A stretch of 62,310 bases of DNA, the filler included, from Globobulimina sp. (lineage: Eukaryota), in the NCBI GenBank assembly GCA_003354225.1. It is 31 parts of 31 records of this genome, joined end to end, with 100 filler letters (N's around TTAATTAATTAA, not from the genome) between each part and the next. Parts side by side here need not be neighbours in the genome. Positions count along the whole stretch, not along the records: positions 60,399 to 62,310 come from PIVH01010666.1; 30 more parts are not named here. One strand, given 5' to 3'. Made by a program: the position numbers and the translations under genes. Each line of letters starts with the position of its first letter. The stretch's first letter is position 1. This document shows, piece by piece, positions 1 to 62,310 of this stretch. The notes under the pieces were generated by a model. The model saw only the letters and a list, made by a program, of their open reading frames with translations, was not told the origin of the DNA and ran no database searches.

Positions 1-720
1 TTTAAAATTATCTGAATTTCAAAGAAAAGATGGGGTAAACTTTCCCGTTGAAGTTTCATTGTTTGGATTAAATGACTTATGATCGGCATTTAATTGTTGC
101 ACATCCAATGCACTGGAATGTCCATAATACAAATATGAATTCCCGGCGTTACTTTTAGGATCAACAAATGCCATCGGATCTAGGTTGGCTGTTTAATGCA
201 TCTCGGAATGGGCCGACTGGATTGGTTGCACTGGCAACCCCAACACATAATGTGTTCTCTGAGTTAAATGCAGTAAAATACATAAAAAATTGTCCGCTTT
301 CATATTCCATGACATGAGGTGCCCTGTTATTTATATATAAGTAAAGTGTTTTTGTGTGATGTGTAAAAAATGCGATTATGCAAAGTGCAAACCATGTATC
401 ATGAGCTATCCAGGATGGTTTTGTTGGCATGGCTTCTCCGATATAGTTCCAACTGCATGCATCTGTTGAGCTGGCAACTTGTATATTATGACCATTGCCT
501 TGTGTTGCATAAATATAAAATGTTCCACTTGCAGCTCGCAAGATACATGGATCTAAAGTGTGGAAATTATTATTAAAGAATCTCTTATATTCTGGTCACG
601 ACACATATAGAATTATAGATTTAAACCTGGAAAATCCCGATTGATGATTGGATTCGTGAAATAAGCTCCAATCGATACTTCTATTATAGACAAAATTGCG
701 GTGATGGTTACTAAAGACAT
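1..720 (-). CDS. Secreted glycoside hydrolase family 43 (xylosidase/arabinosidase-like), 3'-truncated, with an internal frameshift near 180
   Basis: ATG at 720 with signal peptide; introns 626-553 and 392-324 restore NPIINRDFPDP..YIYAT and TWAPHV..YFTA..CVGVA..PVGPF; DPMAFVDP..YLYYG continues in a shifted frame. Confidence 0.8.
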
Positions 721-825
721 GGTCAAAAATCCGTACTTCAGTTGCTTGAAAGAGGAAAGTTAAAAGTTAAAGTGGAAAAAAGATAAAGATAAAGATAAAG
801 ATACAATGCAAAAATCACAATGCAA

Positions 826-1863
826 TCAATATTGTACAACATCACCCAACACAACACATGCATCTCCAATCTCAGATGTTATAAGTCCGTATTGGATATT
901 ATGTGTTTTATCTGCACCAAATATATGATCGTTCAATGTTTCTTTTAAACCTATTTTATTTTTTCTCTGTGATGATATATTCAAACATCCATTGACAATC
1001 ACCAACAATGACGCACTTACGGTCCAAATGGTTGTTATATTTAAAAACTCCATATTTAAATTGATGAATGTATTTGTTATAACAATAATTAATATAAATA
1101 ATGATTGGAATGCAACTTCAATAAATAATGATAAATTGAATAAATAATAATTATTTATTTCTGGTGTTATTTTATTCAATGAATGATTAGAATCATTCGA
1201 CTCAGTACTCGTAGTATTATTTGATAGCGATGCGGATGAATCTGAATTATTGTATGAAAATTTAATACCAACACAATATTGGCAATAATGACGAATAAAT
1301 AATTCCATTTGAGCTAATTTGCCGTAATACATTAACCAAATCACAATCCAATAATGTACGTATCGCAAAATTAAATATATGGTCAAAATAATCAATTTAA
1401 ATAATAATTCAATGCAATATAATAAGACCGACATTGATAAAAATATTAATTTTATCATTGTGTGTATGGCTCGAAAATACCAATAATAATACACATTGGG
1501 GTCACATTGTTTATTTCTATTTTTATTTTTTAACTGTGTCAAAGATTCATTCCATACAATTTGACCATTTCCATATTTATAAACCACGGATGCAAATAAT
1601 ATAAATGTTGAATTCCAATCAATTATTTTTAAAAACCAATAAGAAAGAATTGATTTATAATATGATATGGATAAAGTAAAATATTTATGAAATGTATAGA
1701 ATATTAATACTGGGATTACGCCAATCACACTGCCACTAATAATGGTAAACATAATATTCATTTTTGACGTATAAAACATATAAATAATGAATGATATTAA
1801 ACCATTGTATGACAATAACATTGTCAAAATTAATTGTATTCTCTTTCGAAATAAGGTGAACAT
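826..1863 (-). CDS. Multi-pass membrane protein, unknown function (5' end uncertain)
   Basis: 345-aa ORF with several hydrophobic segments. Confidence 0.5.
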   Translation of the reverse strand: MFTLFRKRIQLILTMLLSYNGLISFIIYMFYTSKMNIMFTIISGSVIGVIPVLIFYTFHKYFTLSISYYKSILSYWFLKIIDWNSTFILFASVVYKYGNGQIVWNESLTQLKNKNRNKQCDPNVYYYWYFRAIHTMIKLIFLSMSVLLYCIELLFKLIILTIYLILRYVHYWIVIWLMYYGKLAQMELFIRHYCQYCVGIKFSYNNSDSSASLSNNTTSTESNDSNHSLNKITPEINNYYLFNLSLFIEVAFQSLFILIIVITNTFINLNMEFLNITTIWTVSASLLVIVNGCLNISSQRKNKIGLKETLNDHIFGADKTHNIQYGLITSEIGDACVVLGDVVQY

Positions 1864-1915
1864 AATTGAATTATTTATCTTTTTATAGTGACATAAATAG
1901 TAAATAAAATAAATA

Positions 1916-2015
1916 NNNNNNNNNNNNNNNNNNNNNNNNNNNNNNNNNNNNNNNNNNNNTTAATTAATTAANNNNNNNNNNNNNNNNNNNNNNNNNNNNN
2001 NNNNNNNNNNNNNNN
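1916..2015. other. Artificial contig linker N44-TTAATTAATTAA-N44 (first of 30; recurs about every 2012-2015 bp, last at 60299-60398)
   Basis: Identical 100-bp block with stops in all six frames; the flanking segments decrease monotonically from 1915 to 1912 bp. Confidence 0.99.
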
Positions 2016-2674
2016 CATACATTGGATTTGCATTCCATTCTGTAAATTCGTTGTTGATGATATTCATATTGTATTCATTGTTGTCATTTATCTCTTTGTG
2101 TCCATGCTGTGATGACTGCGATGTTGCAATTGACACATCCAAGTTTGCTGCAGCTGTGGCGGTGGCCATGATAAGGCAGTCAAGCCAGTATGAAAAGTTC
2201 TAGTACTCAAAAAAACAACTTTTTCGCAACTGTGCATGGTGTTTGCGGACGAATTGATTCAAAAACACGAATTGCTAATTAATTCGATATCGACAGATTA
2301 TATATACATATACAACTAAACAAATATAGTAACTCCAAACTAAGGCAAACTTATTTAAACTGAGGGTATGTACAGTACACCGTCCTGCATTAAAAGCGTT
2401 AACTTTGCGACAAATAGATTCAGAAACACGAATATCGATTGGTAGTGTCTAGCCAATTAATTAATGGCGAAATCATTGACATTAATTGATTTAGAGGATT
2501 TCAGTTATAAAAACAACATAAAAGTGACTATTAAAGGTGATAAGTTAAAGTGAACTTTAAAGGTGAATTTGCTCAGTTTTTGAAAGGAAAACTAGATTTT
2601 AGGCAGCTGAAAAAACGCATAATCGCAATTGTTTAAATAATAATTCTTGTTTGAATCACAAAATAACTCTTAAA

Positions 2675-3673
2675 ATGTCCCGAAGAAGCGCCAGATTACA
2701 AGCTAGAAACCGCAGCAGTAACCATCTACCACCAAATATTCCATCCCCATCGCCAGAGGCATCAGCATCACCTGATCTAACACCAGAAAGAGTTGATGAG
2801 AGTCTTTATCCTCGCCGTGAGTTACCACTTCCACCTCCTGTACCAGCCAATGACGCAAACGTCCACCATGAAGTACCACCCAATGATAAAAATGTCCAAC
2901 CACCTGAAGATGAAAAGGATGAAAACAAAAATAACGGTAATGATCAGATACGTGGAGCTATAGCTCAAAGAAATAGAGGTAGAGCTTTAGCTGGTGTGTT
3001 TTTAACAGTATTCCAATGCGATTAACAATTTTGAAAAACGATTCATTCCAAAAGTTATTTTATTTTTTTTCGAATTTGATTTACATCTAAAATTAACTGT
3101 TTGCAGTTTCAAAAAGTTTGCACACAAACAAAACTTTCTGGTGTTGTTGCATATTGGGATAGAGCATCATTGGGGTTGGGGAAGCATTGGGAATTAGTAA
3201 TAAGTCGTGATTTAGAATGGGCAATGATGGATGATGTATTGTCATTATTACAATATTCATTTGAAATTTATTATTCGGCGTTGATCGAAAGATGCAGCGC
3301 AAGGATACCAACCAATATTTCATTATCCGCGAGAGATGATCAACCATCAGATATTATGGATAATAATGATGCTTTTGCTGGCGATGCAATCCACGATGAT
3401 GAAGGAAGGGCAGTTTTACGTGATTCTGCAGCTAGTATCTTATTACAAACATACAGAATGAACACGGAATTGGGATGCAAATATGAAAATATATTAGCAA
3501 AGAAACTTCGAATTGCTGGCAGAAATGAATTATATCGAACATTAAATATTGAACCACAAAATATCCCACAATTACCTGCTTCTGTTGATGTAGACAATGA
3601 TGCGATAGCACCTGAACCTATTTGGGATTTTCATAGTCGTATTGTGGTACAAAATAATCACAATCAACAATAA
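2675..3673 (+). CDS. Hypothetical protein with a Pro-rich disordered N-terminus; two exons (intron about 2996-3106)
   Basis: Two ORFs separated by an AT-rich stretch ending ttgcag; donor position uncertain. Confidence 0.5.
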
Positions 3674-3724
3674 AAAAATTGATTTCTAATTCTAAAAAAA
3701 TGATTTATAATTTGCTTTGAATTA

Positions 3725-3930
3725 TTCTCGCCGCTTAATACGGCATCAACTCATTCTTCGCCGCTTTAATGTATTGCGGCAATGACTCTTTCTTCGCCGC
3801 TTTAATGTATTGCGGCATTGACTCTTTCTTCGCCGCTTTAATGTATTGCGGCAATGACTCATTCTTCGCCGCTTTAATGTATTGCGGCAATGACTCTTTC
3901 TTCGCCGCTTTAATGTATTGCGGCAATGAA
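3725..3930. repeat. 36-bp tandem repeat (ttcttcgccgctttaatgtattgcggcaatgactcw), about 5 copies plus one degenerate copy, running off the contig end
   Basis: Units start at 3754, 3790, 3826, 3862 and 3898; internal GCCGC/GCGGC inverted repeat. Confidence 0.95.
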
Positions 3931-4030
3931 NNNNNNNNNNNNNNNNNNNNNNNNNNNNNNNNNNNNNNNNNNNNTTAATTAATTAANNNNNNNNNNNNNN
4001 NNNNNNNNNNNNNNNNNNNNNNNNNNNNNN

Positions 4031-4711
4031 GCCATTCCTGGATTGAGCCACTTGTTCTAATAAATGCTTTGGATACGACTCACTGCGCGATTTTATTTTG
4101 CTTTGCAACGTCCAAATCGCATATTCTGGCAATAGTTGGTATGGATCGAATGAGTGCAAATGCGGCCAATTATCGCTGCGGACCACAAATATGGAATATC
4201 CATCGTTTTGTAGCGTGGACAAAAAGGCGGACAAATAGAAATTTGAGATGGTGGTAGCCACAGCTTTGGTTTCTGGTAAACCTGATAAGGAATTCAAGTC
4301 ATACCACAGGCCGCCAATACGGCGGATCGCGAACCAATGTGCTTGTAAGTTACAGATGAAACCTTGTTCCTTCTCTGGGTGTTTTTGCGCTTCTTTCACG
4401 TGCTCATGCCCGAAATGATAGATTTTCAAAGTTAAATTGCTGAGGGCACGACGCAAGACTTGGATGCTAAAATTGCCATCGTCAGAGACGTTTTGGGACT
4501 GTGGGTTGTGCTTCAACCATTCAATTAAACCGCCATTGACATCGCCGTCTTGGGTTAATAATGCTTGTTCTTCTTTGTCTAAAGCCAATGCGATTTGGGA
4601 TAGGTCAAATTCTGTGAAATATGGTCCTTGGAGTAGGTTATTTAGACAGTGGCGGGCGCAGAGTTGAGAGGATTGGTGTTCATGGTATATCCGTAAAGGT
4701 TCATACTGCAT
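4031..4711 (-). CDS. ATXN3: Josephin-domain deubiquitinase (ataxin-3-like), 3'-truncated
   Basis: IYHEHQ..LCARHCLNNLLQG, GNFSIQVL, HWFAIRRIGGLWYDLNS; catalytic C/H/N present. Confidence 0.92.
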
Positions 4712-4848
4712 GTTATTGTGCTTTATGTTGCTTTCACACCAGTGATACCACGAAGGTATTTACTATTAAAAGATTAAAAAAATTCTTGAGATAAAATACT
4801 ACGCTCTACCATCCTCCACCTTGTCTCACATATTTTGAAAACGTCATA

Positions 4849-5945
4849 ATGGGCATTGGTGCATCTGAAGAAGAATGGAAAGGATATAATTCCAAATTAT
4901 TAAAAGACACAAAAGAGCAAACCATACCCATCGAGAACACAGAAGAAAAAGGAGCCACCGCTATTCGTCGCCATCCATCTGCAAAAGATGACTTTTTAAT
5001 GTTTCTAACCGACGAAGATGTAAAAGTAGAGATGGATTCTGGTTGGATGGTTGCAAAAGTCTCATTCGATAAATATCCCAATCGAAAAGCCTTTGGTTAT
5101 CGACCATTCTTAGAACCTCAAAAAGATATTTCGCAGCGCGGAACCTATAAATTTGATACTTTTGAAACCGTTGCCAAACAAGTTTATGCCGCCGGAAATG
5201 GTATGTTATATATATAATGCATTAAAATTAGATTATAAGAAACATCCTGTAAATCAACAAAAAAACACAGGCTTAGCATCGTTATCATTGGGCGAGCATG
5301 CAAATATTGGCATTTTTAGTATCAATCGTAGTGAATGGATGACCGTCCATTTAGCAAACTGGTCGCAGTCATATCGCACTGTAGCATTATATGACACATT
5401 GGGCGCGAAAGCCGTACAATACATCCTATGGCATTCAGAGATCTCGGCCATTTACGTGGAAAAAAATAAATTACCACAGTTATTTGAAGCGATTTCATTA
5501 TGCAAAGATAAGGAATTAAAATTAAAATATATCATTCAATTTGATTATCAAAGCAAATACAACAATAAACATGAGACCATATCCGATGATGATGTCAAAA
5601 CAGCACAGGAATTTGGCATCGAATTGATTGCTTTTAATGCATTAATGGACAAAGGTGGTGATAAAACAGATTGTGTGGCCCCAAAACCGAGTGACTTAGC
5701 ATATATTATGTACACCTCCGGCACCACTGGGGACCCTAAGGGAGTGATGTTGACACATCAATGCTTTGCCTGTACGGTTGGCTCTACTTTTCGATATTTA
5801 GACAGTTCGGGGTTGAAATTAACTGTCGAGGACTGCCATGTCTCCTATTTACCATTAGCGCACTCATTGGAGTCTGCATTTATTATTTTATGTTTAGCGG
5901 GGGGCGCACACATTGCATTTTGGGCTGGTAATATTAAAACCATTG
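4849..5945 (+). CDS. Long-chain acyl-CoA synthetase, 3'-truncated; intron 5201-5270
   Basis: LYDTLG, YTSGTTGDPKG AMP-binding motif, SYLPLAH. Confidence 0.92.
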
Positions 5946-6107
5946 NNNNNNNNNNNNNNNNNNNNNNNNNNNNNNNNNNNNNNNNNNNNTTAATTAATTA
6001 ANNNNNNNNNNNNNNNNNNNNNNNNNNNNNNNNNNNNNNNNNNNNTCAGTGGACTGATTATACGCGGTTATCTTGGCTATTTGCATAAGCAGAATATAAA
6101 AAAAGCA

Positions 6108-6204
6108 GGGATCAGAGAGTTATGCGTTTATTGCTGCGACCAGTGAAGAAAGGGACAGATGGGTCGATGCTATTCACGCTAGGAAAAAAATTGAAAAACT
6201 ATGA
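6108..6204 (+). CDS. 3' end of a PH-domain protein
   Basis: SYAFIAATSEERDRWVDAI matches the PH last strand plus C-terminal helix. Confidence 0.55.
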
Positions 6205-6297
6205 CTTTTTGAAATATTGTTCATTATTTATAATTATTCTTGAAATGTACGTATACAAAACATACATTATGAGGTACTAGGTCTTGTACGTATATGA

Positions 6298-6410
6298 TTC
6301 GAATACTAGGTCAACTTCTAATACTAGGTTGAAAACCACTCTAGCTAACCCAAAAACCTTGCCAATCACAAAAGAAGTGTTTAGAAGTGTGAACCTAAAA
6401 AGTCAACTGG
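6298..6410 (+). repeat. Dispersed non-coding repeat, copy 1 (copy 2 at 8061-8161)
   Basis: Shared aaaaccactcta.ctaa.ccaaaaaccttgccaatcacaaaagaagtgtttagaagt...cctaaaaagtcaactg. Confidence 0.9.
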
Positions 6411-6526
6411 GTTTGCAACCTGTTTTTTATAGGACTGGTCCAACAGCCGCATCATTTTTTGCATTTTCATTTTTGTACTTAAAAAAAAAAGTTTTGTCAC
6501 TCCCACAAGTTGCTGTTAATTCAATA

Positions 6527-7909
6527 ATGCAAAAATTAGGCTCTCTCAGAAACATAGTCGAAGGTAAACTCAATTCTATCTCAAGCAATATCCAAACACA
6601 ATCAACAAACACACAGCGAATGAATCAACAGACGAAAACACTTCCAATCCGGATCCCGCAAATGAACCACCCACAAATCATTCTGTTCCATGGCATAATT
6701 TTACACTAAAACAATTATTACAAATTTCCAAACAAAATCAATGGAATGATGTCAATAAAGACATAACTGCGTTAATTTTATCATTATCAAAATATAACCC
6801 AACAAAACCCCAACAGATGGTCATTGACACTAAAACAGAGCAAAAAACTGACACCGAATCAGATGAAAAGGTTCGATGGCAACAACCCGAAATTGTATCA
6901 TATTTACGCGAAGAGTTAGCATGTGACATATGTTTGGATTGTTATATAGAACCATTGACATTAAGTTGTGGCCACACTTTCTGTCGTCTTTGCGTCATAC
7001 AAATAAACAGTAAATGCGAGAAAAAATGTCCACTTTGCAAGACATGTTCGCATATTGACCCAGCATTACATTCACACAATGTCGTCATCCAAAATTGTGT
7101 AAAAAAAATATTTCCACACAAAAGTATCACGCAACGCACAGAACATTTAAATGAAGAAAAGGAAAATCTAAAAAGAAACATACCAGTTTTTATATTGAAT
7201 CTAGTGCGTTTTCCCGGAATGCTGTTAGATTTACATTTATTTGAACCACGTTATTTACATATGATTAATCGCGCAATTTCCAGCGGGAATAAGTTTGCAT
7301 ATTTATCGACAAAAATGAATAGTTCTGCTGGACAGGAACCATGTGATAATGCTATGTGTTGTGTGTATTCATCCAATTTAAACATAAATATACTGAATAA
7401 CTTAGGACGTTGCTACTTTGGTAAAAATCAAAGAATGTCAGTTTTTAGCAGATGGCAGGTGTTTAATGCAAGGCCTTGTTGAGGACAGAATTGTTGTGAC
7501 TTGCAGTTGGGTCGAAAGAGGGACGCAGGGCCTATGGTACATTAAATACGCGGACTATACGGACAATGAGTTGGTTGCAATGGAGAACAATGATGGAAAT
7601 AATAAGTTGGATTTGATTGATGCGGATCATTTAGAAGCAATAGATAAATTTGTGAATTATGTGTATGGTCAATCAAATGCAACAATTCGATCGGTTGAAA
7701 ATGAATGTGGAGCGCGAGTCAATTTACGTGAAACAAATGTGGAACAATGGTCGTTTTGGATATGTTCGTTGACTTATACTGTTATGAAAAATAATGTATC
7801 TCGATCGTGGATTAAGAACCAATTGCATTCACAGGATACACTCGAACGGATACAATCTTGTTTTGATGTATTAAAAGGACACTCTGATCAATGGTGTACA
7901 CCATATTAG
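6527..7909 (+). CDS. RING finger plus LON peptidase N-terminal domain protein (LONRF-like); introns 6564-6616 and one ending at 7405
   Basis: C3HC4 RING (CDIC..CGHTFCRLC..CPLC) and FPG..LDLHLFEPRYLHMINRA. Confidence 0.88.
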
Positions 7910-8060
7910 CATGCTTTTGATTGTAGCTTTGAGACTTTGTTTGTTTAATGCGTTGGGAGCNNNNNNNNNNNNNNNNNNNNNNNNNNNNNNNNNNNNNNNN
8001 NNNNTTAATTAATTAANNNNNNNNNNNNNNNNNNNNNNNNNNNNNNNNNNNNNNNNNNNN

Positions 8061-8161
8061 TCGAATACTAGTATTCAAAGTTAAAAACCACTCTAACTAA
8101 GCCAAAAACCTTGCCAATCACAAAAGAAGTGTTTAGAAGTTTAAGCCTAAAAAGTCAACTG
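8061..8161 (+). repeat. Dispersed non-coding repeat, copy 2, at the contig start
   Basis: Near-identical to 6298-6410. Confidence 0.9.
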
Positions 8162-8466
8162 TCCTTATCATGACATTTTTTTCCTTATCATGACCAACCA
8201 ACATTTGAAAACTCTGAAAAAAAGTGTTGTCGTTAATTATTTTTATTTGCATTCAGTATGTTGCCTATACAGATATTGTAATAGTATTTTACCAGTATTC
8301 AGTAAAATCGAGACTGGGTAACGTGTTTCCAAAAACAAAGTTTGAAACACGTTACACAGTCAAGATCCAACTGAATATGGGTACAATATTTTACCCAAAA
8401 AAAGACCCTACAGTGAATCCATCGGAGCATTGTAATAAAAAATAATATTCCCGTGATATTTTTGAA

Positions 8467-8730
8467 GGCGACGCAGTCGCCTCATCTATGGATATTAAGA
8501 TGTTTATTTTGTATCTATGGGCGGCGACGCAGTCGCCTCATCTATGGATATAGACATTATTTATGGTATATATGCGCGGCGACGGAGTCGCCTCATTGAT
8601 TGATACCGAATTTATTATGGTATCTATGGCGGCGACGAAGTCGCCTCATCGATGGGAATAGACATTATTTATGGTATACATGCGCGGCGACGGAGTCGCC
8701 TCATAGAGCGATGCCGATTTTAATATGGTT
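8467..8730. repeat. Degenerate 53-56 bp minisatellite with a palindromic GGCGAC-N3-GTCGCC core, 5 units
   Basis: Cores at 8467, 8523, 8578, 8631 and 8686, each followed by tcat. Confidence 0.92.
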
Positions 8731-8742
8731 AAGGGATTTTTT

Positions 8743-8795
8743 GTGATGATAGCTCAATGCGAGCATCTGTCCAAATCCCAATCATCACATTTTTT
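8743..8795 (+). pseudogene. tRNA-derived remnant with internal deletion
   Basis: GTGATGA/TCATCAC acceptor-like stem, TAGCTC..GAGC D-arm, partial T-arm, trailing T6. Confidence 0.55.
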
Positions 8796-9068
8796 GATTA
8801 TCCCATGAGGCATTACATTTTTGTTTGTTTTATATAATGTTTTATGTTTTTTGTTTGTTTTGTGTTTCTATTTTACTCCACTAAGTGACGTAAAAGTGTT
8901 TTTCGTTTCTGTTTTACTGCACTAAGTCTAGTAATGGGTCCAAAATGAGTGGGGTAAATCGAGTTTTACTGGCCTTTTTTGGGTAAAAAAAAACACAAAT
9001 TACAAACGGAATTCCACACTCACAAAACACAAACACAATCACAAGCACACGCAAAACAACATGTACAT

Positions 9069-9974
9069 TTATGAAAATCCACCAATTGACAAATTTTTCC
9101 TAATTACAATATTTTGACAATCCCAAAATACCTTTTCTACGTTATTTCTATCCGTAGCATTTGTAATATGCGTAAATATTTTTTTATTTTCATTCTGTCT
9201 TTGTTGATAATATGCATTTGCAATAAAATCAGTTTGTGCCCTACAACAATCCTCAAACCATTCGTTGTTACCATCACATTCATACAAAGGCCCATTATAT
9301 GCTTCGCCATTCCATCCATTCTCTTTACTAAAACAATGACCAATATTTAGAAAATCCATCAGTTTCTGTTGAAATAAATCACTTTTATTCAAGAATAATA
9401 TCATAGCGGTTCGTTTAAACCATTTGCTGTTACAAATCTCTTTAAACAATGATATCGATTCTTGCATTGCATTTTGTCCCTCGTCCTCAAAGCAAACCGC
9501 ATCAAAATGCGACAACGCCGCCACATAAATGACTGCAGTCACACCTTCAAAGGAATGGATCCATTTTTTGCGTTCATTGCGTTGTCCGCCAACATCATAT
9601 ATATTAAAAAATAAATCTTTTATTTCATACGTAATTTCCACCATTCCTGTTGTGCGTATTCTGCATTTTAACACATCTTCATGTGATGGATAAAAATCTT
9701 CTGCAAAAATAATTTTTGATTTATCAAAAAAATATTCCATATTATCTGCAAACGAAAATTTTGTACCACGCTCATTGAAGGTTGCACGGAGTGCATCCAC
9801 TTTTTTCCATAAATAATAAATGGATTCACCTGTGGTGTATATTCGTATTGTAACAAAAATGTATAATTAATAACGAATACTACGGACACGTACCCAATTT
9901 CTGTATTTTTTGCCAGTTTGCATATTCTAAATGTTCAAATGTTTCGTGTCTGAATTCTAAAATGATTGCTATGC
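9069..9974 (-). CDS. Heterotrimeric G protein alpha subunit, 5'-truncated; intron 9893-9830
   Basis: RIRTTG, DVGGQRNERKKW, FLNKSD, TNATD. Confidence 0.95.
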
Positions 9975-10085
9975 NNNNNNNNNNNNNNNNNNNNNNNNNN
10001 NNNNNNNNNNNNNNNNNNTTAATTAATTAANNNNNNNNNNNNNNNNNNNNNNNNNNNNNNNNNNNNNNNNNNNNAAAAAACTTAC

Positions 10086-10375
10086 TCATTTTTGCAGAGA
10101 AGTTCGCAAAAAGTTTCATCCAGTAGATTGACCTCGAGTAAGTGCCCATCAAAAGCCATCGATACAACTGGGTGTGGGTACGTCTGATGAAGTTCTCCCA
10201 CATCGGAATTGAAAGCCAATTGTTCTCTGAATTCGTTCAGATCGCCACCCGCAAACTTAAGAGTTTTGCCATTGGGATGAATGAACAGGGCGTGGGGAGT
10301 GATTTTTCCATCTTCCAAGTATAAAAACATCAAAGCTTCTGAACCTCCAATCGAAAAGCACTTCGATATAGCCAT
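10086..10375 (-). CDS. Orphan protein, exon 1 (paralog of 10614-11101); truncated in its intron
   Basis: MAISKCFSIGGSE...CELLCKNE followed by GTAAGT. Confidence 0.7.
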
Positions 10376-10613
10376 GATCCTTATTATTATGAAATTTGAC
10401 AACAACGAGTTTCTATATATATACGAGAGAAAGTCACCCAATTTGGTGGTGATTTTTTGGTAAAAACTTGTTCATTCCTCACGTACAAACAGGATTTTTA
10501 AAACGGGAGGGTCACAGTAAAAGTTGATGATCTTACGCGAGGGTCAGGTGCAAATTGTATGATTTGGTGATCTATATAAATGCGCTCTGTCTAAGTAAAA
10601 TCATTCAAAGATT

Positions 10614-11101
10614 ATGGCTGTTTCAAAATGCTTCAATGTGATGGGTTCAGAAACCCAGCTCTTCCTTTACAGGGAGAAAGGGCAATCTGCGCCCAGTGTG
10701 ACGATTTCCCCACCAACTGGCAAAGGAGCGACTATGGACAAGTATGACGCAGATGAGTTTGCTCAAGAGTTACATTTCGCAAGTGACGAGTCGGAGCACG
10801 AAGAATACCCATGGCATGCGTCAACTATCGACCTCAGACAATATGAATTGAAAATTGTGATGTTGAACGAGTGTAAATGCGAGTTAATTTACAAAGAAAA
10901 GTATGGTTTTATCATTTCCAGCACAAAAATATATAATTTGTTTGCAGATCAAAAGAGCAGGAAGTGTTCAGAGCGGTTTTTGACCTTCAGAAGTTAAACG
11001 AAGCTTTGGGTCTCCTAATGTGTGACAGTTTATGGCCGGACGATTCTGATGACGGTGACACAGACGAATTGGAATCTTGCAGTCAAAGTCAAAGAATTTG
11101 A
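10614..11101 (+). CDS. Orphan protein with an acidic tail; intron 10901-10947
   Basis: MAVSKCFNVMGSE...CELIYKEK|SKEQEVF...; TATATAAA upstream and AATAAA downstream. Confidence 0.72.
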
Positions 11102-11420
11102 TTAATTATTGCGGTGATAAAAAATAGGTTGTAATGTAATTAATAAACTCAACTGTTTGTTATTACGAATGTACACGGAAGAGAATGGCAAAATTAAACA
11201 GCGTTTAAAAATGAAAACAAGTTTTTCTACTCGACAATAGTAGTTTTTTTGAAAGTCGATCGCATAACCGATGGCAAATTAATCGTTGGTTCACTATGCA
11301 AAGTATGAACACACACCCGGTACAAAGAATAAATGCATGACTAAAGAAAACGAAACAAATCATGCGTAAAAGTCGACTTAAAACATATGCATTTCTCATC
11401 CAAAATTAGTTGCCTCTCTT

Positions 11421-11962
11421 ATGCGATTTGCGATGTCTACGTTATCAGATATAGTGAACAATTTGGTCAAAAATGCTGAGTGTGCCATATGTTATGATAT
11501 AATGGTCAAGCCCCAAGCACTCGATTGCGGTCATATGTTTTGTCAAAGATGCTTGATTGAATTAAGAGCCGTAAGTGGATAATGTCGAAATATAGTAATG
11601 TGTCACCATATGCCCATATTTAGAATGAACAGATTTCACAAATCTGTATCAAATGTCCAACGTGCAAAGTTTATCATTTCTGGTTGGATGAACCTAAAAT
11701 TATCTATCAGTTTGGGTCAGTAGCAGAGCTAATCAAGACCCTGAAGATGGCTATAGAGAAACGACCATGTGAGCGTTGCAGTAATGGGGCAGCCGATAAA
11801 TGTATGGTCATGTGTGACCAATGCCATAGTGCAGTAAGAGAAATGGCCGATTCACAAGAACGTAAAAAAGCCCACTTATTTAGGTTGAAACGACTCATGG
11901 CAATGTGGAAGCAATGGATCACGGCAGTGAACAAGCATCTGCCAATGGAGGTGATCATGTAA
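11421..11962 (+). CDS. RING-HC finger protein with a second Cys cluster; intron 11571-11623
   Basis: CAIC..CGHMFCQRC | ..CPTC, then CERC..CMVMCDQC; N-terminal exon is absent from the ORF track. Confidence 0.85.
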
Positions 11963-12088
11963 TAGCCCATGGAGACGAAGAACCAATGNNNNNNNNNNNN
12001 NNNNNNNNNNNNNNNNNNNNNNNNNNNNNNNNTTAATTAATTAANNNNNNNNNNNNNNNNNNNNNNNNNNNNNNNNNNNNNNNNNNNN

Positions 12089-12732
12089 GTATAATTTACA
12101 TGAGATTAAGTAACGAAGTTCAATCTGAATTAATGTCAATGTTTGACAATTTAGGCAAACATCGATGTGTTTTTACACCAAACAATGAGTCATATATAAA
12201 TAATAAGACTTTAGATTGGAAAATAAAATTTAATTTAGATGATATGAGCGGTGATAATTCGTATTATTTATTACAAAATGACAGCAATAATATGGATAAT
12301 TTGGATGGAATTAAAGTGAATGGTGATTTTAAGGAATGTGATGATATCGATAATGTTATTAATATTTTACAAAATAAGTTTAAAATAAACGATGTGTTAA
12401 TTGATTGGAGATTGTTTCAAGTTAAATATTTAAAAAAAGAAATTGAAAAAGATATTGAAAATAATAAATTGACAGTAATGATAAACGAGAATGAAACTGG
12501 TTTATGTTTGGTGTATGGCAGTAATGATTATTATGTTTATGGCGAAACGTCACATAATGTATTATCAGGCGTGCGATTTGCAATTAGTCGCAATAGCGAT
12601 GAGAATTTAGGCGCGATCTTTGTACATAAAGCAAAAGTTGATAACAATGATAATCTTACAAAAATATTTGAAAAAGTTATGCAAAATCCAATTGTTTGTC
12701 TTGATTATGATATGCATATGGATGGACATTAA
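12089..12732 (+). CDS. Hypothetical protein, probably 5'-truncated
   Basis: Open frame of more than 200 codons. Confidence 0.5.
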
Positions 12733-12836
12733 TAGTTTCTCAAATTCAGTCTCTTTTTGGTTGTTCTCAGTATTTCTTTTTGGTTATTTTCAAGCTCAAA
12801 AGTTTTTTTTTCAAGTTGTTTTTAATCTTTTTGATA

Positions 12837-13652
12837 ATGTCGTTTTTCCGACCAGGTGGTAGGAATAAAACCCATTTGGTTCGTCCAATGGTTGAATTGC
12901 AGGCACCAACGGGATTTGAGACATCACGCAAATTAATGCGATGGGGAGCAAAAAATAGTTTATTGAATGATTTTCATGTAAAGAGACCGCATCGCCACGC
13001 TAAATGGAAATATCATGAACCACAATGGGTACAACGCAAACGTTGGATACGTGAATATTGGACCAAACGATGGAAAAAAGAAGTCCGTAATACAGTTGAT
13101 ATGGCATTATGGTGGAAATTTCGTGTCAATGCAAAAGAATCTCATGACAAGGAACAATATGAAAATTATTTGAAGCAAAGAGAGGATAAACGGTTAAAAG
13201 AATTAATGAAAGAGAAAAAATATGAATCATGGAATCTTAATCATTGCATCCAAGATATAGATTATATAAATTATATTCGTACCGTTCAAGAGGAAGAATA
13301 TTTACTTTCGATGCAGCCACAAACATTTTTAAATGATTTAAGAGAGACTTTTTAAAAAAAGAAGGAAGATCGCATTGAAGGGTATGAGAGATGGAAAAAT
13401 GACATAAATTCAGATGTTATGAATAGAGCACAATGCAATGAATCACAAAGTAATCAGAATATAAAATTGAATGGATTTGATGATGTAACTGGATATGACT
13501 GGATTGCCTATGATCCAACGCAAACATTAATGCTATTGGACAATGATCCGGATTATGATAATAAATATAAATTGATTCAACAAAATAAAAGTGATAAACA
13601 ATTGTTAAATCATATTATGAACCAACAAAATAAGGCAAAGACTGTGAAATAA
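12837..13652 (+). CDS. Basic Trp-rich protein (possibly mitochondrial), interrupted by one in-frame TAA at 13353
   Basis: ORFs 12780-13355 and 13419-13652 share a frame with no other stop between them. Confidence 0.5.
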
Positions 13653-14253
13653 TGCATGTGTACTAATTTCTTAGAAATTTCTACTTTCCAACTGATATTA
13701 TAAGTGCAGATTTTATCACTAAAATTGACTGTTGTAGTTACTTATTAATGATGTATGTTTATCGGTGTGGGTCATTTTGAAGATAGGTTATTCTCCTTTG
13801 TTGCTATCGGGGTTGGCAAAATTACGACTAAAAAAATGCTTCTCAGCCGCAGGCTTTACTCGGTATAATTTTGCGGGTCGATTGCTTCCGGTTTTCATGT
13901 CAATCTTCGCGGCACTTTCCTTCAAGCGTTTCGTTTCCTTCCTTTCGTTCAAGGGTAGGGGGTGGCGGCATGTGGGACTGACGTGCATGGTGGCGCTCGG
14001 GGNNNNNNNNNNNNNNNNNNNNNNNNNNNNNNNNNNNNNNNNNNNNTTAATTAATTAANNNNNNNNNNNNNNNNNNNNNNNNNNNNNNNNNNNNNNNNNN
14101 NNATACAAAGGGGGGATTATGCAAACATGGGGGTGGCTATCTTGGAATATATCGTTCAACTGAAGGGCCCTGTTATTTTTTATCAGACTTTTAAAAAAAC
14201 TGGTGATTTTCATACAACTTTTCAATTTCATATTCCTTCATATAGTTGGAAAC

Positions 14254-15896
14254 ATGCTGCATTTTCTGTTGCACTGTATGGTATTATGTATAATAGCAGA
14301 ATCAACGGTCAATTCCGATAAAACAACCAATGAACTCAATTTGCCAACAATAAACAACACTAATTCACCACAACTACTGGCCGACATTGAAAAAAAAGAG
14401 CACAACGCAACAGAAGAAATTGGCTTGGAATTATCGAATGACATTTCAAAATCAACCAAAGAAATTGATTGGAAATTACAATATGAAATAAAATCAAACA
14501 TTGACGCATTTAACAAAGCAATTACTTATTACCAAATTGTATTTAAATCACTTGAATGTGTAGACACAAACTGTCAATGCAAACATATTGATTTAAACAT
14601 TACCGTCGAGTCAATGCAGAGCACATTAACTAATCTAAATTGTGATTACCAATTTAGTATTTTGCCAGGAATTGTGTATAAATCTGAAATTTTACCCAGT
14701 GTACATTTCGATGATGAGGACAAAAGTAGCGTAAAATCGCATGTATTTTCCTTTTCGCAAGTCATGGATCCCAATATATTGTCATTTGCGTTATTAATAG
14801 GCTTAGATTATCCAGCATATAACGCATTAGATTTGCCTACAAATCAGCTGTCGAAAACGTTAACAAACGAAATTGCCGAAATAACGGAAATAAGTGCTCG
14901 CCACATCACTATTGATATCGAGACAACCGCTTCATGGAAAGTTAAAATTAAGTTAATGATAACTAAAATTAGCCATTCTAATCAAGCTCAGGTGGCAACG
15001 GAAAAAATCAGAAATCTACATTTCAAACCAGACACATCATTAATATCAAAAATTATACAAAAAAGTGATTCGATGGAAGTTTCAGCAGTTAATTTCATTT
15101 TTTTTTTATATTTATCATATTCAAAATTATATGTGCAAATATTTCAGGTTTCTATGAAAGCGGATTCATTTGATGCAAGGTACAATTATGGCGTGTTATT
15201 TCTAGGCATTATTGTGATGACAGCATTGTGTTGGTTACTAACACAATATTCTCCATACAAATGCAATGAAACTGTCAATTTTATTAAATTAGTGTTTGTT
15301 GCATTGATACGATGTATTAAACCACGAATGAAGCAATGTGTTCATTATATATCAGATTGTTTATTGTCATTAGACATTGCAAGAAGATTTACGACACAGT
15401 ACGATGTATTGCATATTTCTGAAGATGTTGAACTTGACGCATATGACCATGGAAAAGAAGATGTTGAAATGGATGGCATCGTGTTATTAAATCAAATATT
15501 CGACGAACAAAATACTGCACTGTTTACCAGGGACCGCTGTATTGGAATCTTGAAAGATAATTGGATCACGAAAGTGGAACAATTAAAACAACTGAATAAA
15601 GAAGATTGGACTCGGCTTAATATTCCTCAAAGCATACAAGATTCAATAACATCAAAACTAAAGTCTGAGGAGTCTCAATTTATTATTGAAGGATCAGATG
15701 ATTTTACATCAAGCAATGTAGATAATGTTAAGTGTATTATGTTTATCTTATACGTGGTGTGATGGTGTAAATATTAATAACATTTCAGGAATTATCGTAT
15801 CCAGTGAGTGAATCTGATAATAATAATGTCACACAGAAACTAGACAAACTGCATACTGATGAAATTTCAGATCTAGATCGTTTTTCTGATTTTTAA
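14254..15896 (+). CDS. Single-pass membrane protein with a cytoplasmic SAM-like domain; probable introns about 15088-15147 and 15727-15788
   Basis: Signal peptide, TM helix YGVLFLGIIVMTALCWLL, then ILKDNWITKVEQLKQLNKEDWTRLNIP. Confidence 0.6.
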
Positions 15897-16257
15897 AGAT
15901 TATTTGTAAATTGTGTTGGTTTATTTAACGTTTTTTGTTTCATGAAGTTTTTCGGACACAACGAACGAACTATTTATTACTGTACTTAGTAGTAATTAGG
16001 GTTTTTGCTTTTAGTTNNNNNNNNNNNNNNNNNNNNNNNNNNNNNNNNNNNNNNNNNNNNTTAATTAATTAANNNNNNNNNNNNNNNNNNNNNNNNNNNN
16101 NNNNNNNNNNNNNNNNTTCAATATTCATTTCAATATTTGTGAATGTAGGGATTGGTGATGCGTTACATGCAGTTTCTAGGTCATTTTCATTGAGTTATTT
16201 GACGGCATATTGAGTGTTGTTTGGAATTCGTTTATGTTTTCGATCTGGGGATTATTA

Positions 16258-17396
16258 TCATGGTGTCATTATAATGTAAAAAGGGTTCATCCAATATAAA
16301 GTCTTGAAGGTTTTGAGCTTATTGGAATGGTTAAGATTGCTGAATTTTATGGTGTTTTGTGTGAGGGTGTTCTGTATGTATTCTGTTTCAGCCTCAGCCA
16401 TTAGTTTTTTGCCCTCATTAGTATTATTATCTGTATTCATCAGCAATCTCTGTTTTATATTCAAAGTGATTTGTTTTCGCGACAGCATTGACCGGTTAAG
16501 TGTGTCCATATTATCTAATACAGCTAAGTTGAATATACGTTTTAGTTTCTTACGGCAGCCAAAGTAAACTCCACTTTTTTTGACAGGAAATGCCATTGAA
16601 TTGCAGCCACGCGCATGTCCGTAATAGTCGCCATCATGATATTCTGCAACGTTGTCAGCAACGGTTACTGATAGCGGATAATTATTGAATTTCACTCTGT
16701 ACGTTAATGGTAGCGGTTCGTTGATGATGCTATTAATGTATCCCTGCAATTGCTGATCGGTGGCAACATAGTTGAATCTCGATCCAGTTTTCTTGACTCT
16801 TCCGTGTAACGCACTGATATATGTCAGGATTCCTTGGGTATCGCCGTCGATACGTAATAATAGGAGTATGATGAGGAGGCAAATAGGACAGTTAACGGGG
16901 ACACAGTGGGTAATAATTCAGCTCTGGTTTTAATAATATCGGCGTCATTCAGGGCAGCAATGAAGTCCTCCTCTTTATGGATCCAAATTCTATCTAATAT
17001 GCGGTCATTAATAAAGACTTTGCCGAATAAGATGCGAACGTGGAAATCCACGCCTATTTCATTATGATATTTGGCTGCATTGGCGATCCATTTACGGGTA
17101 CGGTTGACCTGGCCATCATTGTATTTACGTACCATTTTATCGGAGCGGGACTCTTCAACAAACGCCCTGGTTTTGGTAATGGTTCGTCGTCGATTAAATC
17201 TAATATGGCGTTGATTAAAATCTATTTTCAAGTTGTGAGAAAACAAATTGTGAGGTTGTGAGAATAGGGAAGAAGTGGAGGGAGTGATGGAGATTGGAGA
17301 AGAAGTTTGTAGATTGTTTGAAGAAAAACAGTGTGTGACTCTGAAAGCTTTGCTGCTTGATTCGTTTTGGTGGTTGCTCGCAATGAGTGATATCAT
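16258..17396 (-). CDS. Hypothetical protein, possibly organelle-targeted, in two frames joined near 16850-16900
   Basis: Ser/Arg-rich presequence-like N-terminus; second frame is open from about 16915 to 16258. Confidence 0.4.
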
Positions 17397-18130
17397 AAAT
17401 GATATTGTTAGTTAAGAATACATTATATTTAAAATAATTAAAACACACAAAATAGGTACAACAAAGTGAAAGAAAGATACAAATATTATAATGAAAGTCA
17501 GTGGAGTAATTAAAAGATACAATAAAAAGAGGGTTGAATGTTATTTTTGTAGTATTTGGGATGTTTCTATGTTTTATTAGCTCGTTCAAAGCTGGTTCTG
17601 TATGATGCAGTACAGTGATTATTGAATTATGATTTTTACATTTATTGTTTGGTGGTGTTGTGTGATGATTGAGATGGAAGGAGAGATTTTGGAGTATTGG
17701 TTGGATTAACAGTTTGGAATCATTGATGTTGTCAATAATTTGTCCGTATTTGATGTGATGGTAACTTTCCAAATGACAGTTGTTCCGTTTGTGTATCTCT
17801 TCCTTTAACGTTGCTCACACCAATAAATAAATTTGTATCACAGTGAACGAGACTAATTGTTGCATCGTAAAGGCACTGTAAAATTTGCAAGGGTTTTGGT
17901 TTAGGGATTGCGGAGTAAGAGAGGAAGTGAGGAAAGTTTTTCAAAAGTAGTGTGTGTTCTTAAACAATGTTTTCTCAATCACTTAAGGATATTGATCCGC
18001 TATTTTTGTGTGTTTTTACCTGTTTTGTTTNNNNNNNNNNNNNNNNNNNNNNNNNNNNNNNNNNNNNNNNNNNNTTAATTAATTAANNNNNNNNNNNNNN
18101 NNNNNNNNNNNNNNNNNNNNNNNNNNNNNN

Positions 18131-19403
18131 AACTCCAATCATACGAAGTTATAATATTGTTCCATTCAGCACACAGATTATAATCGAGTAAGTGTTCTGA
18201 GTTCAGTAACTTGAGTTGCTCCCTGATACCCGCTGCTTCACTGACAATATCCTTCCCAAACCGTAGCCATATCGCATGTACTATAATATCAATTTGCTCA
18301 TAGTTCAAAGGAAAGCTCATATCAATTCGGATTAAAATTTCAATCAATTTTTTGCATTTACTCTCGGAATAACTCCGTTTTCGGCCGGATATTATAATTG
18401 CAATAACCTGGTTCTCTTTCAATAAAAATAGACCAGCGTTACATTGTAATCTCACTAAAACCCCTTCTAATTCATCGAAATTATCATTATCTAAATACAG
18501 GAAGAATAATTCGCTGATGGTTGTTTGTAAAAATTCAAAAAATCCATCAAATTGATCGTGCTCATCATTAATGTATAATTCGTACAGATTACAGTCATTT
18601 TCTAACAGTTTTACCATGAATGCGATATCAAGCAATTGAGTACTATAATATTTGGATCTTGTAAAAGCTCTCCAACCTTGAACAAACTCGATAAAATTCT
18701 TATTTTCCCACTTTGTTTCCAACCATATCTGATGCACCAAAACTAATCCATGATAATCCACCAAATATTTCAGATATTGAGATTGATTTTGTGTCAATGA
18801 TCCAGTGTAAATTGAATGAAAAGATGGTAATATGTCAGTTCGCACTAACTGATTGTAACAAAACTCGTAAACAAATTTGATGATATGCAAAAATGCATGA
18901 TTTGCTGTTGATTTTCCATTCAAGAAAGCTTGTTTTGAAACGCTAATCAATGTTTTTTTATAATACAAATTTTCTAGTGATAAGTTACAATGATATCCCG
19001 CAATTAGTTGGTTATTAATATTGCTACCAATCATAGTATTTATTATGTTTGGCAATTTATAACGATGGCATTGTCTTATAACCAATGGAAATAACAACAA
19101 AAAAGGTTCTGATATTCGAACGTCATTATAAATCTCTTTGAATGTGTTGGTTTCAAGTGAATGATTTTGATTATGTTTGAGTTTATCAAAATAAGTTAAT
19201 AATCTATTAATTTGGTGACGTTTTGGATGTTGATTGAATAAATTTTGATAGGGTTTGGCCGCACACTTTACGTTCATTTGTTCCGTAAATGATAACAATA
19301 TTAACCAATGGTGCATAACATCTGAATTGTAGCTTGATTTCGTAAAATTGCTTCCACGATGTGCTTCTATATCAAGTAGCAGCAAAATAATCAATACAAA
19401 CAT
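18131..19403 (-). CDS. Hypothetical protein with a signal-peptide-like start, 3'-truncated
   Basis: Long ORF, no recognised motif. Confidence 0.5.
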
Positions 19404-19550
19404 TATTTTTTTAATGTTTTTCACTGTATCTTGAATTTAAAGTTTTTTTTTCAAATCAAAAACACTGAACATCCCTTCGGCCTTAGTACCTTTGCCAACA
19501 GTTTGTAATTGCTAACTTCCTCCAAGTAATCAACTAAATAATTAGACGAA

Positions 19551-19889
19551 ATGGCAGATCACAAAGAAGAACCAAAAGCAGCACAACATATTCATGTAAT
19601 TGTAACATATGAAATAAAACCAGAGAAATATAACGCATTTCTCAAGGCCGTCGAACCAATGGTGATCGCAACAGGCAAAGAAGAGGGTTGTATCCGATAT
19701 AATGTTCATGCGGATAAAAAAAATAAATTTAAAATCGTAATGGTGGAAGAATGGAATTGCCAAAAAAATTTAACCGCCCATTTATATCAAGACCATGTAA
19801 AATCATTTAATAAATTGCAAAGAGAGGAAGAAATGTTAAAATCAACACCAAATTTATATTTCTGTGGTCCTCCCCTTGTAACATTATAA
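19551..19889 (+). CDS. ABM / putative quinol monooxygenase domain protein
   Basis: IKPEK..FL......ATGKEEGCIRYNVH...IVMVEEW...LTAHL...HVK pattern. Confidence 0.85.
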   Translation: MADHKEEPKAAQHIHVIVTYEIKPEKYNAFLKAVEPMVIATGKEEGCIRYNVHADKKNKFKIVMVEEWNCQKNLTAHLYQDHVKSFNKLQREEEMLKSTPNLYFCGPPLVTL

Positions 19890-20254
19890 CATTATAACTA
19901 ATCAAATTATTATTTTTTCCATGTTCATGTAATCATGTTTTTCTATTCTAACTTTTTTTTAATTATATTATTTTTTTTCTAATTTTAATTTTAATTTAGT
20001 TTAGCGTTCTTTCATCAAATATATCCTCGCACAGCTCCACATACNNNNNNNNNNNNNNNNNNNNNNNNNNNNNNNNNNNNNNNNNNNNTTAATTAATTAA
20101 NNNNNNNNNNNNNNNNNNNNNNNNNNNNNNNNNNNNNNNNNNNNCTCTTTCGAAAATTGCAGTGATCAATCATCGTCCCGTTCAAAAGCGCCACCGAGCA
20201 CACAAACAATTGTTACGAGTTCATGAAACATAGCTAAGGCAGTAAAACACAACA

Positions 20255-21424
20255 ATGCGAATTATGCGATCACAATCACTCCTCCTGCATTTAACAACAA
20301 TTGCAATTATTTCGACATATGTAATGACAAACCCATCAGCAGAAAATGTAACAAATACCACCTCGCAGCCAGGCACTACAGAGCTAGAAACTACGCAGCT
20401 GTACACCACAAGCAAACTGCCAACATCTGCTCCAACCCAATATGTGCCAACAAACACACAGAGTGAAGAGGTCAAAATCTCTGTGGAAATTACAGTGAGT
20501 TTAAGTAACGATAATTTCACGCAAGCACAAATACGTCATGTCATTCTCACATTGATCGATGAATATATTCCCGGGTTAACCATACAATCCATCACCGCAG
20601 AGGTCGATGATGATGTTGATGGAGAGACCCGAATCAGCTACAAAATGGTGATTATAGCACCGGATGATACTGTGGCAGAATTGGTAGAGGACACTATCGA
20701 AAGCAATGACTTTAAATCAGCTTTAAAAAATGATATAGAAAGCCTGACCAATGCCGAAGTCAATGATATCAATACCGCTGCAGCCATAGTGGTGGAGCCA
20801 GAGGATGAGGATGAGGCAGATAAAGCGTCGTGGTTAGATCCACTGAGCTATGGATTATTAAATTGGATCATTGTGGGTGCCGCTATATGTATATTATGTA
20901 TATTGTGTTTGTTTATATGTCGTTGTTGCTATTTGTGTTGTGGTAAAACAAAAAGACGGTCACGGTCAGGATACCAACAAGGAAAACCTATGTTTGGTAA
21001 TAGGAGTGATGCGGCCAATGATATTGAATTCCAATCCGATTTAAGGCATGCGATTGAAATGAATGCGCAGAAGAAATTATTGAAGAGTGCAGCGACTGGG
21101 TCTCTTGGATTGGAAGTCGATGACGTGAATGCGGCATTTGACGATGATTTGGGAACGAAACTGATAGGCAAGAAAAGTAGCACTAGTGATGAGGTGAAAT
21201 CCAATGATAATGCCGGCAGTGATCACGATGGGGATGGAGGTCAAAGGGGAATTAAAAAGAAAGGGAGTGAAGGTGTTGATAAGTCATTAATGGCCACAAC
21301 TACTACAACAGCAACGGATGGTAATACTCCCGGTGGTGATGATGAAGATAACCCACCGCCTGCTCCTCATGCACCTCATCATGAAGAAGATGTACATGAC
21401 CTGGATGATTATGATTTATTATGA
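20255..21424 (+). CDS. Type I membrane protein (signal peptide, Thr-rich stalk, Cys-rich TM exit, acidic tail)
   Basis: Complete 389-aa ORF. Confidence 0.75.
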   Translation: MRIMRSQSLLLHLTTIAIISTYVMTNPSAENVTNTTSQPGTTELETTQLYTTSKLPTSAPTQYVPTNTQSEEVKISVEITVSLSNDNFTQAQIRHVILTLIDEYIPGLTIQSITAEVDDDVDGETRISYKMVIIAPDDTVAELVEDTIESNDFKSALKNDIESLTNAEVNDINTAAAIVVEPEDEDEADKASWLDPLSYGLLNWIIVGAAICILCILCLFICRCCYLCCGKTKRRSRSGYQQGKPMFGNRSDAANDIEFQSDLRHAIEMNAQKKLLKSAATGSLGLEVDDVNAAFDDDLGTKLIGKKSSTSDEVKSNDNAGSDHDGDGGQRGIKKKGSEGVDKSLMATTTTTATDGNTPGGDDEDNPPPAPHAPHHEEDVHDLDDYDLL

Positions 21425-22158
21425 TGGGAAGATATGAAAAGTTAAATTAACTTTATTTTTTGTTACAATTGTCGTGATTGTGTACATACTATTTTATTAT
21501 TAGTTGATGAAATAATTTTGTTTAGGAACATATCATATTGATTCAGTATTTTGTTTGACTTTTGTTTTGTTTTGGTCAATGTATATTTGTTTCCTTCAAA
21601 TCTGTCATTTTGCTCTTTCGCGTAATTATAAATTTTATTGTCTGCTTTTTTCTAATTTATAATGATTTTTTTTTTGATTTTGGTAGTATTTCAATTGATT
21701 TTTTGTTGCTATGTATTCTAGGATCTAGACAATATATGTATAGAAACCCACGGAGATTTAGATGCAAATAATACATTATACAGAAACACCCATATTTTAT
21801 TAATCCGATCACAGTTAACTGAATACACTTCACTGGAACTAGAATTTTTTTTTATAATAAAACATAAAAGAAAATTTATGTGTTGAAAATGACAGTTTGT
21901 TCATTAGTATACAGCTCAATCAAACATCCAAAACGTAATCTTAAACGTTTAATATCATATATTTGGGAAATTGTAGTTCAAATAGTTACGTATTCTTTAC
22001 CCTCTGATTCATAAATTTATAGTAGAAACACATTATACGTAATAGTTTAATTTGATTGNNNNNNNNNNNNNNNNNNNNNNNNNNNNNNNNNNNNNNNNNN
22101 NNTTAATTAATTAANNNNNNNNNNNNNNNNNNNNNNNNNNNNNNNNNNNNNNNNNNNN

Positions 22159-23589
22159 GAATTACAGACAGAAACAGATGAAAAAGACGATAGACCGCGG
22201 TGTCTGAGTAAGAATGCCGGCGTTATATGCATTGCAATCTGCAAATACGATAAGAAGACCACACTCCATTCCCTCCCCGACGTAAAAGACGACGTTGAAA
22301 GATACAAAACTGTGTTGGGCAAAGGCTATAATTATACAATAATGTCCAGTTTGGATGAAAATGAATATAAAAATGGACGGATGACCGCAAGCGACGTAAA
22401 AAGATTTATAAACAAATGTTACGCTGAAATTATAGTATATGATGAGACGGATTACAGCCTTTCCTCCAAATTCGATGCGCTTTTTATCACAGTGAGTGGC
22501 CATGGCACCGCCACAAGTTTGGTATGTTCGGATAATTCACACATTAAATATAATAGAATTCGGCAGAAATTCTCTCACGATGAAGAATTGGAAGCCATAC
22601 CGAGGATATATTGCATTGACGCCTGCCGTGTATTTGATGATGATGTAAAACCGGGGAGAAGTGCACCGAGCGGTGCTTTTAGTGTCACAATAATGGGAAA
22701 TACAGAAGGTGAGAAAGTTTATGGTGGCAAAGTTTCAAAATTTATGATGAGACAGTTTGAAAAAGCAAAATCAAGCGCAAAATGGATGAATTTTCAACAA
22801 ATCTTAGAAAATGCACAACAAGATATGGAAAATGATACAACAACGGATCAAGTTTTAATTTTAACAGAATATGATTTAAAAGTTAATAAAGTTGTATTTG
22901 AGCCAAATTCAGGTGACAGAGGAAGTAAATATGACAATGAATATTTAAATGAAACATGGACTGTAAATATTACAATAAATGGAAACCAAACACAATATAA
23001 AGATGCAAAAATTATACCAAATTATAAAGAGAAACGAGTGATATTCAAATATAATTATAATAGACAAACAATTGTATTTAAGAAAGACACATTCCATTTT
23101 ATTAGAGATGCAGAAACATTCACGGTGTCTTTGCGAGATGTGAGACAAAAGAATTCGGCGGAGAATGACTGGAATTGTCCTGTGTGTACATTTTTAAATG
23201 TTGCAAAAGATGTGAAATGTTCTATGTGTCAACAAGGAGATAAACCAAATGTCTGGGACGTGAGACCTATCGATGAGTGGACCTGTAAGGAATTAAATGA
23301 ATGGATGGTGAGCTTAAAGTTAGATGGAAATAATGAAAAGAAAGTGATTCAAGCTATAACAGAACAGGAAGTGACTGGAGCTGACTTTAATTCAATTGAA
23401 GAAGCAGTGGATATTATGGACTCATTGGAAATTAATAATGATTGTTCATCAAAAATATTTTCTACATTGCAAAAAATAAGATCTAATGCAAAAAATACAA
23501 CAAATAAGAAGAGAAAGATTGGGATTAAATGTGGTAATCTTAAAGAGACAAATTATTGGACCAAAAAAATTGCACCTTTAAGTATCTAA
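22159..23589 (+). CDS. Caspase-like (clan CD/C14) protease with a RanBP2-type zinc finger and SAM domain, 5'-truncated
   Basis: Frame open from the contig start; SGHG and IDACR dyad; WNCPVCTFLN..CSMC; WTCKELNEWM SAM. Confidence 0.82.
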   Translation, partial: ELQTETDEKDDRPRCLSKNAGVICIAICKYDKKTTLHSLPDVKDDVERYKTVLGKGYNYTIMSSLDENEYKNGRMTASDVKRFINKCYAEIIVYDETDYSLSSKFDALFITVSGHGTATSLVCSDNSHIKYNRIRQKFSHDEELEAIPRIYCIDACRVFDDDVKPGRSAPSGAFSVTIMGNTEGEKVYGGKVSKFMMRQFEKAKSSAKWMNFQQILENAQQDMENDTTTDQVLILTEYDLKVNKVVFEPNSGDRGSKYDNEYLNETWTVNITINGNQTQYKDAKIIPNYKEKRVIFKYNYNRQTIVFKKDTFHFIRDAETFTVSLRDVRQKNSAENDWNCPVCTFLNVAKDVKCSMCQQGDKPNVWDVRPIDEWTCKELNEWMVSLKLDGNNEKKVIQAITEQEVTGADFNSIEEAVDIMDSLEINNDCSSKIFSTLQKIRSNAKNTTNKKRKIGIKCGNLKETNYWTKKIAPLSI

Positions 23590-24172
23590 TAAAATATGAT
23601 TCAAATATAACTTATCTTATTGTTCATTTTTTCCGTAAGGAATCTAGCATTTTTGACTGCATAACGTTTCTATCGAGTTAATGATGAAAAACAAGCACAT
23701 GTACAAATCACAAAAGATAAAAAACTATAGAGTTCAACGACATTATTTCCTCATTATATATTACTAATTATACTATTAATAAAAACAGATATATACAAGC
23801 AATTAAGATATAAATCATTTCCTTTTGGTTGGATCGTTATCATCCATAGTATGCTTATGTTGTGTGGTCTCACCAACCTCATCATCATCACTGTCAACCC
23901 AACATTGTGAATAAAGGATATTATCTGTCAATATAACATGGGGAATTATTGGTGGCAATGGCGATGTGAACAGTGTGGTCGCAATAAGTTCCTTATTTGT
24001 ATACAATGTTTTTGGAGATGCCATGATTCCATGAGTCTTATTTATAGATTGAACAATATCATAATCTCTATCNNNNNNNNNNNNNNNNNNNNNNNNNNNN
24101 NNNNNNNNNNNNNNNNTTAATTAATTAANNNNNNNNNNNNNNNNNNNNNNNNNNNNNNNNNNNNNNNNNNNN

Positions 24173-25846
24173 TCCACACGCCATGAAAGAGTCATCCAAT
24201 CCCCATCAGAAACGTCAACAAACGTATCTGACAGTGACGAGCCAAAAACACCCTTAATTATTAAACGCGAATACTCCTTATTTGTGGCAATCTGCTTCGC
24301 ATTAAATTATTCCATCGGAAGTGGTATTTTGGGTCTCCCGTTTGTATATTTTCAGTCTGGATATTTTTTAGGTTCCATATTATTAATTTATTTGGGCTTA
24401 TTGACGTATATCACGTATACATTTGTAATGGATGCAATGCAGAGGGCCCAGGCCATCACAATTTTATCCAAACGGTTTTCAATTTCAAAGCATGACTTAT
24501 TAAACAATCCACAAAATACAATCCGAGTTTTATCCGGAATATCCTCACAAACACTTACCTCATATTACGGTTTCCGTAAAAACGAGTATCAATTATCCGA
24601 ATTAATAGGTATGTTTTGTGGCAAATATTGGAAGTTATTTTATGATATTTCTTACTGTATCTCGATATTAATTGCGTTGTGGAGTTATTCCGCATTATTT
24701 GGCGTCTCTTTAGGTACCGTACTGTACAAATCCATGCACATATTTTGCACATATTATATACTGAAATGCAAATTCTTTAACTCTTAAGCTCGCAACATTG
24801 GCATCGCCGGCCTTTCGTCAGCGTGCGATATGACTATTGACGGCAACTCGCAATCTGGCTGTCGTGGATTGTATTCCTTGTACGTCTCAATCTTCTGCAT
24901 CTGGACAATTATCGTCTCGTTAATGGATTTTACGCAGCAACAATCCATCCAAATATTCGCTACCTTTGCTAGAATGGGCATCATAGTTTTAATGATCTTC
25001 ACGTCCGTCGGCCTCATTTATTCCGTGTGGTATTATGACGGCACCTATTCATTAAGCACGGCGTCGTCTGGCTATGCCTCCGGAACAAGTGCCTGGAAAT
25101 GGAACGGCATGGCCTATATGATAGCAGCCAGCGCCTTTGCTTACGGCAACCAATATTGTGTGACGGACATCATACAGCCGCTATCCATGCGGAATCGGAG
25201 CCAAAATCAGCACAAATTGTGGGGCTATTCTCTGATGATTTGTGTCGTGGCCTATCTGGCTTGCGGGGTGACCATATCTTTATATTTTGGAGAAAACACC
25301 GAAAGTCCGTGCACTTTGGCATGGATGGGATTTATGGGATTTGCCTATGCGGAGTCGCAGCCTATTTGGGCGGTGGTGGTGTCGTGGTTTATTGTGCTGT
25401 TTCCAGCCATCGACATTGGATCGGCGTATCCTTTGAATGCAGTGACTTTGGCAAATACGTTGGAGGCTGCAGTACGGGGTCAGAGTGCAACGGATGAGGT
25501 GGATGAGAGTGGCCGCATCTGTTCGCACAGCAAATGCAATGTGTTCTTTCGTATATTAATATGTAGCTTAACTGCAGTCTTTGCTTTGGTGGAGTGGAAT
25601 TTTGCGCTAATTTTATCAATTTCGGGCGCCTTTGGATTGTTGGCTATCTATGGCGGACCGTGCATTTTAGAGTGGAAATCGAGAGAAATGATGAAGGAGC
25701 TTACGAATTATACGGATGTCAATGTGTATCGCACGCCAACTACAAAGGGATGGACGTCACATAGATCGTGGATGTTTATAATATGTGGAACATCATTGGT
25801 TGCGTTTATTGCTATTTTTGTAGATATTATAGATTCTTATGCATGA
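24173..25846 (+). CDS. Amino acid transporter (Aa_trans/TMEM104-like); intron 24714-24788
   Basis: NYSIGSGILGLPF, FPAIDIGSAYPLNAVTLANTL, multiple TM helices. Confidence 0.88.
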
Positions 25847-26307
25847 AAAAAACTTATTTATTATGTACAATATAAAATATTATTTCCTAATTTTTTTGCC
25901 CCAAAAAGAATTTAATTTGTTTTGTCTTGTAATTTATTCTTTTTTTCATGTTTGCAAACCGTTTCTCAGATGATTGAAAAAAATGTATACAACTTATCGA
26001 CCAGAGGGGTACGTGGGGTTTTGTTAAACCGATATCTTTATTTGTTCAATAGTTTAAATTATTCTGGAGAAAAGTGTGAAAAAAAANNNNNNNNNNNNNN
26101 NNNNNNNNNNNNNNNNNNNNNNNNNNNNNNTTAATTAATTAANNNNNNNNNNNNNNNNNNNNNNNNNNNNNNNNNNNNNNNNNNNNCAATTTTATTTTTT
26201 TTGTTTTATGTTGTCTTTCTTTCTGTTTTTAGTTTAAGTTAATTGCAAAACGGATTATTTTTTTGGAGAAGTTTCTTAAAGTTTTGAAAAACAAAAACAA
26301 AACGTAA

Positions 26308-27096
26308 ATGAGTGAACAGCCGCTGGATGTCTTAATTGCACTCGGCGTTGCTTGTTTATTATTCTTTTCATTGTGCTGCTGTTGTGTACGAGTTTGCTAT
26401 GTGCGTTATCGGAGACTACGTAAAAGGGAAACAATTTCTAAACAGCAGAGATTGATACACGACAATAATACATCCAACGAGGTGCTACAGAATTTATTTA
26501 AAAAGCAACGTTTGTTGCATATAGAGAAAAAACACAAGGCAGAAGGTAAAAATATGAATCCTGAATCGTTTAAACAACCAAACATAACGATTACTAAGCA
26601 AGGATGGCTATTAATGAAATCCAAACAATCAGCATCATATAAAAAGAGATATTTTATGTTTGGTGGAGTTAAACAAATATTATGGCACTGTAATAATAAA
26701 ACAGATTCCTGTGTTAAGGACATCATTGAAATGAAATATGCTACGGATATAAACAAAACAGGTGAGTACAACTGGTTATTTTGGTGTACAGTATTTCAAT
26801 TGTAATATACAGCTGGCAATGAATATGAATTTAGTTTGATGATACATAATCAAAAATGGTTTTTTTTATGTGACATGAAGAAAGACAGAGACGATTGGTA
26901 TAATATATTAAATTCTTACTGTTTTTGTAAATATAATGATTTAATAGTTAATACGGAAGGATATAACAATGATAAGAATGGTTACAAACCAAAGCAGACA
27001 GCTGTGATTGTGGCAGAAACAAAACCACCCATTCCCTTTTCTGCCAATACCAATTTAATGAAAGATATTGAAAGAAGAGAGAAAGGAATCCAGTAA
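26308..27096 (+). CDS. N-terminally membrane-anchored PH-domain protein; intron 26762-26811
   Basis: KQGWLLMKS...YKKRYF...WFFLCDMKKDRDDWYNIL. Confidence 0.8.
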
Positions 27097-27362
27097 AGCA
27101 TTATCAAAGATAGTCATAGGTTTATTATTAATAATTATTGTATTGTTTTTGCATATGAATGCATATCATGATAAACTACTTATAGTATAATATAAATCAT
27201 ATCCAGGGACTTTTCAACCATAACACGACAAAATTCTCAGTTGGGTAAAATTCGTATGAAATTTTCTGCATATATAATTTTGGAAAATTTTAACGAACCA
27301 AAAATCTGCAATTATGCTATTTTTAGCAGATATGTTTGTGAATACGAAGTCTCTACAATGAG

Positions 27363-28100
27363 TCAAAATGGTTTGAAATTGAGTTGTTCTTCATTGTTAT
27401 TGTTGGTCTCAAAAGTACCTTTAGCACATTGCTTATGCCTTGTTATCCATATTGTAGTCATTGAATTTTGTAACCATCGTTTATCCCGAATTGGATCGAT
27501 ATGTTGCTTAAAATACGAAGAATCATATCTTAGCCAATGTTTTGGGATTAAGTTAGTAGCATTATGTTGTCCATATTTATTACCAATCTCAACTCGATCT
27601 GAATTATCAAATATAAGAATACCGCCATGCGGTTTAATCCAATCTAACATCCACTCAGTCGATGGATATCGCAATCTGCCATCCACTGAAAAATAGTCAA
27701 TTGTGCCTTTTTCCCATTTATGTCCACCAGGCGAATCTGCAAAACTGTTCGAGTAATCCAAATCGCAGTATCTTCTCCCTAAATGCTCCTGTAATACCAA
27801 TAAATTGTTAATATTCAATTGTTTTTGAATATTTTTCACTCCAATTTGCCATATTCGATCGTGTTCCATTGCAATAGTAAAATTTGTTAACATTGACAAC
27901 CAAAGTGAGGAAATGCCCGTTCCCCATTCAATACCAATCATATTTTTATTTAATAATTTCGAAATTATAAACACAGCATCTCTCGCCCACCACGGTTCGC
28001 AATGATTGCCAAATATAAATGGGACATAACTGGCATGTCTCCAACCTAGTTTTGCTACATTTGGACATATCATTGATTCCATATAATTACGACCTTTTAA
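27363..28100 (-). CDS. Class I SAM-dependent methyltransferase-like protein, 5'-truncated
   Basis: PWW..., IEWGTGISSLW, DYFSVDGR, KPHGGILIFDN. Confidence 0.75.
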   Translation of the reverse strand, partial: LKGRNYMESMICPNVAKLGWRHASYVPFIFGNHCEPWWARDAVFIISKLLNKNMIGIEWGTGISSLWLSMLTNFTIAMEHDRIWQIGVKNIQKQLNINNLLVLQEHLGRRYCDLDYSNSFADSPGGHKWEKGTIDYFSVDGRLRYPSTEWMLDWIKPHGGILIFDNSDRVEIGNKYGQHNATNLIPKHWLRYDSSYFKQHIDPIRDKRWLQNSMTTIWITRHKQCAKGTFETNNNNEEQLNFKPF

Positions 28101-28200
28101 NNNNNNNNNNNNNNNNNNNNNNNNNNNNNNNNNNNNNNNNNNNNTTAATTAATTAANNNNNNNNNNNNNNNNNNNNNNNNNNNNNNNNNNNNNNNNNNNN

Positions 28201-30113
28201 GCAAATCAATAATTGATTCAATTTGTTCATCAATAATTTGAGTCATATCCATTTTGTTCACATTTGTACTTTCAAATAATTCTATAAACTCTCTGAGCTG
28301 ATTCAAAATATATTTTCTATCCTCAACATCATCAACAATATGCGAGCCTATATCGCAGTTGGTATCATTGACGATGTCATTATAATGTTTGTGCCAAATA
28401 TGGACACAGCTACGGAACAGTTGTTGGTGTTGATGCTCTTTATTTTTTATATATGTATACACTATGTTTGCATTGTAATGAATGTAATTTATTTCAGAAA
28501 AGGATCCGGATAATTTCCATATGGCTCCATTCAGCATACTACATTGTTCAATATCACATTTACAGCGAACATTTATTTGATAAATCTCAATGTCGCTCGG
28601 CCTTAAAAATGTAGCATACTGCATATTATCGTCAGCGATTTTTGTAATGGAGTCGAATTTCGATGGCAAAACAATCCATTCACTCTCAAAATGTTTCGAG
28701 ATCCACGATACTTTGGCCGCTCTTAACTCGCCATCGTAAATAGATTTATACGCATTGTTAATGCTTAAAATAACACCATTATTGGACGCAAATTGTTTAG
28801 CCACTCCAAAACACTCTGAAAAGCTTGTAATTGTGTTTAATGACAACAGTTTGCAATCAAATGAAACATGAAAGATGCCATGAAACAATTTATTATGCAT
28901 AAAATCGCGATGATATATAAACTTTCTATAAAATGTATCATTTTTTTTATTTAATGTGTTGTGTATTTTATCTATGGCGGAGTATAAATGATGGAATAAT
29001 TTCCTCCAATGGCACGAGAATCCTTGTTCGCGGTGTGATTCCCTCATTTTTTTACAAAAGATACTATAATCGCAGTATAATATAATGCTAAATATCTCCG
29101 AATCGCTCAATTCCACGCCTAACTTTGCTATATTTTGATATTCGCTCTTTCCCCTTACCGCAGCAATTCTGATTGCTAAGTCATCTTTATCCAATATCTT
29201 TGACTTTAAATCCAGTCTTCCTGGCTCCATCAATTCGTTCTCGATGCTTTGTTTCTTATCCACTAATTGTGCCTTTATGCCAGCAAACTTTGGCGAATTT
29301 ATCATATTCTTAATTACATCCAATTGCTGCTGACGTTCAATGTTTTTCCTATTAAAATATTCGACAATCTCTTCAATCAATGAAGTCGTCGGTGACTTGC
29401 ATGTATAGTCTGCGATTTGTGTTAATATTGCCGAGTGATCCACGGACAGACTAAAAAATAATTGCTTCATTTTGTGAACCCATTCAGCGCCTTTTATAAT
29501 GCATCTGTTGTTATTAAGCGCATCGTATATTTGTTTATAAAATTTATTTTCATTGCATATTGCATTGTTTTTCATTAAATGAATCAGCAAATGTCTGGTT
29601 CCATTTTGATACAAACAGAATGCATTCTCAATAATTTCGTTTATATTCTCAAATGAATTCAAATCCTTTGCAATTAATAGAAATATAATAAATTCATTGG
29701 TAAGTTATAAAGGTAAAAAATATACAAAAGCCATTAACTTTATGATGAACATAATGTTCTATGATTTGAGACAGCTCCGAACCACAATCTCCATTACAGG
29801 CTTGCAACTCTTTAATTATAGGATAATTCTGAAACTTTTCCTCATCCTTTGCCTCATTGTCATTGTCATCATACATATTAATGCATACAAGACCCACACC
29901 ATCACTCTCACTCTCACTCTCAAGCTCAGAATATCGATAAATATCATCCATATCACTGCAAATTCTTTCATTATTAGTAACTTTATGTTCGTTATCCTTC
30001 AGAAGAGAGTACTTTGCATCATTTTCATTCTCATCATCAGAATATCCATAAATATCGATATCACTTTCATCACTCCAAATTCTTGCATTATTTGCATGTT
30101 TAATCTCTTCACG
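28201..30113 (-). CDS. Large protein with an ADP-ribosyltransferase-like domain; intron 29738-29666; truncated at both ends
   Basis: IILYCD helix, LFHG, TSFS..FGVAKQFA, VSWISKHFESEWIVLP. Confidence 0.65.
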
Positions 30114-30500
30114 NNNNNNNNNNNNNNNNNNNNNNNNNNNNNNNNNNNNNNNNNNNNTTAATTAATTAANNNNNNNNNNNNNNNNNNNNNNNNNNNNNNN
30201 NNNNNNNNNNNNNAGAGGATGATTTCTTTGTTTAAATGTTCGAAAAAAAAAACTGGAGGTAGAAAATGGAAATCTCCATGTGTATATATATTATCCTCGA
30301 TCATATATAAATAAATGGTCATATAAGGTCATATAATAATATATATATATTATTTTTGAGAATATATGTATATCTTATCGGGAACACTACTGTAATATTC
30401 TTAATTAATGTAATTTATATTTTAATAATTTATTTATACATTTATTTATATTTTTTTCTTGATAAATGACTAGAATTTCCAAAACTTTCTGGGTATTGCA

Positions 30501-32126
30501 ATGTCAGAGTTAAGTCAGTTAACAACTAAACTTGCATTTGCAAAGCAATCCTTTTTAAAATATTGGAATGCAAGTAGTGTATGGAAGAAATATTTATTTC
30601 GGAGCACAACCATATTATCCACATATTTATTATTAAGATATGGATATTTAGAAATACGGCATAAATATATATTAAAGTTACCACCCGGCCCAATTGGAAT
30701 AATACCATTTTTAAACAGTATACCAATGATGGTTAGCCACGGCATGCTTGAATTTTGGCAATATTCGTTATTGTCATATGGCCCCATTACAACGTCTACC
30801 GTCGGCTTTTATACCTCAATAATGATAAATGATGCAGTTATTGCAAATAACTTATTTTCTAAACCAGTCACAAGGGTCGATACAACGCAGCATCACACCG
30901 AATATCCCGATATCAACGGTTGGAGTGAAAAAAATAAAAATAGAAACATGTTTGGTCACAATTTCATGGTAATTAAAAATATAAAAACATTATTAAGTCA
31001 TAAATCGCTCACTTATCAACATTTAGATTTTGCAATTCATGCTTGTTTAAATGAATTAATATTTGATAATATAAATAAAGATGAAAATATTGCCATTGAT
31101 ATTGAGACAATGATTAAACCAATGCAATTTTCTATCATTTTATATACAATCAGCGGATTAAAAATACATTCATTGACTGATCCCGTTTGGATGCAATTTC
31201 ATGCATTACAGAAAAACACATTTATGGATATTATAAATGCCGTGAATCCCGATACATTGTTTGGAAAAAGTCCCAAGAAATGCGATGGAATGATCGATTA
31301 TAATGACACTGCCCAATATTATTCTTCTTTGTATAAATTATGTAAATTCGTCGATAAATTGATTGCAGAAAATCAGGATAAAATATTAGAAAATAAAAAT
31401 GCGTTTTATACGCAATTATTTAATGACAATTTCAATAATAATTCGTTTGATTCACCGAAGAATACATTGTATACAAGAAATGAATTAATGTTTGATATCG
31501 TTTCGATATTAAATGCAACTTTGGATACTATGAATAGTATCATTCATTCATTATTATTAAATATATGCAAATACCAAAAGATTCAACAATTAATTTATGC
31601 AGAATTAATGAATATATTTGTTGATAATAATAATAATAAATATGATTGCAAGATATTTCAAAAAGAGATTTATGAAAATAACAAATTAAATAATTTCCAG
31701 TCGTTTGTTTTTGAGATATTGAGATTATTCCAACCATCGCCTTTGATGTTTCCCAGAATTGCAAAAGAAAATATTGTAATTAATGAATATGTCATTCCAA
31801 AAGGATACCCATTCGTTCTTAATACAGTTGGAATACATTACAATTATAATTATTGGGGGGATAAAAACAAAAATATTAACGCAAACGAGTTATATTTGGA
31901 TAATTTTAAAGATTCAAATGGTACATTTAAGAGACATAATAATAATTTATTTACATTTGGAGCCGGACAAAGAATGTGTCCCGGAATGCAATTTGCGATC
32001 AAAGAAATTTATATTATATTTGCACATTTTTTGTTAAATTATAAGATGGAGTTTGATGCAAATCATTTCGATGTTAAAAACAAACAATTAAAAGACATTG
32101 AAATTAAAGCAACTTTAAAACCTGGA
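30501..32126 (+). CDS. Cytochrome P450, lacking the last few codons
   Basis: LPPGP hinge, EILR, FGAGQRMCPG heme motif. Confidence 0.95.
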
Positions 32127-32231
32127 NNNNNNNNNNNNNNNNNNNNNNNNNNNNNNNNNNNNNNNNNNNNTTAATTAATTAANNNNNNNNNNNNNNNNNN
32201 NNNNNNNNNNNNNNNNNNNNNNNNNNTGATA

Positions 32232-32266
<35 letters not shown>

Positions 32267-32414
32267 GTTTAGAAAAACAAATGCGAGTAAAAGTAAATGT
32301 AAATGTAAACAATATTAAATAAAACAAAAATCAATCAATTACATACTACATTCGGTGCATTTAGATTCATATCTGATTATCATTATGATTGATTGATAAA
32401 TATTATTATCATTC

Positions 32415-34005
32415 TCACTGATTATGATTACAATTGTTATTACTGTTTGTACCAAATACAGAGTTCATTGTATCCCTCGCGTTGTTGTATATATTGGACA
32501 TTTCTGGCATTTGTGCCATATTACCAAACCAGCGGGGCATTGGCGGCATGGGTGGCATTTGCGGCATATTCATAGCTGTTGGCGGAGGTGGCTGTGGTTG
32601 CCGTTGTGGTGGCTGATGATGTGAATGTGAATGTGAATGCACTGAGTAATTGTTGTAATTATTAATATTTATATTTGCCTCATTATACATACGTTGATTG
32701 TCATTATTACGCCGAGCGGACTGTGGCATTGCACCATAATTATCGCCATTGCGATCCAAGCCATTTCTATTTATATTCGTTGTATGTTGATGGTTATTAT
32801 AAACGTGCGAATACGTCGTATTTGGAGCAATATACTCATTATTATCATTCATTGCATTTACATCGATGCGATTGATGGAACTCCGCCGCAAATGGTCGCT
32901 ATTAAAAGAATACGCAGTGGGCCGCTGTGCCGCATCTTGCTTTATTTCATCATATCCGAACGCCGCATCTTTCTGTTCCACCGGCGGTGTTTGCGGCGGC
33001 TGCGGCTGCGGCGGTGAAAACTGTTGTTTTTCTAATTTTGGATCGTAGGCGTTTCCGTTGATAATATCCCTGTAATGTTTTTGTGTTCGCAGCACCAAAT
33101 TAATTAAATCTGATTTTTCAATACAATTAAATTCAGAGGATGAGGGGTCGATATTTTCCGACCGTAAATAGGATGATAACTCGCGGATTTTGAGTCGTTT
33201 CAATCCATCGTATGTGGTTGGGAATTCTTGTTCGGCCGTGTCTATATTTGCACTGTTTTTGGAAGGGCTGTGCTTTTTAAATTGCCCAGAAACTCCATAA
33301 ATCGATTCAAATTTGATAATGGCTGAAATATATTCCATTTTCTCGATGAATTGTTTGTAGTTAAAATCTTGGCGAAGTTCGTCATCGGTCAATTTGTTGC
33401 GATTTAATTTGATGTATTCTTGCAATATTTTCCTCAAACGGCCGACGCTCATCGTCGACAGTTCCGCTTTGGATAAATTACCAATCTCTGAGACATTTGC
33501 GTTTTTAGCAGAGGCTTTGTCTGATTTCGACGCTTTTTTACAATATTTGGCTTTATGCGTATGCCACATTGAATATTTGCCTGTGAGTTTGGGTGTGTTT
33601 GTGTCGATATCCTTGCACTTAATAATGAAATAAATACAACACACCTTCCCATCCACAACGCAATGAGTCAATCTCTGAGCAATACACAATTTGCTGTGAT
33701 AGGAAGTTTCTTGCATTGGTTGCAGGCGTTATCGGCAGTATTGACTTTCTGCAATTTGGACATTCGCAATTAGTACCGTTTGCATCTTGTAATTGTTGAA
33801 TGCATTCGCTACAAAATAAATGGTCACATTGAGTTATTATTGCTGTTTCAGCAACGTCCTATTTCAATTGTGTACGTTATATTTTGCAGTGTATTACAAA
33901 TGAAATGATAAATGCATCGTCGTTTTATACCAAGCAAATGGAGCAGAACAGTCTGATCGGGAGTTTGTCAGATTCGACAAACAGTTCTTCAGCGATACCA
34001 GGCAT
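32415..34005 (-). CDS. RING-HC plus TRAF-like zinc finger plus two SAP-like repeats (probable E3 ligase); introns 33930-33859 and 33644-33581
   Basis: Spliced CSICL|DVAE..CDHLFCSEC..CPNC; VYC..CGWEG|KY..H..C; MSVGRLRKIL and LKIRELSSYL..CIEKSDLI. Confidence 0.78.
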
Positions 34006-34239
34006 GTTAGACACACAAACTTTCAAATAAAACTTTTTATATAATAACTCTTGCTTTGATTCATATTTTAAGTCTACACAAATAACACAATACCATATAC
34101 AAAATGGTGGGATACAAAGTTAAATTCGAACGCGAACAANNNNNNNNNNNNNNNNNNNNNNNNNNNNNNNNNNNNNNNNNNNNTTAATTAATTAANNNNN
34201 NNNNNNNNNNNNNNNNNNNNNNNNNNNNNNNNNNNNNNN

Positions 34240-34586
34240 ATATGATAAAGCAATTTAAATTTAGTATACATAGAAATAACTCATTGACAATCATTGTTCC
34301 GTGGGGTGAGTATGGTGCATATGGCGCACAATATGAATATTATAAAGATAATGAACCACCAAAGGACACTGATATTGAAATAAAATTTGGCAAACCATCC
34401 CCACCAAAGACTGTTATAGATACAATTGGTGCGGGCGACACATTCAACGCGGCAGTTTTATATTTTATAACACAACATGGGATTTGCAATTATGATTTAC
34501 AACAATGTCTACAATTTGCATGCCGTGTTGCGGGACATAAGGTTGGTCATCACGGGTTTGAATGTGTGCGAACTTTATATTTGTGA
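34240..34586 (+). CDS. PfkB-family carbohydrate kinase (ketohexokinase-like), 3' part
   Basis: DTIGAGDTFNAA. Confidence 0.88.
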
Positions 34587-34677
34587 TATATCCGTCAGGC
34601 CGCATTTGAAAGTTCACATTTTAACTAAATCATTTTGCTTTTACAGTCTGAAGTTTTGAAAAACTTGAAAGAGAACA

Positions 34678-35894
34678 ATGTCGTGTTTAGTCAGCCTAAC
34701 ATTATGTGCCGTTTTGCTACGCTTCGCAGCCTCATGTGGTGAAAAAAAAACATTTGGCGCAGGCCATATACTCGATATAATGTTAGATTCGGAAGAATCG
34801 CAAGAATTGATATTAAAAATCAATAATGGCGTATATGAGTATTGCCGTACTTTAGATTTACAAAGCAGTGCCTTCTCATTTGAAGAAATTTCATGCAAAA
34901 ATAATATTCGCGCCTGGTCCACATTTGAAGATTATGACATTGAGATATCATTTGTTGATGAGGAGGCGGATACATTTCGAGACTTAAACGAAACGGAGCA
35001 ATTTGATTACATTGAAAGCACAGACGATACCGATTTATTTGTCAGCATTGAAGGTAGCAATGATACAATCTCATTAAATGACACCTTCATTCATCCATTT
35101 TATTACTCATATTTTTATTCGCCTGCAATGAAAACATTATTTATCTTCACTGCGGATAAAAATGATTCGCTCGGCTTATCCCTTGCTTTCACGAAAATTA
35201 ATTTAATTACAATTAGTTGGAACCCCTCTGGCTCAGAAACGGAAACATACCCTCTCACTGTGGCCGATTTTCGAGTAGGACAACAAATGGATATCACACA
35301 AAATTACTTTGTAAATGAAGCCGCAGCGCCTTCATTGGAATTGTTGTTAGGTATGGTACATAATCCTATATTTTCTGCGCTGCCCCACCTCATTTTGTGT
35401 TTGCTCATATTTGTCATACTGCAGATGGGCAAAAATGGACCACCTACGATGATGTGGACATGTTTATGGTGCGCGTGAATTCAGTCATTGATGAATGCGA
35501 CGATGCAGAATGGTTACGATATGAACACGTGCCAAATGTGTACGATGTCACTGACTTTAATGGCAGCGGTGGGTTCGAGTTCGATTATGCACGCAAAGGC
35601 TACGTGGGAGTGGATACTCGGATAAGTCGCGCATATGGCTTCACGGCGCATAGTGTGTGGTATTATGAAGTGGATGATGACAGATTTGGTGCATTCAGAT
35701 TCAAAGATTTTGAGTTTTTACATTCAGAATTATCCTCATATTGGGCGGTGATGTGGTTCGGCGTTGTCTTGTTATTGTTATGTTGCTGTTGTTGGACCAT
35801 TTATTGTTGTAAGAAAAAGAAAGATAAACGGCGAAGAGCTGAGGAGGTCTTTGGTATGACGCCCGAACAGGAAATGATGACAACCGCAGTGTAG
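34678..35894 (+). CDS. Type I membrane protein, unknown function; intron about 35351-35423
   Basis: Signal peptide; C-terminal TM followed by CCCC/KKKK. Confidence 0.65.
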
Positions 35895-36252
35895 TAATTA
35901 TATAATCAGAACAAACAAAATTAAATCAAAGCTTGTTACTTTTTTAGTGTTGAAATTTAAAATCTTTTCCAAGTAAAGAATGAATGTATTTTGTTTCCTG
36001 AGATTTAGTAGATTTAGAAATTTTGGGTCACGATTTGTGTTTGTCTTCGAGTGTTTGTTTTTATTATTTTTTTGTTATACAAAAAACCAAATTATTAATT
36101 TTAAAATTTTGCATGCTGTGCTTTTCAATATCCATTCAAAAATGGATTTTTTNNNNNNNNNNNNNNNNNNNNNNNNNNNNNNNNNNNNNNNNNNNNTTAA
36201 TTAATTAANNNNNNNNNNNNNNNNNNNNNNNNNNNNNNNNNNNNNNNNNNNN

Positions 36253-36921
36253 AATTCAAGCTATTGTTATTCAGGCGATTGTTATAGTTTTTATCAATAC
36301 GACTATGATTCAGCACAAACAGGTGGTGATTTTACTGCATTTATCGAATCGCCGGTAGGTGCCATAAATACGGCTAATTATCATCATATTAACATTGTGT
36401 ATGCTGTGATGGCAATTTCCGCGAATCCCAATGGCAACACTCCCATTGATGCAAATGTAACGTGTGCTTCCATGTACTCTGTAGACGATGGCCTAAATTG
36501 GACACCGATATTTGAATCATACCCTGTGGATATAAGTGGCGATCAGGAACAACATCAAATTGTAAGGGCAGCCCTCGGGGAGGATGCCGATGATGCTACA
36601 TATCTTTCCATTGAGTTGTCCCAATACAACCAGGTCACGGCAATGTCTTTTGACTATTGCTTTTTTGATGAAATAAGGATATGTGGCACCCCAATTACAT
36701 CGCCTCCATCGTATGTATAGTATATCTAATCTGATTGTTAATATATATGATATCTAATTATTCACTACAAATATAGAGCAGCTCCAACAGCACCAAGTGC
36801 ATCGCCAACTGCTCCGAGCGCAGTACCAACCCAATCACCATCAACCACTATGGGTGATGATGGCGAGCGCATTGGAATCATTGCAAGTATTATTGTTGGC
36901 GTATTATGTATTTTCATTTGA
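36253..36921 (+). CDS. 3' end of a cell-surface protein with a PT/PS mucin-like stalk and C-terminal hydrophobic anchor; intron about 36711-36776
   Basis: SVDDGLNW Asp-box-like motif; APTAPSASPTAPSAVPTQSPS; IGIIASIIVGVLCIFI. Confidence 0.6.
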
Positions 36922-37233
36922 CATTCGATCGATAAAAAAAAATTGTTATTTTGTTTTTTGTTTGTGTTTGTGTGGTTTTTGCTACAATTTATGTTTATGA
37001 CAGTTTTATGTTGATAAAGATCGATGCGAATTAGCGAGTTTTTACGGAGTAAGTTAGTCAAAACATAATACTATCCAAGTATTCTTGAAGTAACTCACTA
37101 AAAATAAAAAATCTCAACCTCAAGAATACCATGTCACCAAATGCGACACGTTGCGCTTAAAAATCCAGTCAAACCTGCACAAATCAACTGATCGAAGCCC
37201 CCAAACTAGCATAAGCGCACTCCATCCATCCGT

Positions 37234-38165
37234 ATGGCTGATAACGAAGCAAGCGAAGCACAAACAGTTCAGCCAAATGGCCACAAAGAAACCGATCCTT
37301 CCAACACTGACGAGAATGGGGCAGTAACCAACGACGGGGACAAAACCCCCGAATCCAGTGAATCAACGCCAGATAGCTTATCTATGGATGAACCACTATC
37401 CAATGGTACAAAATCCTCACTCTCTAATCAAAAACATGGGAAAAACGATGACAACAAACAAGCCCAAGCCACTCAAAAAGCGCCCCAACAAAAACAAAGC
37501 CAGACCGAAGTCGACGTAGTCATCGCCAAATTACGTTCGCTTAAACGCAGCGTCAACCGCGGCTGCATAAGTTACATATTCCCAAAACGGCGCGCCTCTG
37601 TCCCGTCACACTGTCCCTCCATACGCATTACACAGACATCTCAGCCGAAGCCGTGGAGAAAGTGTGCCTCCAAACCCGCGCCATCTTCGTGTCCGAGTCA
37701 GCCTTGTTGGAGATCGACGCGCCGATGAAGATAGTCGGCGATATCCATGGCCAGTTCTTCGACTTGTTGCGGCTCTTCGAGTTGGGCGGCTATCCCAACG
37801 AAGTGGACTCGCGCTACATTTTCTTAGGTGATTACGTGGACCGCGGCAGCCATTCCCTGGAGGTGATCCTGTTGCTGTTCGCCTACAAAATCAAGTACGC
37901 GCACGATTTTTATTTGTTGCGCGGCAACCACGAATGCGGATCCATCAACCGCATCTATGGCTTTTTCGACGAGTGCAAGAGGCGCTATCCCGACGGCGGC
38001 ATCCATTTATGGAAGACCTTCACCGACGTCTTCAATTACTTGCCGGTGGCCGCCATCATCGACGAGAAGATCTTCTGTATGCACGGCGGGCTCTCGCCGC
38101 AAGTGATGAAGCGGCAGTCGTTGCAGCAGATCGCAAACATAAAGCGCCCCACAGACGTGCCGGAC
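37234..38165 (+). CDS. PP1-like Ser/Thr phosphatase with an N-terminal extension, 3'-truncated; intron 37571-37635
   Basis: GDIHGQ, GDYVDRG, LRGNHE, HGGLSP. Confidence 0.95.
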
Positions 38166-38394
38166 NNNNNNNNNNNNNNNNNNNNNNNNNNNNNNNNNNN
38201 NNNNNNNNNTTAATTAATTAANNNNNNNNNNNNNNNNNNNNNNNNNNNNNNNNNNNNNNNNNNNNATGCATATATTTAAAATATGTCATAAACGGAGGAA
38301 TATTGTGTTGCATGATTATGCTTAAAATATCGTGGTAGTAATTAACGAAAATGAGTGTAACAATAAATTGAATAAAATAGATAAAAAATACGAT

Positions 38395-40178
38395 CTACAA
38401 TGCTTTTCTTTGAACATTACTAATTAACGAACGCGCAGCTCCTAAATTTTTCAACTCATTCACAGAATGCTTAATAAACTTATTAATAGTTTTCTTTTTT
38501 CCATTCGAGCCATACTCCGAATATTCTTTATACATTTTGACAAAAGCACTATAACACGCATCCGCTTTTAGATACTTATGATGACACAAATTCGCAAGCA
38601 ACTCTGCCACATACTTTGTGAAGTTCGGACACTCCATAGACGACTCATCGAGTACCATCACCAGATACTTCACGACCTTATCCACAAAACTTGCGCCTTT
38701 GTTATGCAACACATTCTGCTCAAACATAACAAGAATAAACTCTATAAAATCAGCTATCTGCGCGCTTTTGCGATCGCGTAAGCCGTCATTAATGACACTG
38801 GCCCACACCTTCAAATCCGAGCAATTGAAATCTAAAATATCCGAAAGCTCGCCAGAGACCATATATTCATCGATAAATCCAGACAGCCGGCGGATTAAAC
38901 CACTGTCCCCATACGATTGGCCTTGGCCACCTTTCACATTCCCACCGTTCCGCTCGACCGAGTCCGCCATAGATTTCTTACTCACGCCGCTGTTGCCGCT
39001 GCTGCTCTTCTTTTGGTACATTCCGTACGATTTGCCAGGCTGTGCCACCTTCACTTTCTCCATCACATACTTCTGTTTATACCGCCCGTTGCCGTTGGAC
39101 TTGTTGCTTTTGCGGCTATCGATGGCGCTGTCATCGTTACCCCACGAGTTCGTGTCGTTATACCGGCTCTTTTTGAAATCACTGCGCAAATTGATACTGC
39201 TCCGACTGCGCTCATCGCGACGACGGCCACCGCGGCCTCCGCCGCCACGACCGCCACGGCCGCCGTATCGGTCACCTTTGACTTTGCGCAAATTGCTGGC
39301 ACTGTGGCCGTACGAACCGCGACCATTGTAATCCTCCTCATAGCCATAGCCATAGTCCTCCTCATAATAATCGTCTCGTTTCCGAGGCCGCCGATCAGCG
39401 TACCCTCGGTTATGGTGCTTGGTATTTTTCGCCATTTGCTCCTTTTCAAAATCTTCCTTGATCTCGTCCTTGGTTTTGGCCACTTCCTTTTTCAAGCGAT
39501 GCTCCCATCCATTACTCCGCATTTCCTTTATCTGCTCCACCAAGATCTTAGTGCGGAAGTCGAATTTCCTGGAATGCCGCAGCAATCTCTGCAGATATTT
39601 GTCCACATATTTCTTGGCCTCGACGTCCAATTTGGCGCCGCAACGCTTAAACAGACGGCACAATCCCTCCAAATCCACCGCAGACGGCTTCTTTAATAAG
39701 ATTTCGAAGACGCCTTTAAAGACTAAATTGCGTTTAATCAGCTCCACGTTGTACAATTCCGCCACGAGCACCATGACCGCGAAGAAGTTATCTTTTTTCT
39801 TTTTTTTACGCAAATCGATCTGTTCTTGACTCAATATTAATGCTTTGCCTTCGTCGTCATGGCTATCAACAGCTGTGTAGTTTGAGTGTTTCATGAATAA
39901 GTCGTTGGTTTGTTGGATCACCATTTTACGAAAGGTTTGCGACACATCTTTGTCCTCCACGACCCACGAATACTCACAGATCATTCCTTACATTTTATAC
40001 ATCAAAACATAACACAATGGGCAATGCAAAAGGTGTACACACAAACATACCTAATTTGGGTAAATGAGCATGCAAATGGCTGCATAATAACGCATATTGT
40101 CCGCCAAATACAGGCTGTTTGATGCCAAACTGCAGCAACAATCCGATGATAATCTTCATTTGTTCGAGTGTTTCAGAG
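38395..40178 (-). CDS. eIF4G-like protein (MIF4G, RGG linker, MA3-like), 5'-truncated; intron about 40049-39987
   Basis: AELYNVELI, LEGLCRLFKRCGAKLD, FRTKILVEQIKEMRSNGW. Confidence 0.82.
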
Positions 40179-40797
40179 NNNNNNNNNNNNNNNNNNNNNN
40201 NNNNNNNNNNNNNNNNNNNNNNTTAATTAATTAANNNNNNNNNNNNNNNNNNNNNNNNNNNNNNNNNNNNNNNNNNNNAATCGAAGGGGTATGTAATGCT
40301 TGCAGTGGTATCCCATCAGATGTGGTGTTAAACACAGAATATAATACACAGTTACGTTTTTTCATTTCTTTTAAATAAATCTGATATTTTTGAGATTTAT
40401 AAAATACAGTATTACAATGATGGATACAGTTGGTAATGAATTGCATTTTCGACCGCATTGGACTATGATGGAAGAGATTAGCGGAATTAGTGTTGATGAA
40501 TTATGCCAAGAGTATTCGGAAAGAATTTTTTTTTTTTTTTTGGGAAATAGAGCAATGTTTTACGCTCCAATTTAAATTTAAATACATCACACGATTTTAA
40601 TCCAATATTTGTGTAACATTTGTATATATCAGAAACATAAGAAAGCGTTTTTGATATATCACAAACCATAAAACAAAAAGTAAATAACATAAAGTGATAC
40701 AAACAAAATATTACATCAAAATAGGATATAATAAAACAAAAAATAATTAAAAACTAAAAACATACAAAAAATAAAACCAATGTACTAAATAAATAAA

Positions 40798-41003
40798 TTA
40801 TTGAATTATAAAGTGATTTTTCAATGACTTTATCATATTTTTCTTCATAAAAATTGAAAATTTTGCATAAAAATTATTTTTTCCAATCATAATATCTTGT
40901 TTTAATCGGCCAGCTTTGTATCTTAATGCTGCATTGCACGTCTTCTTAACTCTTGAACTAATGCCTCCAAAACTGTCAAACGCCAACGGTATAAATTTGT
41001 ATC
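40798..41003 (-). mobile_element. Remnant 3' end of a non-LTR retrotransposon ORF (restriction-like endonuclease tail, CRE-like)
   Basis: YKFIPLAFDSFGGIS...FYAKFSIFMKKN resembles the FxPxAxEtxGG...SxxxQRxN C-terminus; no upstream ORF. Confidence 0.5.
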
Positions 41004-41269
41004 ATAAAATGTTTGGAATACAATTTGCATTGATTTTTTTCGATAATTTGCATTGATTTGCATTGAAAATCTAGAAATCCAATATTATATTATGTAATAA
41101 AAAATAATCTAGAATTAAATCTGCCTGTGTAATAAAAATAAAGCGACTTGGAAGTTTTAGCTAAAAACACTTTTCATTTCCCTCAAACTCTCCTTACATC
41201 CCACCACCTTTCTCAAAACCATACTGATTTAATTTAAATACTAATTTAGGTTAATAAAATAATTAAATT

Positions 41270-41755
41270 ATGGCTGCAGATCCTGCATATCGTCCATCTG
41301 AATTTAAAATCCCGGTAATTATAATTTATATTTTGTTGGCACTCAAATCTACTTTTATTTCCGTTTAATAAAAATAATAAATTTAATATCAGAAAAAACC
41401 AAAAGATGACAATGCTCCAAAAAGAGGAATGACGGCATTTTTGTTATTTGCAGCGGACATTCGACAAGAAACCAGGGAAAATAATCCGGAAGCAAAAATT
41501 GGTGAAATATCAAAAATTATGGGAGCTCAATGGCAGAAATTGAGTGCGGCAAAAAAAAAGAAATATACTGACAAAGCCAATAAAGAAATGGCAGTCTATA
41601 AGAAAAAAATGGAAAAACATAAAGAAAGCCATCAATATAAGAAACATAAAAAAGATTTAGCGGAATGGAATGATGAATGGAAAGAAGAAGCAGCACAACA
41701 AAAAGTTGATAAAGAAAATGCAAAAAAAAAGCAGAAAAAAAATAAGAAAAAATAA
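41270..41755 (+). CDS. HMG-box protein; intron 41315-41392
   Basis: KPKDDNAPKRGMTAFLLF...ISKIMGAQWQKLS. Confidence 0.92.
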
Positions 41756-42053
41756 CTTCTGTTCATTAGAAATAAGCAATGCTAAGACATTTTGCTTATG
41801 GTTTTGTTTTTAATTCTATTTATTTAATAACTGCACATTATTTTCAATCAACTGCACACATTTTATACCAATGCACAAACTTGAAAGAAAGAAAGAATGT
41901 GTATATTTGCAGTGCGTCTGCACAAATCCACAATATTTGCAGTGAAAGAAGCTGTTGCTTTACGTTTACAGAATTATTTGTGATGTTAAAGTTTTCAGTT
42001 TTCAAAGTGTTTTAAGTTTCAACCATTGTGTCGTTACTGTTAACTGTGCCAAG

Positions 42054-42132
42054 ATGCCGTTGAAACTGGACGTAGAGAAGATATTACATGGAAAGAGTGA
42101 GAGAGTGAAATGTGTTGACATCCATCCAAAAG
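42054..42132 (+). CDS. COPB2: Coatomer beta' subunit, exon 1
   Basis: MPLKLDVEKILHGKSERVKCVDIHP followed by a GT donor. Confidence 0.85.
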
Positions 42133-42290
42133 GTATTGTGATGTGAATTTATTGGAAATTGTTGGATCAATTTGTCAAACAAAACAAAACNNNNNNNNNN
42201 NNNNNNNNNNNNNNNNNNNNNNNNNNNNNNNNNNTTAATTAATTAANNNNNNNNNNNNNNNNNNNNNNNNNNNNNNNNNNNNNNNNNNNN

Positions 42291-42507
42291 CTGATTCATT
42301 GGCTGCCTCTTGTTCTGTGTTATCAGTATCGCTGTCTTTCCCGTCATCGGTAACATTGCAAATGTTGGATTGGATTACGTTGTTAGTTTGTTGTAAATCT
42401 GGTGATGAGTCAGTATGCTTGTTATCATCACCATCACTGTCACTGTCACTATCACTATCACTGCCATCGGTTGCATTGTATGTCTCAACAACTCCCTCTT
42501 TGGACAT
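42291..42507 (-). CDS. Acidic N-terminus of an unknown protein, truncated
   Basis: Open to the contig edge; divergent from the ankyrin gene. Confidence 0.45.
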
Positions 42508-42578
42508 TGTGAGACTGAGTGAAGTGAGTTGGATTTGGAAGCTTAAAAACAGCTTAAATCACTCATCAAACTCAAATA

Positions 42579-44018
42579 ATGTCAAACGATGAGTTTGCTG
42601 AATTTGAACGACGCGAAGATAGAAAATGGTCCAATTTACAACGTATCCAACAGCGGATGGCATCACGCCAACAACAACGTAAACCACCGCGACAAACAGA
42701 ATTCAAAAAGAAGAAAAAATTGAAAAACATTGAAAATCCTGAATGGCAGAAAAAATTTGAAGAGGATCGCGCTGCAAAAGAAAAAGCCATCGCTGACAAA
42801 TATAAACAAGACATGAAACGTAAAAAAAAACTAGCAAAGGAAAAAAAAACCAAAGAAGACAAAATACTGAAAAAGAAATGGAAGCGAGACGCGAAAATTA
42901 ATAAATCAGGCTTAAAAGAGAAACCTCCGGACATTCGCCAATGGAATAAAAATTTCGCAAAGCAACAAACGGAGACTCAGATGAAGATCAATGAACAGTA
43001 TGAGTTGAAAAAGCAGCAGGATTCCGAAGACAGAGTCGTGTTTAAGAAAAAAGCTGCAGCCATCGAGAAAAGGTACGATGATAAAAAGCCCAAAGTGAAG
43101 AAACGCGATCCCAATAAAAGAGCCATTGTAATCGACGCGGAACACAATGCATTCACAGCAGTGGAACATAACGATTTTGATCTATTGGACCGAATCTATA
43201 CATTCTATCCAAATGACATAAAACGTAAAGACAAACAGGGAAACACTATCTTGCATCACGCCATCAAACACTATGACAAAACGCAGAATAACACTGCAGA
43301 GATAATCGAATATTTGGTGCCGAAATTGCCGCACAGCTTCATGAACGCTGTCAACTTTTTGGGTAATCCTCCGATGATGTTGGCGGTGTACGAGCGCAAG
43401 TTTGAATGTATGAGGTTTGTTCGCGACATATTTGTCATTTGCTGTAGCAAATAATGAGAATATATGCATGAATGCAGTGCTCTTTATAGCAGCGGGACAA
43501 AACGTAGACCGAATTTGGACCATTTGAATATAAATGGACGCACAGCATTGATGCGCGCAGCGATGAGGAATGATGACGAATTGTTGGCGTTTTTGTTAAG
43601 TAAATGCCATCCTGGGCCCAGTTTGGATTTGGTGTCGGAAAAGCATGGCAAGAGTGCGTTGACCTATGCTGTGGAGCATAATCAAGTAAAAGCGGTCAAG
43701 ATTTTGGTGGAGCATGGCGCCAATTATTATATTGCAAATAAACTTGGAAAGACTGCGTATGGAATGGCAAAGAAGAAATGTCTGCGGATCATTATTAAAC
43801 AGGATCGAGTGAATGTGGTGAAAGGATTGGTGCAAAGTGGCTTGATTCGAAGTTTTAATGTTCCGGATTATATAATGGCGATTATATCGGAATATTGCAG
43901 TGCTATTCCACAGTGGGTATTGGATGAAGAGAGAAAGGAAAAAGAAGAGATAGAAGCAAAGAAAAAGAAAAAGAAAAAGAAAAAAAAGAAAAAAGGTGGA
44001 AGGACAGGGAGAGGATGA
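42579..44018 (+). CDS. Coiled-coil plus ankyrin-repeat protein; intron about 43414-43478
   Basis: GNTILHHA, GNPPMMLA, GRTALMRA, GKSALTYA. Confidence 0.88.
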
Positions 44019-44302
44019 TTTACATTTCTTTTTCATTGTGAATTGTGTGGATTGTACCATTGATATGTTATTTATCACTATTTTTTGAGTTGATATCCTT
44101 AAATGATATATTCCAAAAGATAACCTACGGTTTGCTACAGATTTGTCTTGGGTTTGCAAATCCAGAACAAATTTATAATTGAATTTTCGGTATACAAAGG
44201 GGNNNNNNNNNNNNNNNNNNNNNNNNNNNNNNNNNNNNNNNNNNNNTTAATTAATTAANNNNNNNNNNNNNNNNNNNNNNNNNNNNNNNNNNNNNNNNNN
44301 NN

Positions 44303-45900
44303 GACAAACAATTGCCAACATCACGTCTCAAATATCCAGGCAATGAATTCATAACATCCATGTCATCGAATACAAAGTTTCTCTGCCAATGGTATTTAGC
44401 ATGCGACATCAATGCATGCGCAACGGGGGCTGGTAGCTTCTTTGCAGCCTAATATACGCATATAATTTATATAAATATGTATGTTTTGAAAGTAATATAT
44501 AATATGAAACAAAAAGAGTCATACACAAAATGCTTGGGCTTCTTCAACTTTCTGAATTTGGGCACATTTGACTCGATCTCCTTCAGCCACCAATGACCCA
44601 ACAGCACCAATAAAATATGCAAAAAAGCAGGTCCCCACAAGTATGCATGCACTGCAAGTTAGTTTCTCATTTAATGATTTTGGAGTAATGTCGCCATAGC
44701 CAGTGGTATACAATGTGACCACAGCAAAATAAAATGAAGTTAAGTATTTTTCACCATTTGAGCTGTCTAGAATGGAGGAGTCAGGATCTGTGCCATCTGG
44801 ATATAACCAGGATTGGCCTGGTCCTTCATTAATAAATGATCGTTTCCCAACATAATACCATATACAGGCTGCAAAATGCGCAGAGAGTGTCATTAAAGAT
44901 AACAATTTGAGTAATTTTGCGAGTATGATAATGGAACGCGTCATAAATGATGCAATTATTGAATTAAATGTTTTCAACATTCTAAAGAAACGTAACAATT
45001 TTAATAAACGTATCATTCGAAAAATACGTAATATTTTAATTAATGATGGAAAGTTTCCAGCTGAATTCTGTGGAATTATAAATTCAAAAGGTATTGATGT
45101 TAGAAAGTCCAAAATAAACCATGTTGTCAAATATTTCCAAGCAATTCGTGGTGGGTCGTATATTAACATCTGAACACATTTTAGTTAAAAAAACAAAAAT
45201 TTAAATCAAATGACGTAAACAAAAACAGATTAATATCGTTTTTATGATCAAAAACGTAGTAAAATCATTGAAAATTGTATACAAATTGCAATGTACGTAC
45301 CTGATGATCAAATGCATCGAAAAATGCAGTGCGAAAATTTAATATAACATCAAATAGTAATAAACAATCGATACATAAAGCAATAACACCGAAAGTGTCA
45401 TGTAATGTTAAATCAATGCCAAAAGCGAGTGAATATGGGATTTCTACGCAAGTATATATTAATATTATCATAATTACACAATCCCACGACACGCGTAAGT
45501 TGCCATGCGGGTGCAATATCGGCAATGAATAACAACATTTATCATGGCATTGTTTACATTTGTTTGCTTTCTTTAATTTCTCATCGTCAATAATTATGTC
45601 CCTCGATTTAGAGTGTTTTAAATTTATTAAATTTTTATTTTTTCTTTGTGTAATATCCAAATGATTGAACTCATCAATATCAATATCAAATGGATCTTCA
45701 TTTGATGTGTTATTTTCATCATTGTCTGTTGATGACGTTTCTTGTAATTGATAACTGTTACTTTTTGGACTTTGTGCTTGTGCTTTGATCGTACTTTTAA
45801 ATGCTTTCATATTGTGTATAACTTGAGGTACATGATCTGTTGTGTCTAGTTTTATTGTCGATGCATGCATCGAATCATCGTATATCGATATGCTTTGCAT
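44303..45900 (-). CDS. Cyclic-nucleotide-binding-domain-type (EAG/HCN-like) cation channel, 3'-truncated; introns about 45300-45171 and 44524-44449
   Basis: S4 LRIFRMIRLLKLLR; pore YFAVVTLYTTGYGDI. Confidence 0.92.
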
Positions 45901-46952
45901 TTTGATTTGTATGACAGTTTGGTTGTAACGAGGATAATGTATAAATAAGAAATTCGAGATTCAATCAACTTCAAGTTTTCATGTCGCAGTGTCACTATAA
46001 ACCATGGCCACCATACCAACACTGATTTATCTGCTATTATTATTATTTATGTCACCCAGTATTACACAGTCCAATCTATACCCAAATTGTGCCACTAATG
46101 ACACTCAATCCAACCCCCAAACATGTCATATTGAATTATCCGAATGCATGGATGCTTCATGCACTGATTTAACAGCTAATTCACAAATTTATTGTCCTAA
46201 TAACTCATAATGTANNNNNNNNNNNNNNNNNNNNNNNNNNNNNNNNNNNNNNNNNNNNTTAATTAATTAANNNNNNNNNNNNNNNNNNNNNNNNNNNNNN
46301 NNNNNNNNNNNNNNATTAATTAACTTGTGATTTGCGATGACCGTTGATTATGAATTGCAGCTGCAATTCTATCACACCCAAAGCCAAATAATGATTTCCA
46401 GGGGTTTCTGAGCGTTACCGCTCCCATAGGTTTCTTGGATATATTTTGGATAATGTTCAACAAGAATTACATTCGCAAGGTAGGCAACAATCAGTCAATA
46501 CGTTGAATAATTTCACGACATATCTAAAGTTCAAGAAAGGGAAGCTTCGACAAAACAAATCCATGGTTGAACAGAAAGAAGATATGAATTGCAACGGGGA
46601 GATGGCAACAGTTTGTAGTAGTGATGCAAAGGAGGATGATAATGGAGCACAACAATCTGAATCAATTGGAATTGAGTTGGAAGAAATATTGGATGATGTA
46701 TTTGAAGGATATAAATGAGACATGTCATACTGTATAGCATACATATAACATATTACTACATACTTCAGACTCCTCCACCATCGATCATACATTGCAAACC
46801 AGTGAAACCACCCACCACTGCAGCTGCGCAATGAGCATGTACACGATTATGAAATTAAATTATGAATTAAGGTATTTTTATATCCAATTTAACTAATTAA
46901 CTAATTAAAGAATCCAATCCTGATACAATTCATACAAACATCGTTATTATTT

Positions 46953-48226
46953 ATGCAGATTTTTTTTTTCACTCAAACACAAAAATACGTGTTCGCAATA
47001 TTTATTTTTTATGTATTTTACAAATTCTCGAGAAGCTTGATAAAACATGGTCTTTCTGCAACATTCCAATCATTTGCTATCGCATTCCTCAAGAAAGTAC
47101 CAGGTGGCCGTAAAGTGATTGATTACGAATTAGAGAAAACAAAGAAAAAGTTAACGAAACATTTAGCTGCTCCAACATCAAAACACAAAGTGTATTATGC
47201 TTTGCCTGAGGAAGGAGTTGACCGCAAATTACTTCGTCAAGAATTATTATATCAATTATCTCAGGAAAAGTCAGTCAGAAATAAACGCGGCCACGGTGGT
47301 ATTTACGTGTCCGTAAATGCGAAATATGATAAATATGTAACCAGCAAAGAGCTAGAAATCACAAAAGTAATTGAGAAATATTTCACAATCAAAGAGGAAG
47401 CATATTTGTATTTTAGTCACTCAAATACCTTATATCCATTTTTGTTTCCTGGCACAAGAAAATTCGATCTTGAGTTAATTTCAATGACTGCAAAATTGTT
47501 ACATGCTGCAGAACCAGCGGGTGTTCTATGCAGTGGTGGCACAGAGAGCATATTTTTGGCAATGAAATGTTGGAGAAGTTATGGGGAGAAAGTTGGAGGA
47601 ATTGGTGGATTGAATAGCGGCGTTGTACCCAATGTGATATTGCCGCGAACTGCTCACCCGGCATTTTGTAAAGCTTGTGATTATTTACGTATTGAAGTGA
47701 GATTTATTGAAACGAATACATGTTCAGAACGGTATGGCACTGTGAATTTAGATAAATTAGAACGAGCAATTGATGGCAATACAATATGCATTGTTGGCAG
47801 TGCTCCATGTTTCCCCTATTCTGTGGTCGATGACATCGCGGGGATCTGTCAAATTGCAAGTTAGTTAACGTTACATTTTATTTGTTTAATTAAAAACATT
47901 ATTAATTATATATTTTACACAGAGAGACACGGAAATGTTCCAGTTCATGTCGATAATTGTTTAGGTGGATTTTTGTTATCTTTTTTGTATGATTGTGATG
48001 TGATAACCGAAGCGTTTGATTTTGTGGTGGATGGTGTATGTTCCATATCAATTGATATGCACAAGCAAGCAGGCTCAGACAAGGGATGCTCTGCGGTTAT
48101 TTATAACAAATTTGAATACAGACGTCATCAGTATTATTCTTGTGTGGATTGGCCCGGCGGGATGTATGCTTGCGAAGCATTCCAAGGATCATCAAATGGC
48201 GGATTAAAAGCTGTTGCTTGGGCAAT
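46953..48226 (+). CDS. SGPL1: Sphingosine-1-phosphate lyase, 3'-truncated (start uncertain); intron 47860-47922
   Basis: SGGTESI, AHPAFCKA, HVDNCLGGF, SIDMHK, DWPGGMY. Confidence 0.9.
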
Positions 48227-48518
48227 NNNNNNNNNNNNNNNNNNNNNNNNNNNNNNNNNNNNNNNNNNNNTTAATTAATTAANNNNNNNNNNNNNNNNNN
48301 NNNNNNNNNNNNNNNNNNNNNNNNNNCACAATATTACAATGGAAAAAGTTTGAGACGATCTGAATTTTACATGTTTGATAAGATCATAAAAAGATTGACA
48401 AGATTGAAAGGTTTGATAGCCAGATCTTTTCAAACCTGACTGCAGATCAAAAAAGGTATACAATTTATAAAATATTGGTATACAAATTATAAAAAATATA
48501 ATATTTTTTCAGAACGAA

Positions 48519-49980
48519 ATGGAAGAAATAGCACCAAAATATAACCATGATATTGTTGATGAATTAGTACATTTAAATGTTGGTTCTCAGAATGAGTGTA
48601 TTGTCGCCTCGGAGTTAGTTATAAATCCAAATGATATTAATTCTGTTGCTGACAAAGTATCTGAATTAAAAAATGTATGTTTTATATTTTTGAGAATCAA
48701 CGGATTTGTTATAATTCTTGTGATATTAATCGTACATTTTATAAACATAAACAGAAAGAAATGGATAATAATATTAATAATATGAATGATGGGAAAGCGG
48801 CTGAAATCTTCTCTTTTGAGCAGCAAATAATTCAGTTATTGAATATCATCAAAAACCATTTTAATTTTATGTCCAAACAAGAAAAGGCTGTCAATGCAAT
48901 GATCACTAAATCCGGAGACCAAAATATTAATAAATTACAAAATGCAAAAACCAAAGCTTTAGAAACAGAGAAGAAATTATTACAATCCGTTATGGCAATA
49001 ACTAAAATGACTGATTTTTTAACAAACATTATTTTAATCGAAAACTTATTTAATTCCCAATATAATAAACAAGAGAAATTAAGACAAGAACAAGCGAGAA
49101 ATAAATATGCGAAAAATATATCAATTTATGAACGAAAATCAAAGCCAATTTCTAACACATTGTCATTTATCGATTTATTATTTCAAGCATACACAGATTT
49201 GTCTGCATTCAAAGAGTGGTTAAAAATATTACAAAATGAGTGCGCTAAAAAAAATATTAAAATTTTAACAAAACCCGAAGCAAAACAGAAAAATATCGAA
49301 CGAGCATTTTATAAAACTTTTTATGTTTATGCCGTTGAGTTTGGTGACAAAGGATTTCAACGATTGACAGATATATTGCGTTGTTCATTGCTCTTTGATA
49401 ATTTTAATGATTTATATCAATGTTTTACAATTATTGAGGAATTAAGCAAAGCAAATGGTGGCATTTTAAGATGTAAAGATAGATTCAATGCAAACCACAT
49501 TCCTTTTGGATACAGAGATTTATTGTTAAATATTTATTGCCCGCAATCACAAGGGACAGTTGTATGCGAAGTACAATTACATCATCGGTTATTTTATCAG
49601 CATAAAGTTATAAGTCATACAATGTATAAAAAAGGTACTCTATTTTGTTTATCTTTTATTTTATTAATAATCTAATATGTACAGCGAGATTGTTTGAGGA
49701 TAAAAATGGTAATAATTTAGCCTATCAATATGCGGATAAATATATCCGAGATACTGTCGGTGATAAACAATATGAATATGGCGATGAGAAAGAAAATGTG
49801 TTAGATCCTGTACAGTTACTTAGAGATTGGAATTTAAGCAAATATGAAGGTGTTTTAATTGATGATGAAGGATATGATGATCCATTAATTTGGAAAGAGA
49901 TTTCTTTACAAGAACTTAAACAAATCGGTTTTAAAACAGGACATGCCAAAAAATTTGTTATTTTCTCAGCAAAATTGTAA
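48519..49980 (+). CDS. RelA/SpoT-like nucleotidyltransferase domain fused to a C-terminal SAM domain; introns 48675-48754 and 49635-49684
   Basis: K..ERAFYK, LTDILRC, RCKDRF, GYRDLLLN, CEVQLH; then LRDWNLSKY..L.DEGYDD..ELKQIGFKTGHAKKF. Confidence 0.78.
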
Positions 49981-50338
49981 ATTACCTGATAAAGTAAAAA
50001 TTGTGTATTATTTTTTTTCTGTACGTGTTATGTTCAATATGTTGTTTATATAAATATTACGTTTTCCTTTTTTGCTGTTTTTTGACGAACTAAATCGTGA
50101 TTTTTTGTTGTATACCGAGTATGAAGAAGGAGCTGTAGTCAATTTAACCCGTTTCATGTACAATGGCACTTCAACAAAAAATATCAGATGCAAATGTATC
50201 ATTGTATAATATTGATTTAATATTAGATGACAAAGCCANNNNNNNNNNNNNNNNNNNNNNNNNNNNNNNNNNNNNNNNNNNNTTAATTAATTAANNNNNN
50301 NNNNNNNNNNNNNNNNNNNNNNNNNNNNNNNNNNNNNN

Positions 50339-51524
50339 AACAATTCCATGCAATGATAACTCAGATCGATTCAAATCATTCTTTAACAAATCAACAGATA
50401 TTACTCAGATCGACACACCTCAACAACCCAAAGACAGTGAAATAAAGGTAGTTGATCGTAGTGTAATGTTAAAGGAGTTGAAAGCATGCCCTTTTATGCT
50501 ATATGCATCAACGGAAAAATGGTCATTATTTCATTCTGCAATTTTTAAATGCAGAGACATTCCGAGGACAACACTTATTAATGCTGTTATATTGATTGCA
50601 GAGAACATTGACAATAAACATATTAAATTGAGCAACAAACAATTTTTCATAAAATGGTCATTTTTTTTATTATGTTGCATGTTATATTTATTTGAAACGT
50701 ATTTCTTTTTAGGCCACAGCAACGAAGAAAACCTATTATTTTATCAAATGTATATGGGACATTTAATGATAACATCAAGAGAGTATATTTTGAAAATACT
50801 GAATAAGTCACAAACAAAGTTAACAGCGGATTTGGGCGAGTTTCATCGATATTTTTTGAAAAGTGCAGAAAATGTACAAGTGGATAAGTCTCGGTTCGTC
50901 TCCCATATGTTGTCCTATTTCGATGATTTAAAATGTAATTTTGAAGAGTTTGGCAAAAGGTATTTGGGAAATGCAGTGCAGGAAACAAAGCTAGTCACAA
51001 TTTTTGGCGATAGCGAGTATTATTTCATAATTGGGAAAATAGCATATGACTTAAAATCGACTCTGATAACGAAAGAAGAACAACATTTAGCAATTAGATA
51101 TTTGGTGTTTGCCATTGCTTATTCTGATAAATTATATGTAATAATTTCGTCGCTAAGATACTTAAGCAAATTATGTTATTATTTGAATCAATATGCAATG
51201 GCGTTAAAATTATTAAAGTATGCGTTTAAAATATGTTGTATTGATGCGGATATTGTTGTTTTTCCATCATTTGTTAACTGTCATTATAAGAAACGGAAAA
51301 AATCAATCAAGAAAAAATTGAAATGACTGATTTGTTCATTTTGCAAACAACAAAAGTGTTATAAACTGAAAGCATGCTCTGGTTGTTGTGAAAGAATGTA
51401 TTGCAGTAAAAGCTGCCAAAAGAAGGATTGGGATAAATCACATCGAGTGCATTGCTGGCAATGGTGGCCAAAACCTTATAATATATTGAAGGAGTATGTA
51501 TTTGATAAACTACTCCAACTTTAA
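50339..51524 (+). pseudogene. MYND zinc-finger protein with an in-frame TGA at 51324 just before the finger
   Basis: After the TGA the same frame reads CSFC..CSGC..YCSKSCQKKDW..H..HC to TAA at 51522. Confidence 0.75.
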
Positions 51525-51768
51525 TAAACTATATTCCTTCTTAAAGAACTTTAAAAATTTAAACTTGGTAATAATATTTCCATATTTGTGTTTTTACAAT
51601 TTTTCAATGCAGGCAATTCATATTTATTTTATGACCACCTAAACATTTGGATGCACAACGGCTAGGTTTCAGAGTTTTATAATACCAGCTTCAGTTGTCA
51701 ATTATAATAATGACAGATGACGTGACAAGAAACCGGCAATATGTTTTGCCAGCAATGTTTTCGTTGAC

Positions 51769-51981
51769 GGTAACAATGAAGATCTAGAATTTCATCAACT
51801 GCGCGTAGGACATTTAATGCTCACAGCAAAAGAGTATATTTTGAATATGTTAAATAAATCACAAACGGAATTAACAAAACATTTATCTGTGATCCATGAT
51901 TGTATGAAAAATCCTAAAGTTAGCCAGTTACTTTTCGTGTCACATATGAATAAATCAATTCAGCTAAATTATAAACTTTAG
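51769..51981 (+). pseudogene. Decayed tandem paralog fragment of the MYND gene
   Basis: GHLMLTAKEYILNMLNKSQTELT..FVSHM versus GHLMITSREYILKILNKSQTKLT..FVSHM. Confidence 0.8.
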
Positions 51982-52638
51982 ATATGGTGGATATCGCTGA
52001 CATCATGAAACTGTTATTTTAATTTTTATATTCCTACGAGCACAACGAGCAGGTGAAACCCCAAATTCTGAAACCTTGCAACCTTGCAATCTCGAGCCTA
52101 AATGCCGTTTTTTCATTGAATTTTAACATTATTCAAAAAAAGAAATGCAGCAAAACTCTAAATTCTTGCTTCACAATTTTAAAATTAAAAAGTGAGAACA
52201 GACAACAGTTTGTAACATATGATAAACCTTTTGTGTTATTTGTGTGTATTNNNNNNNNNNNNNNNNNNNNNNNNNNNNNNNNNNNNNNNNNNNNTTAATT
52301 AATTAANNNNNNNNNNNNNNNNNNNNNNNNNNNNNNNNNNNNNNNNNNNNGGAGCAATAGTTTTCTTTCGGAATTCTTTCCGTAAATTTTTGAGCAAAAC
52401 ATCTTTCTTCAAAACACTATGAATTGAAAAAAAAAACATCTTTGAATAATCATTAATGTGAATAGAAAAAAAATACAAAATATTAGGAATTACAAAACCT
52501 CAATACATAAATTAGAATACCCCTTAATTTCGTTCACACAAAAAACAAACAAAAACAAAACACAAAAAATGTTTCATTTTTAGTTGACAGACAAACATAA
52601 AAAAAAACATATAGAAAAAAAATAAATACAATTATCGA

Positions 52639-54262
52639 TCATAAAACAATACAATTATCAGTACATAGCGTAGTATTTTCAACTTTATCTTCAATCATTT
52701 TCTCATCATCTTCGTCATCCAAAACCGATGAAATATTCTTTTGTTTTTTTTGCTGAGTTATAAATGAAATGTTTTCATCGGAATTATAATCATTATATGC
52801 TGCCATTGGGTCAATTCTTGACGAACTCGGCGATGCTTTCTTATTCTCGCTCTCCTCCTCATCCATGTCATCATTGATATATACCTTAACATCAACATTC
52901 GAGTCCAACTCTAACGACAACGAATTGGAATGTTTATGAAACCGCTGCAATTTATTTAGCTCTTTGCTCAAATATTGAATCTGCTGTTCATGCGCTTCAA
53001 TAATGACATCCGTATCGGATGATTTACTCTCAATTTCTCCAAATTTGGTACACAAAAACAGCAATTCATTCTTATTCAAACCTTGCAGTGATTGCTGGTG
53101 TAATTCATAGCCATTCTCATGTTCCATCAATATTTGATTCACGCGATATTCATCCACAACGCCAACAAATTCGTCGTCAGTCTCAACAATGCGATGCATC
53201 GACGAAACACTCGAATGCGGCACGTGCTCATTCAACAACTTCTGTGCAACCAATTGCAACTCGGACGAGACGCGCGAAGCCCTTCGAACCTCACTCATCT
53301 GATCAACCATATTTTGCTCCAAATCCGCCTCATCCGCATACGACAAAAACTCGCTTTTCCGAGCCACCCAACGCTTTTCTTCATCCATACTCTCTTCGAA
53401 TTCGTTCAATTTCGCCGCTAAATTCATAGGCAATTCCAAAGCAACCAAATCCAAATCAACACCGTTATCATTGCCACCATCAACACGTTGTTTCTCTAAT
53501 TCTGCGATGCGTTCATCCTTTTCTGTGATGAGCACATTTTGAGAGGCCACATATTGCCGCAACTCTTGAATCAACACATCTTTATTCACTTTTTTTTCCT
53601 GTTTGACCGGTTTGCATTTGACCAACGCACAGCACTCAGCGAAGCGCAATGTGGCCTCCGTCGATTTGCTGTTATCCACCGACGGAGCGATGGTGAACAA
53701 CACTGAAATACAAACGGAGCGGTTCAAGAATTCCGATAAAGTTTTTTTCAAACCGGTGCCGAGCGAGGCGCCTTTTTTTTTGATGCCACGCAGTTCGGCA
53801 AAGATGACTTGTAATTGGGACAAGCCGTGGTTTATACACCAAGCCTCCAAGCGACGCGCCACAATTTCTGACGGCGTGGCAGTGGATTGGTAGCTTTTGG
53901 CGTTGATAGCAGAATGTCCTTCGCTGCCCGCTAAGTCCACCACGATGTAATACGCTGTGATGTCGTTTAGTAAATGGACAGTGGTCACATAGCAAATGTG
54001 TCCGTGCGAACTCTCTGGGTTTTTGCCAGTGGGCGCAAAGTGCGAGCAACAATGTAGTGTGGCGATACTGCTTTGAATGTTGTTTGCGTGGATACGGATT
54101 TTATGCGCGTTTTTGCGAATGTTGCTGCTCGATTTCATCGCTTGTTTTTTGTCCCATTCTGGGATTTGATTGAGAGGATCGCCCAAATCGTAGGAACGGA
54201 GTTTCTGAGCGTGATCGCCAAAGGTTTCGACTGCGGAGAGCTCGATGTATTTGATAGTGGAG
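52639..54262 (-). CDS. Divergent kinesin (motor C-terminal half, coiled coil, CaaX tail), 5'-truncated
   Basis: NPESSHGH, VDLAGSE, INHGLSQL, TEATLRFA; ends CIVL*. Confidence 0.88.
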
Positions 54263-54492
54263 NNNNNNNNNNNNNNNNNNNNNNNNNNNNNNNNNNNNNN
54301 NNNNNNTTAATTAATTAANNNNNNNNNNNNNNNNNNNNNNNNNNNNNNNNNNNNNNNNNNNNTATGGAGAGACAGTAGAGGCAATAGAGTGAGGACTATT
54401 TATTAATCCACGCTGCTGGCAAGCAATCCTCGTAGACATAAGTAGACTTTAAATGTAACGGTCTCAAAAAAAACTTAGTTGAGCATAGTCTA

Positions 54493-55944
54493 ATGGAAGA
54501 ACGTTTAGAATTAGAAATGGAGGAAACTGTACATGTGCCAGTCGCAGATAAACTGAGTGTTGTGATTGGAACATATCATTGCTCGGTGGCTCAATTTGAT
54601 TTCGATTTGGAAGTGGGAACATGTAAACGTCGGTGGGTCGATGACTCCGCCGCACGAAGCATTGCGTCTATAACATTTAATGGGTTTTTTTGTATGTTTG
54701 GCGGTAATGATGAATTAGTCCGTATTGTAAATGTCGCGTCGTGTCAAAATGTTGGCGCATTGCATGAACACGAAGGCTCTATCACTCATTTACAAACCTT
54801 TCAAAACACACATTTATTGAGTTCTAGTGACGACGGAAAGATCTATATTTGGGAGATTGGCGGCGCCAATAAAAGGAAAATCAAACATAAACAAAATATG
54901 TCCAAAGCGTGGGAATGTTTGTGTTGTATGCACAATCTCAAAAAAAATAATCCAAATAATATTAATGACGCATCAAATAATTCAAATTCGAAAATATTAT
55001 CGTTTTCGCTCCACCCATCCGGCCGATTGATGATATCCATTGACAATAGACATCAAATGAAGATTTGGGATTTAATTCGAGCCAAATGCATTGTGACCAT
55101 TGTTATGCCGAAAGCAGCCATTGACATTGCATGGTCTCCCAACGGTTTTAATTATGCCGTTGTCCGCGAGAATAAAGTATTAATTTATAAAAACGATGGC
55201 GTTTTGTATAAAATTATAAAGCCGATCAATAAATTGATTGAGAATGAATATTTTGATCGTTACTGCGGAACAATTGTCTCATTTACGTTCATCACACATG
55301 ATATGGTATGCATCGCCGATATGAGCGCACGAATCGTTGTCTTTGATGTTGAGACAAAAACTGCCTTGTTCAGATTGAGTGGGCATGAATGTGACGAGGA
55401 CAGTAATGATAATAAGCTACAACATAATGATCATAGTAGGCCAAGAATAACCAATTTGAAAGTATGCGGATTGAATGATAATTTATATTTAATCTCTGCT
55501 GACAATCGCGGCCGGATTTGTGTGTGGAGTGTGCATGAATGTTTGAATCGGGTTATTATGATAAATAGTGAGAATACTATGGAGGAGGAGGATGAGGAGG
55601 AGGAGGAGGATTATATGGTGGACGAGAATGGTTTATTTACATTTGCTACATTGATACAGGTCGACACAGAAACACATATAACATGTATGGATGTGGGTGT
55701 TGTTGGGCGATTAAATGCGATGTATAAATGGAGGAAACCTAAAACTATCTATGGTGCACCACAAAATATGGAAAAAATTAATAAAACAGAGGAGAAAGAA
55801 GTGGATGAAATAAATGAGAAAGTTGTGGATGAGAATGATATCGATATTGTTGATTCTGATGAAGAATTAAAACGAGTGAAGGTAAAAAAGAAACGTAAAA
55901 AAAAGAAAAAAAAGAAAAAAATTGATTTAAGCAGATTTGATTAA
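54493..55944 (+). CDS. PAK1IP1: WD40 protein, PAK1IP1/Mak11-like (60S biogenesis)
   Basis: VVIGTY, GGNDELVRI, HEGSIT, SLHPSGRLMISI, Lys-rich tail. Confidence 0.75.
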   Translation: MEERLELEMEETVHVPVADKLSVVIGTYHCSVAQFDFDLEVGTCKRRWVDDSAARSIASITFNGFFCMFGGNDELVRIVNVASCQNVGALHEHEGSITHLQTFQNTHLLSSSDDGKIYIWEIGGANKRKIKHKQNMSKAWECLCCMHNLKKNNPNNINDASNNSNSKILSFSLHPSGRLMISIDNRHQMKIWDLIRAKCIVTIVMPKAAIDIAWSPNGFNYAVVRENKVLIYKNDGVLYKIIKPINKLIENEYFDRYCGTIVSFTFITHDMVCIADMSARIVVFDVETKTALFRLSGHECDEDSNDNKLQHNDHSRPRITNLKVCGLNDNLYLISADNRGRICVWSVHECLNRVIMINSENTMEEEDEEEEEDYMVDENGLFTFATLIQVDTETHITCMDVGVVGRLNAMYKWRKPKTIYGAPQNMEKINKTEEKEVDEINEKVVDENDIDIVDSDEELKRVKVKKKRKKKKKKKKIDLSRFD

Positions 55945-56374
55945 AATTAGAATGATTTTTTCTGTCGAATGAGTAATGAATATGTAAATTAATATTAAAC
56001 AATTAATGATTTTGATTTAAGAAAATTGATTGAAAAGATTCAGTAACTTCGTACTATCCTTTTTCAATTCATGCAAGTGCAGAGCTCGCCCTCTCCAAAG
56101 GAATAAAAAGTGAACTTATTCTAACATGGATTAGTATGTTTTCAGTACTTTCCACAGAAACGGCTTTTTTTTTACCTTGGACTAAGCGGAAGTGACATTT
56201 AGGACCACATGACATTTTATAGTATATAATTAAAGATTATTATTATAAGTCTAAATGAATAAAAATACCATCGGNNNNNNNNNNNNNNNNNNNNNNNNNN
56301 NNNNNNNNNNNNNNNNNNTTAATTAATTAANNNNNNNNNNNNNNNNNNNNNNNNNNNNNNNNNNNNNNNNNNNN

Positions 56375-56555
56375 GCCCGATTGCGGATCAATAGCACACG
56401 TAAAGATAGTGTCGTGGGTTCCAGACCATCCGCCTTCAACACAAACATCAATTGCCAGGACACCGAAATAATCACTCTGCACCCAATTACATGATGGTAC
56501 TTCCGCAGAAACAGCAACCACTAATAATAATATTGTAAATGTACTGAATATCATG
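56375..56555 (-). CDS. N-terminus of a secreted Cys-containing protein, truncated
   Basis: MIFSTFTILLLVVAVSA signal peptide. Confidence 0.5.
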
Positions 56556-56685
56556 ACTAATTTGCTAATAACGATGTTATTTGATATAACTTTAATGAGT
56601 GTGCGATGGCAACTGTGTTGAATGATATTTGATGAAGTTTTTACTATTTTATTGCGAGAGTACAAAACATCAGAAAACTTTAAGC

Positions 56686-58238
56686 ATGGCACAACAACAC
56701 TCACCATCACAAATTGGAGAAGATGAACCAAATGGATCATTTGATTTTGATCAATGGATCGCAACAAATGGTTTTGACTCCATAAAACAAGCATTTATTG
56801 ATCATAAGGTCATAAGTTTAAGTACATTAACATTCAGCAATACAAATGTTGGTTCGTTGATGGCCGATCCTAAAATACTGCAAAATCCAATGCTTATTCC
56901 TAAAATCGTGACTCAAATTCAAGCATTACAAACAGCGAAATTAGTATTTGTTTCAAATAACGAAAAAGAAATATTATCAAACATTCAAACATACTTTGAT
57001 GATGTTGGGAGATTGAATGATGAACTTAAAGAAATGGAAAATGAATATGAGAATAAAAAAATGAAAAATTCAAAAGAGATGAAACAATATCATCAAAAAT
57101 GTATCGCAAAAATGTTTCAGAAATTAAGAGCGATTATTGATGAGATACAAAATAAATATAACCAAAAAATTGATGAATATAAAAATAGAGTAAAATTAGT
57201 TGAGAAAGAATATGCAAATCAGCGGCAATTATTGGATGGAAATATGAATGAAATCCATGACATTGTGAGTAAAGAAAAAGCGTTTTTAAAACAACAAATT
57301 GAAAAAGGCAAAGCAGTGTTGTCCAAACATAATGGATCTCAAAATCAAGAAAGACAAGAAAAAATCGAGGAAATTGGAAAAGACAGCACAGAATATCATA
57401 AACAAAAAATGAATGAAATTAAACAGAAACAATCCAAAATACAAAAATTCATTAAAGATCCCATATCATTTGGTTTTACAACGAATGTTGACCATGGCAA
57501 TGAAGAGAAAATGCAAGTATTTTCATTGAAAATCGATGATGATTTGTTCAATATTAATGATTTTAGTTCGAATTCCTATTTAAGTGATGTGATTATGGTG
57601 AAATCTCTTTATACAAAAACAGAGACAAAATCTAGAAAAGAGGAGAGAATGAAAAAATTTGAGAAGGAAATTACAATGAAATGTGAAACTCAGATAAATC
57701 AGTTATTGACGCAAAACGAAGTATTGAATCAGACTGTAAATGATTTGCAAAGTTAAGTCAAGTGTGTTGGCAATTTAATCCATTTGTTGTTTACTCAAAG
57801 TAAATTGTTTATAATTATGGCATTCATAGACAAATATGATGATTTACAGCGTGATTTACAAGAGATAAAACAAAACAAGATTGCAAACAAAACGAACAGC
57901 AACAAAACAGAGCAACAACCACCACCACAAAACTTAAACTTAATAGTAAAGGCTCCGGACGGATCACAAGTATGTTTATAATAACAATCAATAATAAATA
58001 AATAAAACGATCGACATAAAATCAACTAAAATAACTCTAGGTCTACTTTAAAGTTAAAAAAACAATGAAAATGAAGAGATTAATGGATGCATATTGCTCG
58101 CGACTTGGCAAAGAAGCCGGTTCAATACGATTTTTATTTGATGGTGAGAGAATTGCTCCGGATTCAACCCCGGAAAATCTTAAGATGGAGGATGAGGACG
58201 TGATGTATACAAATCTGAACCTAACTCAACAGATGTGA
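56686..58238 (+). CDS. SAM-like plus coiled-coil protein with a C-terminal SUMO-like domain; introns 57752-57829 and 57970-58040
   Basis: Spliced LNLIVKAPDGSQ|VYFKVKKTMKMKRLMDAYCSRLG...RFLFDGERI..DSTPENLKMEDEDV. Confidence 0.8.
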
Positions 58239-58479
58239 ATATTCCAAAGATCTGCAAAGATTACAAAAGGAGCAAAGTTTCAATTANNNNNNNNNNNNNN
58301 NNNNNNNNNNNNNNNNNNNNNNNNNNNNNNTTAATTAATTAANNNNNNNNNNNNNNNNNNNNNNNNNNNNNNNNNNNNNNNNNNNNTACAGTAAAAAACA
58401 GTAATTTCAAACTGAAAAGCAAAAAGTTAAATGTTACCTTTAACATTTTATTATTAACCTATTTTCCTTCCCAAAAACC

Positions 58480-58527
58480 CTATTGAAGAAGATTTGGGTT
58501 CAAATCCCAATCATCACAGTTTTTTTT
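58480..58527 (+). pseudogene. tRNA-derived remnant (3' half with intact B-box/T-arm)
   Basis: TTGGG-TTCAAAT-CCCAA, TCATCACA, T8; 18 nt identical to 8772-8789. Confidence 0.6.
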
Positions 58528-58758
58528 AGTTTTTTTGTGTATTTTTTCATTTGTATACTTTTTAGAGATATTTATCATTTATGAAACGGAGTGATTTTAG
58601 AGGTACCATTTATGGTCGGTAGTGATGTTGTTTGAAGTAAAACTTTAAAAACTCGAAAATAATAACTCACAATAAATAATTAATATATTGAATCTTTGTT
58701 CTTAAGTTAAAATTAATTAAATATATTAGCATTAAATATTGCATGACACCAAACAAGC

Positions 58759-60081
58759 TTATTTTTGTGGAACATTAACCAAAAGTTGTTCTTTGGTTTC
58801 ATGAGCAAAAGGTGTCTTTTTCCGATACTGTTTGGTATATTTCAGAAACGGTATTTCCATCAAAATGAATCCAATCAAAAGTAAGAATGTGCCGGATATC
58901 GCCATCAATGTTACATTAAACCCCTGGAAGATGACATCAATAAAAAAAGTGATTGGCACAACCAATAATTGTGTAACAGCGACAAAAACAGGATTTGTGA
59001 ACGATATGGCCACCAAAAATGCGGCTGCATAGACTGTGTCCATTACTGATGTCAATACAATACATAATATATCATCAGATTTATTGGGAAGTTCAAATAC
59101 TTCAATTCCGTAATAATTTAAAACAATGAGTGGCGGCCACAATGTCAGCAAACATGCTAAGCCCATCATGCCTTGCATGAAAAACATATCTTTAATTCGA
59201 TTCCATTTATTATTTGCATACTGATTATCATTTTGTGTGTTGATGAAATATTTGTTTCCATAAATTGATGACGATACTTCCACCAAAGCAAAACCCAAAG
59301 TGGCTATTAAACATTCTATTATTCCATACCATGTATTTGATTCGCTATTATCCGATGTCCCGCTGCTTCCAAATGCGATCAATGCGACACCTCCCAAACA
59401 GAACAAAACTGAAATGTTTTTAATCAATGCCATTTTATACGTTTTTATGAATAATACACTGAATATATATGCCATGGCAACCGATGACTGATAAATTGTA
59501 TTATTGACAGCAGCGATGGTTGCATCCAATGATAAATACCAACTGTAACCGGATATATTATACAATATTGATAAAAAAAACGATGACAGCATTGTATTTG
59601 AAACAATTTTATTTCGATTAAGTCTGCATTTATTTAGCAGCAAATATACAATCAACATAATGGAATAACATGATCCAACACAATATCGTAGAAAATATGG
59701 TTTATTGTAATTACTGCTTAATAATGGAATAGTTTCTATGTATATTGCATATATAAAATAATAAATATATTTTTATTCAATAAAAATGATGGTTTTATAA
59801 TGGAATTTACCTGACATTAACACCCATGTTGATACACAAATGAACATACAAAAAGCACCAGCGACAGTGCTTGCATTTTTTGGAGTGGGGGAATGATGGT
59901 TATCGATGTGTAGATTGCTGAGATGGTCCGGTTCAATTTCATTGGTAGGACTCTCTATGAGTAATTTATCCGGTTCAATTCCATTGGAATTGTCATCTGC
60001 GTCACTGGCAGCAAAAAAGGATCTAGTCGTCATCTGAACTGTTCTGTCAGATCTGAAGTTTTTTCTGGGCACTCGAGGCAT
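58759..60081 (-). CDS. EamA/DMT (SLC35F-like) transporter; intron about 59810-59730
   Basis: YSWYLSLDATIAAVNNTIYQSS, TNPVFVAVTQLLVVP, about 10 TM helices. Confidence 0.85.
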
Positions 60082-60398
60082 TAACTGTCTTTATCAAAAA
60101 GCTATTTTAAAAGTATAAAATTATCGGCAAATTACCTATTTTTATAATTATAAATGCTGCAATTATGAATGCAGCAGAACCTATAGGGTTTTTGCTTTTA
60201 GTTCATTTCTTCAATGAACGCTTTGATAATTGAAGAAAAAAAAACTTTTGTCATTTAGAAACATAACATTTTGCTTTCGTCATGGCACTCAGCGAATTNN
60301 NNNNNNNNNNNNNNNNNNNNNNNNNNNNNNNNNNNNNNNNNNTTAATTAATTAANNNNNNNNNNNNNNNNNNNNNNNNNNNNNNNNNNNNNNNNNNNN

Positions 60399-60701
60399 AA
60401 TTCCTGAGTAGAAGTTATTATTTCAGTACCAAAATATCGTAAAAGTTGGTCATAAGCAGGTTGATTGCGAAATTTTTGCACCAATACGATCTTTCTGATT
60501 ATATTGTCTTGAAACATACTCGGCCAAGCTTTTAAGAGCTTTGTCAAGAACGTTGTTTTACCTAAAATTCGTTAAAATTGTACTTGCCTTATTTTCAGGA
60601 AAATGTTATATACCTGTTTGACTGGCACCCATTATGGCCATGGAAAATGGTAAATTCGGCATAATTTGAACACTAGTCGTGCCTTCTATTACATGACTCA
60701 T
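60399..60701 (-). CDS. A32/FtsK-like packaging ATPase, N-terminus; intron 60613-60562
   Basis: Spliced PFSMAIMGASQTGKTTFLTKLL..F...IRKIVLV..NQPAYDQL. Confidence 0.82.
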
Positions 60702-60738
60702 AGCTGACAGCAAAGATTTTATTATTATAACGATAAAA

Positions 60739-61266
60739 TTAAAATTGACAATTAAGCAATCGATTCTTTTCTGCTAACTGGTTCTGGCAGGGATTGGGAA
60801 ATTTGTTGCGAAACCAGTGATACACACTGACGTCATTTGTTTTCAAATCATTGCCAAACCACGACAACAGGTCAGAAAATCGATATCCCATAGCCAAGTA
60901 GAGTGCGAAGAAAATAGAGTACAAGGGACAAGTACACGAATTGGGCCCTTGTATTCGTTTCTGATTAACTTCTACTTCTTGAACACCAATAACAGTTTTC
61001 AAAGCAAATTTTATTTTATCGTCCACTTCAGTAACACTTGTAGAATCGAACAAAATTACATGAGTATTATTGTCACAAAATAACAGCAGAAAGTGGCCCA
61101 AATTTTGATTTTTGGGAACATCGAGTAAAATAAAAATATTAGCCTGACCATATATGTACAGGCTTTTCAGAGAATTAGACAAATTTGACAAATCAACACA
61201 AGCACGGAAATAAGGTTTAGTAAGGGAACAATTTTTCAAAATTTTTTCTATCTGTCCACAATCCAT
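60739..61266 (-). CDS. Adenain-like (Polinton-type) cysteine maturation protease, intronless
   Basis: MDCGQIEKIL..YFRA, GHF, FDS, RIQGPNSCTCPLY, DLKTNDVSV; H/D/Q/C in the expected order. Confidence 0.82.
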   Translation of the reverse strand: MDCGQIEKILKNCSLTKPYFRACVDLSNLSNSLKSLYIYGQANIFILLDVPKNQNLGHFLLLFCDNNTHVILFDSTSVTEVDDKIKFALKTVIGVQEVEVNQKRIQGPNSCTCPLYSIFFALYLAMGYRFSDLLSWFGNDLKTNDVSVYHWFRNKFPNPCQNQLAEKNRLLNCQF

Positions 61267-61288
61267 CCTATTATTACAATGACACTTG

Positions 61289-62310
61289 TCATGGTATAAA
61301 CTCTGTGGTGACATCCAAATTGTTTTTCAAATAAATGACCGAATGGTATTCCTGAAACATGAAAATCTTGAAAAATGGCGCCATTTTTGAATTTTTAAGC
61401 TTACCATAATCAAAATGTATGTCGTAGCCTCCTGTATAGCATCTCTATAGTCCACATGTAATTGTAAATCACTGACTCTTGGCATATCAGCAATTGATGG
61501 GTCTGAGCTGCGGGACATGTCAAAGCTGATCAAACCATAACCACCCTGTAATAAAAGGAAAACAATAAACAATGTAGAGTGCAGTGACATCCATACACAT
61601 ACCATGAAATCGTTTATAATTATTCCATTATCCCGGCCCTGGTCAGTCAAAAACCCAAGGCACTTTTTGGTTTCCAAGTATATCTCATTCACTTTTCGGA
61701 CATCCGGTTTGTACGGCAAACTGGGATAAGTGTCAGCTCCAGAAACCAGCTTTATTTCACTGATGTTAGACATATAAATGCGCCAAGGTCTAAAAAATTG
61801 AGTAAATATGAAAGGAAATAAATAAATTGTGAGCCACAAACATACGTAGTTTCATAAGTTCCCACTCGACGATCAGTACTGACAACAAACAAGAACACTT
61901 TCGATGGCAGCAATCGGTCAGTAAAGATCGTTTCACGAATCGTTTGTGTCCCGATCTGTTTGGAAAATTCATAAACTTGTTGCCAGGTGACAGGATATAT
62001 GGCAGGGGTTACTGACAATCCACTCAAAATACTCAAGTGAAGTTCTGTGTTGAGTCTGATCTTGTTATAGAATAAACTTATGCTCTCTATAAGACCATTG
62101 ATTTTGTATTTAAATTCACAATAAAATAGACTGACTTATGACTATTTTCTGATTTCGATTTGCAACGACTCCTACAGCGCTCCTGACCACAAACTTTGCT
62201 TTACTTGGTTGAAGTGTAAATGAAAGATCGACTGTGGGAATGATAAGCCGATGTTGTTTGGTTATTGGGCTCACTATAGGCACCAACATATTTATGTCTT
62301 CTGATCCAGC
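61289..62310 (-). CDS. Polinton-type double jelly-roll major capsid protein, C-terminal half; introns 62135-62087, 61845-61790, 61602-61546 and 61404-61352
   Basis: Spliced product: KQHRLIIPTVDLSFTL..KIVIKSISLFYNKIRLN..AIYPVT..LPSKVFLFVV..GTYETTPW..YPSLPYKPD..DNGIIINDFMGGYGLISFDMS..EYHSVIYLKNNLDVTTEFIP*. Confidence 0.8.

Follow-up and report, generated by a model that had tools for sequence, protein, structure and literature searches.

A short GT-AG intron splits the Walker A motif of a putative A32-like packaging ATPase in a probable Polinton-like gene block from a Globobulimina sp. assembly

The predicted ATPase gene at one end of a 1.9-kb contig of the Globobulimina sp. genome assembly GCA_003354225.1 is interrupted within its P-loop by a 52-nt GT-AG intron. 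The interrupted P-loop is confirmed at this place, far beyond what chance would produce, and comparison with relatives supports its reading as an intron well. We consider it quite probable that the contig is part of a Polinton/Maverick-like morphogenesis block, in which an A32/FtsK-HerA-type ATPase is split at Walker A by a U2-type spliceosomal intron. According to the proposed scheme, an element of the Preplasmiviricota type lies in, or was co-assembled with, the genome of an A+T-rich eukaryote, and its minus strand would encode, in this order, the 3′ part of a possible capsid gene, a maturation protease of the adenain fold, and the first 83 codons of the ATPase. The ATPase gene would be interrupted past codon 29 by the 52-nt GT-AG intron in phase 1 (GASQTG/KT; here and below, the slash marks a splice junction), and nuclear splicing would join the β-strand and the first half of the P-loop, encoded by exon 1, to the Lys-Thr pair and the following helix, encoded by exon 2. 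The scheme presupposes that splicing happens, that the absent 3′ part of the gene carries a Walker B motif, that the intron was gained in the lineage of this contig, and that this copy is functional. Because the intron cuts the ATP-binding loop, the enzyme would be made from spliced RNA only; genome packaging would depend on the spliceosome only if this copy belongs to an active element.

The window, by which we mean the whole 62,310-base stretch of DNA that was analysed, is not one locus. It is composed of 31 unrelated contigs of 1912-1915 nt, with 27-45% G+C, joined in the layout N44-TTAATTAATTAA-N44 (60 runs of 44 N around 30 TTAATTAATTAA linkers). Since the contigs are joined by linkers, adjoining stretches are without physical linkage and features are not readable across the linkers. 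The ATPase intron is located in the last contig (60399-62310), and all claims on the element rest on these 1912 bases. The Pfam scan of the window covered 48 of the 61 listed stop-free stretches of at least 130 codons. Ordinary eukaryotic families, including G-alpha, Josephin, P450, ankyrin, ion channel, WD40, PP-type phosphatase and others, were matched by 14 of these 48 ORFs, from which we take the assembly to be that of an A+T-rich eukaryote; the other 34 matched no Pfam family at E ≤ 1e-5. The best PDB matches of the G-alpha fragment were mammalian proteins of the Gi/Gt type (E about 1e-50), a result that gives no placement of the host. Several of the ORFs without a Pfam match, found in contigs 1-30, are 430-540 codons long (e.g., 14164-15759, 28202-29704, and 52642-54261), and these are host genes that evolve fast or are confined to the lineage, or else elements of other kinds that went unrecognised.

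The ATPase gene is encoded on the minus strand and starts with an ATG at 60701-60699. Exon 1 (60614..60701, 88 nt) comprises 29 codons and the first base of a split glycine codon; its codons read ...MPNLPFSMAIMGASQT and then one G, its C-terminal end can be written ...LPFSMAIMGASQT-G, and its DNA ends in GGT GCC AGT CAA ACA G. The intron (60562..60613, minus strand, 52 nt, GT..AG) interrupts the second glycine codon of Walker A in phase 1. With an A+T content of 75%, it starts with GTATAT (donor CAG/GTATAT, without the usual G at +5) and ends with TTTTAG (acceptor AATTTTAG/GT). The partial exon 2 (60399..60561, minus strand) resumes at 60561 with GT AAA ACA ACG..., where the initial GT completes the split Gly codon, followed by KTTFLTKLL... 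for 53 more codons. The spliced exons read PFSMAIMGASQTG/KTTF (joined string PFSMAIMGASQTGKTTFLTKLL), and the frame is cut short at 60399, where the contig ends after 54 codons of exon 2, which gives 83 codons in all. If left unspliced, the frame reads ...GASQTGI and meets a stop two codons after the glycine, and the primary transcript would yield a 31-residue peptide only. The signature GxxxxGKT, placed directly after a hydrophobic strand (PFSMAIM-GASQTGKT), appears only once the intron is removed.

The position of the junction was assessed against all GT..AG pairs with a spacing of 40-70 nt, taken from either strand throughout the window, with at least 25 codons open upstream and at least 50 codons open downstream. 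Among the 1278 open-frame GT..AG joins in the window, a single one has its junction inside [AG]xxxxGK[ST], and this is the ATPase intron. No contiguous P-loop was present in any stop-free stretch of at least 75 codons in the window. A variant genetic code, considered in place of splicing, was rejected because 52 is not a multiple of 3, and read-through enters the wrong frame. The intact P-loop is rebuilt by nothing but splicing, and it therefore provides clean internal proof that the small interruptions of this contig are introns. The intron is an ordinary-looking short nuclear intron and only mildly unusual; we infer from the sequence that it is spliced. The earlier note on this DNA had proposed that an intron splits Walker A at 60562..60613, that GASQTGKT is obtained only after its removal, and that the ORF track has no ATPase N-terminus here. 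These observations are borne out by the single junction among the 1278 joins and by the plain ORF list, which contains the ATPase halves only, each in a different frame.

One of the protease homologs, P0015 (444 aa), contains a protease and an ATPase in one ORF, in the same order as in the window and with no interruption. Its ATPase part has an unbroken GSTCSGKST, within the stretch ...IPFTGILVGSTCSGKSTYV..., and a Walker B motif, VVILDD. Exon 2 alone aligned with residues 218-265 of P0015, starting at the Lys of GKS, with 28.5 bits and an E-value of 5e-6 in a single pairwise comparison, and exon 1 alone gave no alignment with P0015. The spliced product aligned with P0015 over 71 columns (17 identical, 40 positive, and 0 gaps) with 44.7 bits and a pairwise E-value of 3e-11, and the 16 extra bits appear solely in the spliced register. 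With Walker A and the gap-free alignment both rebuilt, and with two introns of a neighbouring gene shared with the relative L001 described below, the interruption has the properties of a genuine GT-AG intron, as had been claimed in the earlier note.

The family membership of the window gene rests on 83 residues, since the ATPase is cut by the contig end and any Walker B, arginine finger and remaining part of the enzyme would lie beyond it. None of 14 candidate relatives of exon 2 passed in a word-based search, and among 913 candidate relatives of the P0015 ATPase part only P0015 itself was recovered. The two ATPase exon pieces of the window, scanned separately, matched no Pfam family at E ≤ 1, and P0015 scored below threshold for both Pox_A32 (16.1 bits vs. 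a cut-off of 22.8, E 0.0078) and FtsK_SpoIIIE (14.2 vs. 24). With P0015 as a query, the PDB sequence search returned one irrelevant match (E 0.7) and the PHROGs search returned P-loop noise at E 0.4; the single-sequence fold of P0015 (pLDDT 35.3) was unusable. In the language-model Atlas, 26 of the 30 neighbours of the P0015 ATPase part were Pox_A32-bearing clusters (score 0.98), originating from arthropods, nematodes, and Preplasmiviricota, and PF04665 Pox_A32 was carried by 30-43% of the members of those clusters in the top three rows; these look-alikes are a lead, not a profile match. With respect to membership in PF04665, the exon pieces and P0015 remain below the profile cut-off, and Walker A and the adjacent adenain-like protease are present. 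We regard the ATPase as most likely A32-like, a family assignment that is weaker than the earlier note had assumed.

The gene preceding the ATPase (60739..61266, minus strand) has 175 codons and a TAA stop, is without an intron, and encodes a predicted adenain-like cysteine protease. In a full HMMER scan, 128 homologs were recovered at E ≤ 1e-3. In a set of 64 sequences, the catalytic His, Gln, and Cys are invariant and the Asp is nearly so, and the window protease keeps all four residues. Peptidase_C5 was matched by 14 of the 64 homologs and Peptidase_C48 by 10 of them; the window protease itself had no Pfam match. The AF2 (AlphaFold) model of the window protease has a pLDDT of 94.7, and its six top-ranking structures in the PDB are all adenovirus proteinase (E 3e-7, TM 0.64); the Atlas neighbours of the protease are Preplasmiviricota clusters (score 0.96-0.97). 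The predicted identity as an adenain-like maturation protease of clan CE, based on these residues and on the modelled fold, is firm. The closest protease relative, P0003, is 74% identical to the window protease over 121 residues, diverges abruptly past about residue 122, and ends early; this break could mean that gene calling ran on into an intron, or that the copy is truncated. In the window, an A+T-rich spacer of 37 nt (60702..60738, minus strand) separates the end of the protease gene from the ATG of the ATPase gene; in L001 (1085-1095) the start codon of the ATPase and the stop codon of the protease overlap, and in P0015 the two genes form one ORF.

The protease is preceded by the 3′ part of a further gene (61289..62310, minus strand), which runs off the contig end at 62310 and terminates in a TGA stop at 61291-61289. 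Its exons (62310-62136, 62086-61846, 61789-61603, 61545-61405, and 61351-61289, minus strand) form a frame that is open over 265 codons to the stop after four introns are removed. No Pfam family was matched by the ORF pieces of this gene, which is possibly capsid-like, as judged by its position only. The four introns are all on the minus strand. The first (intron 0; 62087..62135, 49 nt, GTCAGT..TTATAG, phase 1) is the least certain one, being without a relative for comparison. Intron A (61790..61845, 56 nt, GTATGT..TTTTAG, phase 2) has the same place and phase as an intron in L001, and at the place of intron B (61546..61602, 57 nt, GTATGT..TTACAG, phase 0) L001 is contiguous. Intron C (61352..61404, 53 nt, GTAAGC..TTTCAG, phase 0) agrees in place and phase with a 55-nt intron of L001, and the sequences of the two are without similarity. 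An 18-nt perfect palindrome (61371-61388) is present within intron C, and contigs from two sequencing runs, X1 and X2, carry one extra A beside it (61370). The five introns of this 1.9-kb contig are all GT-AG introns of 49-57 nt with 67-76% A+T, and they jointly restore the open frames; the ATPase intron is similar in length to the four others (49-57 nt) and to the introns of L001 (54-55 nt).

L001 is a 1246-nt metagenome contig with the same gene order as the window contig and with a protease that is 41-44% identical to that of the window. It was the sole locus obtained from metagenome_contigs with the P0005 query; nothing was found with the alignment A1 in metagenome_contigs, with the protease alone or the 5-sequence alignment A3 in viral_contigs, or with P0015 or A3 in genome_contigs. 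The products of the gene upstream of the protease are 43% identical between the window and L001 over 129 residues. Two introns of this gene are common to both contigs in the same phase, one before ...PWR and the other at ...IM/EY..., and there is no sequence similarity between the introns that share a place. Constrained exons together with free introns are the pattern that purifying selection on the coding sequence would produce.

In sequencing run X1, Logan contigs are present for each of the 30 bins of the element contig. The first X1 record (381 nt, 60452-60832) extends without a break from the 3′ end of the protease gene through exon 1 and the intron into exon 2; the intron is unchanged from the window, and exon 2 has one difference, a third-position change at 60488 that we read as synonymous. 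This contig was independently assembled, yet X1 may be the source data of the window assembly. The second X1 record (60611-60702) holds exon 1 in a diverged form: over 92 nt it differs from the window at 7 positions and has two gaps of one base each. Its similarity to the window extends to the first three bases of the intron and is then lost altogether, as it also is just upstream of the ATG. The presence of this diverged copy means that there are at least two copies in the sample; the copy may be frameshifted or damaged, and some copies may be decaying. Run X2, from another study and with another organism label, contains a 258-nt contig (61270-61526) that is about 98% identical to the window, with 5 differences and one inserted base, and that retains intron C. 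Either the element or a close relative is present in a second source, or the X2 labels overlap. The designation of X2 as RNA is by guess only ('RNA?'); if it truly is RNA, the contig would represent an unspliced molecule. The contigs of four runs over the element are unspliced and DNA-like, with no joint at the ATPase intron, and are silent on expression.

The diverged exon 1 copy with its two single-base gaps in the same sample bears on the strongest competing explanation, namely that the intron is real but belongs to a remnant that is decaying or has been domesticated; the host spliceosome would then process a relic or a co-opted gene, and no genome packaging would depend on it. We give this explanation a chance somewhat short of even. 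It agrees with an element sequence of only 1.9 kb in which no polymerase, integrase, or terminal repeats were seen; such families were equally absent from the 48 long ORFs scanned of the 61 listed, which include those on the other contigs, and an accumulation of introns is expected of long-resident nuclear DNA. It has to be weighed against the three genes of the contig, all of which are open after intron removal, against the protease, in which the catalytic His, Asp, Gln, and Cys are preserved, and against the exons, which are 43% identical to L001 at the amino acid level while the introns are not alignable, a pattern suggestive of purifying selection.

The ATPase genes of the relatives bear on the history of the intron. 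The start of the L001 ATPase requires a 54-nt GT..AG intron (...LPPIPFSM/IICGASMSGKSTF) in phase 0, located 25 nt upstream of the window intron, and Walker A is therefore unsplit in L001. One spot of the ATPase gene thus occurs in three states: without an intron (P0015), with a phase-0 intron (L001), and with a phase-1 intron inside the P-loop (window). The different place of the ATPase intron in L001, where two introns of the neighbouring gene coincide with those of the window, suggests intron turnover, and would fit acquisition. The comparison of intron positions among homologous ATPases, which the earlier note had proposed as a check, hence gave positions that differ between the window and L001 and no intron in P0015, and its proposal that the element acquired the intron is plausible in this light. 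The AG/GT proto-splice-like site it had pointed out is present at the ATPase intron (CAG/GT), and is found neither at the other four of the five contig introns nor at the ATPase intron of L001.

Alternatively, the intron could be ancestral to the element group, having been lost in P0015 and moved in L001. The two introns of the neighbouring gene shared with L001 indicate that part of the intron set is older than the split between the two, and the ATPase introns of the window and L001 lie within 25 nt of each other, both of which would agree with such an ancestry. The two ATPase introns nevertheless differ in place (by 25 nt) and in phase (0 vs. 1), and one-step intron sliding over 25 nt is not known to be a common process; in addition, the more distant P0015 is without an intron. 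The pentanucleotide AGGTA at both borders of the ATPase intron (CAG/GTATAT ... TTTTAG/GTAAAA) fits an insertion with a short duplication. This repeat is absent from the other four introns of the contig and from the two L001 introns with both borders visible, and it may represent either a short duplication of the target site or no more than the splice consensus. We consider the ancestral origin unlikely, and a lineage-specific gain would fit better than inheritance, with a polarity that is weak for three sequences.

Two specific routes of intron gain were assessed. An origin by tandem duplication was rejected: the alignment of the intron with exon 1 had a score of 11 (p 0.05, 2000 shuffles), the comparisons with the start of exon 2 and with all of exon 2 gave p 0.66 and p 0.25, respectively, and the parts expected to match under tandem duplication do not match. 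An introner origin is unsupported, as the 8 introns (5 from the window and 3 from L001) have no match beyond 10-15 nt in the window or L001, the internal palindrome being the sole exception; the search for introner copies covered 62 kb of genome and L001. With regard to host introns, a donor-to-acceptor histogram for the other 30 contigs showed no peak in size, with counts below those of the reversed-sequence control, and a profile by ORF-joining led to many ambiguous solutions. Two probable host introns, each about 75 nt long, were recognised by eye at 43400-43500 and 59773-59850 (GTATGA..TTTATAG and GTAAAT..ACATAG). These stretches contain stops, lie between paired long ORFs of the same frame, and are somewhat longer than the introns of the element.

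It is very improbable that the 52 nt are a disabling insertion in an ATPase pseudogene, with the GT/AG ends and the rebuilt P-loop being coincidental. The weak donor GTATAT would be in line with such an insertion, but all five interruptions of the contig are GT-AG and jointly restore the frames, the P-loop junction is one in 1278 joins, the alignment across the junction is free of gaps, and the relative L001 needs a similar intron. A chimeric or artefactual contig, conceivable in a very fragmented assembly with contigs of about 1.9 kb, has a next to negligible probability given the coverage of all 30 bins by X1, the 381-nt record that spans the protease to exon 2 (with the proviso on X1 as possible source data), and the same gene order in L001.

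The reading that we prefer, an intron-split ATPase in a Polinton/Maverick-like morphogenesis block, can be taken one step further, which we do tentatively and with doubt. A Polinton-like lineage that has long resided in intron-processing nuclei may acquire introns in its virion genes and lose them again, with the genes themselves staying intact, and particle formation would then be fully dependent on the spliceosome. The Walker A intron would be a recent insertion at CAG/GTA, and the ATPase intron of L001 would be an independent gain. Apart from this further step, the contig indicates that at least some polinton-like morphogenesis genes carry dense, fast-changing sets of host-type introns. Intron-rich elements of this kind would be fragmented or missed by prokaryote-style ORF screens, and they would be systematically missed if the reading of a long-resident lineage is true. 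The three-state spot in the ATPase gene offers a modest natural example in which intron gain can be studied. The added interest is modest and consists in the intron turnover among relatives and the implication for ORF-based screens for virus-like elements.

The full core of Polintons/Mavericks consists of a protease, an A32-like ATPase, two capsid proteins, a pPolB, and an integrase, and Repbase-type annotations of Polintons include exon-intron models. Adenovirus IVa2 is the packaging ATPase of a virus in the same viral realm and phylum-level group as the Polinton-like elements. In the available text of one report, the protease and the A32-like ATPase are named among the components of the Polinton/Maverick core, and the adenain-type protease together with the A32-like ATPase is described as the morphogenesis pair of Polintons/Mavericks, virophages, and adenoviruses (PMC5718144). 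The window contig resembles this arrangement in having the protease and the ATPase side by side, and the Atlas neighbours are Preplasmiviricota, arthropod, and nematode clusters. Within the literature covered, a scope that leaves the founding Polinton literature outside, no spliceosomal intron is described in a Polinton/Maverick ATPase (P-loop) or capsid gene, introner insertions aside. Two surveys of endogenous viral genes have, according to the sections available, treated these genes as being without introns as a working rule and used ORF callers accordingly (PMC10120064, PMC9356565). In contrast to this rule of no introns in endogenous polinton-like genes, the window contig has five introns in 1.9 kb.

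Introns in comparable elements have been reported from two other settings. Maverick-polinton-like proviruses of dinoflagellates, in the accessible part of their description, contain introners in full-length elements that keep their morphogenesis genes (10.1101/2025.03.18.643946 / PMC12166617). Introners are multi-copy, intron-generating transposons, whereas the introns of the window and L001 are mutually dissimilar and, at 49-57 nt, much shorter than a transposon. The endogenous punuivirus of Chlamydomonas, a giant DNA virus that is latent and integrated in its host, has host-type GT-AG introns in 61 of its 506 genes, and the available text further states that these introns are enriched in latency genes and that virion genes use viral promoters (10.64898/2026.10.09.758095). 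While the punuivirus introns favour latency genes, those of the window are in a packaging ATPase and in the gene beside the protease.

A parallel in function is found in adenoviruses, for which the available portion of one paper describes abundant spliced mRNA for the ATP-dependent packaging protein IVa2, with a first exon that encodes the first four amino acids (PMC7851563). The splicing of a packaging ATPase is hence not a new mechanism, as adenoviruses, members of the same group, already splice the mRNA of their packaging ATPase (PMC7851563, same portion). The two systems are alike in that the packaging ATPase comes, or in the window would come, from a spliced mRNA, and in that the genome also encodes an adenain protease; this likeness is one of splicing and gene context. 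They differ in the place and setting of the intron, which in adenovirus IVa2 lies close to the beginning of the coding sequence and in the window lies in the P-loop, within a cellular genome assembly.
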